A stretch of DNA of 64,000 bases, taken from assembly GCA_951406725.2 (NCBI GenBank), contig OX597826.1, positions 35,526,001 through 35,590,000 on the forward strand, in the 5' to 3' direction. The translations under genes were made by a program, and so were the position numbers. Position 1 is the first letter of the stretch. Every line of letters starts with the position of its first letter. Below the pieces are notes generated by a model. It was not told where the DNA came from, ran no database searches, and saw nothing but the letters and a program-made list of their open reading frames with translations. Source of the DNA: Octopus vulgaris (lineage: Eukaryota). This document shows positions 1 through 64,000 of the stretch, piece by piece.

Positions 1-109
1 TTTTTAGTTCATAAAAATTATAACCAAATGGATATGATTTCTCTATAACTCTACAAAGAATTAATTTACTTCCGGAGCTCCAGCCTTAATGTATATAATG
101 AATCGTGAC

Positions 110-460
110 ACTCCATCGGTTGAAACAACGAGGGTTCCAGTTGAGCTGATCAATGAAATTAACGTGCAAGTGGCTGAGCACTCCACAGACACATGTACTC
201 TTAATGTAGGTCTAAGGGATAGTCAGCGTGACACAGAGTGTGACGAGGCTGGCCCTTTGAAATACAGGTACAACAGAAACAGGAAGAAAGAGTGAGAGAA
301 AGTTGTGGTGAAAGAATGCAGCAGGGTTCGCCACCACCCCCTGCCGGAGCCAGGTGTTTTCACTCAATAAACACTCCCGACGCCCAATCTGGAGATCGAA
401 ACCATAATCCTACGACGGCGAGTCTGCTGCTCTAACCACTGGGCCATTGCAGCTCCACAT
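110..460 (-). mobile_element. tRNA-derived SINE (family C)
   Basis: Minus-strand head with A-box TGGCCCAGTGG and B-box-like GTTTCGATC. The body (gaaattaacgtgcaagtggctgagcactccacagac...) recurs at 4740-5052, 16550-16780 and 40670-41030. Confidence 0.75.
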
Positions 461-686
461 ATGATGAATATTTAGAGACTAAAATAATAATTCTGTAACA
501 CCGAGTTCTGTGGTTGAGAAACTTGCTTCACAACAACTTGTTTCAGGAGTCGGATCGCATTATCAGCACCTAACTCAAGCGATACCTTTCAACTATAATA
601 CCAGGCTAACCAATATTTTGTGAGTAGATTTTGAATTTGGTGGGTTTGGTAGACTGAAACTACCCAAAAGTCTACTGTGTATATAT

Positions 687-832
687 AAGAAACTTGCTTC
701 CCAACCACATAATTCCGGGTTCAGTCCCACAGCGTGGTACCTTCGACAAGTGTCTTCTACTAAAGCCTCGGGCCGACCAAAGCCTTATGAGTGGATTTGG
801 TAGATGGAAACTGAAAGAAGCCCATCATATAT
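687..832 (+). mobile_element. tRNA-derived SINE family A, 5' half (a more degenerate copy lies at ~505-680)
   Basis: Matches repeated head cttgcttcccaaccac..ggttcagtccca..gtggatttggtagatggaaactgaaagaagccc seen more than 10 times in the window. Confidence 0.8.
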
Positions 833-844
833 ATATATGCGTGT

Positions 845-1225
845 GCCAAATTACAAGTTAAGTTTTGTACCTGTAATTATTGGGACACTGGGATATTTAA
901 CATGCTGTTTAGATACCAATTTTGAGAAATTAGGATTTTCAAAACTAGAAAGGAGAAAGCTGATTCAAAGACTATAAACTCAAGCCGTCACTGGAACTCT
1001 AAAAATCTGTAAAATTTTCGAGAAGTTTATCATTTAAATATATATGAGTGTGTCTAGATATGCAGCTATATGCATGAGAATACATACATAAAACAAAACA
1101 TACAAATCTGCACATACACATACATGCAAAAATGCACTGTTGATGTTGTTGAAATTGCCTTGGATCTAGGTTAGAAACCGGCCCCTTCTCTATTGACAAG
1201 AAACCTTGAAATAAAAATTGAATGG
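845..1225 (+). mobile_element. 5'-truncated RLE-type non-LTR retrotransposon 3' end plus 3' UTR
   Basis: Translates PNYKLSFVPVIIGTLGY...GTLKICKIF*; homologous to the minus-strand copy at 54660-55200, including the UTR. Confidence 0.75.
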
Positions 1226-1339
1226 CATACATACACACACACACGCATGCACATACATACATACACACACACATACATACATACATACATACATACATAC
1301 AAAATACCCACCACCCTAATTGTTGCTATAGAGAGAGAC

Positions 1340-3215
1340 TCACAAAGACATGGACAACTGTTCTCACACTTCCAGCTGAGAACAGAATAATTGTTTCAGA
1401 TAGTATAGACATCTCAAAGGGAATATTCCAGGGAGATAGTCTTTCAGTACTTCTTTTCATTTTGGCACTGAATCCATCCATTATCGTTCCTACTGCAGAA
1501 AATAAATGGTTACATGCTCAGATCTTCAACTGCTAGAAATATCAATGTAACTCATAATTTCTTTGTAGACGACCTCAAGATTTATGCTAAAAGTGTAAAC
1601 AATGCCAAAGTACAACTGAAATTAATAACAACCTTTTCAGCTGATACAAGCATGAAATTTTACCAAAAGAAATGTTCATATTTGGTTATAGAATGAGGAA
1701 AGTCAGTCCCCCAAACCCAAAACCTGTGCATCAACGATCTCTCTATCTCCCCCTTTCCAAACAAAGAATGTGACACGTACCTAGGCATAGACGAAAATGT
1801 ATCATATGAAGGCATTGGGAATAAAGATAGAGTGACCCAAGAATATTACACCAAACTTAGGAAAATATGGCAGTCGGAACTCTCCATGTGCAACAAAACA
1901 ATAACCCACAATGCATTTGCGGTACCAGTGCTGATCCCAACATTTGGGATACTTAATTGATCTGTAGAGGAAAACCACTCCATAGATATCAAAACCCGCA
2001 AAATCCTGACAACAACTGGGAACTTTCACAGAAACAATGATGTTGACAGGCTCTACCTAAGAAGAAATGAACGTGGTAGAGGCCTGAAATCAAAGCAGAT
2101 GGCCTTCGAATGCCGTATGATATCACTCAGGTAGTACTAGCTAAACAACAGCAGCAAAAATAAATACATAAATACAGTGCTGAAAAGTGAAATGAGCAAC
2201 ATTGTATGAGTTGGCAATGAGCTCCTTAAAAAGCATTTCTCCCTGATGATCTATACAGCCCCAAAACAGCTGGGCTATCTTACCTCAGAGAAGACCTGGA
2301 TGGCAAGCACTCAGCACAGAAAACAAAAAAAGACCATGTATTGGTAGGTTGCCCGGAAACTTGAAGACAGTTGAATAGACATGAGGCACAGCCTCTCTTG
2401 GAAATAAGACCACTACATCACATCGCCCTTTGAAGGCTGTGTGTTTGCAATCCAGGAATAGGAGATTGCCACAAAGTGTCTAGTGAACATGAGAGACAGT
2501 GATGCTCTTGTAATCCCAAGGTGCAACTGCATGTGTAGGCTATTCATGTTTCTGTGGAAGATATCACCCAAGTGATTAGCAGCTGTCTTAAAATGTCGTC
2601 ACGGCGCTACCTCCCTATGCAGCACGATGTTGTTGCTAAAACAATTAATAATGCCATCCATAAGAAAGACTGTCCTGAAATAAACTTAGAAAATCCGTCA
2701 TGGAATACTTTCATAAACACCAACTCAAGGAATACTGGTGGAATATTCCCATCAAAACTTCTGTTAAATGTGAGCATAACAGGCTGGATATTGTTGTTTG
2801 TGACAGAGAGGCAAGGGTATGTACCATCATAGTGGTTAGCTGCCCTGCAGACATGAATATCTCATTGAAAATCAAAGGAAACGAATATCTCTATGGACTA
2901 CTGCTACAAGACCTCCAGCTTCGATATCCAGACTATGAATTCATATTCATAGTCCAATAATAATTGGAGCACTAGGTTTTGTTAGAAAATGCTTAAAGGA
3001 GGATCTGGATAAACTGGGATTTTCAGAAAGAGAAATTGACCGGCTGATTCGTACATCACAAGTGCAATGTGTGAGTGGAACAGTAAAAATATGCAAGACT
3101 TTTCTCAAGTTCTAAATGTGAATTTGTCTGTGTTAACTACATCTCAAAGATGGAGCCTTGTACCTTTGTTGGAAACTAGCTCCCTCCTCAGTCAAAGATT
3201 TATAATTATTAAAAG
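1340..3215 (+). mobile_element. Degenerate R2-superfamily (R4/Dong-like) LINE: RT, Zn knuckle and restriction-like endonuclease
   Basis: Fragmented ORFs with GIFQGDSLS, FFVDDLK, QHD (RHD-like), NRLDIV..D...IIVVSCP and terminal SGTVKICKTFLKF*; many stops and frameshifts. Confidence 0.9.
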
Positions 3216-3269
3216 ATAGAAGAGACACACATATATACACACTCACATAAATATATACATGCTTAGCGT

Positions 3270-3840
3270 TTTACTAATTGAAGTGCGGCCTAATACCTGC
3301 GTTGCAAGGGCCTTCTAGAGAGTGTGTGAAAAGAAATACCTGCTACTGGAATGTGTGAGTTTTATCGTCTTCTTTACAGTGAAAACTACCAATGATAGAA
3401 AAAGAACAAGGAAATGATATAGTTGGAACTCAGAATGATATTTTCGCAAGTTGATATTGAACTAAAAGAAGTGTGAAGATAGTTTAGTCACCAGAACTGT
3501 CTCACACATTTGATGATGGCAATGACGTGGTTGGTGTTTGTAGAACTGGTGGTTGTAAGGGTGATAATAGTGCTAATAGTAATGGTAGACGGATGGTTAT
3601 AATGACGGTAGGGTGTAATGATATTGGTGATAATGGTGGGTGAGGTAACAGGGTTACAATCTTGCTGATAGTGATGACATTAATGATGATTATGTCAGCG
3701 GTGAGGTGCTGGTGGTGTTGGCGGTAGTGGTGGCAGGAAAAATAATTGTGATGTTGAAATTTGAGTATTTAAAGATGAATGGAAATGTATTAACAGTGAG
3801 TGTTTTGGACAGCAATCCTTCAAGCAAAATCTAGTCTATA
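3270..3840. mobile_element. Possible non-autonomous Helentron-like element with (GGT/GAT)-rich interior
   Basis: Start ttttactaa...acctgcgttgcaagggc resembles the HINE-type 5' palindrome; weak. Confidence 0.25.
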
Positions 3841-3998
3841 TGTGTACATACATACATGTGTATGTATGTGCATATGTATATATATATATATATATATGCA
3901 TGTATATATATATATTTGTCTCTATGTATGCGTATATTTGTATGCATTTATTGTATTTATGCATGCATGTACGTGTATATATTTATATATATTCATAC

Positions 3999-4030
<32 letters not shown>

Positions 4031-4091
4031 TCATATACATATATATATATATAAACACATATAAATATATTGCACACACACACACACACAT

Positions 4092-4173
<82 letters not shown>

Positions 4174-4739
4174 AGGGAGATAATGGAGAGAGAGAAAGAG
4201 AACATTTTAATGGAAACAATTCTTTCAAATTATCAAAACCAGTTTCGTCTTTTATCCCTTTCCTAAAATTTACTTCATATCCCCCGAGAATGTTCTCTTT
4301 AGTAAACTACTGGTATTAATCTTTTTTTTACTCCTTTGTATATTCAGGTAAATTAATCTAATTGCAAATTTGTACAGATGTTGTGATGAAGTGAAAAACA
4401 ATATTTTTTTTTTTCAAAAATAAGCAACAATGGCTTTAAAAATAGATAGAATTCTGTAATTTGTTAGAATTGTAGCTGTCTGTCACAAATAATAGCGTTT
4501 GAGAAGTTTAGAGAACAGATTAGACAAACGCTGAGGTGATGTTTTTGTGTCTAGATTTAATAAAAGACACATTATATTGATAACTATTACACGTTCAAGT
4601 ACACTTGAATATTGTATCTCACTTGAATATAGTATTCTCTGATAATGGAACGAAACATTAAAGTATCTAAACGAACATTGATAAAGTAATAGATTATCGG
4701 CCTAAGATTTAAGGATAATTTTAAGGACATTAAGGAGCA

Positions 4740-5052
4740 CTGCGTCGGTTATGACAACAAGGGTCCCAGCTGATACAATCAACAGTTTGCTCGTGAAATT
4801 AATATGCAAGTGGCTGGGTAATCCACAGACATGTGCACCCCTAACGTAGGTCTCAGTGAGATTCAGCATGACACAGAGTGTGACAAGACTGGACCTTTGA
4901 AATACATGTACAACTCATTTTTGCCAGCTGAGTGGACTGGATCAACATGAAATAAAGTGTCCTGTTCAAGGACACAATGCGTCACTGGGAACTGAACTAA
5001 TGAACTTACAATCGTGAGTCGACTGCCCTAACCACTAAGCCACGTGCCTTCA
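4740..5052 (-). mobile_element. SINE family C
   Basis: Homologous to 110-460; flanked by direct repeat tttaaggacattaa (TSD-like). Confidence 0.8.
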
Positions 5053-5862
5053 CTTTAAGGACATTAATCCCTAATGAAAGATTATTTGTGTTGCTTGTCA
5101 CTAGGACTTAAGGAGGGTAATCTGATTAAGCAGAACATTTGTATTGTGATTAAGAATCCTTGATAAGTCTGGAGTAGCGTGTCTACAGTTCAGTGCCTTG
5201 TATTTGGCAGACAATTTAAAAACCGTAGATTTAGTTGGGTAAAAACGATTCTGCCAGTGGAAAAAACAACTAAGACATAATGTACATCTTATTTAGAACA
5301 TTCCAGAAATCAAAGTTAACAATATAGGATCAGAAATATAAGCTTTGTGATAATATTTTATTGTTTACTCGGGAGGGAAACCATGGCCCATGACCCATTA
5401 CAGGGCCACAAATAATGGTGGGAGGAAGGTATTCTCAAACTGAAAGCTCGTCTCCAATGCTTGTAACAAAGAAGACTCTGTTAAAGATACTCAGGGCAAC
5501 AGGTGGTAGTAGTCAACCAGGAGGTGGTGATCTAAGCCTACCTCTCATGTTGGCCAAAGATCCCAATCAAGTACCATGCAGTATCAGGTTCAGTATTTTT
5601 ACAGTTCTGTCATTCCAATGTTTTGGATTGTTGCTTTTTTATCGAACCCCGAAAAGTTGACCTTGGCAAGATTGAATCTTTTCATGGTTAACTGAGTGAT
5701 CCAATAAAAATAAAATTCATAACTTTATAAGCTTAAATAAAATACTTAAAAAAATTGAATATAAATACATATTCAACACAGCTTACTTCAAAGAAGAGGA
5801 TGTTTCTCAGAACAGCTGTTGTGCAGATAACGTCTATTGTGGCGGAAACATGTACTCACAGC

Positions 5863-6147
5863 CAGTGGCGGACTGGCTAGGTTGCCAGCTTGCCCGATGG
5901 CAAGTGGGCCCCTGTGCCATTAGAATCCACGTTAATATACAATGAGCCCATTCCCTCAAGTTTGAGAATACTTTATTCACTCCTGGAAGAATGCATTAAT
6001 CATTTCAGCCTGGCTGTGCTTGTAGACAGTTGGAAAGATTACTTTTAACGAAACAAAAAAAGTAAAAAATTAAATGATAGCATTGTAGTTGCGGCTGGGC
6101 CCCTTAATCCCCTGGCAACCAATATTGTTAGATCCAGTCTGCCACTT
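5863..6147. mobile_element. hAT-like MITE
   Basis: Terminal inverted repeats cagtggcggactgg / ccagtctgccact; subterminal gggcccct motifs. Confidence 0.6.
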
Positions 6148-6424
6148 CTCAGATATTTCCTTGTCTCCAAGAATAACAAGCTGTTTTTATCTTTAGCAGC
6201 GAATCAATTTTGGAGAGTTGTTTAGTTTTGAGATTAACCTTCCCTTCACATTCAGAGTTCGCAGTACTTTCAACTAGACAGCGGTTTATCTTCTCCTGGG
6301 TGATGATAATTTAAATAAATCAAGAATTAATTTTATTTATCATTTAAAATACCTTCATTCACCTTTGTTGCCCCAATTCATGCCACTGACTATGACGTTA
6401 TCTCTCTTTGCTCATCGTTTGGAG

Positions 6425-6594
6425 GACAATGTAATCGACTTCGTTTTATCGACCCCAAAAAGACGAAAACCAAAGTTCACATCAGCTGGAATTGAGTATG
6501 GCGCGTAAAATGCCAGAAGAACCTCTAAGCATTTAGTCTGAGAAGCTAATGATTCTGCCCACTCGCCTTGTTATTGTTGTAGTTGTCATTATTC

Positions 6595-6633
<39 letters not shown>

Positions 6634-6644
6634 ATAATAATAAT

Positions 6645-6720
<76 letters not shown>

Positions 6721-6930
6721 GCTGTTTGTAAAATAAGCAAAAGGTCCAGAACTTGTTCGTGAGGGATTAACCAACGAAATCAGTCGGTTACATGACTGGT
6801 ACTTTATTTTATTGAGCACAGTGATATGCAAAGAAAAGCTGACCTTGGTGGGGTTTTAAATCAGAGCAAAGAGTCCATAACTATTTACCACAATATATTT
6901 CTGTTCGTCGTTCTTGCGATTTTGCTCACC
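6425..6930 (-). mobile_element. Two degenerate SINE family B copies separated by an (AAC)n(AAT)n tract (6595-6720)
   Basis: Reverse complement of the gtcgactttgcctttcatcc..ggggtcgataaa..gtaccag consensus. Confidence 0.6.
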
Positions 6931-9900
6931 ACTATCACATAATAACAATAACCTTCACCAAATTCTTTAACAATATCCAATCTACATTATTGGATATAAT
7001 ACATCATAAATTCTAAACAGATTTTCTATAGAATTTTAGAGCCAGCACTGAAAGTTACGACGTTTCATATGTGAATACGTCTTTGTAAACAATGGAATCA
7101 AAGATAGAAAAGTGGATAATGGGAGTAAATGCATATTTCAGGAACTCTTGGTCCTTCCTCGGCACCACATTCAACCCATAGCCATCCACAAATACACTGC
7201 TCAAACAGCCACTGAATTTAATGGTGTGACACTATAGGACAGACCAGTTTACATATCAAACACATGGATAGTATACAGTGATTGTAAAACGAAAATATGA
7301 TTCTCTCCCAGCAATTGAATCCTGAGAATATTGTGTAACCCTAGAGTAAACCTCGGCTAAACAGCATCAATAAGATCCATTAATGAAGAAATTTAGTAAT
7401 GATTCTCCCATTATTGATATAAAGAATCCCAAACATCAACCTCCTCTCATATTTCTTGGGGGGAGAACATCTTGCACTTATTTAACTCATTACAATATAT
7501 TTTGAAAGGGATTTCGTTGCTATTTCTAGCTAACCAAGTGACTTCAAAGTGGCCAATCAATATGGGCTGGTTGGATGTACAAGAATCAGCAACGAAATCT
7601 CTTTCAAATTATATCTTATCGTCTTAGAAAAGGAGATATTAGATGATGTAGTACAAGTTTGTTGTACATAGGTAAAGGCTGGATGGTCATAACTGGAATG
7701 CTTTGTTATAATCTGCTTGATCAGAACTGACCCACAGTTAAACAAGTGCAACGCTTATGAATTATTCTGGTTGTTAGGCCTTTCCTCCACCCTGATGACT
7801 TTTGAAAGAGCACTGATAAAAGAGTAGCTTAAAGTGTTGATGTGTGAATGTAATACTCACACAGGTTCCACAGAGAATAAACACATACAAAAGTGAAGCA
7901 CAGTGGTTGGGTGTATATAAATTATTGAGTGGAACGGTAAGTCTGCAATCATGCCAATATGTTGCGAAAAGCAGAGGCTATTATAATAATGGTATTCAAA
8001 ACAAATAGACCATTTGTTGTTATAATAATTTTTCTAATATAGATAACATCCTTGATATTGATTTTCGGGTGATAACGTTACTGAGGCCTAAATTAAAGTC
8101 TGGTTAAAAATTACAGCTTTCTTTGTGCTGTGTCATGGCAAGTCTAGTATCTAACAGTGTGGACGTAAACAAATTGCAATTCTATGTCCTGCAAACATAT
8201 AATAATGCTTTTATCATTTTCAAATTAAACAATCTGGCTCCTAATATACATAATAATTTTACAATAAATGATTAAGAATTAGATATAAAATCACGATAAT
8301 ATCTTAAAACTTTAATGAAATGTGATGACTCATTTGTAAACTGCTGGCTAGAAAATTATTGTAGTGTATAGTTGGAGTTACAAAAAGGTTAATTTAGTTT
8401 TTCATTCTTAAAGGGAAAGAGTCAAAACAAATGAGAACTACATGTCAAGTCCATCACAAACTGAGATGGTTTCCTATTCAAAATAAAGCAATTTTAAATT
8501 ATTGGACTGAATACCTTCAAAGATTGACCTGCAACTAGACAGTAATAGTATTTATCACAAAATGGCAAAGAGTTCATAACTCTTTTTCTGTATATAAAAA
8601 TCTGTATCAACTGATCGTTTAAGCTAAGTTTGCTTGTACTATGCTGGTGAGGTCTAATAGACTAAATCATGTTAGTAGTTGTCCTCCTTTGCCTGCAAAC
8701 TGAATGTAAAATAAATTTGATAGATTAATTACAAATTTCTTGAAATTATTTCTCCTTCCTTTTTCGAGTCACTAACACTTGCCAGAAGGTGTTTGCGTTT
8801 GTTCTCATAATCAGAGGGAGACTTCGATTTATTAGAAAAAAAGCATCTAACGAATGGAATATATCACTCTGTAATTTCCTTAACCATGTCCATATTTAAA
8901 ATTTCTCTTTCTATATTTTATCAGTAAATATTTCTCACATCTAGTTTTGCTCAAATTCAAGCAACTCCATTAAACATCTATCACACTCAGGTTCCCTTTA
9001 ATTTGTCAAACCCATTAATTTTTTTTAATATATCGTGATCCCTTTTAACACAGTAATTTTAAGACTTTTCAAACGGATTATAAGTGTATTATTTTCTAAT
9101 TAATTTGCTTTTAGGTGATAATTGCTATATCTAATGAAACTTTATTTATTGAAACCTTAACTAATTAAGCTTCATCTAATGAGACTTTCGCTAATAAGAA
9201 CTTATTTAATGAAACTCAAGATTGCGGGTAAGATTCTTATTAATGATATCAATTGAAAACCTTTATAATAATAATAATGAAAATTTGTATATGACATTAA
9301 CTTATTCCTTCATTAACATTATTTCTTCCTCATTGCTCATTGTTCATAACATGTCTACCGATACCACAGGCAGTCATTATGCACACAAGCCAGAAATGGA
9401 TTGTTACATTGTAACTCAATCTTGTGTAAGAGATTTTGTAAAAAGTCTAAAAGTAACATTTAATGGTATCACACAACTTATCGTTCTATCATTGTTGTTT
9501 GATCCCAGGAAACGATATTCCAGTTATGTACACCTCGACTTTTCAAGAGTATCTAACTCTACATTATCTCGTGTAAATCACTTCCCCATTCCTTCGTTCA
9601 TTTATTGTTGTTGTTGCTATTGTCATTACACTATTGAAGAACAAACAGTCGCAAATAAACAATTATTCACAAACCATTTCTATTTTCCTCATTTCCGCGT
9701 ACCACTTATATAATTGCTTGGTCTTTTTATGTTTTCGTATGCTCATGCTATACTTTGTTAATATTGCTTGTAGCAGCTACCTTCTTAGCTTGTTCTTCAA
9801 GATATCACTTTCAGTATATGCTATAGATTTCAAACTCAGATTTCCCTACCACCTTCATTCCTTCCTGTTTATATCTTCATTGTTACTTTATTAACATCAC

Positions 9901-10224
9901 ATTTCACTTCATTTTATTAGCTCTCTTATTCGCATCTTATATTCTCTGCCTTATGAATATTTGTTCTTTTTGCAGCTTTTATTAGCACTCCATCCCATTT
10001 CATTTAAACCCATTATAATAATTTTAATTGTCATCTTTTATTTTCTATATTACATAGAGATTTGTTGTATTCATACCCCGCAAGAATTTTCCTTAGCCAT
10101 TTGTCTAGATGTGAATTATATGTATGTGTACATATATGTATATGAATATATGTGCATATACGTTTGCTTGTATAAGCATATCCATGCAAGCACATACACA
10201 TCTAGATATATATATGTAAACAGA

Positions 10225-10241
10225 TAAATACATAGATAGAC

Positions 10242-10294
<53 letters not shown>

Positions 10295-10630
10295 CATACA
10301 TACATACATACATACATACATACATACATGCATGCATGCATGCATGCATGCATGCATACATACATACATACATACATACATACATACATGCATGCATGAA
10401 TGCATGCATGCATGAATGCATGCATGCATACATACATACATACATACATACATACATACATACATACATACATACATGCATGCATACATACATACATACA
10501 TACATACATACATACATACATACATACATACATACATGCATGCATGCATACATACATACATACATACATACATACATACATACATACATACATACATACA
10601 TACATACATACATACATACATACATAGACA
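10225..10630. repeat. Compound tetranucleotide microsatellite (AGAT)n(ACAT)n/(GCAT)n
   Basis: Direct inspection. Confidence 0.98.
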
Positions 10631-11186
10631 GGCAGAAAAGTATACATATATAATTTTCATACCTTAGCTAGATTTGTAAATATCTATAAATGTACAGTTT
10701 GTGATGCAATATATTGCTTTAGAAAACATTATCAGAATCAAGCATTCGTCCTTAATTTATATTATTATAAAGCATAAGAATACATTTATGTAAACCTGTT
10801 TATGTAAATAAAAACTAAACGTAAGCATTATTAAATATTTTAAAATAACTGAACAACTCAAATTTAATGATATTAAATTATATAATGCATATTTATTCAA
10901 TTACAGAAAGATGTGTAGCAATTTATATAGACGTGTACTCAAGTGACATCCATTAACAATGTTTTAAATGTGCATGCAGAATACATGTGCAAGTGCACAC
11001 GCATTCATATGTATATATGTACGCGAGTGTATTTATGTATCCATAAATATATATGTTTATATGCATTTATAAAAATATTTACACACACACATATATGCAT
11101 TATATATATTTTTGCATATAGATGCACATAAATTTATATGAATACATATATATGAACATATATATGTGTTTATATATATATATATG

Positions 11187-11219
<33 letters not shown>

Positions 11220-12559
11220 TATGTATATATATGCGTATATGTTTTATGCATTTATTTACACACACACACACACATGCGTGTATTAGATTACATTACAGTA
11301 TATGGTATTACACACATACATGCACACATGTATATAGCTATATGTGCGCGCACGTGTGTGGGTGCAAAGTGGTATTTTCAAATTATTAACCTTTTTCTGA
11401 TTATTATACACTTATTGCATCAATTGTAATCAAACTATTTCTAACAGAATTTTTCCTTTTTACTCAGGAGATCTATATGGCAATTTCTTTTCTCCTTCTC
11501 CTCCACTTCAAAAGTATATAGCACTCGTTTTATTTTTACTATTGTTTAAACACTTTTGCATTTTTTTTTTTTTTATCTCTCCAAATCAAAGACAAGATGC
11601 AATATTTCTAAAAGTTATCGTATTGTGGTAAAGTGTAATATTATTGGGATACCTTCACAAATATTACACTGGTCAGGTTTGCAGGGAATATTCGCAATAC
11701 GAGCTTGCCTTTCGTTCAATAAATTCTACAGTATTTATTTTATATCTTTATTTATTTATTTATTTTTGTTTATTCATTCTTCTACTATTGCTGAAAAACA
11801 AAATTTGAATGAATAAGGAAAAAAAGAGAAAGATATTGTGAATGATAAATAGATAAAATATAATATATGAATAGGAAACGAAGAGCTTCATAACATGCTA
11901 CGCAATATAACTTATCTTCGTTGCTGTTAGCAACTACTCATTTTCTTTCAGTAGAGACCTAGATTGCTCCACCTATAAATAATCCCAGACTTGGTACCAA
12001 ACACAATGCCTTCCTGAATTTATAGACAGCAGAAGTAAGGAACAACAATTTCTCAGTAAAACATTTCTTCAAAGATTGTCATAAATAAAGGCCAAGCTGT
12101 GTTATTATGGCGGTATTTTCACGATCTGCAGACACAGAACTAGAATCTTCTTTTGCAGTATTGGATATAACTCAGGAAACAATCCAATTGTTATAGTTGA
12201 TAGAATGGGAAGTATATATATATATATATATATATACGCAGACTGACACACGCCAACACAGATGCACACACAGACACACACGTATATATACACAAAGACG
12301 TGTATGTGCAGGCCTAAGTATTTGTGATTGTTCACATAGATGTTTGCGTGTGCATATGTAAACACATATATATGTATACATATACACACATATATACATA
12401 TGTATTTACATACATATTCACCTATTTACAAATAGATATCACATATATGTGTATATACACACACACATACATATATATATCTGTATATATATATACATTT
12501 CTATTTATATATGTATATATATGTGTATAAAAATGCATATACATATATATGTATATATA

Positions 12560-12716
<157 letters not shown>

Positions 12717-13339
12717 TAGTTTTTTTTCGTTTATAGCAATATTACACTATTTTTTCTGACGCAGCACAATACATTTTCCCACCCTCTACCCCTCTAACTG
12801 GCACCATTTTTCTTTGGAAGAACTAGAGACGTTCTAGAAGATACATGAACCAAAGCCATCCAATGTAAGCCAGTATTTTCTTCTATATTCTTGCTTATCT
12901 AGAATATGGGGTCTTGCTACAATATACAGAAACCCAGCATTGCATATTTTTATTTCCATCATAAATCCAATACTGGGAAAACCAAAATTATATATTATTA
13001 GTTTTAGACATGAATCATGTTGGAATGGTCGGAAAATCATGTTGAATGAAGGCAGAAAGATAAATTTAGGGGTTTGTTCAATAGATATAAATTACAGAGC
13101 GGAAAGGTGTATTTATTGTGAAGTACAAATATCGAGGAAAATAGATCAAAGCTATCGTATATCTTCACAAACTTCAATTGGGAAGGTTTCAACCTAGATC
13201 TCACATTCTCTTGTGCTGTTATGGTATTGCAATTAGGAGGGGTATCTAACATCATTAATGTAAACCCATAATATGCCTGGTATACTATGAGGTTATATAT
13301 GAATGTGTATGCAAGTGCCCGCTGTGTGTGTGTGTCTAT

Positions 13340-13396
<57 letters not shown>

Positions 13397-13749
13397 CATA
13401 CACAAATGTATATACATATATATACCTGTACGTAAGTATATATGTGTGACAGTATGTATGCATCATCATCACCACCTTATTTTCGCCTTCCTTTCATGGG
13501 TCAAACGGAATTTGTGCACTTAGATTTTCTACAGCTGGATGCCCTTTCTATTGCTAATACTCACTTGTTTCCAAGCAAGGTAATATTTCTCCATGGTTAG
13601 TCATACTTTTGATAGCAAAATAAAAACAAACAACATCACTGTGATGCACTTTTAAAGTGACTATGTAATGTTATATATATATATATATGGCGGTACCCCA
13701 GCATGGCCACAGCTCATAAGCTGAAACTAGAATCAATCAATCAATCATA

Positions 13750-14102
13750 TAGGCACGGGCATGGCTGTGTGGTAAGAAGCTTGCTCCCTAATCAGATGGT
13801 TCCAGGTTCAGTGTCACTGCATGGCACTTGGGCAACTGTCTTCTACAATATCCTCGGGTCGACCAAATCTTTGTGAGTGGATTTTGTAGATGGAAAATAA
13901 AAGAAGCCTGTTATATATGTTTATCTTTGTGTGTGTGTGTCTCTGTCTGTCTTCAACATCACTTGACAAATGATACTGGTGTGTTTATATCCCAGTAACT
14001 TAGAGGTTCAGCAAAAGAGACCAATAGAATAAATACTAGGCTTTAAGGTGGGACTCCAGCATGACCACAGTCAACTTACTGAAACAAGTAAAAAGATAAA
14101 AA
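13750..14102 (+). mobile_element. SINE family A, full length
   Basis: Head ggctgtgtggtaagaagcttgc, central (TG)n, 3' gaaacaagtaaaaaga tail. Confidence 0.85.
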
Positions 14103-14109
14103 TATGTGC

Positions 14110-14365
<256 letters not shown>

Positions 14366-14504
14366 TATATATATTCTGTTACAAGCAAGTGGGCAAGACT
14401 GTCGCCTGTCTTTAGATAACTTTCACTCTTTCTACAAATATTCACGGAGACCCTGAAAAAGATTTCAGGGTTCTCATTCCACTCTCCCTAGCTCTTAACA
14501 AAAG

Positions 14505-14697
14505 CCACAGGAGTGGCTGTGTGGTAAGAAGCATGCCTCCTAACCACATGGTTCTGGATTCAGTCCTACTGCATGTCACCTTGGGCAAGAGTCTTCCACT
14601 ATAGCCTCGGGTCAACCAAGGCCTTGTGAGTGGATTTGATAGATGGAAACTGGAAGTAGCACATGGTGTACGTATATATATATATATATATATATAC

Positions 14698-14732
<35 letters not shown>

Positions 14733-15000
14733 GAGAGTGAGAGAGAGAGAGAGAGAGTGAGAGAGAGAGATGTGTGTGAGTGTGTCTGTGCATGTGTGTA
14801 TATCTGTGTGTATATATTTGTACCCTATCACCACTTGACAACCAGCGTTTGTGTAACCTAGCAGTTCGACCAAACAGACCTATAGAATAAGTGCTAGGCT
14901 TAAAAATAATTCCTTGGGTCAATTTGTTTGACCAAAACCCTTCAAGGCTGTGCCCCAGCGTGGCTGCACTCAAACAACTGAAACAAGCAGAAGATAAAAA
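14505..15000 (+). mobile_element. SINE family A with expanded internal (TA)n(GA)n
   Basis: Family consensus head and tail. Confidence 0.85.
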
Positions 15001-16549
15001 ATATAATACAATAAGGATATAATAAAAATTTTCGGAGACATCGGCAGCCTCTACTGAGATATGTTCTGGTATATCTGGATTCTGAAAAGATGTCTGTTAA
15101 GTCCATAGTGATTAGAATGTTCTGGTACATTTGTGATTATTGTATTAAATAAAATGGCTTTACTCTCACTCTTTTAAAATTTAATCTAATTTGATTGATT
15201 ATGTGGAACACCTTACAGACATTGCTTTCATAGGTTCATCAAAATAAAACTTGAAAAAAAAAACATAATTCCTGTAAAATTCGAAAGAAAGAAAGAGAAA
15301 GACAGAGAGAGGGAAAGAGTGGGAGAGAGAGAGAATTTATTGAGAAAGGGGAAAAATATACAATGAAAATCAAAGTTGAGTTTTATATTGAATATTAATG
15401 TTGAAGTCAATGCCAAGAGTTGTTTGCCTGTAATAAAAGGTAGAAGTAGAGGTGGGAGGAGAATCTTGGCAGATTGTTCGCTTAGGGCTCTTAATTTGCA
15501 TCACAAACGAACATGATTATTCTTACCCTGCAATAAATTAATCAGAGAAATAAAACATATTCAACTTCCATTTTCAATATATTCAAAATGGTTACCAAGA
15601 AAATATTTTTGACATTGAGTGGGATAATTTAAATGATGAGATGAAGTTCATTTAGCTGCAAGTTGTACTCTGATTACAAGAGCAGCAACGAATCATACAC
15701 GATTTTTTTTTCAAAATGAGATGAAAAAATTTCAGAAAATTACCAGACAAACAATGATGAAAAATTCATCACTGAAAAATTCCATCTTATCTTGAATAGG
15801 AGCAGCTGCAAGAATGTGAAATGTTGCCATACAAAACTATACAAGCTCGATATTGATCAGAGAATATGATTGTGAAAGACAAGACCAGTTAATATCTCCT
15901 CTCTTACTAATATCACCATCCACCTTCATTTTAAAATCATATCAGTTCCAAGAATGAACTAAACAGAAATATTCACATTTAAGGAACAATAGTCTATGCG
16001 TTATATAAGTCTCACTTTTACGGATATGTTTGACCTTTGCTTCTGCATTTAATTAATGTATTCAAATGTCATATGAAGAGCATCCTGGTCTGGGACATCT
16101 TGCTATCATCGTCAACATAGCCGTCAGTTTAACATCCTCTTTTCCATGCTTGCATTGATTATACAGAATTAGTTTGAATCAGGTTTTCCACGACAACACG
16201 CCCTTCCTGTTGACAGCCATCACTTGTTTCCAAGCGAGTTAATATTTATCTTTTGACCGTACAGGTTTTCGCAGACAACAGGAAATGTATGACACAGCTT
16301 GAATGATGGTGATACATGCTTACGAACATCGTGCGATGTCAGCACAAGGAGACACAAATACAGACATACAGCTTTAAAATAATTTGCACCATTCACTGTT
16401 CTGTTAGGAAAATAAAACCCTAATTAATTCTGCCCCTTCAATTCGTCAATTGCAATATTTTATGGTTTTATGTCTTTGCAGCATTCAGTGGAGGTTTCAG
16501 ATGTATCAGTCGTGTATGAAATAACTGAGCTGGACTAAAATATAACAGG

Positions 16550-17500
16550 TGACTCCATTGATTACGATGAGGAGTGTTCTAGTCAATCTACTCCTTGGAA
16601 GAACCTGCTCGTGAAATTAATGCGTAAGTGACTGAGCACACCACAACCACACGTAGCCTTAATGTGGTTCTCAGAGCGGTAACGTGAAATGAATGAAGGA
16701 CACAGCATGCTGCGGGAAATTGAACTCACAACCTTACAAGAGTGAGTCAAATACACTAACCATAAAGCTATGCACCTTCACACTAAAATTCGATACAAAG
16801 AAGCAATATTTCTTCCATTATCTTAAGGAACTGGCAGAATTGTTAGCACACTTAGTTGCATTTCGCCTATTGGTACATTCTGAGTTCGAATGCAACTGAG
16901 GTCAACTTTACCTTTCATCCTTTTGGGGTCAATAAATCAAGTACCTGTTAAGTACTGGGGTCAATGTAGTCGACTAGTACCCTCCCCCAAATTTCAGGCC
17001 CTGTACCTATAGTATGAAGGATTATGTTTAGGAGCTGGCGGAATCACTAGCACGCTTAGCGGTATTTTACCCATCGCTACATTCTGAGTTCAAATCCCGC
17101 CGAGGCCAACTTTGCCTTTCATACTTTTGGGAGTCGATAAAGAAAGTACCAGTTGAACACTGGAGTCAATCTAATCGACTCATCCCCTCCCTCAAAACTG
17201 CTACTTTTGTGGCAAAATTTGAAACCAATATTTTAAGGCTTTTCTCAACCTATGCAATGTCACAGCAATGTATAATGATCTCAAATTTTAGTAAGAGGTC
17301 AGAAGATTTTGAGAGGAGGGGGGGGGGGGCAAGTCGATTACATCGTTCAAAGTACTTCACTGGTGCTTGTCTTATCAACCTTCAAAGGATGAAAAGGAAA
17401 GCCAACTTACACAGGATTTCTGCCTAAAACATAAACTCTGATGAAATAACATCAAACATTTTGTCTGGCATGTTAATGTTTCTACGAGCTCACTGCTTGT
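16550..17500. mobile_element. SINE cluster: family C (-), two family B (+), one family B (-)
   Basis: Repeated gagctggcagaat..ttctgagttcaaat..gtcaactttgcctttcatcc motifs. Confidence 0.75.
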
Positions 17501-17784
17501 TAGCATGAATAATGATAATGTTTTATTTTCAGTTATGAATTCAATGTATAAAAGTAATTTATTCAAGAATGAAACAGAAATAAAATTAAGAGAAAATAAG
17601 ACTCTGGCAGAAGATTAGAGAAGTTATATCACCATGATTGTGAAGAAGCATTGGTTATTAACAGTTTAGGGAATTTAATGCTTTGCCAGTATGTAAGTAT
17701 GTGTGTGTGTATGTGTGTATATGCATACATACATAAAACATAGGTAAAGTAAGTCAGAGGATAGGTAAAGTAACACAAGTTATA

Positions 17785-18070
17785 TTGATGGTGATGATGA
17801 TGCTGATGATAACTATGGCAACACCACTGATGGTGGTGGTGGTGGAAGTGAGGGCTGAAGAGGTGGTGCTGGTTGAGGTGAGCAAGTTAGTGGTGGGGTG
17901 ATAGGGGTGATGACTATAATGGTGGTGGTGGTGGTGGTGGTGGTGACAAGGATGGAGATATTGATGATAGCAATGATAGTAATGATGACTATGGTGCTGG
18001 TGATGTTGATGATGATGGTGGTGGTAGTAGTGGTGTTGTTGATGATAATAATGGTGCTGGTGGAGATGAT
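17785..18070. repeat. Degenerate (GGT/GAT)n trinucleotide low-complexity tract
   Basis: Direct inspection; source of the poly-His ORF. Confidence 0.9.
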
Positions 18071-18469
18071 GTTTTTGCTTCAAATTAAAACTTTCAACAC
18101 TTTTACAGATTTTAGCTTTCTTTTTCAATTTACTATTTTCTGTTTCATTTTACACAACTTTCTAATTAAGTCACATATCAATTAGGCAATTTTTTCACCC
18201 ATTTTTTAAAGAACTTACATTAATAATATTTATGGTTTCGTAACCAACTAAATTAATGCTACATCATGCACTATATATGCTGCACATACATTCACACACA
18301 CACACACACATAAACATGCATGCACACATATACAAGCGCATACAAATATGCATATATATATATATATATGTGTGTACATCACAAATGCATATAATTTCAT
18401 ACATCAAACACACATATGCATGTGTATATACATAAAGATGTGCATATACATAAATAGATGTGTCTATGC

Positions 18470-18541
<72 letters not shown>

Positions 18542-19779
18542 GTGTATATATATATAAATGTTTGTGTGTGTGTATATATGTATTATATGAATATATATGT
18601 ATTATACAAATATATATATATATACACACATGTATGTGTATGTGCGTATTTTTATAAACTAATGTACAAAGTGCATGTGTCAATCTTCAATGATGCATAT
18701 ATTTCTGTAAACATAATTTTAAATATCGAATACTGCATATGTTTGAACTTATAAACTAATAATTATATATATACAAACTGAATACGAGATCTTGTTGTGT
18801 CTTGAGAGGGTTATTATGCCAATGATATTAACACATGTGCTGGTGCAGTGAATGCCAAAGGATATATCTCTCTCAATTTACAAGTTTACATCTCTGTCTA
18901 TATGTGTATATATATATATACATATTATATTAGTAGGTATTTGATATGTACACACAAATATACATATATAATATATGTATCCATGCATATTTCTATATTT
19001 TTCTTGTTGCGTCTGAGTGGAAAGGGGTTTGTTATGTAGAAACATGTTTGCAGCGTAAGCTTGGTATTCTTGAAACAGCTGTCAAGATAAATTATCATAT
19101 AAATTTTCTGCTCACTTCATTTTACATACATACACTGTATGTTCAATCTTATGTAAGTATAGACATTAAGCTAGATACCATTCCTACTTCATATCTATCC
19201 AATACTGAGACATCCACACATACATTTCTATGTACATATAAATATATATACATATGCATACACACATACATATTTACATACATATACGTGTGTGTGTAAA
19301 AAATATATATAGATATATGTTGATATATACATGCATATATATCTTGGACTGTCCTGTCATTAGACAGTATATAAGGATTCGGAAATTTCTTGCCGAACAA
19401 CCACACAGATTATTTGTTTATAGTGATCAAATGTTTGTGTTTACATAAGCACACTCCATCCATTCAACATTACCTGTACAGGTTTAAAGGTGCCACATGT
19501 CAGATGTAGAAAGGATTGCAGAGCAACGTGAAATGAAATGCTTTGCTCAAGAACACAACACAATGCCCGGCCTGGGAATTGAACCCATGATCTAGCAATC
19601 TTGAGTGCAACACCCTAATCACTAAGCAATGCAACTTCACATGTATATATATATATACATACATATATAATGCATGTATATATATGTATGTATACATATA
19701 TATATCTATATAATGTATGTACATATATGTGTGTGTGTATAGATATATATGGATATAGATATAGATATATTAGAGATTC

Positions 19780-20850
19780 TACCTACAATCTGTAGAAAAG
19801 GCATAGGTAGAAACTCTATAAGATGTATCCAGTGTAAGCTATGGACACATAAGAGGTGCAGCAATGTCAAAGGAAGGCTAACTAGGAAGATGGTTTTTGT
19901 ATGTGGCATATGCTCAGGAGCAATAAACACTGAAAATGTGCAGAGAACAACTTCCGTCACTTTCCAGGGAGCAAACCTAGAAGTAGTTGATAGCTTCCAT
20001 TACCTAGGTGACCAAGTCAGTAGCAGGGGCGGGTGTGCTGAAAGTGTAACAGCTAGAGTTAGAATAGCCTGGGCAAAGTTCAGAGAGCTCTTACCTCTGC
20101 TGGTGACAAAATGTCTCTCGCTCAGAGTAAAAGGCAGACTGTATGACGCATGTGCATGAACAGCCATGCTACATGGCAGTGAAACATGGGCCGTGACTGC
20201 TGAGGACATGCGTAAGCTCACAAGGAATGAAGCCAGTATGCTCTGAGGGATGTGTAATGTCAGTGTACATACTCGACAAAGTGTAAGTACCTTGAAAAGT
20301 TGGACTTAAGAAGCATCAGTTGTGGTGTGCAGGAGAGATGACTGTGCTGGTATGGTCATGTGGCGAGAATGGATGAAGATAGGTGTGTAAAAAGTGCCAC
20401 TCCCTAGCAGTTGAGGGAACCTGTGGAAGAGGTAGACCCAGGAAAATCTGGGATGAGGTGGTGAAGCACAACCTTCAAACATTAGGCCTCACCGAGGCAA
20501 TGACAACTGACCAAGACCTTTGGAAATATGCTATGCCTGAGAAGACCTGGCAGAACAAGTGAGACCATAAACTCATGGCCTTTACCAGGGATGTAGCCAG
20601 CCCATTTATGCATACCTTTCCTTCTTTGGACACAAAACTCTGCTTGCAAAGACCTGTTGAGGCAAGTGAAATTGAAATTGAATTCAAAATCGAACCAAAT
20701 CCGACGACTGGCACCCATGCCAACCTCCCTTTATTGGACACTAAACTCTGCTTGCGAAGACCTGTTGGGGCAAGTGAAATCGAAATTGAACCAAATTCGA
20801 TGACTGGCACTTGTGTCAGTGGAGTGCTAACAGCTCCATCTAAGCAGGAT
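19780..20850 (+). mobile_element. 5'-truncated RTE-clade LINE (RT C-terminus with Cys/His finger, 3' UTR)
   Basis: LEVVDSFHYLG, RVRIAWAKFREL, KGRLYDAC, LHGSETW and GRGRPRK.W motifs; stops and frameshifts; UTR has an internal ~105-bp duplication. Confidence 0.9.
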
Positions 20851-20982
20851 CATCAATTCCGTAAACCAGGAGAAAATTAAAAAAACATTTACCCTGTATT
20901 TCTTATACGATGCACCGTTTCATCTACTGTTTAATGGTAAACTAACCTGATTAAATTAAATCAAGCCAATCTACCATAGGCC
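20851..20982 (-). repeat. 132-bp inverted partial copy of the 490-bp unit
   Basis: Reverse complement of 21316-21447. Confidence 0.97.
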
Positions 20983-21292
20983 TGTTATTTCTAGTGGGTG
21001 AATGGCCTATTATGGCCGTTCCTTGATTGTGATGTTGAACTTAAAAATGGTTTATGACTATTTAATTTTTTCCCACTAGGCCGCTGGTGGCAATAAGATT
21101 CTACAAAATTTTTTTGCCACCCTATATTGATTAATTATGAATTTTCTGGTTAGTTCCGTAATGGAATCGGCGGCTTATATTTATTTGCTGCCGATAAATT
21201 TGGCGCGAGTGCGATGATTTGAAAATTTTAGGTCAGATATTGCCGAGGCAGGGATGAGAATGCCTCGTGAAAAATATCTGTTCCGACTTGGC

Positions 21293-21401
21293 TATTTCTT
21301 ACTGATGAATCTAAGGGCCTATGGTAGATTGGCTTGATTTAATTTAATCAGGTTAGTTTACCATTAAACAGTAGATGAAACGGTGCATCGTATAAGAAAT
21401 A
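21293..21401 (+). ncRNA. Type I hammerhead ribozyme (copy 1)
   Basis: Stem I tatttctta/taagaaata; CUGAUGA 21302-08; stem II atcta/tagat plus extended hairpin; GAAA 21377-80; stem III cggtgcatcg; GUA cleavage after 21392. Confidence 0.9.
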
Positions 21402-21782
21402 CAGGGTAAATGTTTTTTTAATTTTCTCCTGGTTTACGGAATTGATGTTATTTTGCGGTTGAAGCTTTTGGCTGTTATTTCTAGTGGGTGAATGGCCTAT
21501 TATGGCCGTTCCTTGATTGTGATGTTGAACTTAAAAATGGTTTATGACTATTTAATTTTTTCCCACTAGGCCGCTGGTGGCAATAAGATTCTACAAAATT
21601 TTTTTGCCACCCTATATTGATTAATTATGAATTTTCTGGTTAGTTCCGTAATGGAATCGGCGGCTTATATTTATTTGCTGCCGATAAATTTGGTGCGAGT
21701 GCGATGATTTGAAAATTTTAGGTCAGATATTGCCGAGGCAGGGATGAGAATGCCTCATGAAAAATATCTGTTCCGACTTGGC

Positions 21783-21891
21783 TATTTCTTACTGATGAAT
21801 CTAAGGGCCTATGGTAGATTGGCTTGATTTAATTTAATCAGGTTAGTTTACCATTAAACAGTAGATGAAACTGTGCATCGTATAAGAAATA
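21783..21891 (+). ncRNA. Type I hammerhead ribozyme (copy 2, G>T in stem III)
   Basis: Identical to copy 1 except at 21872; predicted cleavage after 21882. Confidence 0.85.
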
Positions 21892-22111
21892 CAGGGTAAA
21901 TGTTTTTTTAATTTTCTCCTGGTTTACGGAATTGATGTTATTTTGCGGTTGAAGCTTTTGGCTGTTATTTCTAGTGGGTGAATGGCCTATTATGGCCGTT
22001 CCTTGATTGTGATGTTGAACTTAAAAATGGTTTATGACTATTTAATTTTTTCCCACTAGGCCGCTGGTGGCAATAAGATTCTACAAAATTTTTTTGCCAC
22101 CCTATATTGAT

Positions 22112-22176
<65 letters not shown>

Positions 22177-22883
22177 GAATATGGACACATATCTGCAAAT
22201 AGAAATACACAAATTGCTATACACAGATGAAATGCATATGTGAATTGTTATAAACATGTTTACTAGTATTAATTATAATTGAACAGTAAATGGCTCATCA
22301 CATAAGACATCATAAGACTGGAAAAAGCAAAACAGGACAAATATACACACACATGCCTACATGTATGTACGTACATGTATGTACGTACATGTATGTATGC
22401 ATAAATACATATATATGTTTGTATGTGTATATATGTATATGTGTGTGTGTATATATATATATATATATAGATAGATAGATAGATAGATATTTATCTATAT
22501 ATATAAATATATACACACATACACATACATATATACATGCGTATGTAATAATGACACAGTTTTTCAGAAACATACTTGTCCATACATACATACAAATATA
22601 AATAAATACACACATTCACTATATATCTATGTATAGATATGCACACACACATACATACTCATATACAAAGAGTCACACACACACACATGAACTCTCTCAC
22701 ATGCACAATTTTACACACATAGACTTATATCTTCACACATGCTGCATAAACGTACAGAACTCTAAACTTATTAGCACACATATTAACACATTCTCTTCAG
22801 AATACCCATTCACCATTAATTTGCAAACATATATACACAGGCATGTCTATATATATAGACATACATATGTATGTGCATGTATG

Positions 22884-22919
<36 letters not shown>

Positions 22920-23089
22920 TATACACACATACATACACATGCATATATGCATGTATACATACATATAAACACACATATATACATATTTGTACATATATAC
23001 ATATCCATACATATATATATATGTATATATATATACATATATATATATACATATATATATATACATATTTATACATATATATTCATATG

Positions 23090-23121
<32 letters not shown>

Positions 23122-23149
23122 CACATATATATACGTATACATATATATT

Positions 23150-23203
<54 letters not shown>

Positions 23204-23450
23204 TACATATATATATATACATATATATACATATATGTATGTGTGTACAGTGTGTATCTGTATATCAATCAGTAAAAAAGCTACAATAGTGACTCAGTAG
23301 CAGTTAGTTTCATGTCTACCACTAATAAAACAAACACATGTACCCACAAATAACTACACATACAAACATGGAAACACACACATACATGTTTGCATATGTG
23401 AGTATGCATACATGCATATAGAAAACATGTATATATACATATATATATAT

Positions 23451-23481
<31 letters not shown>

Positions 23482-24008
23482 CATACACATACAGGTAGAA
23501 AATTAGTATACCCACACATATATAAGAATATATGCATATAGTATATATACATGTCTCTATGAATGTATGTGTATGTAGATGTGTATACAGGTTTGTGTGA
23601 GTGAGCATTTGTGTGTTTGTTATACATAAACAAGAACAAAAACAGCTGTAAAACACAGACTAATCAGTTAAAAGCAGATTTTTATATGAAATTTTTGTTT
23701 GTCAAATAAAATAAAACTTCTCTTTGATATTTATTTCTAGCAATCGTTTTAATAAATTGAACTGCAACAGTTGTACTATGATACATAGATATTCAATATA
23801 CATGTTGATATATACATTAGCACACACACACCCACATATATACATGTACACACACACATATATATACATATATGTGATAAATACATATCTATATCATATA
23901 TGCATACACACACATATGTATATATAGCTATATGTATATATATATTTATATGCATATGTATGTATATATGTAGAAGTGTATATGCATTTATAAATGTAAT
24001 TCTATGTA

Positions 24009-24069
<61 letters not shown>

Positions 24070-24569
24070 ATTTGTACGTATGTGCATAAATCTCTCTCTA
24101 CCTCTATCCATGTGTGTCTCTCTCTCACTTTCTCTTTCTCTCCACACCCACACATATATCAGAATATATATATATATATATATATATCTGTTGTGAAAAC
24201 TAAATTTTGTTGTTACATATTGTAATTTTTATTACTGTCTTTTTCGGGTTAGTGTTTGTTGTTAAAATTTTCAGTTACGTAATTAATAAAAATAATGAGC
24301 ATTATGTCAATGTTGATAATTATTGATACTATGTAACTAAAATCTGGAAAGTATTAAAAAAACTCATCTTTGCAAAACATGTGAAATTATTTTACACAGT
24401 ATAATTGTATAGAGTCTTCTTGAATATCTATCAGATTGCTTATTTACCCTGTCTGCATATCTGCCCATTGATCTATCCATCTTTCAATCCATATATAATA
24501 TCATCTGTCACTTTATGAGCCTGCCTCCCTCCTTGCTTTGTCTCTATCTATCTATCTATCTATCTATAT

Positions 24570-24642
<73 letters not shown>

Positions 24643-24659
24643 CATGAATATATGCTTAC

Positions 24660-24823
24660 ATAGGCGTAGGAGTGTCTGTGTTGTAAGTAGCTTGCTTACG
24701 AACCACATGGTTCCGGGTTCAGTCTCACTGTGAGGTACTTAGGCAAGTGTCTTCTACTATAGCCTCAAGCTGCCCAAAGCCTTGTGAGTGGATTTGGTAA
24801 ACAGAAACTGAAAGAAGCCCATC

Positions 24824-24903
<80 letters not shown>

Positions 24904-25135
24904 GTGCATGTGTATGTTTGTGTGTCTGTGTTTGTCTCCCCAACATTGCTTGACAACCGATGCTGGTGTGTTTACTTCCCCATAACTTAGCAGTTCAGCA
25001 AAAGAGACCGATAGAATAAGTACTAGGCTTACAAAGAATAAGTCCAGGGGTCGATTTGCTCAACTAAAGGTGGTGCTCCAGCATGGCCACAGTCAAATGA
25101 CTGAAACAAGTAAAAGAGTAAGAGTAAAAAGAGTA
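24660..25135 (+). mobile_element. SINE family A, full length
   Basis: Well-preserved consensus head, TA/TG core and tail. Confidence 0.9.
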
Positions 25136-25142
25136 TATATAT

Positions 25143-25520
25143 TCTTTATTCTTTTATTTGTTTCAGTCATTTGACTGCACCTGTGCTGGAGTACTGCCTT
25201 TAAATGAACAAATCGACCCCAGAACTTAGTCTTTGTAAGTCTAGTACTTATTCTATCAGTCTCTTTTGCCAAACTACTAAGTTACAGGTACATAAATACA
25301 CTAATTTCAGTTGTCAGTAGTGTGGGGATAAATACAGACACACAAACACATATATACCTACAACATATATCTATATCTATCTATCTATATATATATATAC
25401 GACACGCTTCTTTCAATTTCTGTCTACCAAATCCACTCATCAAGGTGACATATAGTGGGACTGAACCTGGAACCATATGCTTGGGATGCAAGCTTCTTAC
25501 CACACAACCATGCCTGTGCC
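25143..25520 (-). mobile_element. SINE family A, tail-to-tail with the previous copy
   Basis: Reverse complement of family A tail and head. Confidence 0.85.
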
Positions 25521-25690
25521 TATATACATATATATCTATACACACACACACATATGCAAGCACAAACACACACACATATATGTATGTATAAATGTATGTG
25601 TATTTTGCAAAGTGCATTATGGCCAATGTTTGTAACATTGAGGTCAGTCATGTGATTATAGGATGTATATGTATGTATATATGTCTATAT

Positions 25691-25979
25691 TATTTACATT
25701 ATTTACATTTGCCGGATATTTATCCTCATCTTGTTTGTTGTTAACACAACATTTCAGCTGATATACCCTCCAAACTTCATTAGGTGTCTTGGGGAAATTT
25801 CGAACCTGGGTTCTCCTTTCTTAGGTATTTTTCGATGTTATTATTATAATAATTATTATTATTATTCAGGTCACTGCCTAGAACCGATGCCCATGGGCAT
25901 ATGGCATAGTGGTTAAGAGCGTGGGCTACTAACCCCAAGATTCTGAGTTCGATTCCAGGCAATGACCTGAATAATAATG

Positions 25980-26063
<84 letters not shown>

Positions 26064-26243
26064 TTGAATAAAACCTTAGAAATGAGAACCCAGGTTCGAA
26101 ATTTCCCCAAGACATCTGATGAAGGCTGGAGGGTATATCAGCCGAAACGTTGTGTTAAGAACAACCAACATGAGGACAAATATCCGTTAAATGTAATAAT
26201 GTAAATAATGCACATAATTCCTCATCTCTTTAATATAGAACTG
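25691..26243 (+). mobile_element. tRNA-headed element with Penelope-type hammerhead tail, preceded by an inverted partial copy (25691-25886)
   Basis: A-box TGGCATAGTGG 25902, B-box GAGTTCGATTCC 25945, (AAT)n, then a ~180-bp tail; the tail is also present inverted upstream and at 46083-46200 and 49660-49828. Confidence 0.8.
26111..26156 (+). ncRNA. Minimal type I hammerhead ribozyme (Penelope-type)
   Basis: gacat CUGAUGA a ggctg(gagggtatat)cagcc GAAA cgtt gtgtt. Confidence 0.8.
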
Positions 26244-28614
26244 TAAGTATTATGTTTGATAGAATAATCTAAATGCTATTGGTCACATAATTGTAGATGT
26301 TCCTAAAATAGACTGGTTGGTCATGGCTGGAAACTACTTTTATTATAGATTTGTTCAATCACAGTCAATTTGGGGCTAAATAACAAAAGCCATTACTGCT
26401 ATATAACAGGATAGATCGATGGACAGATTAATGGGTGGATGGTATGACTGCATGAAAGATATGCCATTTCAAATATCTGCAAATGGCATGTCATGAAATT
26501 ATAACATATATTCCCTGGCAAATGGCTAAATGTCTTATTTCTCTATTTCATCACCTTTTAAAATGAAGGGATTTGTATGTAGTCAGCGAATCTGAGGTTT
26601 CCTGCTGTGGCTTTTATTAAATTATTATTAAATATCACAGAAATGACTCGAGTAAAAATCAAAATGTTGTGATTGATGATGCAATGAATTAAATAAATTA
26701 GTACAAGATATAAATTCTCTGAGATATTGATTACATGTTCTTCATTAGCACCTTACATCGATCGGTGGAGCGTTTAGTGGTGATGGCGACATCAGAATCT
26801 ATGTGTCAGAATTGTGCATTAGATTAATGTTACTTAAATCATTTATATTTTATGAATGAAAGCAACAGTGTGAAAGCAATATTACTACATCATCCCATGT
26901 GTCACCGTTAGGAAGTGCCACACCTTGCTTTCAGTGCCTCACTCAACAATACAATCACATTAGGAATGTATTATTCCATAACCAAACACCTACCATATAG
27001 ATTTTCCTTTTTCCCATAGATTGCAATTCAACTCTAAACCTGTAAAAGTGGCTATATTAGTTTCATAATTTCTATAATGAAGGACCCTAAAGGGACCTCT
27101 ACAGTACACCAGATATCACTTTATTTGATAGATCTGCACATTTGGACTTTCATCCAGTTATTTTATAGCATGTAATCTAAATGACAGTATCATGGTGCCA
27201 CAAATTCTAAACTGGAATCTCTAACATTAATGACAGTGGATCTTCGTCATTTTTCGAGGAGGATCCAGTTCTTTGATCAACTGAATTACCTGCTCCTGTT
27301 TAAGTGGCTGAGTATCCCTCAGACATTTGTATCCATTACAAAATTCTCTGTGTTTTGAATTTCAGGTACAATCCACCTGAAAGGCTTCTACTCAGTTTCC
27401 GTCTACTCATTCCTTTATAAGTCATGGACTAACTTGAGGCTACTGAAAATGACATTTGGCCAAGCTGGCATTGCTGGGATTGAACCCAGAATCTTGCTGT
27501 TGCAAAGAAAATTCCTTCTGACCAGGTTATATTACTGCTCAGAGCTTTGCTCTCCTAACTCACCCAGTTTCAAACAAGAAACTAAAGGGTTACAAAGAAG
27601 GTTCACCATTAAAATAACTTTGGTTAAAAGCCTTAATTAGTGGAAATGTGGAAAAGCTCTGTGTCTCTACTCTCTCGAATGCTGAGGAGAGTGACATAAC
27701 ATATATATATATATATATGAACATTGATTGAGGGGTATGTTCCAAACTTCAAAATTAGAGAAAATTTTAATACATGAACTGTTAGATAATATCTACCTCC
27801 AAATATACCACCTTTGAAATTACGCAAAAACATTCTATTGTACCAGACTAATAATTAAAGGTCTTCAACTGCCTGCTGAAATTAATGAAAAATATAAAAG
27901 GAACTTTTACTGAAAAACTGACAATAAACATTAGATAAACTCCTAACCACAGTAGCAAACCAGCCTACTATTCGAGGTCTCATTCAGCGAAGATCAGCTC
28001 TTACAAACCCATTCATAGACCAACTTTCAGCCATAAAGCAACAGCACAACTTCTAAAAATTAGATTAAGGTAGTGCTCCAGCATGGCTGCAGTCCTACAA
28101 CTAAAATCATTAAGGAATAAAAGAATAGTCATGTTGCACCTACTAAAATAAATGTATACAGATTTAAAACAGTAAAAATATATATTCATGTAAAATAAAC
28201 TAATATGTAAATAGTTAAAATAACTAAAGCTATGAATACACAATAGAAAGAATTATAGATTTGTTTAAAATAAGAATTATAAATATTTAAAATGAAGAAA
28301 TAAATATTTATTAAAAAAGAAACAACATAAATATATATTATAATGAAATATATATATATATATACACACACACCATAAATAAATAAACAGAATATAATAA
28401 CTATTTTACAGCATATTGGAAAAGTAAACAGAATATTGTGGCTGCTTGGTTAATTAGGAGAATCCAAGTTCCATTCTGCTGCTTGGAGTTTAGCCATTTA
28501 GCATTGAAACTAGCCATATCTGGCCAAATATTTTGTCTGTTTTATGTTCAAATGGACCGGATCTGACCTCTCACACCCACCGTACAATATCATTCATAAA
28601 ATAAATGATCTGTA

Positions 28615-28973
28615 TAGGTGCAGGAGTGGCTGTGTTGTAAGTGGTACCTTGGGCAAGTGTCTTCGACTATAGACTCGGGCCGACCAAAGCTTTGTGAGTG
28701 GATTTGGTAGACAGAAACTGAAAGAAGCCCGTTGTATATATATATTTCTTTACTACCCACAAGGGGCTAAACACAGAGAGGACAGACAAACGGATTAAGT
28801 CGATTATATCGACCCCAGTGCATAACTGGTACTTAATTTATCGACCCCGAAAGGATGAAAGGCAAAGTCGACCTAGGCGGAATTTGAACTCAGAACGTAA
28901 CGGCAGACGAAATACGCCTACGCATTTCGCCCGGCGTGCTAACGGTTCTGCCAGCTCGCCGCCAAGCCCGTTG

Positions 28974-29020
<47 letters not shown>

Positions 29021-29742
29021 TGAAGCATGACCTTTGAACGATGGGCCTCAAAAAGGCAATGACAAAAGACCGAGTCCTCTGGAGGCATGCTGTGACTGAG
29101 AAGTCCACAGCTGTAACCTACACCAGTGTTGCATAACCAGCCCTTGGATCGTAGGGTGACATGCTGTGCTTGAGAAGACCTACTGAGTCAAGTACATCAA
29201 CATCAGCAATATCAAAATCAAATCAAATGGAAATTGTTGTTGCGAGCCCCATGCCAGTAGCATGTAAAAAGCACCATCCAAATGTGGCCGATGCCAGTGC
29301 CGCTTTGATTGACTTCCATGTCAGTGGCATGTAACAAGTACCCACTAAACTCTTTGTGGTTGGCATTAGGAAGGGCATCCAGCTGTAGAAACACTGCCAG
29401 ATCTGACTGGAGCCTGGTGCAGCTTCTTGGCTTCCCAGGCCCCAGTCAAACCATCCAACCCATGCCAGCATGGAAAACAGACATTAAATGATGATGATGA
29501 TATGTGTATGTATATGTGTGAGTGTATGTATGCATATATGCTTGTGTGTCTTTTTCTTCCCCCCAACATCGCTTGACTACCGATGCTGGTGTATTTACAT
29601 CCCCGTAACTGAGCAGTTTGGTAAAAGAGACTGATTGAATAAGTACTTGGCTTACAATGAATAAGTCCTGGGGTTGATTTGCTCAACTAAAGGTGGTGCT
29701 CCAGCATAGTCGCAATCAAATGACTGGAACAAGTAAAAGAGC
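28615..29742 (+). mobile_element. SINE A interrupted by SINE B (-, 28746-28963) and by an RTE LINE 3' end (+, ~29018-29500)
   Basis: 21-bp TSD aagcccgttgtatatatatat at 28725 and 28964; RTE end VVKHDL..MGL..AMT.DR.LWR with (ATG)n tail; SINE A 3' half resumes at ~29505. Confidence 0.85.
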
Positions 29743-29892
29743 AAACTCAACATTAAAATCTTAAAGATACAACCTGCTCACTGTTCTAATTCTCTTCTCT
29801 CACCATTCTCTCTCTACATCCTCCCCACCTGGCTTGCTTTCTCTGCATTCAAACTTATCTCTTTGCTACTACTTCAATGGTACTTTCTAGTC

Positions 29893-30127
29893 ACAAGGTG
29901 GTGAGCTGGCAGGAACGTTAGCACGCCGAGCAAAATGCTTCGCAGTATTTTGTCTGCCGTTACGTTCTGAGTTCAAATTCCGCTGAGGTCGACTTTGCCT
30001 CTCATCCTTTCGGGGTCGATAAATTAAGTACTAGTTACACACTGGGGTTGATATAATCGACTTAATCCGTTTGTCTGTCCTTGTTTGTCCCCTCTGTGTT
30101 TAGCCCCTTGTGGGTAGTAAAGAATTA
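29893..30127 (+). mobile_element. Young SINE family B
   Basis: 14-bp TSD ggtactttctagtc at 29879 and 30128. Confidence 0.9.
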
Positions 30128-30764
30128 GGTACTTTCTAGTCTCTCTTTTTTGCTCTGTCTCTCTTTCTTTGTCTCTCTTTCTTTCTACAGCCATTCATTT
30201 CTCCCTTTTCACTCATTGTCCTCTCCCCACAGCTTCTCTCCCTTCAGAGTTTTCCCCACCCTCATCTATTTCTTCCTTTCATATTTCTTTTCAGACACAC
30301 CTTCTCTCCCACTCACCCTTACATTGTAGAAAACCTGAGGACCCCCTCCAACACAACCTATCTTAACATATTTTCACACTGCCCCTCCTCACACCATTTC
30401 ACAGTAACCCATGGCACTGGTCTCTCCCCTTCTCTTTCATTCCCATACCCTTTCCCACCCCAAATGCTGTCAACTTTGTTACTCACCCCAATCCTGTCCG
30501 TCTCACAACTACAAACCTGTTTCTCTAATTATAATTAATTTCCTTTCCTTGCCTTGCACCACGGAGAATCCTTGGCCCACCCCTCTCCTATTTTCGTTCA
30601 GTTATAAGACACATTAGGAACAGTTAGTCATGAAAAGGTATCAGGAAACTGCACTAATGCAGGTGCCATAAAACTGCACACAATACATGCTGCAAAGTGG
30701 TTGGTGTTAGGAAGGGGCATGATGCAATCCTCCAACTCATTGCATCCTGTTGAACTGTCAGGTA

Positions 30765-30928
30765 CAGGGGCAAACTGACAGTATTAAGGGGCCCTTGGGC
30801 ATAACTGTGTTTTAGTAGAGTCAACATGTAGAGTGCATGTCCGTTGGAGCTCTGGGCCCTTGGGCAGAGCCCAATTGACTGATAGTTCAGTCTGCCTCTG
30901 GCTCAGTCTGCCCCTGGCTCAGTCTGCC
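30765..30928. mobile_element. hAT-like MITE with reiterated right end
   Basis: TIR caggggcaaactga / tcagtctgcc(t/c)ctg, the right end repeated 3 times; gggccctt motifs as in 5863-6147. Confidence 0.6.
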
Positions 30929-32154
30929 ATCATGGAACGTGAGATATTAAATTATGAAGACAATGATAACTATGATATTTGACAAATTTTTCAATCAGTT
31001 TTTGTCTATGCAGTTTCACATGCTACATATAGACATGAGTAAAAGTATCAAACAGTGCTAAAGCAAAGAAGGAGACCGCCATGGTATTACATGACCTGCT
31101 AGAAATAGCAACCAAAAAGTCATCAGGACAGGAAGGGTTTTGATCACGGTTATCTTGGATGAGGGTTGATCTGGATCTAAATGATCACAACATACCTCAC
31201 AAAACACAGAACTGCTTCTGTAGGTGAGGAATTTTGTGTTATTTGATAGATGAGATCTTGCTAAAGCTCTTTGAATGTTTGCCAACAAGAGAGCAGTAAA
31301 TGAGGTCTAAATTTTGCCACGACCTCTTAAATATTCATCTTAACCTGTAATGACCAAAATGACAATTGGCTAATTCAACAACCAACATTTAGTAACATCA
31401 AGCCAAGGATATTGCAAAGTTATTCAAAATGCTACACTCCAGGGACTATGGCTATAAACAAAATGTTTCTTCACTTAAATTTTCTAGTGTCTACAATACT
31501 ATAGCATAGAATGTTGCCAAAGAAATAAAAGTAGAAATGAAAATGGAACAATTAAGTAAATGAGCATTATATTGGAACTAAACACCAAATTCTCAAGAGT
31601 AAAAGCTATAAATCAGAATGTGATAAAGAACAGTTCTTGACCAATGTTATAGAACCACTTTGGAACATTGAGAGGTATTGACACTGTGTGAAAAACTTGA
31701 TAGAATTATTATTGCTGTCATTGTTCTTATTAATCACTCCCAATCAACAAATATTGAACAGAAACTAAGATTGGAGTAACTAATTAAAACATTTCAAACA
31801 AAGTCTAGTTCATCAAATTAATTGAATCTTTAATGCTAGAATAGCATCTTAGCAATAGAAATCGTGCTAGAATCAGAATGACAAGGGAAACTATTTTCAT
31901 GCTAAATATACTTACTCTGCCCAACAGAATACAGAATGGTAGAGGCATGTGTACAGCACCAATCGGAACAAACTGGTTGCTGGATTAAATAATCTACAGT
32001 ATCAAATCTCACCAGCCTATCTACTAAGTCCAAATTCTCCATCATTCAATTTTTGTTTGAAATCATTCTGCAGATGGTATGATAAATATCAGTTAGAAAT
32101 AACCCTAATTCCTTTCATCCCCTTCTTTCTAGTTACTGCCCTTACATTCCCTGT

Positions 32155-32450
32155 ACTAAGCTTGCTTCCCAACCACATGATTCCAGGTTCAATCCCACTG
32201 CATGGCACCTTGGGCAAATGTCTTCTAATATTGCCCCAGGCCAACCAAAACCTTGTTAGTGGATTTGGTAGATGGAAACTGAAAGAAGCTCCTTAGATAC
32301 ATGAGTGTGAGTGTGTGTGTGTGCATTTTTGTGTCTATGTCTGTTTATGTTACCACGACTTGACAACTGGTGTTGGTGTGTTTATCTCCCCATAACACAG
32401 TAGTTCATCAAAAGAGACTGATAGAATAAGTACCAGGCTTGAAAAGAAAA
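32155..32450 (+). mobile_element. SINE family A
   Basis: Consensus match. Confidence 0.8.
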
Positions 32451-32454
32451 TCAA

Positions 32455-33375
32455 GCTCTGACACTCCTGTTTTGCCCCCTTACCACGATGAGGTGGGGTT
32501 GGACGATATTCTGTATCGAATTAACTAATCGGTTTAACGGGTTGGAAGTTCTTCAATCTGCTTCCTCAGATAAAGTCTGGCAAATGGTCAAACACAATCT
32601 TCAATCCATGATGTCCACAACACTTGGCACTACTAAGCGAAAAGGCAAAAATCGGATCTTGGGCCAAACAATCAAAATTGCTGAAAAAGTGAAACAAGCT
32701 CGATGCAACCAATCCGATGCCTTCAGACAACTGCGCCGTGAAGCTGCCCGTTCTGCCCACGCTGATTGAAATAAATTCTGGAGGACAGTGGCTGAAGACA
32801 TGGAATGCACCGCATCTGCTGGGAACTCCCGTAAGCTCTACAGCCTCCTTCGATCGAGCACAAAGACAAGCTGGAGTGGTAACAAAACCATTTTGGACCA
32901 GAATGGCGATCCCATCACCAATCTCACTGAGCACATCATCCGCTGAAGAGACCATTTCGCCAATCTGCTGAACCACGACCACCAGCCCCACTTATCTGCT
33001 CCTGCGATAGACGTGATCCCAGCCTTGTATAACTGCCAAACAGCTCCCCCCATGCTTGAAGAGGTCCTTGTTGTTATCAGAAAGCTCAAAAATAACAAAG
33101 CTACCTGCTGAGATCCTCAAGCATAGTGCAAATATACTGGGGCCCGCGATTCATCAAGTTATCATTCGGGTTTGGGATACAGAAACCCTCCCCCAAGACT
33201 GGAGCGACGCAAAACTGGTACCTTTCTTTAAGAAAGGCGATAAACGCTGCTGCAGCAACCACCGTGGCATCAGTCTGATTGACGTTTCTGCCAAAATATT
33301 TGCATCTATTCTTCTGAGACAATTCCAAACAGAACGTGATTCTAAAACAAGACCAAACCAGTGGGGCTGCGATTC
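32455..33375 (+). mobile_element. RTE-type LINE internal fragment (EN-RT linker, RT N-terminus)
   Basis: ELTNRFNGL, EEV...IRKLKNNKA, LPAEILK, PQDWSDAKLVPFFKKGDK...NHRGISL. Confidence 0.88.
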
Positions 33376-34760
33376 GGACAGAGAACACGGCCTTCTACCT
33401 GTTGAAATGAAAGTGTCGGGGATAGAGTTTGCGATCATGCCCACGAAAACCTCTATCCGGTGTAGGGGTGAGAATCTCCACAAATGGTAGGTTTACATGT
33501 CCGTTGAAGATGCTGAAAGCCGGATGAGATCTCCCTGCATCCTCCGTCGTTCGAGTGAAGGAGATGTTCCTTTTACGAAAGCTTAGACAAGCCCGCGCCC
33601 ATTCGGGTGGTCAAATACTGAACTCGTTCCAGGTGCTGAATGTCTTTCTAGAGATATGGGTTTGAGGTATGGATGCAATATTCGAGGATGGGTTGAACTA
33701 GAGTGGCGTATACAGGCCGAATGACGTCCATTGAAAGGGTGGCAAAGGATTGGTGAATGTGGAAAAGATTCCTTCTGGCTTTGTTCGCCACCTTGATACC
33801 CTGCCATGGTGGTTTGAAAGTAGTACCAATCATTATGTTGATGTTTGTGGCCAATAGTCAAGGGAGAGTTTGGAGGTGAACCTATAGGCAAATGGCTGTA
33901 TTTTGAGGCGTTCAAGGGCAGATCCCATTCTTCCGCCTAATTCCAAGCTCAGTTCAGCGACGGTTGGAGTATGTCGTATTGATTCCTAGTTGAGACAAGT
34001 TTGACATCGTCTACAAATAGGAGAACTCTTCTATCAAGAAAATCTGGCAATTCGTTGATATAGAGAAGGAAAAGTTTTGGCCTCAGCACCGACCCTTGGG
34101 GAACGCCGTTGCATGCATTTGTCTCCGCGGAGAGATCTCCATTTATCTGCCCCCTAAAGGTTCGATAGCTCAGGAAGGAAGAAATCCACGAAATCACCAA
34201 TGGATGAATCTTGAATGCTCGAAGTTTGCACAAGGGAAGTCGGTGATTAACTGAGTCAAACGCCTTTACGAAGTCCAAAAATACCGCGCCCACCTTTTTC
34301 ATCCATAGTCCTTGTAATCCATTCTTCAAGAAGGAGAAGATTTGTTAGGCAAGATCTTCGGGGTAGAAACCCATGCTGTGAGTCAGATATATCTTTGTAC
34401 CATATACAGATAATTGTATAATGCTTTGGTTGAAAATAGCTGTGGGAATGACCTGAACATTGTGAATAAAGACAAAGTCGAGTATGTTATTTTCCCCTAA
34501 TTGGACAGGTAATAATTTGTTGTATGGGAAAGTATTTTGTTGTATCAAGGAAAGCGTTCGTATCCCTCCACTTCAGTTGCTTAGTTCCAGGCTGGATATA
34601 ATCCTCAGACCAGCTAAGATTAGTAAAATTAAAGACCCCTGTTAAAAGCATATTAGCCCATGTGCTGGCCTCAGCTAGAATTAGACTTATGAGCAAAAAA
34701 AAAGCACCTCTGAAGTGATCTTCGTGGTTAACCGGGTCAGGATGGCGGTAGGTAATGCTT
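33376..34760 (-). mobile_element. CR1-like LINE fragment (APE remnant plus RT, internally deleted)
   Basis: FLDFVKAFDSVNH, GVPQGSVL, LFVDDVKL, YATLVQPILEYC, GVFNFTNLSW, NILDFVF. Confidence 0.88.
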
Positions 34761-35419
34761 TTAATATTATTTCCTTTTTATATAGATTAGTCTGAAATTG
34801 TTGCAAATTAGGTAATTTCGAGGTTAGTCTGCAATCATATATAGTTAAATGTTTCCTTTCAACATCCTTTTTTTTAAATTTTTTTATTAAACTGGACTAT
34901 TATTTCGAATGAGCAATAAATATCAAAGCATTTAACAATGAGCATTAAATATCAAGGATAAAAATAAATCATTTGGACCTAAAAACCTAAATGAGAAAAC
35001 CGATATGACTGAAGAATTTTAAAAGGGCTTTTATTTTTAGGCTGGGGTCAAACAATCGAATCCATTCAACCATGTCATCTACAAAGAACTTGAGAGAGGT
35101 GACAGATAGAGAGAGGACAAGAATCTTCACACATTTTCAGCATTGCAAGATTTCGGAGTTATTTTTGTCAGAATAGAGTTGTCTTCAAGAATCCAAATAA
35201 TGCCATGTATTGAAGAGAAACCGTAGATGCTGGTCATGTTGTTGTTCTTGTTGTTTGCTGCTACTGTTGTTGTTGTTACATACTTTTTATTTTGACACTT
35301 CTTTGCTTCAGAAGTTGGTTAGTCATAAATTCCCTTTGGAATTTTAAGCCCAGTTTCATCACTTTTATTTATTTATTTTTGTTCTTTGTTTTTGCTTTGA
35401 AACGGAATCTAGCTTCAAG

Positions 35420-35557
35420 CATCTTATACAGATAAGTTGTAAGACAATTTTCTGAAACTGGTAAAATTATGTAAGGGGTGCAAATTTTGATCTTGCACCA
35501 CCTGAAAATTCCGAGGGGTGCAGGTGCACCCTCTGCACCCTCCGTTCCCGGGCCCTT
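35420..35557 (-). mobile_element. DNA transposon terminus (partner end not found)
   Basis: GC-rich end caagggcccgggaacggagggtgcagagggtgcacctgcacccc with repeated gcaccc motifs, abutting (TA)n. Confidence 0.4.
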
Positions 35558-35567
35558 GTATATATAC

Positions 35568-35633
<66 letters not shown>

Positions 35634-35705
35634 GTATATATACATGTATATATATGTGTATATATACATGTATATATATTTACGCATGTGTGTATATATA
35701 TATAT

Positions 35706-35908
35706 TAGTCAATCCAAACAAAAACAAGCAAGAAAAAACAACAATGCGATGACGTGGTACAAGTATTGTATTACTGGACGCTCAGGAAAGGGAAGAAAAG
35801 AAAGAGCATTTTATGTTTCAAGTGGACCTCTTCATCAGAAATATAGAAAAAGTCCAAAGATGGGAAGACGGAGAAAGAAAATCGCTAACGATACACATGC
35901 GGTCATAT
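35706..35908 (-). mobile_element. Penelope pLTR-like remnant with degenerate minimal hammerhead
   Basis: Minus strand atttCTGATGAagaggtccacttGAAAcataaaat (35808-35842); lies in a TA/TG microsatellite; layout like 14215-14365. Confidence 0.5.
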
Positions 35909-35972
35909 ATGTGTGTGTGAGTGTATGTATGTATATCTATATACTTATAAATGCATATTTATATGCTTTATT

Positions 35973-36022
<50 letters not shown>

Positions 36023-37095
36023 GAAAGATAAAAAAGTAACATGATTGCCCTAGCCAGAAATAGACATATATACACACATGTATATACATAAATATATACT
36101 TACATATACATATATATATCACACTCTCTCTCTATCTCTCACTATCTCTTTATATATATATATATATATATATATATCTTCCTACTTATATACATACATT
36201 AATACATATATACAAACAGGCTGACAGATATACAAACATTTATAATAAATACCTGCACATATATGTACATATACACACATTGAGTAGAAGTTCTATATAT
36301 CTGCTGACATTTCTCTGTGATTGATTTGATAACAATATTTTAGAATTGTTGTATTTTTCATGTTTTGCTTTGCCTTTTTGTTTTCTATTTAATTAGCAGG
36401 AAAATAGCAGAAAAACAAACAGACAAAACATCTAATCTCGAAGATTATTCGTAGTTTGGAGATTGTCTCATTTATTCCAAAGATGAAAGTAGCTTTGTTA
36501 AGTGCAGGTTCGATGGTTCACCAAAACTTCAAAATATATCAACAACCAAACAAAGTCAAAGAATTATGTATTTTTCTATATTTTTGTATCTTATGTATTT
36601 ACGTTTTTTTTTTTGATTATCATTTTCCATTTTTTTTTTTTTGCTTATACAAACAATTTCCAGCTAGAGTATAATCTACTATTGTTCTATGACTTTGGCA
36701 TTTTACAGAAATTTTTTGCGGTCAGGAATTTTGGATGATTTTGATACCCCTTCACCAGCGGCCCCATGCCCATGCCATATCAAAGACATAAAGTAACTAA
36801 CTAAATGTATGTGTATATATAATTGTGTGTGTGTGTGTGAAATGGCTAATCAAAAGGACATAAATAGAAAATGAAAGATTATACAGGAAATAGGAACAAC
36901 TCGTTTTTATTTTTGCGATAATAATTGTTTGTACTGAAACCAGCCATTTAATACATCTCTTCTATAAACCGTTTCTATTTTAGCACCATATATCTCATTT
37001 GTGTTCTCAGTGCAGTCAGATTGATGGAACACACTTTTAACAATGACATTACTTTTAAAGAATATATACATATATATAATAAAAAAAAAAACTTT

Positions 37096-37157
<62 letters not shown>

Positions 37158-37162
37158 ATGTT

Positions 37163-37196
<34 letters not shown>

Positions 37197-37289
37197 ACAA
37201 AATGCTAATTACAACAAAGAATGTTATGGAATTACTTGAAATCAAACAGATCTAATCGTGCAAGAACAATCCTTTACTTTGTACCCACC

Positions 37290-37705
37290 TTTTATCTTTT
37301 CTCTCTTATTTGTTTCAGTTTTTAGACTGTGGCCCTGCTGGGACACTGCCTTCGAGAATTTTTAGTCAAATAAACTGACTCAAGGACCTACTTTTTGAAG
37401 CCTAATACTTATTTTATATGGTCTTTTGTTAAACTGCTGTGTTATGGGGACCTATACACACCAACATCAGTTGTCAAGTGGTGGCAGGGGACAAATACAG
37501 AAATAAAGAAACACACACACACTCACGCATGTGCACACATACAACAGGCTTCTTTCAGTTTCCATCTACCAAATCCACTCGCTAGGCTTTCATCACTCTG
37601 AGATTATAGTGGGAGACATTTGCTTAAGGTGTCATGCAGTGGGACTTAACTCGGAACCATGTGATTGGGAATCAAGCTTCTTACCTCAGAGCCACGCCCA
37701 CACCT
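37290..37705 (-). mobile_element. SINE family A
   Basis: Reverse-complement consensus. Confidence 0.8.
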
Positions 37706-37783
37706 ATGTCATATATTTTTTTACTTTCTTTGCCTGGTGTGACAATAGCAACTTATTAATTTGCAACACCTTTCACAATGCAA

Positions 37784-37816
<33 letters not shown>

Positions 37817-38149
37817 GGAATCGTAGAACACCAGATTTCAAGAGCATTTAAATATGGCACTGTACGTAAAGTAACAAATTCCTTCTGGCATATAAGACAA
37901 ATTTTTTGCAAACCAAAATTTACAACAAAAGTGCAGGTAGATCAAAGACAACTTTGAAAGAGGAAAAATGCTGTGTGAAAAGTAGCAGGATCTGGAAAGA
38001 TTGTGGTGATATTTCAATGTTTACTCTACATGCAAGATTGAAATGTAAACAGAAAATTTCAATAATCAATTATTTTCCTCTTTCTTCAAGAACCAAAGGC
38101 AATTGTTGCAAGCTGTTAAATTTTCTCTTAAGTAAAAGAATTGCAATCA

Positions 38150-38452
38150 ATTTATTATTATTATTATTGCCTTTGCACAGCTTCTAATGCTAGAGATGTA
38201 CTACAGTGTCAGCTGTTCAATACCAGTGAACTAAGGTAACACCCCTTATTTTTCGAGCACCTTCTGGAGTATTCGAGCAGTTCCAAGCAGTGCTGTTTTC
38301 TGCAAATGCTCTACCCTTATTGCAGCCCCTATTTGTTCCATGTACTTCTCAAGATTTTTACTCTCTGTTCCCAGGGCTCCAACAATTATTGGTACTACTA
38401 CCACCTTTTTCATCGACCACAACTGCTTAACCTCCCAAGCTAAACTGTTATT
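38150..38452 (-). mobile_element. R4/Dong-like LINE 3' end with (TAA)n tail
   Basis: WEVKQLWSMKKVVVVPIIVGALG...LQKTALLGTARILQKVLEK*. Confidence 0.85.
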
Positions 38453-38617
38453 CATCATCATCATCATCATTATCATCATCATCATCATCATTTAGTGTCC
38501 GCTTTCCATGCTAGCATGGGTTTGACGGTTCAACTGGGGTCTGGAAAGCCAGATGGCTGCACCAGGCCCAGTCTGATCTGGCAATGTTTCTACGGCTGGA
38601 TGCCCTTCCTAACGCCA

Positions 38618-38656
<39 letters not shown>

Positions 38657-39201
38657 GAGTGAGCGAGCAGAGCATGCCATCAAAGTGACACTGGGGTAAA
38701 ATATACGAAGCCCAGTATACCCATCATGACTACCCGTCTGATAAGGGTACACCAGGCACATGCATCACAACCATATGTGCGTGACATGGTGATCTCATAT
38801 CAAGATAAACAGCACATGACCTTGCAGGTGGAGCCCAGTTAGAATTTTCTTCAGATCGAGTAACCCATCCCGCTCAAAAGGTCCCTGAATAAGGGTTGTT
38901 TAAGGACGTTGAACGAGACACCCATGTTTCCAGAGGTGAATTATTCAAACCCCAAAGAATCCTTCTCAACACATGGCTATGATGCTCCCCCACTACTTCT
39001 GCTCGTGATCAGAGATGCACATATCGTCAGCCACTAAGGGACATGCTCAACTGGTTAAGGTCAAACAACTGACAAGCAAATCTGTGGTATTGAGCAGAAT
39101 ATTTGCTGTAGCCCATCTTTTATACCAAGACAAAACAATGTACATGATAACACTTCCAATCAGTTAAGATCAGAAGCCATGAGAGCCACTGCCTGGTACT
39201 G

Positions 39202-39204
<3 letters not shown>
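38657..39204 (-). mobile_element. ~555-bp non-coding element (family E) inside (AAT)n
   Basis: Highly similar to 49085-49638 and 61471-61742. Confidence 0.85.
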
Positions 39205-39255
<51 letters not shown>

Positions 39256-39256
<1 letters not shown>

Positions 39257-39600
39257 GACGTCAAACAGTATCCAATATCGTGAGGCTGTTGATTAAAGAT
39301 ATTGTGTCTACCAGGGGTTTGTACTCTCTGTACAAGGGATTTGTACCAGGGGTTTGTACTGTTTGTACAAGGACCTCAGACAAACAGTACTTTATGCAAC
39401 ATGCATGCCATTCCAAGTAATGCCGACTTTTGCAATACATCTAGAGTGTAGTGTATTTCTACGGTTTACAGATGTTATTTTCAGATTGGGTGGTATTGAA
39501 CCCAACACTCCGATGACAATAGGGATAACCTTCATGTTCAACTTTGTAGCTACCACATCTTAGCAATCTCAATTCTCAGGTATCCATGTTTATCAACCTT
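39256..39600 (-). mobile_element. Degenerate R4/Dong-like 3' end
   Basis: KVDKHGYLRIEIAKMW...KVIPIVIGVLG...LQKSALLGMACMLHKVL; flanked by (AAT)n. Confidence 0.75.
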
Positions 39601-39629
39601 ATTATTGTTGTTGTTGTTGTTGATATTAT

Positions 39630-39800
39630 TATTCATATACACTCAACAGATTAGGCTTGGAAAAGAAAAGAATCCTAATATCGGGTTACAACAAGTAGCC
39701 TAGATGCCAAGAACCCTTTTATTGGGTTACAGCAAGTAATCTTAGATGCCAAGAAGTATCCTAGCTGTCCTTAATAACACTGTTTCTTGCAACAAGCATT
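39630..39800 (-). mobile_element. Very short R4/Dong-like 3' terminus
   Basis: LLQETVLLRTARIL plus UTR, between (AAT)n tracts. Confidence 0.5.
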
Positions 39801-39824
39801 ATTATTATTATTATTATTATTATT

Positions 39825-40039
39825 AAAGTAGTGAGCTGGCAGAATTGTTAGCATGCTGGAGGAAATGCTTAGCGGTATTTCATCTGCTGCAACATTCTGA
39901 GTTCAAATTCTGCTGCGGTCAACTTTGCTTTTCAATCTTTTGGGATCCATAAAATAAGTACCAGTTGAGGACTGGGGGTCTATGTTATCGATTAGTCCCC
40001 TCCCCACAAATTTGAGGCCTTGTGCCTCCTGTAGAAAGG

Positions 40040-40092
<53 letters not shown>

Positions 40093-40420
40093 GGCAGCAA
40101 GCTGGCAGAACCATTAGCATGCCGAGCAAAATGCTTAGCTGTATTTCTCCCATTTCTACATTCTGAGTTCAAGTTCCGCGAAGGTCAACTTTGCCTTTCA
40201 CCTTTCGGGGTTGACAGATTAAGTACCAGTTGAGTACTGGGTTATTTACATTCAGAGTTCAAATTCTGCTGAGGTCTACTTTGTCTTTCATTTTCTATTT
40301 GGGTTCTTTCAGATGAGGTGGAGTGGTTGCTAAACTAAATATTAGTCATGCGTTGGGGCCAATGTAATCAATTAACCCCTCAAATAAAATTTCAGGTTTT
40401 GTGCTAATAGCAGAAAGTAT
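39825..40420 (+). mobile_element. Tandem SINE family B copies separated by (ATT)n
   Basis: Consensus match. Confidence 0.8.
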
Positions 40421-41880
40421 TATAATTATTATTAACATTTATCATTAAAGCTGACAACATTGATCACATGACGCTAGAGTTAGTCTAAAGAATAAGAAGA
40501 GTAGATAACCACGGCTACTAAGATCTTACTTCGGTACAATCGCATTTTGTATAATTTTTGGTTGACTACACAGTTTTATGTATGTATATGTACTATACTT
40601 ATACATTCATGAATACACACACATATACATACACATGTATGTATGTCCATCTGTTGTATGTTCATCAAGGTTTGTGGTCAGGGAATTCAATTCATGATCA
40701 TAAGGTCATCAATTTGATGTTGTGCCCTTGAGCAAGACACTTTATTTCACATTCCTCCAGTTCACACAGTTGGCAAAAATGAATTGTACTTGTAGTTAAA
40801 AGGACCAGGCTTGTCACATTCTGTAGTTCAAAGGGCCAGCCTCATCATATAGTTCAAAGTGTCAGCCTCATCACATTAGTTGAAAGGACCAGGCTTGTCA
40901 CATTTCCCAGAACTATCTGAAGGGTATGCATTTTCGTGGAGTGCTCAACCACTTACATGTTAATTTCTTTGGGCAGAGTGTTCTGTAGAAGGTATCAACT
41001 GCAACCCTCATCCTCATAACTGATGGAGTGTCAATTCTTGTTCAGAGGATCATTTTGCCAATAAAACACAGGCCCTGGTAATATTTCACGTTTTATATAT
41101 TATCAATCACCTTGTTAACTAATTGACTGATTGAGTAATTACCTCCTTTATCACTTGATCAATCACTCAGTAAGTCGGATTGTCAGTCCTCTCAAATTAC
41201 CATCTGCAGATTTCTCAATAACTTGATTGCCTTACTCCTAACCTATTACGTTGTAACCAAAATGCTAAAACCAAACAGCATTTTGCATCAAAAATCTTAA
41301 CCAAAACACTTCATTTCAGGTTGTGCTCTGGGATCATGCTGGCATGGGTTGTGGTGAGACACTGTGCACCTGTACAGGTAATGTCAATTTGATGGAGGGT
41401 GGGAGTTATTGTAAAAGACAAATATTTGATTTCTATAAACACATTATTTGTGCAGGATTCTCAGCAAGAAATTGCAGAAACCAACCTCATTTGTCATCTG
41501 TGACAGGAAATTTCATATATATATATACACATACATACACACACATTCATACATATATATTCATATACATACGTGCATACATATATTGGTATGTATATAC
41601 ACATACATACATATACGTGCATGTGTGTGTGTGTGTGTATGTGTGTACACTTATATATGCCATTAAGAGATTAGTTTACAATTTTCTCTCTAACTTTGAT
41701 TAGATTATTACAATTAACATATTAATTACACCATTCTATATATTTCGGGGTTCGTGTTTTCCATTAATATAACCTTATTAGAAACACACAACTCAATAAT
41801 GACTTCAAACATGGAAAAAGGCTCCACATCACTGCATTTGGACAATATATGTGTATATTATACACACACACACACACACA

Positions 41881-42295
41881 TACAGCATGTTCACAATTTA
41901 TCTTTACAATGGAGATATATCAATCAACATCACTGCACGTGAAATAAATATTAATAAAGTTTTCATTTAGTTGTCTCTAAGGTGATGTGCTGGCAGAATC
42001 ATTAACATGCCGAGCAAAATGCTTTAGAGTAGTTTGTTTGTCTTTATGTTCCGAGTTCAAATTCTGCCAAGGCTAACTTTATGTTTCATCCTTTTGGGGT
42101 GTTGAACACTGGGGGGAGTTGATGTAATTCACTTAAACCCGACCCATGAAATTGCTGGCCATGTGCCAGAAATTCAGACCAATTTATTTGTCACTGATTT
42201 TCAATAAACACTGCTCAATTATCCTTATTGTTTTTGTTTTTTCCCTTTTTTCCAGAATTTTTCAAGTTGTAAATGTAATTTATGGACACCCTGTA
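41881..42295. mobile_element. Tc1/mariner-like MITE interrupted by SINE B (41980-42185)
   Basis: Imperfect ~29-bp TIRs tacagcatgttcacaatttatctttacaa / ttgtaaatgtaatttatggacaccctgta with TA ends. Confidence 0.55.
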
Positions 42296-43265
42296 TATTA
42301 AGGGCATTACTACAAATAAACACAAAAGATTGGTTTAAATAAGCTAACGGAAGATATATCACTACATTGCTAACAGAATACATTCGTTAAAACCTTCTAA
42401 TAGTTAACTAACATTACTAACTCACCCAGCTGTATGGTCTACTTAGAAACTTTTCTATGTTTGAATTCACATGTTTACATATTTTGGCAGTAAATTTTTG
42501 CAACTAATATGGTAAACCTTCAGTTCTAGAAACTTGGTTGAGAATATCTTTGCTTACATTGATAATAAATGGCATTGAGAAAGCCATAAATATCATAAGC
42601 TTCCATTTCTCCATTCAAAACCAAGACATTATGCCTGTCTAAATCATAATGCCTGTTTTAGCTGCAACATATTCCTCACCTCGAATTCTGGCTTCGTATT
42701 CTTCTTATACATCCTCATACTACTCCTCGTTTGCTTTCACCTGACTCTCCTATGACTCTGTCCACTAATAATAGGGAGACAACCATTGCAATCACAACAT
42801 TAGGGCTTCCCATGAATTTGAAATCAGTTCTTATTTTGCTAGATGAGATTTCATATATATGAAAAACAGGCAACACACACACACACACAGATCAGTATAT
42901 ACATATACATATATATGTTGGCATGTGTGTAAATATATTTATATATATATATGTGTGTGAGTGTGTGTATGTATAAGTGTGAATCTATTTCTGTATATAT
43001 AAATATAGATGATGAGGAGAAGGTGGATGGAGATATGGTGAATATGTATTATATTTTTACCATTTATATATATGTACATATATCTATATATATATAATAT
43101 ATAATATGATCTGGCATATATCATCATTGTTTAACATATGCTTTCCGTACTAGCATGGGTTGGATGATTTGACTAAGGGCTAGTGAACCAGATGGCTGCA
43201 CCAGGCTCTAATATTGATCTGGCTGAGTTTCTACAGCCTGATGCCTTTCCTAACGCCAACCACAA

Positions 43266-43309
<44 letters not shown>

Positions 43310-46082
43310 TATATATGGTGTAAACGGAATTAGTGGTTGTAGTAACCGACTAAGGGATAAAATATCTGTATATACTATCAGTATCCATTACCCATATTAT
43401 TCTTGAGTATTGATGCGCAGGCATAGCATACACATATATAACAATCTGTGGTTTTCTCCTCTTTCTAATTATATGTGTGTGTGTGTGTTTTATAGCTCTC
43501 ATAGCCCATTGACTGAAGACAAGCTGGAGCTTCATCATAAAGCCATTCTCAGACAGCTATTAATATTCTGCCTTCTATTTATTTCTCTCAAGTTGAGGTT
43601 ATTTGTCCGAAAAGAACAATTATGCATGTGTGTGTTTGTATATGCATACATGTACCTCACTCCCCTAAGTAAACGTATTTATGGTGATGCGTGTAGCATC
43701 ACTACTGTACAATGGAAGGGCCTTCCTAAATATCTACTTAAACAAAGTACCTGGAATCTTAGATGACACTCTACTGCAGAAGGAACGTTTTTTTTCCCTT
43801 TCTATCAATATTTGTTATGTTTAAACTGTGAGAAACGACAAAGCAAGATCTCATACAACAATTTCTACAACAACATCGGTTTCATCAAATTTTTTTTTTT
43901 TTTCATTCCTTTATATTTTTTTCCCTTTATTTCTATTCAGTTCTATTGATTATAATGTTATGATTTATCTTGCATCATACAAAAGAAGAAAGTGACTGTT
44001 GAATGACAGATTTTATGAAAAGAAACCACCATCCATAATTTTTAGAGTTTTACTGGAAGAGATTTCTATTCTTTTGCTCATAGCAGGATAAAATATTCTA
44101 AGAAATTGCAACAGCATGCATTTTTTAACATCCTTATCTTTCGGTTTCCTCTCCTTTTGAGGATAAAGCAACGAGGCACTAAAATATGTTGACATGACAA
44201 TTGATCTATCTGCCTGTTCCGGAATCTTCCATGGCATCCACTTACTTCTAATTCTGCTTCTTGCATTTTGACATATTTTGTTTCGTTTTTTTTTTCTCCT
44301 TTTTTATCTTTCCTATCTTTCATTGTTTTGCCATTTTTTTCCTCCCCAACTGGAATAAATTTCTTTCTGTTCTTTTTCAGTTTCTTTCCATTTTTGCTGA
44401 GAATATTTTTTATTTAATTTCTAACCTGATATGAAATAAATTTTAGATTGATATAGTGGTTCATAGTAATTCCAATATATTTGCCAATATTTACAGACCC
44501 GTTTAATCTATTCTGTTCAAAGAAAGCAGACGGATGTAAATTAGAAAATAAGATTGCTGACTTCAATTTTTCTTTGATCTCAATGTGCATGGAAGGAGAC
44601 AAAGATATAAGATTTTCTTTGAGCGGAAATCATTGCAAACAGTTTAAGATGGACGTCATTGCGTGATTTCTTTAAAGAAAAACAATCTTTTTTATCGACA
44701 GTTATAGACTGTCATGCTACAATTCTTGTCAAAACTAAATCTTAAAGTTCATGTAAGAATCAAATCAACATTCAGTGTGATTGTTATATAATTGTTTCTA
44801 AATTAGGAACAAGGCCAGTACTTTTGAAGGGAGGGGCATGAATCAATAGCATTGAACTGGTACTTGACTGCTACTTTATTTTATCATCATAAAGGCTTGA
44901 CTGTTTATAAATGCACAGATGTGGTACAATTGCAGCAACCAGAATGTCAATGTTCTTAATTTACATCTATATCTCTCTAGCTGTCTGTGTGTCCGTCTCT
45001 CTGTCTATCTCTCTGTTCATCTATCTATCTGTCTGTTCGTCTATCTATCTATCTATCAATCTATCTGTTAGTCTGTCTGTCTTTCGATCAATCAGTCCAT
45101 CTGTCTGTTTATCTATCTGTCTATTTATTTATCCATGTACAGCCTAGAACTGTCACTCCAAGGCCATACATACTCAATAACAGAGACATATTTACTTTAT
45201 GGTGCCTATCAATTAATCTTAGTGAGCTGTTATTCTCAAAGTGCTCAACAAGGTTCATGTAAATTATTAATTATTTAGGGCTTTGATATTATATCTCTAC
45301 AGAAAAACTATAAACAGAGAGAGCTTATACCTGATAGACTATAGAAAGGAAATATACCTAATGATACCACAAGCAAGTATTCTGTCACCTGATGGATTTA
45401 TTTTGAGAACTCTATCTCTCATCAGGCAGTTAACTTAGCAGAATCCATCTCCCTCCAACTTTTAACTATGAGAATAAACAACAAAATTCAGAAATAAGTG
45501 AAATGGGTTGGCTGTAGCATAAACTGAACTTACATTTCAGAATGTCTTCATTTTAAAATTAAAGGCATTCAGGTTATGGTGGAGGACAAAGGCTCAAATA
45601 GCAAGTGTATCAGCAACATTCAGCTCTTATATGTAATCCAGTTATCTGCAATTGTGTCAGTAAGCCTCTTCGTGCTTTACATTCAGCATGTTAACTAATT
45701 ACACTAAGACAATCAATCATTGTGCCAAATAAATTCTTAAATTATTCTAATCAATAACTGATCAATATCTCACATTATCGGATAGAATACATATATTATT
45801 TTTATAGTATTATTGCTTTTTCCCTCTAGAGCTTTACATTATTTTAATTATCTTTCCCAATAACAACTATCAATTTTGGAACGATATCTTGTATCTGCAA
45901 ACACACGTTATGTCCTTTATGTTTGTTAATCAAATTCTTTACCAGCAATATTCTGTCCCCTAAAAGTCAGTATTGCAAACATGTATGCATGAATATAAGT
46001 ATATATGTATAGGGAGAAACATGGCTATAGATGCCCTGCCCACAAAAAGGCCCAGTTAGATATGGTGTTATTTACATGTTTC

Positions 46083-46203
46083 TTCTTGTACATTATTTAC
46101 ATTTTATGGATATCTGTCCTCTCTCCAGCCTTCATCAGGTATCTTGGGAAAATTTCGAACCTGGGTTCTCATTCCTAACGTATTTTTCGATGTTGTTGCT
46201 ATA

Positions 46204-46298
<95 letters not shown>

Positions 46299-46303
46299 CA
46301 TCA

Positions 46304-46379
<76 letters not shown>

Positions 46380-46556
46380 CCAGGTCACTGCCTGGAATCG
46401 AACTCATAATCTTGGGGTTAGTAGCCTGCACTTTTAACCACTATGCCATATGCCCATGGACTGTCTTGGGGAAATTTCGAACCTGGATTCTCATTCCTAA
46501 GATATTTTTTATGTTATCATTATTATTCGGGTCACTACCTAGAATCGAACTTGGAA
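46083..46556 (-). mobile_element. tRNA-head/hammerhead-tail element: one near-full and one partial copy in tandem
   Basis: Reverse complement of 25889-26243; hammerhead half deleted. Confidence 0.8.
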
Positions 46557-46574
46557 TAATAATAATAATAATAA

Positions 46575-47412
46575 TAATAAAGAATAATAAAGAAATAGAC
46601 AAAGAAAAATCCCAGCAATGGTTGAGAAGCTCAGGACTCAAAGCAGAAACAGAGGGATTTTTAATTGCAGCACAAGACCAAAGCCTCCCCACCAGAAATT
46701 ACCAAAAACATGTAATGAAAAGAAATATTACAAGTAACTGCAGAATATGTGGAGATGGACAAGAAACAATAAATCATATTATCTCTAGCTGCCCAGTCCT
46801 GGCTAAGAAGGAATATATTCACAGACATGACAGAGTTGGAACTTACATACATTGGAAGCTATGCCAACATTATGGAATAACAACAGAAAAAAGATGGTAT
46901 AGGCACACACCAGAAAAGGTCACAGAAAACGAGGAAAGCAACCATACTCTGGGATATGCCGATACACACAGATAGAGAAATTAAGGCCAACAGACCAGAT
47001 ATAGTTGTCAGAGACCATGAAGAAAAAAAATGCTTTCTAATTGATGTATCAGTACCGGCAGATGACAACGTGTCTCTAAAAGAAATGGAGAAACTCTCAA
47101 AATACAAAGACCTGGAAATAGAGGTAACTAGAATGTGGAATCTGAAAACAGAAACAATTCCTATCATAGTAGGTGCATTAGGCATGATAAAAAAATATTC
47201 AGACAAATACATAACAAAAACACCAGGACTTACAAACACATATAACATACAGAAAATTGCACTACTAGGCACTGCACACATCCTACGCAGAACACTTTCC
47301 ATACAATAACCATCAGAGCATCACAACAAATCACAGCACATACCCAAGGCACACAGAGCTGCGCTCGGTAGTGAAGTGAAAGCACGCTATAAAAATAAAA
47401 CTAAAACTACTG
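46575..47412 (+). mobile_element. 5'-truncated R4/Dong-like LINE (Zn knuckle plus RLE, one frameshift)
   Basis: AAQDQSL, CRIC..ETINHIISSC, HRHD, NRPDIV, DVSVP, K.SKYKDL; both ends in (AAT)n. Confidence 0.95.
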
Positions 47413-47424
47413 AATAATAATAAT

Positions 47425-49062
47425 AAGTTTAGCAATGATATCGGAATGGATTTTGGCCTTGATAAGTGTGCTAAAGCAACTTTTGTAAGAGGCAAGCTCA
47501 GGCAAACAGCTTCTGTTAAATTAGATATTGACACTACCATCAAGGAACTTGACCCACAGGAAAGTTACAAATACCTAGGAATCAACGAAGGAGATGGTAT
47601 ACATCATGCTACTATGAAGGAAAAAATAAGAAAGGAATACTATAGGAGAATAAGGCTTGTACTGAAGACTGAACTCAACTCCAAAAATTGCATTGAGGCC
47701 ATTAACACCCTGGCACTTCCAGTAGTCCAGTACAGTTTTAACATCATTAACTGGAACCTTACGGAACTCCAACGCTTGGACAGGAAGACAAGAAAGTTAC
47801 TGACATCCAAGAGCATGCACCACCCTAAGGCAGATGTAGACCGCTTGTACCTACCTAGAAGCAGCGGGGGAGAGGAATGATGCAATTAGAGCTGTGCTAT
47901 AAGACCTCTACTGTAGGAATGAACAGGTACCTATCTAGTACAAAGGACTGGATGCTGCGACTTGTGTGCGAACACGAAAGCAGCAAAAAGCTACATTCTA
48001 TTGTGAAGGAAGCTTATAAGTTCGAAAGGGAACTAGACATTAACCTTGAATCAGATGAAGAGCCGGAAACCACTGCTACCAAGCAAGCAAAGCGAATCAA
48101 GCAGACTGCAAAAAAGAACGGGCAGAATAAAATTGAGAGGCGGTGGAGCCAGAAGCCCCTGCATGGACAATATATTCTCCGAAGCCAAAATGCTGATGTA
48201 GACCAAGCAACAACCCATCAGTGGCTGAAGAGCTCTGGATTGAAAGCAGAGACTGAAGGTTTCATAATGGCAGCACAAGATCAAAGCTTGTTTACCAGAA
48301 ATTACCAGGCTAACGTTCTCCGAAACGGTACTGACCCTAAATGCAGATTCTGCGACACAGTTGACGAAATGATAGACCATCTCGTTTCGGGATGTCCTGT
48401 GCTGACACCAAACGAATACAAAAATCGCCACGATAGGGTAGGACAGTATATACATTGGAAGATATGTAAACACTACAAATCCGACACTCCTGCTAACTGG
48501 TATGAACACCATCCTCAGCCAGTTGTTGAAGGTAAAGATGTCACCATCCTCTGGGATTTTCCAGTCAACACTGACAGAACGATCAAGGCTAATCGACCAG
48601 ACATAATTGTTAAAGACAGGGAAGAAAATACCTGCAGACTAATAGAAGTAAGCGTCCCCACTGATAAAAATGTATCTGTCAAGGAATTTGACAAACTTAG
48701 TAAATATAAGGACCTGGAAATCGAAATACAGAGGATGTGGAATCTTAAAACAAAAACTGTTCCTGTTATTGTAGGTGCCCTAGGTATGATAAAAAAGGGA
48801 TGTCAGAAACACCTCGACAATATCCCTGGAAAACCATGTCTCAAGGAAATCCAAAAGATTGTGCTAACAAGTACTGCCCACATCCTTAGAAAAACCCTAT
48901 CAATGTAAATGTTTGTGTTTGCATTACATGGAGATATATCTCTACTTCCCCTCCCCAAGCTTTCAGCTATATTTCAACAACTCTTAACCTTCACTTGCCC
49001 TAGGGCGCTGGGTGTGCCCCGGCAGGTGATTGCATCAAACATGCAGATTAAAAATAAATGAC
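47425..49062 (+). mobile_element. 5'-truncated R4/Dong-like LINE (RT C-terminus, Zn knuckle, RLE; frameshift at ~47878)
   Basis: FGLDKC, YKYLG, DRLYLPR..GG, CRFC..HLVSGC, NRHD, NRPDII; 343-aa open frame; (AAT)n flanks. Confidence 0.95.
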
Positions 49063-49084
49063 AATGATAATAATAATAATAAAT

Positions 49085-49638
49085 GCCCTGATGCAGTACC
49101 AGGCAGTGGCTCTCATGGCTTCTGATCTTAACTGATTGGAAGTGTTATCATGTACATTGTTTTGTCTTGGTATAAAAGATGGGCTACAGCAAATATTCTG
49201 CTCAATACCACAGATTTGCTTGTCAGTTGTTTGACCTTAACCAGTTGAGCATGTCCCTTAGTGGCTGACGATATGTGCATCTCTGATCACGAGCAGAAGT
49301 AGTGGGGGAGCATCATAGCCATGTGTTGAGAGGGATTCTTTGGGGTTTGAATAATTCACCTCTGGAAACATGGGTGGTTCTTTCAACATCCTTAAACAAC
49401 CCTTATTCAGGGACCTTTTGAGCGGGATGGGCTACTCAACCTGAAGAAAATTCTAACTGGGCCCCACCTGCAAGGTCATGTGCTGTTTATCTTGATATGA
49501 GATCACCATGTCGCGCACATATGGTTGTGATGCATGTGCCTGGTGTACCTTTATGAGACGGGTAGTCATGATGGGTATATTGGGCTTCGTATATTTTACC
49601 CCAGTGTCACTTTGATGGCATGCACTGCTCTCTCACTC
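49085..49638 (+). mobile_element. Family E non-coding element with (AAT)n tail
   Basis: Three copies in the window, all adjoining AAT/ATT repeats. Confidence 0.85.
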
Positions 49639-49659
49639 AATAATAATAATAATAATGAT

Positions 49660-49828
49660 AATATTGAAAAATACCTTAGGTTTGAAATTTCCCCAAGACT
49701 CCTGATGAAGGCTGGAAGGTATATCAGCTGAAAAATGTTAACAACAAACAAGATGAGGACAAATATCCATCAAATGTAAATAATGTAAATAATGTAAATA
49801 ATTCCTCATTTCTTAAATATAGAACTGT
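49660..49828 (+). mobile_element. Hammerhead-tail segment of the tRNA/PLE-type element (degenerate hammerhead 49697-49740)
   Basis: CTGATGAaggctgg..cagctGAAA followed by loss of the cleavage site. Confidence 0.8.
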
Positions 49829-50052
49829 ATGTTTCTTCATATCACACACTTAATTAGTGATTTAACATTTGTTGCAGCCGTTGTTTAGTATGTCCCCACC
49901 ACTGGCCAGTCTTTATTATGCAGACCTATGAACAATTGTGCTACAACATTCCATTCTTGTCTCAGTTGCAGTCTAATCACAGCCACATAATTAATGAGTT
50001 CTTTCTAGTCTAAGCTTCGAAGTAACATTCGAGATTTGATTGCTATTTCAAG

Positions 50053-50299
50053 CAGTGGTTCTAAACCATTTCTTACCTGAGGATTCCTTGAATTCCTATT
50101 TTACTTTACTGGATCCCTATAAACATTTGAAGTTTTTAAAAAATTCCTTTATATTTTTATAATTAAGGAACTGTATTAAAAAAAATTTTGAAATATTTTG
50201 TGTATGATAGACGTATAACTGATTATTGCGCAAAGTTTTTAACAACTAAATCATATATGGACCATTATGGGTTATATGGACCTCGGTTGAGAACCACAG
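50053..50299. mobile_element. hAT-Charlie-like MITE
   Basis: TIRs cagtggttctaaacc / ggttgagaaccacag. Confidence 0.7.
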
Positions 50300-51508
50300 C
50301 TGTAGAGAGAGTCCTTTGTTTATGATAATACTCTTATACACACATATATACACACTTAAACTTATATTCTTTATGACAAGAAATGCGTTAAATAATATGG
50401 ACTGCTTTGGTTTCATCTTTTTCAATTCTGCAGCAGAAAATAAATAAACTGTTAATTGTAGATAGACTGCAAAAGCATTCAATTTATAAAATTAAAAAAT
50501 TTTCAACACACTGAGGGATATACAATTTCATGAATATACTGGGTGTTGAAATTATATTTCATACGGTGTTCTATTTCAGAAAATAGTTAATGAGAGAAAA
50601 ATGATCTCCCAACATTTTAGAATAGCAATGTAAAGAAATAAAACTGTAGCAACATATGATAACAGCGTATGTGTATATTCAAAATCTGTATGTTGTATAC
50701 ACACGAGGCAACTCTACCTAAAGAATCAGACACTTTTAAATGTATGTATATATAATACAATTAAATATGATATATATATGAAATATATATTATGTGCAAT
50801 GGTGCTTGAGATTTCAATACATTAAAGTAGAGAGAGAATAATATTTAGTTGATTTTATATATACATATATATATATACATGTGTGTGTTATGTGTGTGTC
50901 TGTATGTGTATGTATGTGTTTATACATTTATACATACACATGCAGACACACACATGTATGAGTGTATACACACATACATACACACACATGCATACAATAT
51001 CTTAGACCAATTTGGTGTCATCTTTCTAGAATCTTCTGCCAGAAATAAATCAGTAATTGTTGATAAACTGCAAAATTAATCAAAATGTAACATTTTTTCC
51101 AATTTTCAAAATTCAAAAATTTTATCACATGTGATGGAGACCTTATTTGATAAAAGCACAAAGTATTAAAAGGATAATTGATATGGTATTCTCATTATAG
51201 AATATCATAAATAAGAGAAACATGATCTTTGACTTGGAATAGAGATAATAATAAATCAGGTGGCATGGGTACACAGCATATGTATATTTTCAAAATGTGT
51301 CTGGATATAGCAGAGTGCTAGGAAGTTAGTGTGTATTAAATATGTATGAGTGTGTGTGTGTATGTATACATGCATATTTCATATATATATATAATATAAT
51401 ATAAATTGATGTGCTTGATTCTTATGAATCCATATGATAAAATCATATTGCTATGTGTGTATGTATATATACATATATACATAATATGAACATATATATG
51501 TATATAAA

Positions 51509-51544
<36 letters not shown>

Positions 51545-51545
<1 letters not shown>

Positions 51546-51874
51546 GGCTGCCGTGCCAGTAGCATGTAAAAAGTACAATTCGAGTATGGTATTTGCCAGT
51601 GCCACTTGACTGGCTCCCATGGTGTCAGCATGTAAAAAGCACCATTCAATCGTGGTTGATGCCAATACCACCTGACTGGCCCTCATGTTGGTGGCATATG
51701 CAAAGCACCCACTGCACTCTCAGAGTGGTTGGCATTAGAAAGGGCATCCAGCTGTAGAAACCTTGCCAGATCAGATTGGAACCCGGTACAGCTTTCTGGC
51801 TTGCAAGTCCTCAGTCAAATCGTCCAACCCATGCCAGCATAGAAAGCGGATGTTAAACAACAACAATGATGATG

Positions 51875-51876
<2 letters not shown>
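51545..51876 (+). mobile_element. RTE-related 3' UTR/SINE tail (family D) with (ATG)n end
   Basis: Same as 29240-29500; also on the minus strand at 38470-38618, 43125-43265, 54698-54807 and 57890-58105. Confidence 0.8.
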
Positions 51877-51911
<35 letters not shown>

Positions 51912-51916
51912 TGCAC

Positions 51917-52014
<98 letters not shown>

Positions 52015-52829
52015 ACCATGTAAAGCAAAGAGACCAGTTCACAAAGGAAAAAAGAATTACATGCACCTTGACAGAAATTGTAGAAAAACCATTTTTCTTA
52101 CTTTCTTCCCTTTTGTTTGTTTTTTTTCACTTTCTTGTCCAATATGACCAAACTTTCAATAAATATAGATTTGTTATAAACTTTGCTGAATGTTTACTCT
52201 TTATTATTTATTCCTGTGAAACTCATTGAAATTTAAGTGAACATTTGAATATTTGATTGTTTAAACATGTCTATAATTTTAAACTTTGTTAAAACCTCTT
52301 GTCTTATATATATTTGTACCATTGATAAACAAAAAATTGTTGAAACTAGCTTGGTATGTATATAAATTAATAAATCTATTAAAAACAAATACATGTTTTT
52401 CAAATGCAGGTGCAATTTCAAACCCTAAAACAAATTCTCCTATAGCTTTTCTCTGAGTTTCATGCAACAGCAATCTTCAGGCAACCCCGTTCAGACTTGA
52501 TATTCATAGTGTGAACATATCTGTGTATGTGTGTATTTCTAGTCCTTGAGATTGTTCATAGTTTATCTTTCTTATGTTTTTCACTGATTGTATCTGTTAT
52601 TTCTGAGATGAGGTGTTTTAGTAGTTCTTGCAACTGTAAGCTTGGCAGTGTTATTAAGTTGTTGCTTGTGTGTTGGGGAGTTGTTGTAGAGGTTGTTGTT
52701 GATGGTGGTGGGTGTTTACTTATTTATTTGTTCATTAAGTATCTATTTTGTGTGTGTAAGATTTTTTAACTAGATGTTTTTAATGGGTTTATTTGATAAA
52801 ATAATTTAGGGTGTATTATATTAGCTATA

Positions 52830-53150
52830 TTTCTAATGGATGGTTCTCTTCATGACTGAATGGCTTTTGGAGATGTTTTGAGAAAACATCTGTCGTTTTA
52901 GGGGAAAAGGTACGTAAATATAGATCTAAATAACAAAAAATTCTTCATGACAGTTAAAATAGCTTTATGCTTAACTCTGCTGACAGGTCCAGTATTTGGC
53001 AAAAGAACAAGAGGAAAACTGAAAACCAGATTCAGCGAAAATATCAAAGAAGTTAGTGCTCGAGGTTTTCTGCAACTGTGCAGACTGACACAAGATAGAC
53101 ATGGGTAGAAGGCTGAGGCAGCTCAATTATTTGCACCTTCTGTCAAGATA
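52830..53150 (+). mobile_element. Old RTE-type LINE 3' fragment
   Basis: LLTGPVFGKRTRGKLKTRFSENIKE-like terminal motif. Confidence 0.5.
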
Positions 53151-53425
53151 AGGTTTATTAATAAAAATCAGTTTATTAATAAAAATATTTGATCAAGCAT
53201 AATAAAAACTGTAAATGATATAAAGGTTCATAAAATAATGCAACCACTGAAATGATCCCTCTGATGAGCATCTGCATAGTTTCCATTGGCCAAATTTCTC
53301 TTACAAGGTAATTGCTGAACCAAAGGCTATGACAGGAATATCTACGTGTCATAGGAATAAGATTCAAACAAAACGCATGCATTTTGTAGTTGCTGAGTGG
53401 ACTTCTTAACAACACAGCCAAAATG

Positions 53426-53689
53426 TTAGAAAATTACTAATTGTAAATCTCACAATGAGAGATATACAGCAAAAGTACTTTGAAGTAAAGATTATTTACC
53501 AACATAACATGGCAGTCCTGGTTTAGGACAAATAATTATTCTGTGCTGATGAAGAGAAATAACCCAGAAATCGCGATACACAGATTGTGTCATATAGCCA
53601 GCTGGGGACGATGTCTCCTGGAGCTAAATTACAGTAACATTAGTCCTAAGCCAGGACTGCCATGTTATGTTGGCATATAATCTTTACTC
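53426..53689 (+). mobile_element. 264-bp hairpin element with internal hammerhead
   Basis: 13-bp direct repeat cacagccaaaatg at 53413 and 53690; 46-bp inverted repeat 53484-53529/53643-53688; hammerhead 53540-53584. Confidence 0.75.
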
Positions 53690-54659
53690 CACAGCCAAAA
53701 TGGTCCTTCACAAAGAACTGAGCTGTTTGCTGAAACAGCATCTAAAGATTTAGGAGAATTCACAATAACATAGATTAAGAAGGGAAGGAAATGTTTCATT
53801 CTGTAGCAGATTGCATTCCTTGAATTCTAACTTGGAATGGTTAAGTTTAAAATGCAAAACTGTTAATGAAAAATATTACTATATTTAGTAATGTTGACTT
53901 AATTGCAATTACTTATGATTAAGGCCCTGGACTTTATTATAGTGGCTACTAACATTTTTCCAGCCAATCATATTTGATGTTAGTCTTTGATAGACATTGC
54001 AAGACTTAAAGACAACTAATTTTCATGTGTAAAGCTCTTATGAAATATTCTAGAACTGTTTACTGAGCTTATGAAAATCTTAGAGCTCAGCACTGTTAGG
54101 ATATTTATAGTTGTGACCAAATATCTTATCAAAACTGTATTTATTAACCTACTTCTTATCCCACAATTTCTTTTTCTCTAAGAGATTACTCTTGTTATAA
54201 TCAATTGTTATGTCCTACATTTATATGAACTCTCTCAGCTCATCCGTAATTTCTTAATCCACACACACTTAATACATATACAGACTATAAATTGTACATT
54301 GTGTGTATAAAAATGTTTAGCATTATTCATAATCATTGTTGAAGATAAATGTTTCCTTTTTGATGAGAAGGAATTATCTTCTATAATGTTCTTATTGCTA
54401 TCATTTATCCACCATGTTAATCAAAACACAATGTTATCGTAATATTCTTTTATTCTTTCATTCTTTTAATAGTTGCAGTCATTGAGCTCAAGTTATATAC
54501 TAATTTGTAGTGTAACATATAGATTCACAGAATTATGTAGCTACCACAGAAAGCTCCTCTAGCAGACCAGGATAGCAGACCACATAGTAATCTGATAGAG
54601 AACAGTATAGTTCTTTTATTCTTTTACTTGTTTCAGTCATTTGACTGCAGCCAAGCTGG

Positions 54660-55200
54660 AGCACTGTCATGCATATAGTTGCATATCTAGACATGCTCAT
54701 CATCATCATCATCATCATCATCATTTAACATCCGCTTTCCATGCTAGCATGGGTTGGACGGTTCAACTGGGGTCTGGAGAGCCCGAAGGCTGCACCAGGC
54801 CAGTCATATATATTTAAATGATAATCTTCTGGAAAGTTTTACAGTTTTTTACACTTCCAGTGATGGATTGGATCTGTAGTCTTCAAATTAGCTTTCTCCT
54901 TTCTGGTTTTGAGAAACCTAATTTTTCAAGATTGATATTTAGGCAGTGTGTGACATATCTCACGGGGCCACAAAAACTACAAGTATAAACCTAAACTTGT
55001 AATCTGGATAGACTAACTGCAGATTTCTCAATAGTCCGGCATAGGTGTTCTCGTTTTCATTGATTTTCAGCTTTATGTTAACATCCACTGGGTAGCTAAT
55101 TTCCACAACTGTACACAGTTTCTCCTCTCTATCCCAAATCATTATGTCAGGTCTCTTGTGCTTACACTTTGAGTCTTCACTGGGACATTCCACCAGCATT
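54660..55200 (-). mobile_element. RLE-type LINE 3' end, with its UTR split by a family D insert
   Basis: KHKRPDIMIWDREEKLCTVVEISYP...YPDYKFRFI; same family as 845-1225. Confidence 0.85.
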
Positions 55201-55304
55201 TCTTTTTGTTTGTTTGTTTGTTTGTTTGTTTATTTGTATGTATGTATGTATGTATGTATGTATGTATGTATGCACTCTTTCTCTTTTAATTTAGAATAAA
55301 CTGC

Positions 55305-55700
55305 GTAGGCGCAGGAGTGGCTGTGTGGTAAGTAGCTTGTTTACCAGCCACATGGTTCCGGGTTCAGTCCCACTGCATGGCACCTTGGGCAAGTCTCTTC
55401 TACTATAGCCTTGGGCCGACCAAAGCCTTGTGAGTGGATTTGGTAGATGGAAACTGAAAGAAGCCTGTCGTATATATGTATATATATGTATGTGCGTGTA
55501 TGTTTGTGTGTCTATGTTTGTCCCCCTAGCATTGCTTGACAACCGATGCTGGTGTGTTTATGTCCCTGTTACTTAGCTGTTTGGCAAAGGAGACCAATAG
55601 AATAAGTACTGGGCTTACAAAAGAATAAGTCCCGGGGTTGAATTGCTCGATTAAAGCCGGTGCTCCAAATGACTGAAACAAGTAAAATAGTAAAGAGAGA
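55305..55700 (+). mobile_element. SINE family A, full length
   Basis: Well-preserved consensus. Confidence 0.9.
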
Positions 55701-55973
55701 GTCTTCCGGCTTGATAGCAAGGTTGTGAAAGAAAGCATCCTCTGTTGTTCATCATCCTTTAATGCTTAAGAAGGTCTTGCAGATTTTTATAGTCCCAGAT
55801 ATTGTTGTGATCATTTGTAATGTATGAATTAAGGATCTGCATTCTCTCCTCAAGAACCCAACGTCAGCCATTCTTTCCTCCAGATAATTTGGTAAGCATC
55901 CTGTTGCTTTAATAATAATAGGTATGAATCTAAAAGTGTATCTTGGGTACTGGTTTTGGAAACTGCTTATCAA
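55700..55973 (-). mobile_element. RLE-type LINE 3' end
   Basis: YPRYTFRFIPIII...ISGTIKICKTFL. Confidence 0.75.
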
Positions 55974-56938
55974 TGGTCCATAGCTGTCCTATTTCTTCTG
56001 TATTTTACTGTCTGTATGTAAGTATATATCAATAAAATACACACCCATATATATATATATATATATATACATGTATATGTGTGTGTATATATATATATGT
56101 GCGTGTGTGCATATATATATATATATATGTGTGTGTGTGTATACATATATATATATATTAGATATAAAGTACTGTATAGCATCAACTATTATTATTGCTA
56201 TCATTGTTATTATTGACTAAGACGTTATAGCTGTTTGTCAATGCAGGATATTCACAAAGAATGCATTTTTATCGATGTGTTTAATATTCACACCCTCGGT
56301 AGGCTTAGATTTATTTTTTTAATCATATTCCGGAATTTTCTATAGACATCTTGTAGAATGTGTGTTATTTTCTTCTCCAGGAAAAAACGGTAAAATAACA
56401 ATAAAAACGTTGATGCCTCTTGGTTAATATTGGGATTGGAATATCTCCACCTCGTTGAGCTGCGATTCTGTTTGGATGTGATTAGATGTTCTTGCATAAT
56501 TTTGCTAGTTTGCGTGTGAGTGCCTACCTTTGAATGCATCTGTGTACACAGGTTTGTATATACCTTCATACACACATGCATATACATATATATATATATA
56601 TATGCATATATATATATATGTGTGTGTGTGTCTGTATCTATATATATGTGTGTGTGTATATATCTCTATATCTATCTATCTATATATATGTACATATACA
56701 TGTATATATATATATATATACATATATACATATACACACATATACATATATATACATATATACATGTATATATATATATATATATATACATATATGTATA
56801 TATATATATATATACATAGTGTATATATATATATATTTATATAATATATAGTGTATATATATATATGTATATATACACACACACATATATAAACATGCTT
56901 GTTCATGTAACCATAAGTATAAATGTATGAATGTTTGC

Positions 56939-56969
<31 letters not shown>

Positions 56970-57525
56970 GATATATATATGCATAGATATATATACATAT
57001 ATATATATAAAGAGATATATATACATACATATATATATATATATGATATTGAAATGCATATATATTCATCATCATCATCATCATCATCGTTTAGCGTCCG
57101 CTTTCCATGCTAGCATATAATATATATGACTCCACATGCATAATATATATCTGCACATGTGTATATACATATATATCTGGAGTCTAATATGCATAAATAT
57201 ATTCAACATTAGAAATGTATTTATTTTTTCATATTCATTCTTATCAATTTACTTTTACTCTGTAATATCGTAAGTTTGTGCGGTTATAAAGTTTGCTTCA
57301 CGGCCGCAATTTTCATGTTCAGTCTTTCCAGCGTTACCCATTGAGTAAACATCTCTTGCTATAGCCTTGGGTCAATCAATGCCTTCTGTGAAGATTTGAT
57401 CGGCATGGGTTCAGTCCTACTGCATGGCACCTTAGGCAAGTGTCTTCTACTATAGCCCCAGGCCATCAGAGCCTTGAGTGGATTTGGTAGATGGATAACT
57501 CAAAGAAGCCTGTTGTATATGTGTG

Positions 57526-57566
<41 letters not shown>

Positions 57567-57734
57567 ATATTTGTATATATATGTATGTGTGTGTGTGTGT
57601 GCATATATATATATATAGTACAAAGTAAGATAGGGGTTATGAGGGTAACCTACTATGGGATATCAGTTCAGAAAAATAAGAAAATAGAAATAATTAAATT
57701 AATAATTATTTACTAATTATATAATTGGACATCA

Positions 57735-57818
57735 TATCTGACAACTGTTTCGATTCAAGACTTTAGAAATTAATTAATATAATTAAGAACATTTTAAAGT
57801 TGAATCTCATCGGGGATA
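57735..57818 (-). ncRNA. Degenerate type I hammerhead with long stem II, inside a ~260-bp AT-rich element (57618-57880)
   Basis: tatcc CCGAUGA gattcaa..ttgaatc GAAA cagttg UC agata. Confidence 0.6.
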
Positions 57819-58138
57819 GAAAAAGACATACATTTACATTTTCATATTATTGCATGCTGAGTGTGCGGAACGAATCTGCTAACTAATATCATCATCATCA
57901 TCGTTTTCCATGCTAGCATGAGTTGGATGGTCCGACCGGGGTCTGGGAAGCCAGGAGGCTGCACCAGACTCCAGTCTGATCTGGCAGTGTTTCTCCAGCT
58001 GGATGCCCTTCCTAAGTCCAACCACTCTGTGAATGTAGTGGGTGCTTTTTACCTGCCAGGGGAGGCTGGCAACGGCCACGATCGGTTGGTGGTTTTTATG
58101 TGCCAATTATATATATGTGTATATATATATGTGTGTAC

Positions 58139-58201
<63 letters not shown>

Positions 58202-58502
58202 ATCAGAGAATGGAGAAAACTTTAGATTGACAGCCAAATGAATTGGATCACATCTGTAGATTACTTTTTGATACAAAACATGACATAACATTTATGTGAC
58301 ATAACAATTCTCATGGCCTTTTCTGCTTCCAATGTCAGTCAGTGCCTACGAAAGAATTCAGAAAATAATATTCTTCATCTTCATAGGATATTTGAACTAG
58401 TACATGGAGCTTCATCAGAGTGTATACAAAAGTGTCCCAAAACTAAACAAAACGAAGAGGGAATAGGAAAAACAACATGGCCTAGAGAAGAAGCCAGGAG
58501 GC

Positions 58503-58557
<55 letters not shown>

Positions 58558-59418
58558 GCATATATTGATGTCTTGCAAACAATAAGACATCTATATATAA
58601 CTATATATATATACATATATATGTATATATATATATGTGTGTGTGTATGCGTGTGTGAGTGTGTGTGTGTATATAGATATATATATATGTATATATATAT
58701 AGATATATATGCATATATATGTGTGTATATATATATATATACATATATATTATTGCATTTTTGTATTTATATTCGTATTATTTTTTTGTTTTTGTATTTA
58801 TATTCGTGTAACATCGTCCGTTTTTCTGTCCTTGTTTCCTAAACATTCACTCCTTTTTCCAAGGAATCTAATGCTCGTAGCTTAGTTTTTGCTTGGGGCT
58901 GGCCAGATTGGAGCAATCTCAAGATTAATCAGTCGAAATTGTGAGGATGATCCAGTTCTTGACTGAAGATTAGAGGCTTCGAATGACCCGTCCGTGTTTC
59001 TTGTATCGTCTATTTGGATGTTTTGCGTTCTTGTCCCATTTTGTATTTTTTATATATATATATATATATATAGTTGCGTACGTACACTTTGTTGTCTTAT
59101 ATATATATATATTTATGTATATGTACAGAGTGATTGGGAAGAGAGACAGTGAACAAGAACAAAAGAGAGAGAAAAAGGGTGATATGTAAATATTTATGTA
59201 TTTTGTGTTCAACTCACATTGGTGTTGTTTGTTTGTTGGTTTTTTTTTTGTGGCCTACATAACTTAGAGGTTCAATAAAATGACACCGATAAAAGTGACA
59301 GACTGAAAATTTTCTCTACTAATTTTCTCTACTAAATGCTTCAAGTCAGTGACCCAACATGGTCGTAGACCAATTTCTGAAATAACTGAAAAGTATAAGA
59401 ATGAATGAAATATGTGGA

Positions 59419-59453
<35 letters not shown>

Positions 59454-60231
59454 AGTTGTATGTTTGTGTGTCTGTTAGCGTTTTATAAGGGTGACAGGTG
59501 CGTCAGTTGCTCACTACAGAAAACCACATTATATACTAAATTACAATACAACATGGCTCACCTACTTCGAATAGACACACAAAAATATAAAGGCATCTGC
59601 ACACACAGAATCATATATATATATGTATGTATGTATGTATGAATATATATTTGTGTGTGTGTACATATATATGTATGTATATACATACACACACATGTAC
59701 ATATATATGTATATACATATGGATATATATGCATATATATATATACACATATAGACAAGCATTTATACACATTATATATATATATATGTATGTATGTACA
59801 TGTATATATATATATATATGTATATGTATGAACATGTGTGTGTGTGTATATATATACACATATACATACAATCACTTATATATATACATATATATAAATA
59901 TATGCGCACACATAGATATACGCACTCATAGACATGTATTCCTTTCTTTCTCACTATCCACTCTATAACTGCAGAAATACATTAGGTGTGATAGAATGCA
60001 TAAAAGAAATCTTGGAGTGACACTGTTCCAAATGGGAGTCTCAGAGAATATGAATAGCAAACCAATAGAAAAGAAGGAATCCAATTCTCGCCTGCAAATT
60101 CTATACAGCTTAGAATTTACAATCCCATGCCTAACAGTCATTGGTAAACCTTCAATGCCACGAGAGTTTGGCTAATACATAATTATAAATGCTTACCCAC
60201 ACACAGACAAATATACCAATGTTTATGTATC

Positions 60232-60282
<51 letters not shown>

Positions 60283-60443
60283 TGAATGTACACATATGTA
60301 CATACTTATATTTATTTATGCATATATACATATATACATACACAAATATATATGTATATATATATGTAAATTCATATATATAGATATATACACATATACA
60401 CATATATGCATATATATTACAGATGTATATGCATATGTGTGTG

Positions 60444-60476
<33 letters not shown>

Positions 60477-60522
60477 ATTCACACAGACACATACATATGT
60501 GCACACACTCACATATATACAC

Positions 60523-60716
60523 CATTGCTGGTACAACACTGGGGTTGATTCGATTATCGTTTTCCCCTTCTTCTGTCGTAACTTCTACGCATGAAGTTTC
60601 AGCTTGTGCTTGGTGATAGCATTGTAACATACATATCCAGTATACACCTGTCTGAATGCTCTGTATGCAACATAGTGGTGTGCAGTGCATACGAGTGGCT
60701 ATACATGACTCTTTAT
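60523..60716 (-). other. Possible Cys-rich coding exon
   Basis: ttttttgtaccAG acceptor, 194-nt open frame with 7 Cys, weak GTgtat donor; no recognisable homolog. Confidence 0.2.
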
Positions 60717-60809
60717 CTGGTACAAAAAATGCGGTTGGTTAATAACTGGTAGTACTGTCAATGAGTTAGTCTCTCCTCACCATTGCCATTTTTTATTATC
60801 AATATTATT

Positions 60810-61053
60810 ATTATTTATGGGGTTTTTTTCTTCTTTCAAATTTGCTTCCATTTCTTGCCGAGTGTTTTCCTGACTCCTAGGGCAAAGAAACTCATAGTAT
60901 ACATTGGTAGGCCATTAAACTAAACTCACTAGTTCGTTCATTGTTTTTTTTTTTTTTGATAAAAATAAAGTTAAATTAAGATACATTGGTAGTAATAGTT
61001 CTCACATCGACAATGCTCTTCTCAATACGTGTGATGTACCAGTTAAGACAATC

Positions 61054-61056
<3 letters not shown>
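60810..61056 (-). mobile_element. Short R4/Dong-like 3' terminus plus UTR
   Basis: KIVLTGTSHVLRRALSM*, closely resembling KIVLTSTAHILRKTLSM* at 48908; (AAT)n at the 5' junction. Confidence 0.7.
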
Positions 61057-61088
<32 letters not shown>

Positions 61089-61092
61089 CATC

Positions 61093-61456
61093 ATTATTAC
61101 CTCTGTTTTAGGAAAGGCAGAGGTATTGTTTTCAGTCGTATTTGTTTGTTTGCCCGAGGACAAGATAGCCACCACTGGATGGATTCTGATGAAACTTTTA
61201 GGGATGTTTGGCCTTGTGAGTGGCATGAACTGATTAGATTTTGGGATTGATCCAGTACCAGAGAAGGACACTGGATTATTTTTCCTGTTTTTTTACTTAA
61301 TTTTTGAGAGCGGTTGGGTTCATTTTTAGTATTCACATTTGTGAGAGTAGTCAAGTTTATTTCAGATATTCTCATTTTAAAAATCATCTTCGGTTAATCA
61401 TTGAGATGATGTTGGTGTTGTCCTGGCAGAGGTTTGCACTCTGAGTGCTTTTGTTA
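61093..61456 (+). mobile_element. Non-autonomous Helentron (HINE/DINE-1-like) element
   Basis: 5' hairpin acctctgt..gcagaggt, matching subterminal ggcagaggt near the 3' end, 3' stem-loop gcactc-t-gagtgc, T-rich ends. Confidence 0.65.
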
Positions 61457-61470
61457 TAATTATTAATATT

Positions 61471-61742
61471 GAGTGAGAGAGCAGTGCATACCATCAAAGT
61501 GACTCTGGGGTAAAATAAACGAAGCCCAATATACCCATCATAACTACCCGTCTGACAAGAGTACACCAGGTGCATGCATCACAACCATATGTGATCAACA
61601 TGGTGATCTCATATCAAGATAAACTGTGCATGACTTTGCAGGTGGGGCCCAGTTAGAATTTTCTTCAGGTTGAGTAGCCCACCCCGCTCAAAAGGTCCTT
61701 GAATAAGGAGGGTTGTTCAAGGATGTTGAACAAAATACCCAT
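61471..61742 (-). mobile_element. Family E element, 5'-truncated
   Basis: Matches the 3' half of 49085-49638. Confidence 0.85.
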
Positions 61743-61812
61743 TATTATTTTAGTTGTATTCATTATTAATGATAATAATATTTATAATAACAATAATAAT
61801 AATAATAATAAA

Positions 61813-62030
61813 GAGGCAGCAAGCTGGCAGAATTGTTAGTACAACGGACAAAATGCTTAGCGATATTTCATCTGCCTTCACATTCCGAGTTTAAATTCCA
61901 TGAAGGTCAAGTCTGCCTTCCATCATTTCAGTGTCAATAAAGTAAGTACCAGTTGCATACTTGGGTCAATCTAATCAACTGGCCCCTCCCCAAAAATTTC
62001 GGGCCTGGTGCCTAGAGTAGAAAAGATTAC
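61813..62030 (+). mobile_element. SINE family B
   Basis: Consensus match, AAT flanks. Confidence 0.8.
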
Positions 62031-62074
62031 TATCATTATTATTTTTATTATTATTATTATTAGTAGTAGTAGTA

Positions 62075-62117
<43 letters not shown>

Positions 62118-62996
62118 CAGCAGCAGCAGCAGCAGTAGTAGCAGCAGTAGTAGTAGTAGTGGCAGAGATGTTAACATGTAGGACAAAAACTTCTTGCAAA
62201 TCCAATCAACATTAGGTTGCGTTTGTTATGGCGGTGCCCCAGCATGGCTACAGTCTAATGACTGGAACAAGAAAAAGATGAAAGATAAAAGATCATCATC
62301 ATCAGCAGCAGCAGCAGCACCACCACCACCACCACCCGTAGTATTAGTAGTAATTTTCTGTATATTTTTCTTATTACATGTATTGTAGGTTTTCCTTCAG
62401 TAAATTTGTATAAAGCAACGAAGACTTGGAGGTGATTTGCAAATAGTTTTCTCTGTGCAGTTAATGGATAATAGCTAATGCACATTGCCTTCAGGAATGT
62501 GACCATAATGGTAAAATCTGCGACTGCCAACCATTATAAGCAGCCCTTGCTGGATAAAATGTTTGCAGAGAAATGGTATTATATGGCCATGATGTTTTTA
62601 ATTAGATTTACTATAAGCATTCTTCTGATTAATTTCCGTTGGAAATTGCGGCAAGTTGGATTTTTGTGGTACGAGTGGTTTATGGAAGTGTTGGGTGTAT
62701 CCTGAGGAAGCTTTCTTTGTTTTTGTAAGTAATAAATAGATGGATAGAGTGAGGTAAAGAGAAGGATGGGGAAGAGTAAAGGAGAGAGAGAGAGAGAGAT
62801 TAACAATGAGGATTGAACAAGAAATTAAGATAGAGACAGAGGGGAAGGGAGAGAGTCAGAGAGAAGGAGAGAAAGAAGAGACAAACAGACAGGTGGATTA
62901 TGAAAAGGTAAGATAGATAAATGGATGGATGGATGGACAGATTATAATAAATGGATGGATAAATGGATGGATAGACAGACAGATGGGCAGACAGAC

Positions 62997-63027
<31 letters not shown>

Positions 63028-63589
63028 CAGACAGGAGGACATATAGATAGATAGATGAACAGAGACAGACAGGCAGACAGAGACAGAGAAACAGAGACAA
63101 ACTGACAGACAGACAGAGAGACAGACAAACAGATAGATAGTTGGTGAGAGGTTGATGAGTCTGTTATGAGAATCATATGAGTTTCCATAAATAAACTAGG
63201 ATTTTACTGTAGTTTGAATAATTAATAGATTAAATGGATTGGCTGGATCAGGTAATATTGAAAGAATTGTATTGTATAGGGCAGAGAGAGAGAGAGAGAG
63301 GGGGAGAGAGAAAGAATGCTATGTAATGATATATACTCAGTAGAAATTGAGAGTATTCTAGTTTATTTAGGCTGGCTCACAGAGCAGTTGTTCTGAATTT
63401 CTACAGTAAAACCATGACTTGAAGCAAGTTGCAACAAATACAGCAAACCATTTCATTCAATGCTTTAATGATTTCCCCACAGCCTTGTATTTAATTGGCA
63501 AAATATAACCATCCCCAAGCATAACAATATCTGTTTCAACACACAACTTCAGATCAAGAATCCTGAAAAATACATAAGCATAATAATAA

Positions 63590-64000
63590 TGATAGTAATG
63601 GTTTCAAATTTTGGCACAGGGAATTACAAGAACTTCGGTGCTCAAATTTTACTTATCTTATTGACCCCAGAAAGATTAAGACAAAGCCAACTTAAGTGGA
63701 ATTTGAACTTAGAAAGCAAAGATAGATGAAATATTGCTAAGCATTTTGCCCAGCATGCCAATTATTCTGCCAGATTTCAAAATTAATAATAATAATATTA
63801 ATAATAATAATAATAATAATAATTCAAATTTTGGCTCAAGGTCAGCAGTTTTGGAGGTGAGGCTAAATCAATCCGATTGATCTCAGTGCTCAATTGTTAC
63901 TCATTTTATAAAACCTGGAAAGATGAAAGGCAAAGTTGACCTCAGCGGAGTTTGAACTGAGAATGTAAAGACAGATGAAATAATCACTAAGCATTTTACC
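63590..64000 (-). mobile_element. Two SINE family B copies
   Basis: Reverse-complement consensus, AAT spacer. Confidence 0.75.

Follow-up and report, generated by a model that had tools for sequence, protein, structure and literature searches.

The window analysed here, a stretch of 64,000 nucleotides from the genome of Octopus vulgaris, contains a tandem repeat (Table 1) that, judged from its sequence, likely adds a new member to the known metazoan non-LTR retrozymes. It is a young insertion of an abundant, non-coding hammerhead repeat whose family is likely a non-autonomous retrozyme. A Penelope-like reverse transcriptase (RT)/GIY-YIG enzyme likely copied it into a (TA)n tract, the template likely being a single-unit and probably circular RNA. 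The repeat has a period of 490 bp with 2.3 copies and 99% matches at 20982-22118 (TRF). Units 1 and 2 differ by three substitutions over 490 positions, two of them at CpG sites (21204/21694 and 21267/21757 in units 1/2) and one at 21382/21872. The final partial unit comprises unit positions 1-153 and is followed by (TA)n. The doubled unit has a GC content of 36.5% and a longest stop-free frame of 60 aa, so that TRF and the frame analysis agree with the initial annotation of a non-coding tandem of 2.3 near-identical units. The extent given there for the element, 20982-22114, holds for the tandem but not for the start of the insertion, since an inverted arm begins at 20851. This arm is identical to unit 1 at 132 of 132 positions (unit 335-466). 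Its outer end is non-canonical, located at unit 466 instead of about 52 and without a TA tract, and the expected last ~76 bases are missing, through either faulty integration or a later deletion. No further copies of the unit were found elsewhere in the 64-kb window. A target-site duplication is unreadable within (TA)n, and the left flank of the window copy is not TA. ARAGORN predicted no tRNA-derived head in 19000-24000.

Other repeats were observed in the same window. The left end of the element adjoins a short dispersed repeat (20531-20810) with partial 96-108-bp tandem copies. The left flank also holds a decayed LINE-type fragment with a 138-aa open frame on the plus strand (19743-20159, continuing to about 20560), which we take to be RTE-like. 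More broken LINE-like frames, their translations judged by eye, are located at 33017-34344 and 46205-48908.

Table 1 Features of the retrozyme-like insertion and its borders in the window
Feature	Position	Strand	Remarks
Inverted arm	20851..20982	-	Unit 335-466, with the 3' portion of the hammerhead from the hairpin of stem II through GAAA and stem III to the cleavage site
Unit 1	20982..21471	+	490 bp, 36.5% GC, non-coding
Penelope-type 'tail' in unit 1	21033..21134	+	Between the family-wide end sites unit 52 and 153
Type I hammerhead 1	21293..21401	+	Motif, helices, covariation across 18 sequences
Unit 2	21472..21961	+	3 substitutions vs unit 1, two at CpG
Hammerhead 2	21783..21891	+	Stem III altered by G>T at 21872; cleavage predicted after 21882, probably weakened
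Terminal partial unit 1-153	21962..22114	+	Canonical long ('tailed') end
(TA)n microsatellite	22115..22176	.	Putative target site

Both full units carry the motif of a type I hammerhead ribozyme, with CTGATGA at 21302 and 21792 and GAAAC...GTA ending at 21392 and 21882. In hammerhead 1, stem I (21293-21301/21393-21401) consists of nine Watson-Crick pairs. The core (21302-21308) is followed by a stem II of 68 nt (21309-21376) with a 19-bp hairpin, by GAAA (21377-21380) and by stem III (21380-21391), with predicted cleavage after 21392. The 9-bp stem I, CUGAUGA, GAAA and GUA site reported in the initial annotation are present at agreeing coordinates. The description of a complete hammerhead in each full unit applies to the motif but not to the integrity of hammerhead 2, in which the G>T change at 21872 affects stem III. 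This allele occurs in 1 of 169 full units of the family. The self-duplex of stem III amounts to -7.3 kcal/mol in hammerhead 2 vs -17.5 kcal/mol in hammerhead 1, and the predicted cleavage of hammerhead 2 is probably weakened. An Rfam scan, the check first proposed, detected no hammerhead, whether at gathering score across the window or at E<=10 on 20800-22130, probably because of the 68-nt stem II; five Rfam matches to mir-5728 and RalA were set aside as chance. The minus strand of 20000-23000 contains no CTGATGA, and other ribozyme classes were covered by Rfam alone.

The core bases of the hammerhead were tallied in 75 loci with 169 full units altogether. At core position 7, T occurred in 102, C in 26, A in 23 and G in 18 units, and the cleavage base was A in 117 and C in 52 and never G; every other core position deviated in at most one unit of the 169. 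Both variable sites are known as tolerant positions of hammerheads. Across 18 sequences, 91.2% of the cells in the hammerhead helices pair, as opposed to 28-44% in slid controls. Two-sided changes affect 16 of 37 pairs (6 of 9 in stem I), these being counts over related sequences and not independent events, with fewer events than cells. The covariation score was reached by none of 500 shuffles. As far as sequence comparison can tell, the hammerhead is under selection in the repeat family. Folded in isolation, the hammerhead reaches its MFE in an inactive structure, which is more stable than the active fold by 2.9 kcal/mol. Other hammerhead motifs with a long stem II, unrelated to the 490-bp unit, were observed at L039:455-532, where a (TA)n tract follows after about 40 nt, and at L125:4533; they likely belong to further retrozyme or Penelope-like element (PLE) families.

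The repeat is abundant in the 2.8-Gb genome from which it derives. A search with the unit returned 1490 candidates, 40 of which were scored and gave 215 matches on many contigs, with identities of 95-100% among the matches listed. Exact genome counts reached 870 for the 3' 23-mer of the hammerhead and 4044 for the 20-mer of unit 22-41, and exact junctions with (TA)n numbered 956 for the long end and 426 for the short end (one variant), while backwards controls for the exact patterns yielded 0. These counts imply at least about a thousand insertions. The genome-wide dispersal that had been proposed as a check is thereby confirmed, the 1490 candidates and 956 long-end junctions placing the repeat far beyond this locus. 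The loose pattern for hammerheads with a long stem II, a form that escapes Rfam, had 1729 matches in the genome. Sister families of 473-492 bp share 67-96% identity with the unit (57-59% for partial ones) and retain both end sites. Literature searched by title and beginning of the abstract contained no description of a cephalopod retrozyme family or of a retrozyme tail footprint. An explanation of the locus as a local duplication, an ordinary satellite or an assembly artefact with a chance hammerhead-like motif, with which the Rfam result would agree, retains next to no probability: it is refuted by dispersed insertions that number about a thousand and end at fixed sites, by the compensatory changes in the helices and by the ribozyme-like tolerance of the core.

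The anatomy of the insertions was studied in a non-random sample of 109 non-overlapping loci, composed of 23 top BLAST matches, 13 matches to the hammerhead 23-mer and 73 loci chosen by coordinates from unit and pattern searches. Overlapping duplicates, one stray 53-bp match and arms cut by the locus edge were dropped. Among 191 arms, 178 had canonical outer ends, 92 of them at unit 146-166 (long) and 86 at unit 46-57 (short), and 170 of the 178 adjoined TA-rich repeats. The loci contained 81 head-to-head pairs of arms, two of which were cut, and no tail-to-tail pair. In the 79 complete pairs, one long end was combined with one short end in 68 cases and two alike ends in none; ten pairs had one odd end and one pair had two. 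Arms reached 5156 bp and up to about ten units, and both arms exceeded one unit in 24 pairs. The sites at unit ~52 and ~153 probably mark the starts of reverse transcription. Copies ending at the cleavage site are ruled out, no outer end being located at unit 400-425 and no inner end at 408-416. The initial expectation of dispersed, circularly permuted copies is correct in its first part; random permutation is ruled out by the two fixed outer end sites. Inner ends were enriched at unit 412-445, with 27 of 178 against 13.8 expected (p 0.0008, scan-corrected 0.037); for arms longer than 490 nt, the 12 of 104 against 7.9 expected were not significant. Some templates may accordingly be cleaved linear RNA.

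Two end sites, head-to-head arms and (TA)n targets form a footprint that supports a Penelope-type enzyme, as the initial annotation had suggested with Penelope-like mobilisation. It is on this insertion footprint that the enzyme copying the 490-bp unit is provisionally assigned to the Penelope class. Insertions of endonuclease-bearing (EN+) PLEs similarly include partial tandems, an inverted 5'-truncated copy and (TA)n targets, with a tail of 30-40 bp often at one end only, in the part of the article at hand (Craig et al. 2021; PMC8557442). In vitro, a PLE enzyme cuts and extends both target strands, and the tail is delimited by two start sites inside the RNA (Frangieh et al. 2024; PMC11167929). 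The octopus family has the same partial tandems, inverted copy and (TA)n targets, a tail at one end only in 68 of 79 complete pairs, and two putative internal start sites; cutting and extension of both target strands would apply to it as well. Unlike the EN+ PLEs in these excerpts, it has no ORF, its tail measures about 100 nt rather than 30-40, and its hammerhead has full stems and precedes the short end by about 130 nt.

The genome contains 6136 GIY-YIG candidates, and four PLE families were examined closely. Three of them are young, with open ORFs of 781, 811 and 775 aa and many near-identical copies. The 781-aa ORF encodes RT and GIY-YIG domains (Pfam), and the 811- and 775-aa ORFs were assigned by their tblastn likeness to it. 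All four families end in (TA)n at two sites 30-43 nt apart, against about 100 nt (unit ~52 to ~153) in the retrozyme-like family, and six of six head-to-head PLE pairs (L096, L101, L191, L206, L212 and L213) have one of each end. An autonomous partner was sought with blastn and with an nhmmer profile of 14 unit variants in 99 PLE loci (L031-L060, L091-L101 and L191-L248). No PLE-borne match was found, and two strong profile matches were neighbouring retrozyme insertions. In the loci examined, no RT and GIY-YIG ORF was contiguous with the repeat, and nearby fragments of PLE ORFs were located outside the arms. It is improbable that the unit is the pseudo-LTR of an unsampled autonomous Penelope family and the arrays its truncated ends. 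The insertion anatomy is the same as that of PLEs, some Xenopus retrozymes are homologous to pLTRs in the available part of the article (10.64898/2026.07.22.740005), and the close examination covered four families among 6136 candidates. This explanation conflicts with the tandem-unit make-up of the arms in the loci of the family (109) and of sister variants (16), with arms of up to 5156 bp of pure repeat, with the position of PLE ORF fragments outside the arms and with the lack of a profile match to PLE ends in the 99 loci.

Further features of the resident PLEs were recorded. Retrozyme insertions at L072:2-1648 and L085 are located within the very (TA)n tract in which a PLE copy terminates, which implies that both kinds of element use the same targets. 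Three young PLE families have a second frame of 479, 495 and 557 aa (L094:768-2207, L241:1753-3240 and L246:775-2448), upstream of the RT-endonuclease frame and overlapping it; the 479-aa frame showed no convincing Pfam family. Canonical EN+ PLEs have a single ORF in the literature excerpts, and a figure legend there mentions a frameshifted ORF1 as optional. A regular expression detected no canonical hammerhead at the ends of the 781-, 811- and 775-aa families (L091, L094, L101 and L241-L248). The family of L096 has a minimal hammerhead variant with a changed core at L096:4806.

The nature of the template was deduced from variants shared between units and arms. Read-through of a donor array should produce variants that are shared at one unit rank, and a single-unit template variants that are fixed in all units. 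The two arms of one insertion are 0.5% apart vs a median of 4.5% to other loci, and among 57 loci, no other arm was closer than the partner arm in 46, with the partner strictly the closest in 27. Fourteen private variants, found in 12 of 44 testable loci, were fixed in all units of both arms. Rank-specific shared variants comprised two private ones and one non-private one (L105, L154 and L189); two further rank-specific sites in L005 reflect a haplotype switch. Disagreements between arms, at 91 sites, were taken as post-insertion changes. Because 14 locus-private variants are fixed in both arms vs 2-3 that are rank-specific, the data favour a single-unit, probably circular RNA as the template. 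Arrays of 7-10 units showed 0-2 substitutions between units; 108 of 119 minority alleles within arrays were singletons, and 3 of 116 recurred in a second locus. Such near-uniform arrays and non-recurring alleles call for a monomer bottleneck, which gene conversion within arrays could mimic. No inserted bases were found at unit 411/412 in 169 units. Three loci (L008, L005 and L128) are mosaics of haplotypes. In L008, one full unit (L008:521-1010) of an otherwise uniform array belongs to another subfamily haplotype (unit 71-411), and both switch points are located within 412-490/1-70, an interval that includes the cleavage site. The initial interpretation as a recent rolling-circle RT product thus stands as regards a young, dispersed tandem of retrozyme type, and for the single-unit template the evidence leans the same way.

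A Penelope-driven process could also start from a linear read-through multimer, or from cleaved linear monomers joined by template jumps, with circles absent or a side product. We regard this as unlikely. It would account for the enrichment of inner ends 6-33 nt 3' of the cleavage site, for the 2-3 variants common to both arms at one rank and for the unit of another haplotype inside L008. Moreover, the anole PLE uses mainly uncleaved RNA in vitro in the part of the study at hand (PMC11167929). Fixed private variants nevertheless outnumber rank-specific ones, the uniformity of the 7-10-unit arrays and the few recurring alleles would still need a monomer bottleneck, no extra bases occur at 411/412, and no inner end is located at 408-416.

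The preferred single-unit, probably circular RNA is predicted to be highly structured. The circular monomer has a predicted MFE of -147 kcal/mol (z -5.9) with 64% of its bases paired; for the minus strand, too, the fold is more stable than in shuffled sequences (z -5.7). Among the predicted pairs beyond the ribozyme, 117 in number, pairing persists in 91.5% of the cells, and 14 pairs show two-sided change; the underlying structure was derived from the window's own sequence and is thereby favoured over slid controls. The end sites at unit 52 and 153 are mostly unpaired in the circular folds of 11 variants, and two conserved hairpins are located between them. We speculate that these hairpins might shorten the ~100-nt tail to the spacing of PLEs. 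A helix proposed by RNAalifold between the hammerhead core and unit 3-15 was set aside, 6 of 17 rows being without the competing tail strand. In a read-through transcript from the left, all 132 nt of the inverted arm of the window copy would, by prediction, base-pair with hammerhead 1. Owing to this pairing and to the stem III mismatch of hammerhead 2, it is doubtful that the window copy is more than a poor source of clean 490-nt monomer, and the release of an exact 490-nt monomer predicted from this copy in the initial annotation becomes doubtful as well. With an incomplete short-end arm and one mutated hammerhead, the window copy likely represents a dead end and not a master copy.

For the family as a whole, the following course of events may be proposed. 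Tandem copies would be transcribed, and the hammerheads would cut the transcript at unit 411/412, the cleavage being predicted from motif and covariation. The monomer would then be closed into a 490-nt circle by a ligation assumed by analogy with known retrozymes. Within a (TA)n tract, a Penelope protein, likely as a dimer, would nick each of the two strands; the DNA ends so produced would prime in one RNA, one at unit ~153 and the other at ~52, as the behaviour of the anole PLE in vitro suggests by analogy. Both cDNAs would run round the unit over variable lengths, up to about ten turns, and the joining of their inner ends would result in head-to-head arms. More tentatively, and with less than even likelihood in our estimation, the family could be a long-lived retrozyme lineage that mimics Penelope in structure and is no fragment of a Penelope end: its RNA circle would fold the ~100-nt tail to Penelope geometry, a Penelope RT dimer would prime both nicked DNA strands on this one circle, and both subunits would roll round it.

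Several traits link the 490-bp family to the non-LTR retrozymes described so far. Retrozyme circles of 170-400 nt are reported, and PLEs are named 'a strong candidate' mobiliser (Cervera and de la Pena 2020; PMC7229834). Li, Clavereau and Pollet (2026; 10.64898/2026.07.22.740005) list consensus units of 51-972 bp, a range that includes 490, and the initial impression of an unusually large unit is therefore dropped. In the portion of their article at hand, one of nine Xenopus retrozyme dimers cleaved in vitro and eight did not, 24 of 57 Xenopus families showed homology to transposable elements including PLE ends, and mobilisation was left to future work. Dispersed tandems with one type I hammerhead per unit and no ORF, a GC content below 45-50%, a self-paired monomer (predicted here) and co-existence with PLEs are features shared with the retrozymes in the available parts of both sources. 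The arms likewise consist of tandem units and are not LTR-flanked. Unlike the known non-LTR retrozymes of these excerpts, the octopus family has a 68-nt stem II that is missed by Rfam, and unlike the Xenopus retrozymes with homology to transposable elements, its unit has no homology to the sampled resident PLE ends. No description of fixed tail ends or of head-to-head arms occurs in the parts of the two articles at hand, whose supplements may bear on the anatomy. With viroids and viroid-like circular RNAs, the family shares a small, non-coding, self-paired RNA with a hammerhead, as predicted here from DNA. Unlike viroids, it is genome-integrated through DNA and has the hammerhead motif in one polarity only.

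The copying enzyme and the template of animal retrozymes are proposed but not demonstrated in the portions of PMC7229834 and 10.64898/2026.07.22.740005 at hand. For the 490-bp family, a direct PLE footprint is now combined with evidence at the population level for a single RNA as the template of both arms. The hammerhead of the anole PLE is dispensable for insertion in vitro in the excerpt of Frangieh et al. (2024; PMC11167929). Given the footprint and the resident young PLEs with open ORFs, the question is testable with the in vitro PLE assay published there. If the reading of the retrozyme lineage as a structural mimic were true, twin rolling-circle target-primed reverse transcription would be recorded about a thousand times in the octopus genome, and the open ORFs for rebuilding the process in vitro would be located in the same genome.

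Follow-up and report, generated by a model that had tools for sequence, protein, structure and literature searches.

In Octopus vulgaris, a predicted type I hammerhead ribozyme has a stem II whose internal loop probably docks on stem I by GCC/GGC pairing, and the long hairpin beyond this loop would serve only to close the chain and to hold a short basal stem. The motif lies in a tandem retrozyme within the 64,000-nt stretch of contig OX597826.1 that we analysed (the window). The long arm is predicted to be stem II of this ribozyme: the CUGANGA and GAAA boxes, an NUH triplet and three stems are present, with stem I open as in type I hammerheads. The features discussed below are located as follows, in window coordinates.

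20851-20982, minus strand: inverted arm (unit positions 335-466), joined head-to-head, with the hairpin and the ribozyme 3' half and without the CUGAUGA box
20982-22118, plus strand: forward arm of the retrozyme, whose 3' end is at unit position 154-157 and which holds 2.3 tandem copies of a non-coding unit of 490 bp
21288-21293, plus strand: pseudoknot strand on the stem I side, UUGGCU, with core GGC at 21290-92, predicted from covariation
21293-21301, plus strand: stem I 5' strand, pairs with 21393-21401
21302-21308, plus strand: catalytic box CUGAUGA
21309-21313, plus strand: basal stem II 5' strand ATCTA, pairs with TAGAT at 21372-76
21314-21320, plus strand: internal loop 5' strand AGGGCCU, in which GCC 21317-19 is the predicted pseudoknot partner
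21321-21364, plus strand: hairpin cap, 19 bp with five G-U pairs and a 6-nt apex
21365-21371, plus strand: internal loop 3' strand TAAACAG, A-rich, predicted unpaired (0.88)
21377-21380, plus strand: catalytic box GAAA
21380-21391, plus strand: stem III, self-complementary over 12 nt
21390-21392, plus strand: GUA triplet, predicted cut after 21392 (position from the hammerhead consensus)
21393-21401, plus strand: stem I 3' strand, one T after 21399 missing relative to most copies
21405-21416, plus strand: tail motif GGTAAATGTTTT, common to the superfamily, which it defines independently of the pseudoknot
21778-21891, plus strand: second hammerhead copy with the same stem II (21799-21866), in which G21872T breaks a stem III pair
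22115-22176, no strand assigned: target tract, (AT)n, adjoining the forward arm at its 3' end

The element that carries the motif is high-copy, non-coding and tandem, with all hammerhead boxes and a covarying stem I. Its family pattern matches the genome 1,148 times, against one match in the control, and these dispersed, multi-copy units, each with a type I hammerhead and a highly self-paired RNA, have the make-up of animal non-LTR retrozymes, which are described as tandem units with type I hammerheads (PMC7229834). The 490-nt monomer folds with a z of -5.6 on the plus strand, with 65% of its bases paired and 27 G-U among 160 pairs. Contigs of runs guessed to be RNA cover the retrozyme; circles and tandem DNA are indistinguishable in contigs. 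Stem I shows three double compensations in 28 family copies and two-sided covariation at three of seven pairs. The predicted energy of stem III is -0.2 kcal/mol as a hairpin and -17.5 as a duplex of two copies, and the best predicted fold of the monomer blocks the core, lying 1.9 kcal/mol below the active fold; cutting is therefore likely to take place in tandem transcripts. A weak genomic hint of cleavage at the predicted site comes from an excess of arm starts between -4 and +12 of it (9 of 108 against 3.5 expected, in a range chosen afterwards); within -2 to +3 there are 2 of 108 (p 0.30). The G10.1-C11.1 pair, which is usual but not obligatory in type I hammerheads, is absent from all 64 family insertions sampled (A-U 24, A.C 30, G-U 9, U.U 2), and G-C is present at this position in relatives such as L179. 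The relatives L349, L379, L382 and L375 have CCGAUGA in place of CUGAUGA in several copies, a core change that may be inherited.

Every coordinate that the initial annotation gave for stem II holds: a 5-bp base, a 7x7 internal loop, and a 19-bp hairpin (21321-39/21346-64) of 14 Watson-Crick and five G-U pairs, the latter at 21327/58, 21329/56, 21331/54, 21332/53 and 21334/51, closed by the apex TAATTT. The predicted energy of the hairpin is -22.1 kcal/mol on the plus strand and -6.7 on the minus strand; the folding z of the surrounding 161-nt region is -2.87 and -2.01, respectively. If each mismatch were an even toss between G-U and A-C, five out of five G-U would come up by chance about once in 32. 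The annotation had pointed out that all non-Watson-Crick positions are G-U. This is true of the subfamily of the window copy but not of the family as a whole, in which 21325/21360 is unpaired in 31 of 64 insertions (U-A 33, A.A 21, U.U 6, A.G 4). The closing pair of basal stem II is A-U in the window copy and A.C in 30 of the 64; at the basal pair 21313/21372, A21313G and T21372C are both common in run X16 and the sister family L356 has G-C. An alternative pairing of ATCTA with a second TAGAT at 21325-29 was discarded, as its predicted probability is 0.00 and its T is an A in older subfamilies. The same stem II recurs in the second hammerhead copy, and reversed and partial inside the inverted arm.

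The pairing of the hairpin is conserved on the plus strand while its sequence and length are not, as judged from alignments and predicted folds. Among 28 distinct family copies 95.3% of hairpin cells are paired, and of the 19 pairs nine are invariant, six vary on one side, one varies on both sides and three depart only by mismatch. Hairpin changes common to several insertions comprise six that keep the pair, one that breaks it, one that restores it and one that exchanges mismatch for mismatch; six kept out of seven, against an expected 0.32, gives p 0.006, or p 0.017 when a break is scored for two separate single events at 21328. These lineage changes support the annotation's proposal of selection on plus-strand RNA structure. 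With one artefact set aside, changes confined to single insertions kept pairing in 4 of 10 cases. In insertion 62, nine seemingly pair-keeping changes proved to stem from an alignment artefact matching the reverse complement of the hairpin and were discarded, with 11 changes removed. In 21 wider homologues 92.7% of hairpin cells are paired and six rows carry a G-C/A-U swap at 21336/21349. Across 24 superfamily clusters stem II spans 41-73 nt with 6-22 distal predicted pairs, and folds better on the plus strand in 20 of them. Covariation among genomic copies, which the annotation had looked to as a test, is seen at this swap, in stem I and at the pseudoknot flanks described below, but the overall score of the hairpin in the 21 wider homologues does not exceed that of shuffles (178/500). 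Shuffling the hairpin letters lowered the predicted basal stem II from 0.96 to 0.07 or less in eight of eight trials, a result that sits well with a hairpin that holds the base together.

The annotation had further suggested that the internal loop replaces loop 2 in the tertiary contact with stem I. The sequence comparisons support this putative contact and specify it as a Watson-Crick pseudoknot in which GCC 21317-19 is complementary to GGC 21290-92 and the flanking pairs covary. In the window copy the flanks are U21293.G21316 on one side and U.U followed by U-A on the other, the U.U being pseudoknot pair -1 of the window family. A pseudoknot-free model of this copy leaves GGCU unpaired at only 0.24 because distal stem I competes for it. 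The superfamily used for comparison was set by the tail motif after the cut (6,632 genome matches against 32 in the control) and hence without regard to the pseudoknot strands. In 17 superfamily clusters the best complementarity of the two strands scores 12.06, compared with 8.77 when shuffled (0/1000) and 11.07 when partners are swapped (p 0.027). Both GG and CC occur in 24 of 24 pooled clusters, a set limited to copies whose boxes and stem I are intact. In these clusters the four flanking pairs are Watson-Crick in 58 of 96 cases against 45.7 expected (p 0.001). Part of the 17- and 24-cluster samples was drawn with a pattern requiring SCCW, and the clusters are related, so that permutation p-values are optimistic. 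A sample drawn regardless of GCC has both triplets in 27 of 39 distinct copies and anchors 13 of 17 clusters, the other four lacking an anchor by the rule of the script, with 17 further matches having no usable core; its pairs -1 and -2 are paired in 18 of 26 cases against 12.5 expected (p 0.016).

The two G-C core pairs never vary and so yield no covariation signal. The third core pair does vary: it is C-G in 19 clusters and U-A (GGU/ACC) in L367/L396 and in L393, which stand on branches parted by well-supported nodes, L393 being a single copy on a long branch. The pair next to the third is U-A or C-G between L367 and L396, which gives L396 six Watson-Crick pairs. GG and CC are fixed at linked distances from the core in the pooled set, in which spacer lengths are correlated (rho 0.70), a correlation not replicated in the GCC-unbiased sample (rho 0.30, p 0.32). 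At the level of sequence, and among related clusters, stems I and II thus carry complementary strands that are conserved and show compensatory change. For the same strand pair (the 5' side of stem I and the stem II loop) there is no excess of complementarity in 24 clusters outside the superfamily, and we rejected a general pseudoknot of all long-stem families on this ground. Two observations by the way concern other families. At L189:2460-2560 the 15 bases that lie upstream of the core are perfectly complementary to the stem II 5' arm, possibly a switch or a long pseudoknot in another family, and in L180 and L193 the stem II loop strand could, by eye, pair with the 3' rather than the 5' strand of stem I.

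Covariation of this kind cannot separate pairing in cis from pairing in trans. GGC and GCC might accordingly pair between the two copies of a dimer, or hold an inactive fold, instead of docking within one copy; the stability of stem III only as a two-copy duplex and the core-blocking best fold of the monomer would both suit such an arrangement. We nevertheless consider it unlikely, since the same class of contact is activating where it has been tested (as reported in part of PMC3088659) and the linked spacer lengths suit a fixed geometry within one core. We give less credence again to the idea that the arm is a tolerated insertion, with GGC and GCC kept separately by protein binding or shared descent and the hairpin adding only general self-pairing. 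The invariance of the core pairs, the relatedness of the clusters and the high pairing of the whole monomer speak for such an account, other long-stem families do without such complementarity, and subfamily C breaks two pairs, yet spread; the account leaves the matched GGU/ACC changes in two branches and the covarying flanks to be explained. Docking of the stem II internal loop on stem I accommodates these matched changes.

The annotation had also raised the possibility that the hairpin is a substrate of Dicer or ADAR, and we regard its retention for either purpose as very improbable. The total arm length of 68 nt is pre-miRNA-like, but the Dicer proposal found no support, as the cap has 6-22 predicted pairs among relatives and its length is not conserved. 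With regard to ADAR, three runs guessed to be RNA have A>G and T>C changes, in their contigs, that are absent or rare in a DNA-like run (X1-X4 and X12 were guessed to be RNA and X16 is DNA-like, all of them contigs). At hairpin position 21321, for example, the A>G depth is 75.7/93.8 in X1 and 121.4/216.2 in X12, compared with 93.8/1,427,354 in X16. The runs come from other individuals, such that alleles could contribute to the apparent editing. Editing-like changes do therefore occur, but they are not confined to the hairpin: they are also found in the loop (21366, 21370) and the GAAA box (21378-80), and runs of T>C outside stem II make both strands appear edited although the minus-strand hairpin is weak. 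This distribution, over loops, core, sequence outside stem II and both strands, points to the inverted arms, which give a far longer perfect duplex, rather than to the hairpin. Such a pattern agrees with editing of the two strands of the long duplexes into which those arms fold, not with selection of the stem II hairpin. An origin of the G-U pairs as remnants of A-to-I editing that reverse transcription made permanent is barely credible and was rejected: the element appears edited and five of the six pair-keeping lineage changes are A/G opposite U, but the mutation spectra show no sign of it, private changes being strand-symmetric (A>G 23/126 A, T>C 30/185 T, G>A 55/110 G, C>T 37/69 C), with A>G 4 and T>C 5 among the changes that every unit of an insertion shares, and with A>G 5 and C>T 5 in young subfamilies and G>A 10 and A>G 3 in older ones among polarised lineage changes, all of them small numbers.

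Whether so long a stem II is atypical, as the annotation had it, depends on the standard of comparison. It is atypical against the literature, in which helix II has 4-5 bp in most type I motifs and 6-8 bp is termed long (PMC4209133 and other papers on Penelope-like elements, cited from parts of them). It is not so against this genome: matches to a generic core pattern number 12,464 (275 in the control) when stem II is set to 32-62 nt and 4,828 (312 in the control) when it is set to 4-31 nt. The pattern required G10.1-C11.1, and both overlapping matches and decayed copies are counted. Among the first 100 matches listed, on contig C1, are numerous unrelated hammerhead families whose stem II spans 32-62 nt. 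Searches for a short-stem form of the window family found none: one gave 20 matches against 5 in the control, none in the family by BLAST, and another gave a single match, at an arm junction. Rfam hammerhead models find no match in the window copy at the gathering score or at E up to 10, and it is probably the long stem II that defeats them. The window holds a second, unrelated hammerhead-like motif on the minus strand at about 57715-57830, whose stem II spans 55 nt and whose core box, CCGAUGA, begins at 57813 (region z only -0.45). Elsewhere, at 47859-48905 on the plus strand, a 349-residue open frame resembles one in L043 and is probably a retroelement fragment.

The way in which the element is inserted points to mobilisation by Penelope-like elements. 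Of 64 insertions sampled, 41 showed both ends of two arms, and in 33 of these the two 3' ends map one to unit 44-62 and one to unit 148-168; (AT)n adjoins 98 of 105 insertion ends. An inverted truncated arm, two fixed 3' ends and microsatellite targets are thus all present. Penelope-like elements are described, in the accessible parts of these sources, with inverted truncated arms, two reverse-transcription start sites and AT-rich targets (PMC11167929; bioRxiv 10.1101/2021.04.23.441226), and they share with the window element a 5'-truncated inverted arm, two fixed 3' ends, AT-rich/(TA)n targets and a palindromic stem III; the window unit differs from them in having no ORF and in the distance between its two 3' ends, about 100 nt instead of 30-40 (PMC4209133; PMC11167929; bioRxiv 10.1101/2021.04.23.441226). 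In a young Penelope-like family, L262-L267, the frames, of 808-811 aa, are intact, the arms stand head-to-head and the targets are (TA)n. As an autonomous partner this family finds no evident support in its end, which, read by eye, is not evidently like that of the 490-bp unit; a degenerate short hammerhead-like motif follows its frame, also by eye. We take the frame of L154 to be Penelope-like from its RT and GIY-YIG motifs; a Pfam search with it returned no match. L166, considered as a long-stem hammerhead before a Penelope frame, turned out to be a junction with another truncated element.

Several further observations concern the ends of the element. TTGATT precedes both fixed 3' ends (window 21033 and 22115-22118; unit ~52 and 154-157) and is a candidate reverse transcriptase signal, and a distal end motif is common to the retrozyme and to distant family 2. 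Three short back-to-back restarts at L229:1163-1445, over stem I, the core and the hairpin arms, suggest template jumps at the hairpin; the junction in L347 is similar. In the window, the end of the inverted arm lies at neither usual site and is without (AT)n, and degenerate repeats of ~108 bp occupy 20531-20810, just left of that arm.

Much of this architecture has counterparts in print. Animal non-LTR retrozymes, like the window element, are non-coding, low-GC, self-paired tandem units with a type I hammerhead and a palindromic stem III, and Penelope-like elements co-occur with them; in what is available of these sources the units of invertebrate retrozymes are 170-400 nt, against 490 nt in the window (PMC7229834; bioRxiv 10.64898/2026.07.22.740005). 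The canonical animal type I motif joins a 6-bp helix I to a 4-bp helix II by loop contacts, according to the part of PMC4209133 that covers it. In the window element the predicted stem II spans 68 nt and lacks G10.1-C11.1. The closest design is found in type III hammerheads, both in the HDV-like circular RNAs of toad and termite and in related insect genomic motifs; these have the same succession of stem, loop and hairpin in one helix and the same GCC/GGC pairing: helix I consists of a 5-bp stem, an internal loop with GCCR and a hairpin, and GCCR pairs with YGGC in loop II (part of PMC7936874). In that type III motif helix I forms the long arm, the partner is terminal loop II and the cap is about 20 nt (the same part of PMC7936874), whereas in the type I motif of the window copy it is helix II that is long, the predicted partner lies 5' of stem I, both partners are internal and the cap reaches 44 nt. 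Hammerheads with a stem I-stem II pseudoknot, mainly of type II, pair the nucleotides after the stem II 5' strand with the stem I loop, as predicted in the window copy; their stem lengths are linked, and they are reported for all three types (PMC3088659, in part, as for what follows). In a type II hammerhead disruption of the pseudoknot lowers the rate 20 to over 100 fold. The pseudoknot strand of type II is a free 3' tail, whereas in the window copy the hairpin returns the chain to GAAA (PMC3088659). Highly repetitive type I motifs were left out of the stem-length analyses in that paper. We found no paper describing an internal-loop pseudoknot in animal type I repeats, although supplementary motifs of PMC7229834 and PMC4209133, those from mussel above all, may resemble it. 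The principle of the pseudoknot, the class of retrozyme and a mirror-image design are thus already in print, and it is the form in animal type I repeats that we did not find in the literature.

Taken together, our data are consistent with a mechanism in which the strand leaving basal stem II would pair with the strand entering stem I in the folded RNA, setting stems I and II side by side, like the stem I-stem II pseudoknot of other hammerheads, and so raising the rate of cutting at cellular magnesium. The hairpin would return the chain to GAAA and hold the weak basal stem, and the brace may matter more because the window family is without G10.1-C11.1. The palindromic stems III of two tandem copies would then come together, and cutting would set free RNA of unit length, which the enzyme of a Penelope-like element would copy into (AT)n tracts. 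On balance, we lean towards regarding this as an undescribed architectural class of animal type I hammerheads, whose stem II has a hairpin-capped internal loop in kissing contact with the strand next to stem I; it would be present in thousands of retrozyme copies that are invisible to Rfam and would be an independent mirror of the toad and termite type III design, and other long stems II may hide contacts of their own. The class of element and its chemistry are unchanged by the finding. The natural compensatory variants are ready-made mutants for a direct test. As long-stem cores outnumber short ones in this genome and Rfam misses the window copy, the number of genomic hammerheads in animals may have been underestimated. 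Published accounts of animal retrozyme hammerheads give them a short stem II and loop contacts of a non-canonical kind; if our reading holds, the large superfamily marked by the tail pattern would use a base-paired, loop-to-loop brace instead.

Follow-up and report, generated by a model that had tools for sequence, protein, structure and literature searches.

A tRNA-like cassette at the edge of the terminal repeat of a Penelope/Poseidon-type retrotransposon in Octopus vulgaris

The composite repeat at 25691..26243 of the window (the whole stretch of Octopus vulgaris DNA that was analyzed, 64 kb in length) is probably a back-to-back pseudo-LTR (pLTR) insertion of a Penelope/Poseidon-type retrotransposon, the RNA of which likely starts at a tRNA-like A/B-box cassette. 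Its tRNA-like head, (AAT)n tract and hammerhead-bearing tail jointly make up the pLTR of such a unit and do not constitute an independent SINE. A first-pass annotation of this DNA had described the repeat as a chimera that joins a tRNA head to a borrowed tail. This description does not hold, since the autonomous element itself bears the head, between its stop codon and the start codon of the next unit.

The composite repeat and its hammerhead

The direct arm of the insertion opens with the tRNA-like head (25895..25969, forward strand), which forms the 5' edge of the pLTR and in which inspection of the sequence locates an A box (TGGCATAGTGG, 25902-25912) and a B box (25945-25956). It is followed by the (AAT)n tract (25970..26061, forward strand), which varies in length among copies and is often invaded by AAT-targeting elements, and by the tail (26062..26245, forward strand), comprising the 3' part of the pLTR and the first ~55 codons of the PLE ORF. 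The ATG of this ORF lies inside the tail, at 26082, and its frame breaks after 40 codons in the window copy. The tail closes with a terminal extension ('tail' in PLE usage; 26210..26245, forward strand) that is present on one arm only and has a sharp end with no poly(A). On the reverse strand, the inverted arm consists of pLTR tail positions 1-152 without the terminal ~35-nt extension (25686..25837, 92.8% to the tail consensus), together with a short AAT tract and the final ~20 nt of the head (25838..25886, as seen in the self-alignment of 25838-25887 with 25998-25949). Between the arms lies a junction palindrome (25887..25900), centered two bases 5' of the first tRNA-like base (25895). No target duplication is evident at this locus.

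The A and B boxes, the (AAT)n linker and the minimal hammerhead are all located where the first-pass annotation had placed them. The inverted partial copy that it reported upstream is real (tail positions 1-152 at 25837-25686), but the hammerhead of that arm is damaged, with CTAATGA at its core. Similarly, the palindrome at which it had the two arms meet is present, but is intrinsic to the parent element and has been lengthened by fold-back of the head. Compared with 30 sampled tRNAs (of 34 tRNA matches), the head is identical to Arg or Ala tRNAs at 48-49 of 74 positions. On the locus, Rfam returned a weak tRNA match (13.9 bits, E 7.8) and matched no hammerhead family, ARAGORN called no tRNA, and RNA folding of the head yielded no cloverleaf; on the whole window, Rfam output was swamped by microsatellite miRNA matches.

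The putative hammerhead of the direct arm (26111..26156, forward strand) combines a stem I formed by 26111-26115 with 26152-26156, a CTGATGA core (26116-26122), a stem II (26124-26143) in which the five pairs claimed earlier are Watson-Crick and are accompanied by one G-U, and GAAACGTT (26144-26151), which contains the palindromic ACGT and after which, at 26151, the cut is predicted. It thus presents the CUGANGA, GAAA and UH core, the stems I and II and the palindromic helix III of the minimal type I class. A descriptor built after the published account of minimal PLE hammerheads (PMC4209133) returned a single site (26116) in the whole 64-kb window. In the genome, exact matches to the 33-nt hammerhead core number 2,166, against 0 for its reversed control, so that the core occurs more often than expected by chance, and it is less substituted than the remaining tail (70/2273 versus 1067/23253). 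The MFE fold of the hammerhead is not exceptional (z -0.7). A few copies, in a sample biased by the search pattern, have 5' ends near tail positions 91-94, around the hammerhead cut site. Judging from these sequence features, the pLTR appears to encode a minimal type I hammerhead, for which self-cleavage is predicted.

The first-pass annotation also had the composite recurring at 46083-46556 and 49660-49828. The inverted side of this second insertion (46089..46557, reverse strand) retains head, AAT tract and tail with the hammerhead region deleted (tail 71-110), and includes a tandem partial copy (46462-46557). The direct arm (49664..49829, forward strand) carries the terminal extension, and nested elements fill the ~3.1 kb between it and 46557. 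A 10-bp duplication (ATGTTTCTTC) is found at 46076 and 49829, and the same 10-mer occurs once more at 31463. The reported pieces are present, but 46083-46557 and 49664-49829 probably represent opposite ends of a single insertion whose AAT tract has taken up other elements, the descriptor finds no intact hammerhead in either, and no head adjoins 49664-49829.

In the second insertion, the AAT tract harbors three nested elements, at 46590-49673. Two of them are LINE fragments, with a weak zf-RVT match, which we take to be of the restriction-like-endonuclease kind; the third is a ~625-bp non-coding element with another copy at 38623-39239 (95%). The same nested elements occupy the AAT tract of other copies of the repeat (L002, L003, L005, L130, L369 and L375). 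Elsewhere in the window, other abundant short repeats likewise lie in inverted pairs at 24660-25445 (25001-25399 versus 25266-24857, 80%) and 28743-30127 (28743-28963 versus 30127-29897, 87%). A near-identical tandem and inverted duplication at 20851-22118 (647 bp at 99.4%, 132 bp inverted at 99-100%) is either a recent event or an assembly artefact.

The parent element and its insertion footprint

Some copies extend 5' of the head, and walking upstream with this extension as query reached the end of an ORF that contains RT motifs and has a C-terminus of the GIY-YIG type. The RT piece is matched by Pfam RVT_1 (E 1.4e-10); the Pfam GIY-YIG model gave no match to the C-terminal piece, in which the GIY-YIG-type motif was read by eye. 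Among longer homologues, PF26215 is present in 55/55, and PF00078 and PF28514 in most. The unit, with a consensus of 2,632 nt without the AAT tract, has the order head, (AAT)n, a segment with the ATG, the hammerhead and the ORF for RT then GIY-YIG, and a stop codon located about 31 nt 5' of the next head. A query internal to the ORF retrieved 30 loci, 7 of which are segmental duplicates, with the head downstream in 27, the tail in 24, both in 23 and neither in 2. At the 5' end of the unit, the tail runs directly into the ORF start in 27/30 loci. The tail holds the ATG and first codons of the ORF, and the hammerhead tail is the ORF's own start.

Two loci (L392 and L403) each span the whole unit, and tandem copies are found at L387 and L390. 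No intact full ORF was found: the consensus retains two frameshifts and its ORF reads as three overlapping frames. The parent family is abundant and now decayed. A common 9-nt duplication at tail positions ~128-150 preserves the reading frame, as expected of coding sequence. With a distant coral homologue as query, the 30 best loci of 83 matches all belong to this family and carry the head in 27 cases, and none of these 30 best loci represents a sister Poseidon family lacking the head. Translation by eye, following the definitions given in PMC8557442, reveals a CCHH motif and no CX2-5CxxC linker of the Neptune, Nematis and Naiad kind, a linker that Neptune-like elements of the same genome do carry. 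By its motifs and domain order, the element appears to be of the Penelope/Poseidon type.

A genome-wide search with the Pfam GIY-YIG model missed this family, which the upstream walk recovered, and pointed to Neptune-like PLEs as partner. These were rejected because the tail is missing from them, both in 30 loci examined at 1.5 kb and in 20 regions examined at 10 kb; their 3' ends are different. They include a young family in which many 781-aa frames are open and a frame of ~330-380 aa lies upstream (L091-L093, L098 and L100), and two other Neptune-like loci harbor a hammerhead variant with a TTGACAA core (U3-A8 type). We also observed two diverged relatives, each possibly from an older subfamily: a tail with a different stem II (L118:4492-4637) and a head that differs at its 3' end and likewise starts at ~-6 (L130:5616-5689).

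Genome-wide searches covered 2.8 Gb in 227 contigs. An exact 20-mer of the head has 5,148 matches, whereas the 20-mer just upstream of the head is five times rarer (963), and pieces of the repeat are present in 4 of 40 evenly spaced 10-kb tiles. From these matches and a divergence of about 6%, we estimate the family at on the order of ten thousand insertions. The main set analyzed for insertion signatures comprised 89 loci taken in genome order by exact hammerhead match (90 fetched from the first 100 of the 2,166, with one duplicate dropped). These loci contain 57 divergent pairs versus 2 convergent ones and few tandem copies, and 55 of the 57 divergent pairs present the ~35-nt extension on exactly one arm. 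An earlier set of 58 loci, half of it selected for a full tail, included 35 with both orientations, all of them divergent, with the extension on one arm in 31, on both in 0 and on neither in 4. The 3' ends are bimodal, with 69/157 arms ending at tail 140-159 and 70/157 at tail 180-185, two positions that both lie in the ORF start and are used one per arm; there is no poly(A), and the 3' end is sharp and non-repetitive in 29/30 loci. Target duplications measure 9-14 bp, and the flanks share at least 9 nt in 17/31 loci versus 9/930 mismatched pairs.

Divergent pairs, one-sided extension and target duplication amount to the insertion footprint of Penelope, in line with the PLE-type mobilization that the first-pass annotation had deduced. 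Features of the same kind appear in the available descriptions of PLEs (PMC8557442, PMC3846280, PMC11167929). The last of these accounts, for the parts available, reports that in vitro the PAc element protein binds the ORF-start region of the RNA and nicks AT-rich DNA, and that reverse transcription is primed at two internal sites in the ORF start. Priming at two internal sites would account for the one-sided extension.

5' ends at the head and the promoter question

Counted from the first tRNA-like base, the 5' ends of 89 head-bearing arms are distributed unevenly along the unit, with 18 inside the head (+10..+74), 54 at -20..+9, 1 at -50..-21 and 16 further upstream. End density reaches 0.046 per nt in -20..+9, against 0.003 inside the head and 0.002-0.003 just upstream. 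Ends are thus ~15 times as frequent in this interval as on both sides of it (binomial P 5e-29, for an interval drawn after inspection of the data). The tail-anchored set repeats the pile-up, with 16/29 arms in -25..+9 and one beyond. In most arms that seem to reach -12..-19, the added stretch is head sequence in inverted orientation, and the true ends therefore cluster at -7..+9. A Pol III leader of 12-19 nt was dropped since, of the 10 arms that map to -25..-8, 8 are classed as fold-back, two of these as ties. Two copies that run into the ORF start, L371 and L374, begin at +3 and -2 with unique flank; among the 7 ORF-start copies with a same-strand head, 2 begin at the head edge, 3 begin inside the head and 2 are tandems.

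Substitutions in the B box are fewer than in the remaining head (28/1317 versus 338/6734, at sites that are not independent). The sense consensus of the 2,632-nt unit contains no T4 run, compared to 31 on the opposite strand. Against shuffled sequences, this absence has P values of 0.005 (mononucleotide) and 0.047 (dinucleotide), ranging from 0.005 to 0.06 over four null models, in a post hoc, borderline test on a consensus from which G4 runs are absent as well; seven control ORF pieces are not depleted in T4. In three raw RNA-seq runs from organism B (perhaps another species, strandedness not recorded), the ORF end, head and tail are covered about equally on both strands, with no pile-up of starts, in libraries of a type that cannot show short Pol III RNA. 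Contigs from four further runs (organisms B-E) contain the ORF end, head and tail, and some bridge the ORF end and the head. Among the joints listed from these four runs, with 164 more beyond them, there is no well-supported joint that removes only the head. On the strength of motifs and end positions, the A/B-box cassette likely serves as an internal promoter of the element and its RNA likely starts at the head, possibly through Pol III; the chances that Pol III would read a short RNA appear about even, and it is rather doubtful that it would read the whole ORF.

An RNA start at the head would explain why most copies are SINE-like solo pLTRs. In the mechanism we propose, priming at the first pLTR/ORF junction would copy ~300 nt up to the 5' end of a head-initiated RNA, yielding the SINE-like solo-pLTR arms that represent about four in five head-bearing arms, while priming at the junction after the whole unit would yield ORF-containing, randomly truncated copies. 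The cDNA end would often fold back at the palindrome, giving rise to the inverted junction. Together, an RNA starting at the head and two priming junctions would explain both classes of copies and the starts of L371 and L374.

We assign a modest probability to an alternative in which the copies are ordinary PLE solo pLTRs that carry a passenger, namely a SINE or pseudogene of tRNA origin, ending in (AAT)n, that once landed in the 3' UTR of a PLE. The A and B boxes would then be inert, and hairpin-driven fold-back or template switching would generate the pile-up. Several observations speak for it. An imperfect hairpin centered at -2/-1, which is one of the best 18 among 2,598 windows in the unit and thus falls within the top 1%, coincides with the pile-up, and fold-back junctions are common, with 37/57 of the arms starting in -25..+12 abutting an inverted arm. 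The A box, with 70/1431 substitutions, is conserved no better than its surroundings, and PLEs devoid of tRNA-like sequence are known to have inverted junctions as well as palindromes at the 5' ends of their pLTRs, according to the available account of Adineta (PMC3846280). However, the other 20 of those 57 arms were not scored as adjoining an inverted arm, although some are tandem or undetected inverted joins, and in an informal comparison stronger hairpins elsewhere in the unit show no pile-up in 17 arms that pass the head. The absence of T4 and the conservation of the B box also lean the opposite way.

The idea in the first-pass annotation of a PLE-mobilized SINE, when taken to mean a distinct non-autonomous family that has master genes of its own, is transcribed by Pol III and is mobilized in trans by the PLE protein, appears improbable to us. 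It would fit the about four in five head-bearing arms that start in or at the head and the lack of a T4 terminator in head and tail, and PLE proteins are described as able to act in trans in the available part of PMC3846280. Identical head and tail sequences, however, belong to the autonomous unit. The comparison of 60 ORF-linked with 55 short loci identified no differing head position at P<0.002, and hence no sign of a separate SINE lineage; two tail positions differ between both groups, one of them forced by the search pattern, and their divergence is alike (6.7% versus 5.8%). That the composite works like a PLE-mobilized SINE is plausible, since most copies begin at the head, but a separate SINE family is not supported.

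The expectations that head and tail co-occur, and that the tail is linked to an RT and GIY-YIG ORF rather than to a LINE 3' UTR, were borne out. The tail lies downstream of the head in 29 of the 30 best head loci (the window's own locus included), and it is a PLE ORF, not a LINE, to which the tail is joined in the 27/30 loci described above. Other elements do enter the AAT tract, and 69/157 tail arms lack a head within 900 nt, but these headless tails are 5'-truncated or have their AAT tract interrupted by other elements. The head-tail, ORF-head and tail-ORF linkage, the fixed order ORF-head-AAT-tail-ORF and the lack of poly(A) refute both a LINE-derived tail and the nesting, by chance, of a hammerhead repeat with an unrelated tRNA SINE. 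The reading we favor is that of back-to-back pLTRs with an RNA start at the head.

Relation to known systems and significance

The octopus element combines the features of Penelope/Poseidon EN+ PLEs: a single ORF with RT and C-terminal GIY-YIG, pLTRs from partial tandems, an inverted 5' copy, a one-sided extension, a pLTR hammerhead and a short target duplication. It shares with tRNA-derived SINEs a tRNA-like head with A and B boxes. Such SINEs are non-coding families that share only their 3' end with a partner, whereas here the whole composite lies in a coding unit, and the sharp, non-repetitive end differs from the one that characterizes them, which is derived from a LINE and terminates in poly(A) or a simple repeat. 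Non-LTR retrozymes and Sm-alpha form head-to-tail arrays of non-coding monomers, while divergent pairs dominate in the octopus family. The locus is largely explained by known PLE biology, and the unusual part is the tRNA-like cassette at the pLTR edge with its sharp pile-up of 5' ends.

The nearest known counterparts, as far as their published descriptions are available, are Poseidon_Ac of Anolis (PMC11167929) and Pen2/Pen2a of Adineta (PMC3846280). They have in common with the octopus element a single ORF with RT then GIY-YIG, a pLTR that overlaps the ORF start, a hammerhead at the ORF start, two 3' end positions with a one-sided extension of 30-40 nt, an inverted 5' copy, a junction palindrome and a short target duplication. 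Unlike in these elements as described, the octopus pLTR opens with tRNA-like A/B boxes and (AAT)n, and most copies are solo pLTR arms that start from the head. The octopus head also differs from the TATA/Inr-like promoter with which Pen2a is described (PMC3846280).

The schistosome Sm-alpha and Sj-alpha repeats (PMC2770079, PMC6765202), short and abundant, are likewise reported to carry a tRNA-derived Pol III head and a type I hammerhead, and the pairing of tRNA head and hammerhead is therefore not new. In those accounts, they are non-coding and SINE-like, often in tandem and with canonical hammerheads, and no coding PLE with the same head is described; the octopus hammerhead, in contrast, is of the minimal PLE type inside an ORF start, and the copies form divergent pairs. 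Animal non-LTR retrozymes and non-autonomous PLE derivatives (PMC7229834; bioRxiv 10.64898/2026.07.22.740005; MRC1 in PMC8557442) are presented as short hammerhead repeats that do not code for protein, are akin to pLTRs and presumably rely on PLE enzymes. In these sources retrozymes are defined as head-to-tail arrays and no tRNA head is described, whereas tandem copies are a minority in octopus. Cassandra (with 5S in its LTR) and Helenus/Ajax are reported to contain sequence resembling small-RNA genes in their terminal repeats, which may supply a Pol III promoter; they are non-autonomous LTR elements, while the octopus case is the terminal repeat of a protein-coding PLE.

The accessible portion of an octopus repeat annotation (PMC13282606) does not mention ribozymes, and its consensus library may hold the octopus family. 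Among the titles and abstract openings listed by full-text searches of the open literature, there is none that reports a PLE-mobilized tRNA SINE or a pLTR of a PLE with a tRNA-like promoter.

If the head acts as a promoter, it would provide a direct route from Penelope machinery, and not from that of LINEs, to a tRNA-headed, SINE-like repeat, and could account for repeats that pair a tRNA head with a hammerhead, such as Sm-alpha. Should Pol III read the whole unit, this would be a coding retrotransposon relying on a polymerase whose transcripts are uncapped, and its translation would call for an explanation. With a fixed 5' end point and two 3' ones, both the start of transcription and the priming step of PLEs become open to testing in the in vitro system already established. 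For the octopus genome, the estimated order of ten thousand insertions, which would be annotated as SINEs, are the ends of PLEs.

Follow-up and report, generated by a model that had tools for sequence, protein, structure and literature searches.

A 264-bp insertion in the window (the whole 64,000-nt stretch of Octopus vulgaris DNA that was analysed, to which all coordinates refer) is a truncated, rearranged and internally deleted copy of a 353-nt non-coding hammerhead unit, here called family A. Judged by the anatomy of its insertions, the family appears to behave like a non-autonomous Penelope-like element (PLE), and by its sequence-level features it can be regarded as a new addition to the animal non-LTR retrozymes. 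The features of the window copy, with the kind of evidence for each, are the following:

53413..53425, no strand: left copy of the TSD, 13 bp (exact repeat)
53426..53482, minus strand: 'tail', unit 353-297, present in the inverted arm only, its outer end being the fixed 353 end (unit map)
53483..53533, minus strand: remaining antisense arm, unit 296-246, forming the left arm of the inverted repeat (unit map)
53529..53533, no strand: inversion junction, about 5 nt common to both arms (overlap of mapped segments)
53540..53584, plus strand: predicted type I hammerhead motif (invariant core, covarying stems across families)
53578..53585, plus strand: 8-nt microhomology, unit 132 to unit 193 (overlap of segments 76-132 and 185-301)
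53586..53689, plus strand: 3' structured domain, unit 193-296, ending at the fixed ~296 end (unit map, fold)
53604-53609 / 53613-53618, plus strand: second hairpin in the 3' structured domain (sequence)
53640-53689, plus strand: right arm of the inverted repeat, in the 3' structured domain (unit map)
53690..53702, no strand: right copy of the TSD, 13 bp (exact repeat)

The direct repeats at 53413-53425 and 53690-53702 are identical at 13/13 positions and enclose 264 bp, and the inverted arms 53484-53529 and 53643-53688 match at 43/46 positions, both as described in the initial annotation; a repeat search lengthened the arms to 56 nt at 89%. The same annotation had this repeat close the whole insertion, but 57 nt of element sequence (53426-53482) lie outside it on the left and the repeat is thus not terminal. 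Nor is the insertion the monomer it had been taken for, as it consists of three unit pieces, namely 353->246 inverted, followed by 76-132 and 185-296. From this composition, the 46-bp inverted repeat is explained as the overlap, unit 246-296, of opposite arms. Two arms copied in opposite directions thus overlap here and leave a tail of about 57 nt, and the repeat is neither the end of a MITE nor an RNA stem enclosing the ribozyme. The antisense arm (unit 353-246) matches the consensus at 92%. The insertion folds with a z score of -9.95, which is driven by the inverted arms. Rfam searches of the insertion and of two near-consensus copies (L114 and L192) gave no match to a hammerhead family, and over the whole window the best 150 of 358 rows were AT-repeat artefacts, with no hammerhead family among them.

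The hammerhead elements and the second hairpin were found at the positions first given. Stem I has 6 bp (53540-53545 / 53579-53584), CUGAUGA occupies 53546-53552 and GAAA 53567-53570, an 8-nt palindromic stem III spans 53570-53577, and cleavage is predicted after A53578. It had been expected that a consensus would restore stem II and conserve the core. In the family A consensus the core is kept and stem II pairs as GGG/CCC, but the first stem II pair is A.G and not the G-C pair that PMC4209133 gives as highly conserved, and the expected restoration thus applies to only part of the helix. In the window copy an A at unit 102 breaks the middle stem II pair, and this mismatch variant is common to 44/143 family A segments, mostly with A at 113, from which it is evident that A102 is a source variant that goes beyond mere decay and has spread with the weak stem. 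As G is invariant at this position in the sister families described below, G102 is considered ancestral, and A-to-I editing as its origin was dismissed as unnecessary.

A 34-nt hammerhead pattern had 276 exact matches genome-wide, compared with 0 for the reversed control, and together with the excess of TSDs over swapped-flank controls (see below) this shows that the insertion seen in the window is no chance pattern. Since the pattern catches 23/60 hammerhead-bearing segments of BLAST-picked loci, the 276 matches suggest roughly 700 or more such segments in the genome. A search for a pattern with a longer stem II produced a single match, a damaged family A copy. The circular consensus of family A folds with a z score of -8.0, and in the full unit the hammerhead sits on an imperfect stem I of about 50 bp (unit ~36-92 with 126-184), which differs from the 46-bp repeat that had been proposed to close the ribozyme RNA. 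This long stem I is predicted to keep the cut ends of a monomer together. In the window copy a 60-nt deletion at the 8-nt microhomology takes out its 3' strand, and with a single hammerhead, a mismatched stem II and the long stem I lost, this copy is probably dead.

The consensus of family A was derived from 57 loci (60 fetched, 3 duplicates left out); it has a GC content of 0.41 and no long ORF in six frames. With the insertion as query, 3269 first-look candidates were obtained in the 2.8-Gb genome, the best 40 of which were scored, and a second query gave 1986 first-look candidates. Copies differ from the consensus by 4.1% when CpG and variable sites are excluded, and the family is therefore not very young. 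Non-CpG variants at unit 102, 285, 296 and 336 displayed linkage only at short range. Position 102 differs between segments or arms of one insertion in 10/36 pairs, where independence would give 43%, and templates may therefore have been mixed or switched.

In total 117 loci were mapped, 57 of them BLAST-picked and 60 taken from the first 100 pattern matches listed; L004/L006 and L147/L148 are apparently duplicates of single insertions, each counted twice. A head-to-head inversion is present in 97/117 loci, and in 65 of these 97 inverted copies the antisense arm starts at 345-353 and the sense arm ends at 289-308. Direct repeats of at least 11 nt flank 41/97 inverted copies but only 1/300 swapped-flank controls. 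Among 44 scored insertions with both usual ends, the TSD measures 10-15 nt in 41 and 12-13 nt in 22 (range 10-20 nt), and in 33 it begins at unit 296-298; where the unit ends at ~296, target and unit agree over 0-7 nt, a figure without a control. At 50/97 inversion junctions an overlap of 1-7 nt was observed. Arms can be as short as about 30 nt or as long as about 780 nt, and copies do not share the same centre. Arms longer than one unit were found on the antisense side in 16 and on the sense side in 22 of the 97, and because some arms exceed one unit, a multimeric or circular template is needed.

The head-to-tail junction 353|1 is crossed in 48/117 loci, although half of the BLAST set was selected by a junction query and the fairer figure is the 19/60 of the pattern-picked set; genome-wide, the junction has 163 exact matches and the control 0. 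Tandem or permuted copies had been anticipated from the window sequence, and these counts bear that out. Loci that extend past unit position 1 by homology continue into position 353 (48/117), and the locus maps contain neither an LTR pair nor a shared coding flank. The longest array seen has 2.6 units, two same-strand hammerhead segments occur in 8/117 loci, and there was no long array among the first 100 of the 163 junction matches listed. The 5' ends of arms fall within unit 120-133 in 14/194 cases, with about 8 expected if uniform, and there is no clear pile-up at the cleavage site. Arms crossing this site number 46 antisense and 70 sense of 97, counts that are biased by locus picking.

Other repeats were observed in the window. 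A different hammerhead family, with an extra A and a 5-bp stem II, is present at 26116 (+), 49702 (+) and about 46140 (-), as inverted pairs beside (AAT)n repeats. It has no similarity to the 264-bp insertion, in line with the earlier impression that the two are unrelated. At 20851-22118, a 490-bp unit forms about 2.3 head-to-tail repeats that are 99% identical; an inverted arm of 132 bp lies to their left, and they end at (TA)n. The layout is that of a Penelope-copied unit, the repeat is very young, and Rfam gave no notable match for it. Two opposite copies of a common interspersed repeat make up a 555-bp imperfect palindrome (79%) at 24857-25399.

Three sister families (B, C1/C2 and D; L168-L187, L188-L217, L223, L232, L233 and L240) were found, B by way of a 34-bp match and then 1615 candidates, and C1, C2 and D via pattern searches. 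Their consensus units, derived from 20, 7, 5 and 4 loci, respectively, are 352-360 nt long and display the same two end classes as family A; identity between families is 54-66%, and C1 and C2 share 89%. Folded as circles, the consensus units of all five reach z scores of -5.7 to -13.9 (40 shuffles each), and in each the sense fold is stabler than the antisense fold. Stem III is a palindrome of 6-10 nt with a different sequence in each family, at the first stem II pair B has C.A, C has U-A and D has A-U, never G-C, and the core and the 16.1 U are invariant in 20 natural copies. When 14 natural copies were evaluated on a structure obtained by RNAalifold from the same alignment, with one helix judged misaligned left out, 92.7% of cells paired compared with 80.5 +/- 1.3 in shuffled alignments (0/500), and 16/26 pairs had changed on both sides (5/500 shuffles), including all 6 stem I pairs and 2/3 stem III pairs; the rows are related (4 families) and the shuffle counts are not probabilities. 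These data indicate that the hammerhead core and fold are kept with compensatory changes across three sister families. The 3' ends lie beside (TA)n in 17/39 cases in family B and in 4/90 in family A, a contrast that may point to a different target bias or different partners. Yet another hammerhead family (L219, L220, L222, L227, L228, L234, L236, L239, L244), whose stem II is G-rich and whose stem III is palindromic, does not cluster with A-D.

PLE insertions are described in PMC3846280 and PMC8557442 as having an inverted 5'-truncated copy and, at one end, a tail of 30-40 bp. Family A has the head-to-head inverted 5'-truncated copy at the 5' side (97/117 loci) and the tail (ends at ~296 and 353 in 65/97), although its tail has 57 nt and not the described 30-40 bp, and an ORF for RT and GIY-YIG, as in autonomous PLEs, is absent from the element. 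For the anole PLE, PMC11167929 reports that in vitro the RT starts at two internal sites, with the tail lying between them, and that cutting and extension affect both strands of the target; a dimeric protein is predicted there.

ORFs of 781 aa with RT and GIY-YIG exist in the octopus genome (16/150 scored matches); the domains were found in the 781-aa ORF, the RT slightly below the Pfam cut-off. None of 46 GIY-YIG loci (30 + 16 widened, partly the same places, out of 6136 candidates) shares sequence with the unit, save for one inserted family B copy. Two apparent links were rejected: the hammerhead 0.9 kb behind a GIY-YIG ORF at L193 is a separate family B insertion past the element's end, and the two hammerheads 2.9 kb apart at L210/L211, which might have been a PLE between pLTRs, belong to a local duplication with LINE-like sequence. 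As an observation apart, L092-L094, L096, L097 and L104 are autonomous elements with RT and GIY-YIG that end at (TA)n, and in many of them the 781-aa ORF is intact; in the L096 type there is a hammerhead-like motif whose stem II has U.U at its base.

Transcripts were sought in two raw RNA runs (X21 and X22) from a related organism, fragmented libraries of unknown selection, with L043:1331-1700 as reference. Matching reads numbered 2104/12.9 million and 1798/12.0 million records, about 150-160 per million, and the two orientations of the family sequence were equal in both runs. Of the placed reads, 69-76% continue into unlike flanks (two runs, mostly embedded copies). No pile-up of read starts or ends was detected in the two runs, and such libraries may miss circles or cut ends. 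A back-joint of 354 in the reads was discarded as a sign of a circle, being explicable by the tandem inside the reference. Double-stranded RNA would be expected from the inverted arms in transcripts. The reads also differ at many places by A>G and T>C, which are inseparable from copy differences without matched DNA.

We consider it very probable that the insertions are copies of a hammerhead unit made by a Penelope-type enzyme, whichever form the template takes, and a model that includes a cleavage-and-circle step has our qualified preference. In such a model a tandem copy would be transcribed, and the hammerhead, probably as a dimer through the palindromic stem III, would cut the RNA to unit length. 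The stem I of about 50 bp is predicted to keep the cut ends together, and the monomer would be ligated into a circle. A borrowed PLE RT + GIY-YIG endonuclease would then nick the two strands of the target at a distance of about 12-13 nt, and reverse transcription would be primed from each of the nicks, starting at unit ~296 from one and at 353 from the other. The outcome would be the pattern seen in the genome, head-to-head arms of variable length, often longer than one unit, joined at microhomologies and flanked by a TSD; for the window copy, both arms would have ended early, giving the 264-bp form.

Several observations could also be accommodated if the same element and enzyme used an uncleaved linear read-through dimer transcript, with the hammerhead slow or dispensable in family A and no circle formed. 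Most arms pass the cleavage site, the 8/117 loci with two same-strand hammerhead segments are possible sources of such a transcript, the base of stem II is not G-C and its broken variant is frequent, RNA ends did not pile up in the two runs, and the anole PLE still inserted in vitro when its hammerhead was mutated (PMC11167929). However, selection on the ribozyme fold is needed to account for a core that does not vary and for stems I and III that covary between families with 54-66% identity, and the unit length is constant at 352-360 nt. Arms of 2.2-2.6 units occur, yet the first 100 of the 163 junction matches listed included no long array, and fragmented RNA libraries of unknown selection may hide circles or cut ends. 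We consider a linear template rather unlikely.

It is improbable that the copies are merely 5'-truncated ends (pLTR stumps) of an autonomous PLE without an independent unit, although the insertion signature resembles that of autonomous PLEs (PMC3846280), pLTRs normally carry hammerheads (PMC4209133) and the partner search spanned only 46 loci. What follows beyond position 1 is position 353 (48/117 loci) and no shared coding flank in the maps, there are 163 exact junctions genome-wide, four families have equal unit length, and the hammerhead, with its 6-bp stem I, 4-position stem II and short palindromic stem III, is retrozyme-like and differs from PLE minimal motifs, which typically have a long stem II with one extra base (PMC4209133). 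An ancient pLTR origin of the unit may be envisaged. As for a transposon of the MITE or foldback DNA type, in which terminal inverted repeats would enclose a hammerhead-like motif by chance, the insertion is indeed short, non-coding and of high copy number, with an inverted repeat and a TSD. But the repeat leaves the 57-nt tail outside, the arms vary from about 30 to 780 nt around a variable centre, the TSD varies over 10-20 nt (mostly 12-13), tandem permutations are present and the hammerhead covaries, all of which makes such a transposon barely credible and agrees with the initial annotation, which had preferred a retrozyme-like or pLTR-like element to a MITE.

On the reading of a Penelope-copied hammerhead unit, a more specific proposal can be put forward tentatively and with more doubt than confidence: the four families would be small circular RNAs under whole-fold selection, and their copies would be the trace of a Penelope enzyme that acts as a dimer and primes twice, at two fixed positions within a conserved domain of several hairpins. 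The two primings would at times use different RNA molecules, since arms of one insertion disagree at position 102 in 10/36 pairs. If true, no Penelope recognition element would have been mapped on an animal retrozyme before this multi-hairpin domain.

A literature search, with Repbase/Dfam and several supplements outside its scope, gave no description of octopus retrozymes, and the families may already be listed elsewhere under other names. PMC7761336 (2020) describes retrozyme repeats without a conserved motif indicating a partner and left the mobilising enzyme open; the accessible text of PMC6765202 and PMC13282606 holds nothing contrary, and that of PMC13282606 does not contain the word 'ribozyme'. 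Annotation programs would take copies such as that in the window for MITEs. Two candidate start sites on a 353-nt RNA, available in four diverged versions, would make a compact substrate for in vitro Penelope priming.

Compared with the metazoan non-LTR retrozymes of Cervera and de la Pena (2020, PMC7229834), with units of about 350-390 bp in mussel and of 331 and 353 nt in axolotl, family A likewise has a short non-coding unit (150-450 bp) in head-to-tail copies, a single type I hammerhead in each unit, its core and stems conserved, a GC content below 50%, a TSD of more than 4 bp and no LTR pair in the maps, as well as a strongly self-paired circular fold and a weak palindromic stem III. An axolotl motif in that paper is also mismatched at the base of stem II. 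With a helix I of 6 bp, a helix II of 4 positions and a helix III that is short and palindromic, the hammerhead agrees in layout with the canonical type I motif of metazoans (PMC4209133). In contrast to the retrozymes of PMC7229834, most copies of family A are dispersed insertions shorter than a dimer that have one arm inverted and both ends fixed, and the word 'inverted' is absent from that main text; circRNA and cleavage were shown there, whereas for family A both are predicted. In common with the EN+ PLEs of A. vaga (Pen, PMC3846280) and anole (Poseidon, PMC11167929), family A has an inverted 5'-truncated head-to-head copy, a tail at one end, a TSD, junctions with microhomology and a hammerhead upstream of the RT start region, but it is without an ORF and its tail has 57 nt and not 30-40. 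The anole enzyme began at non-homologous sites in vitro (PMC11167929), whereas family A displays the uncontrolled target match of 0-7 nt. The Chlamys non-autonomous PLEs (MRC1, PMC8557442) are similarly non-coding PLE-mobilised units with pLTRs and head-to-tail copies; unlike family A, they are algal, mostly without canonical hammerheads, and resemble the autonomous partner at the 3' end. The preprint bioRxiv 10.64898/2026.07.22.740005, which reports that 8/9 Xenopus retrozyme dimers gave no in vitro cleavage, considers retrozymes to be non-autonomous PLE derivatives and so agrees with our view of the mobilising machinery. Its evidence is co-occurrence in vertebrates and pLTR similarity, and in its main text 'tail' does not appear and inverted arms are not analysed, whereas here no homologous pLTR was found and the case comes from insertion anatomy, the Penelope insertion pattern being directly visible in 97 copies.
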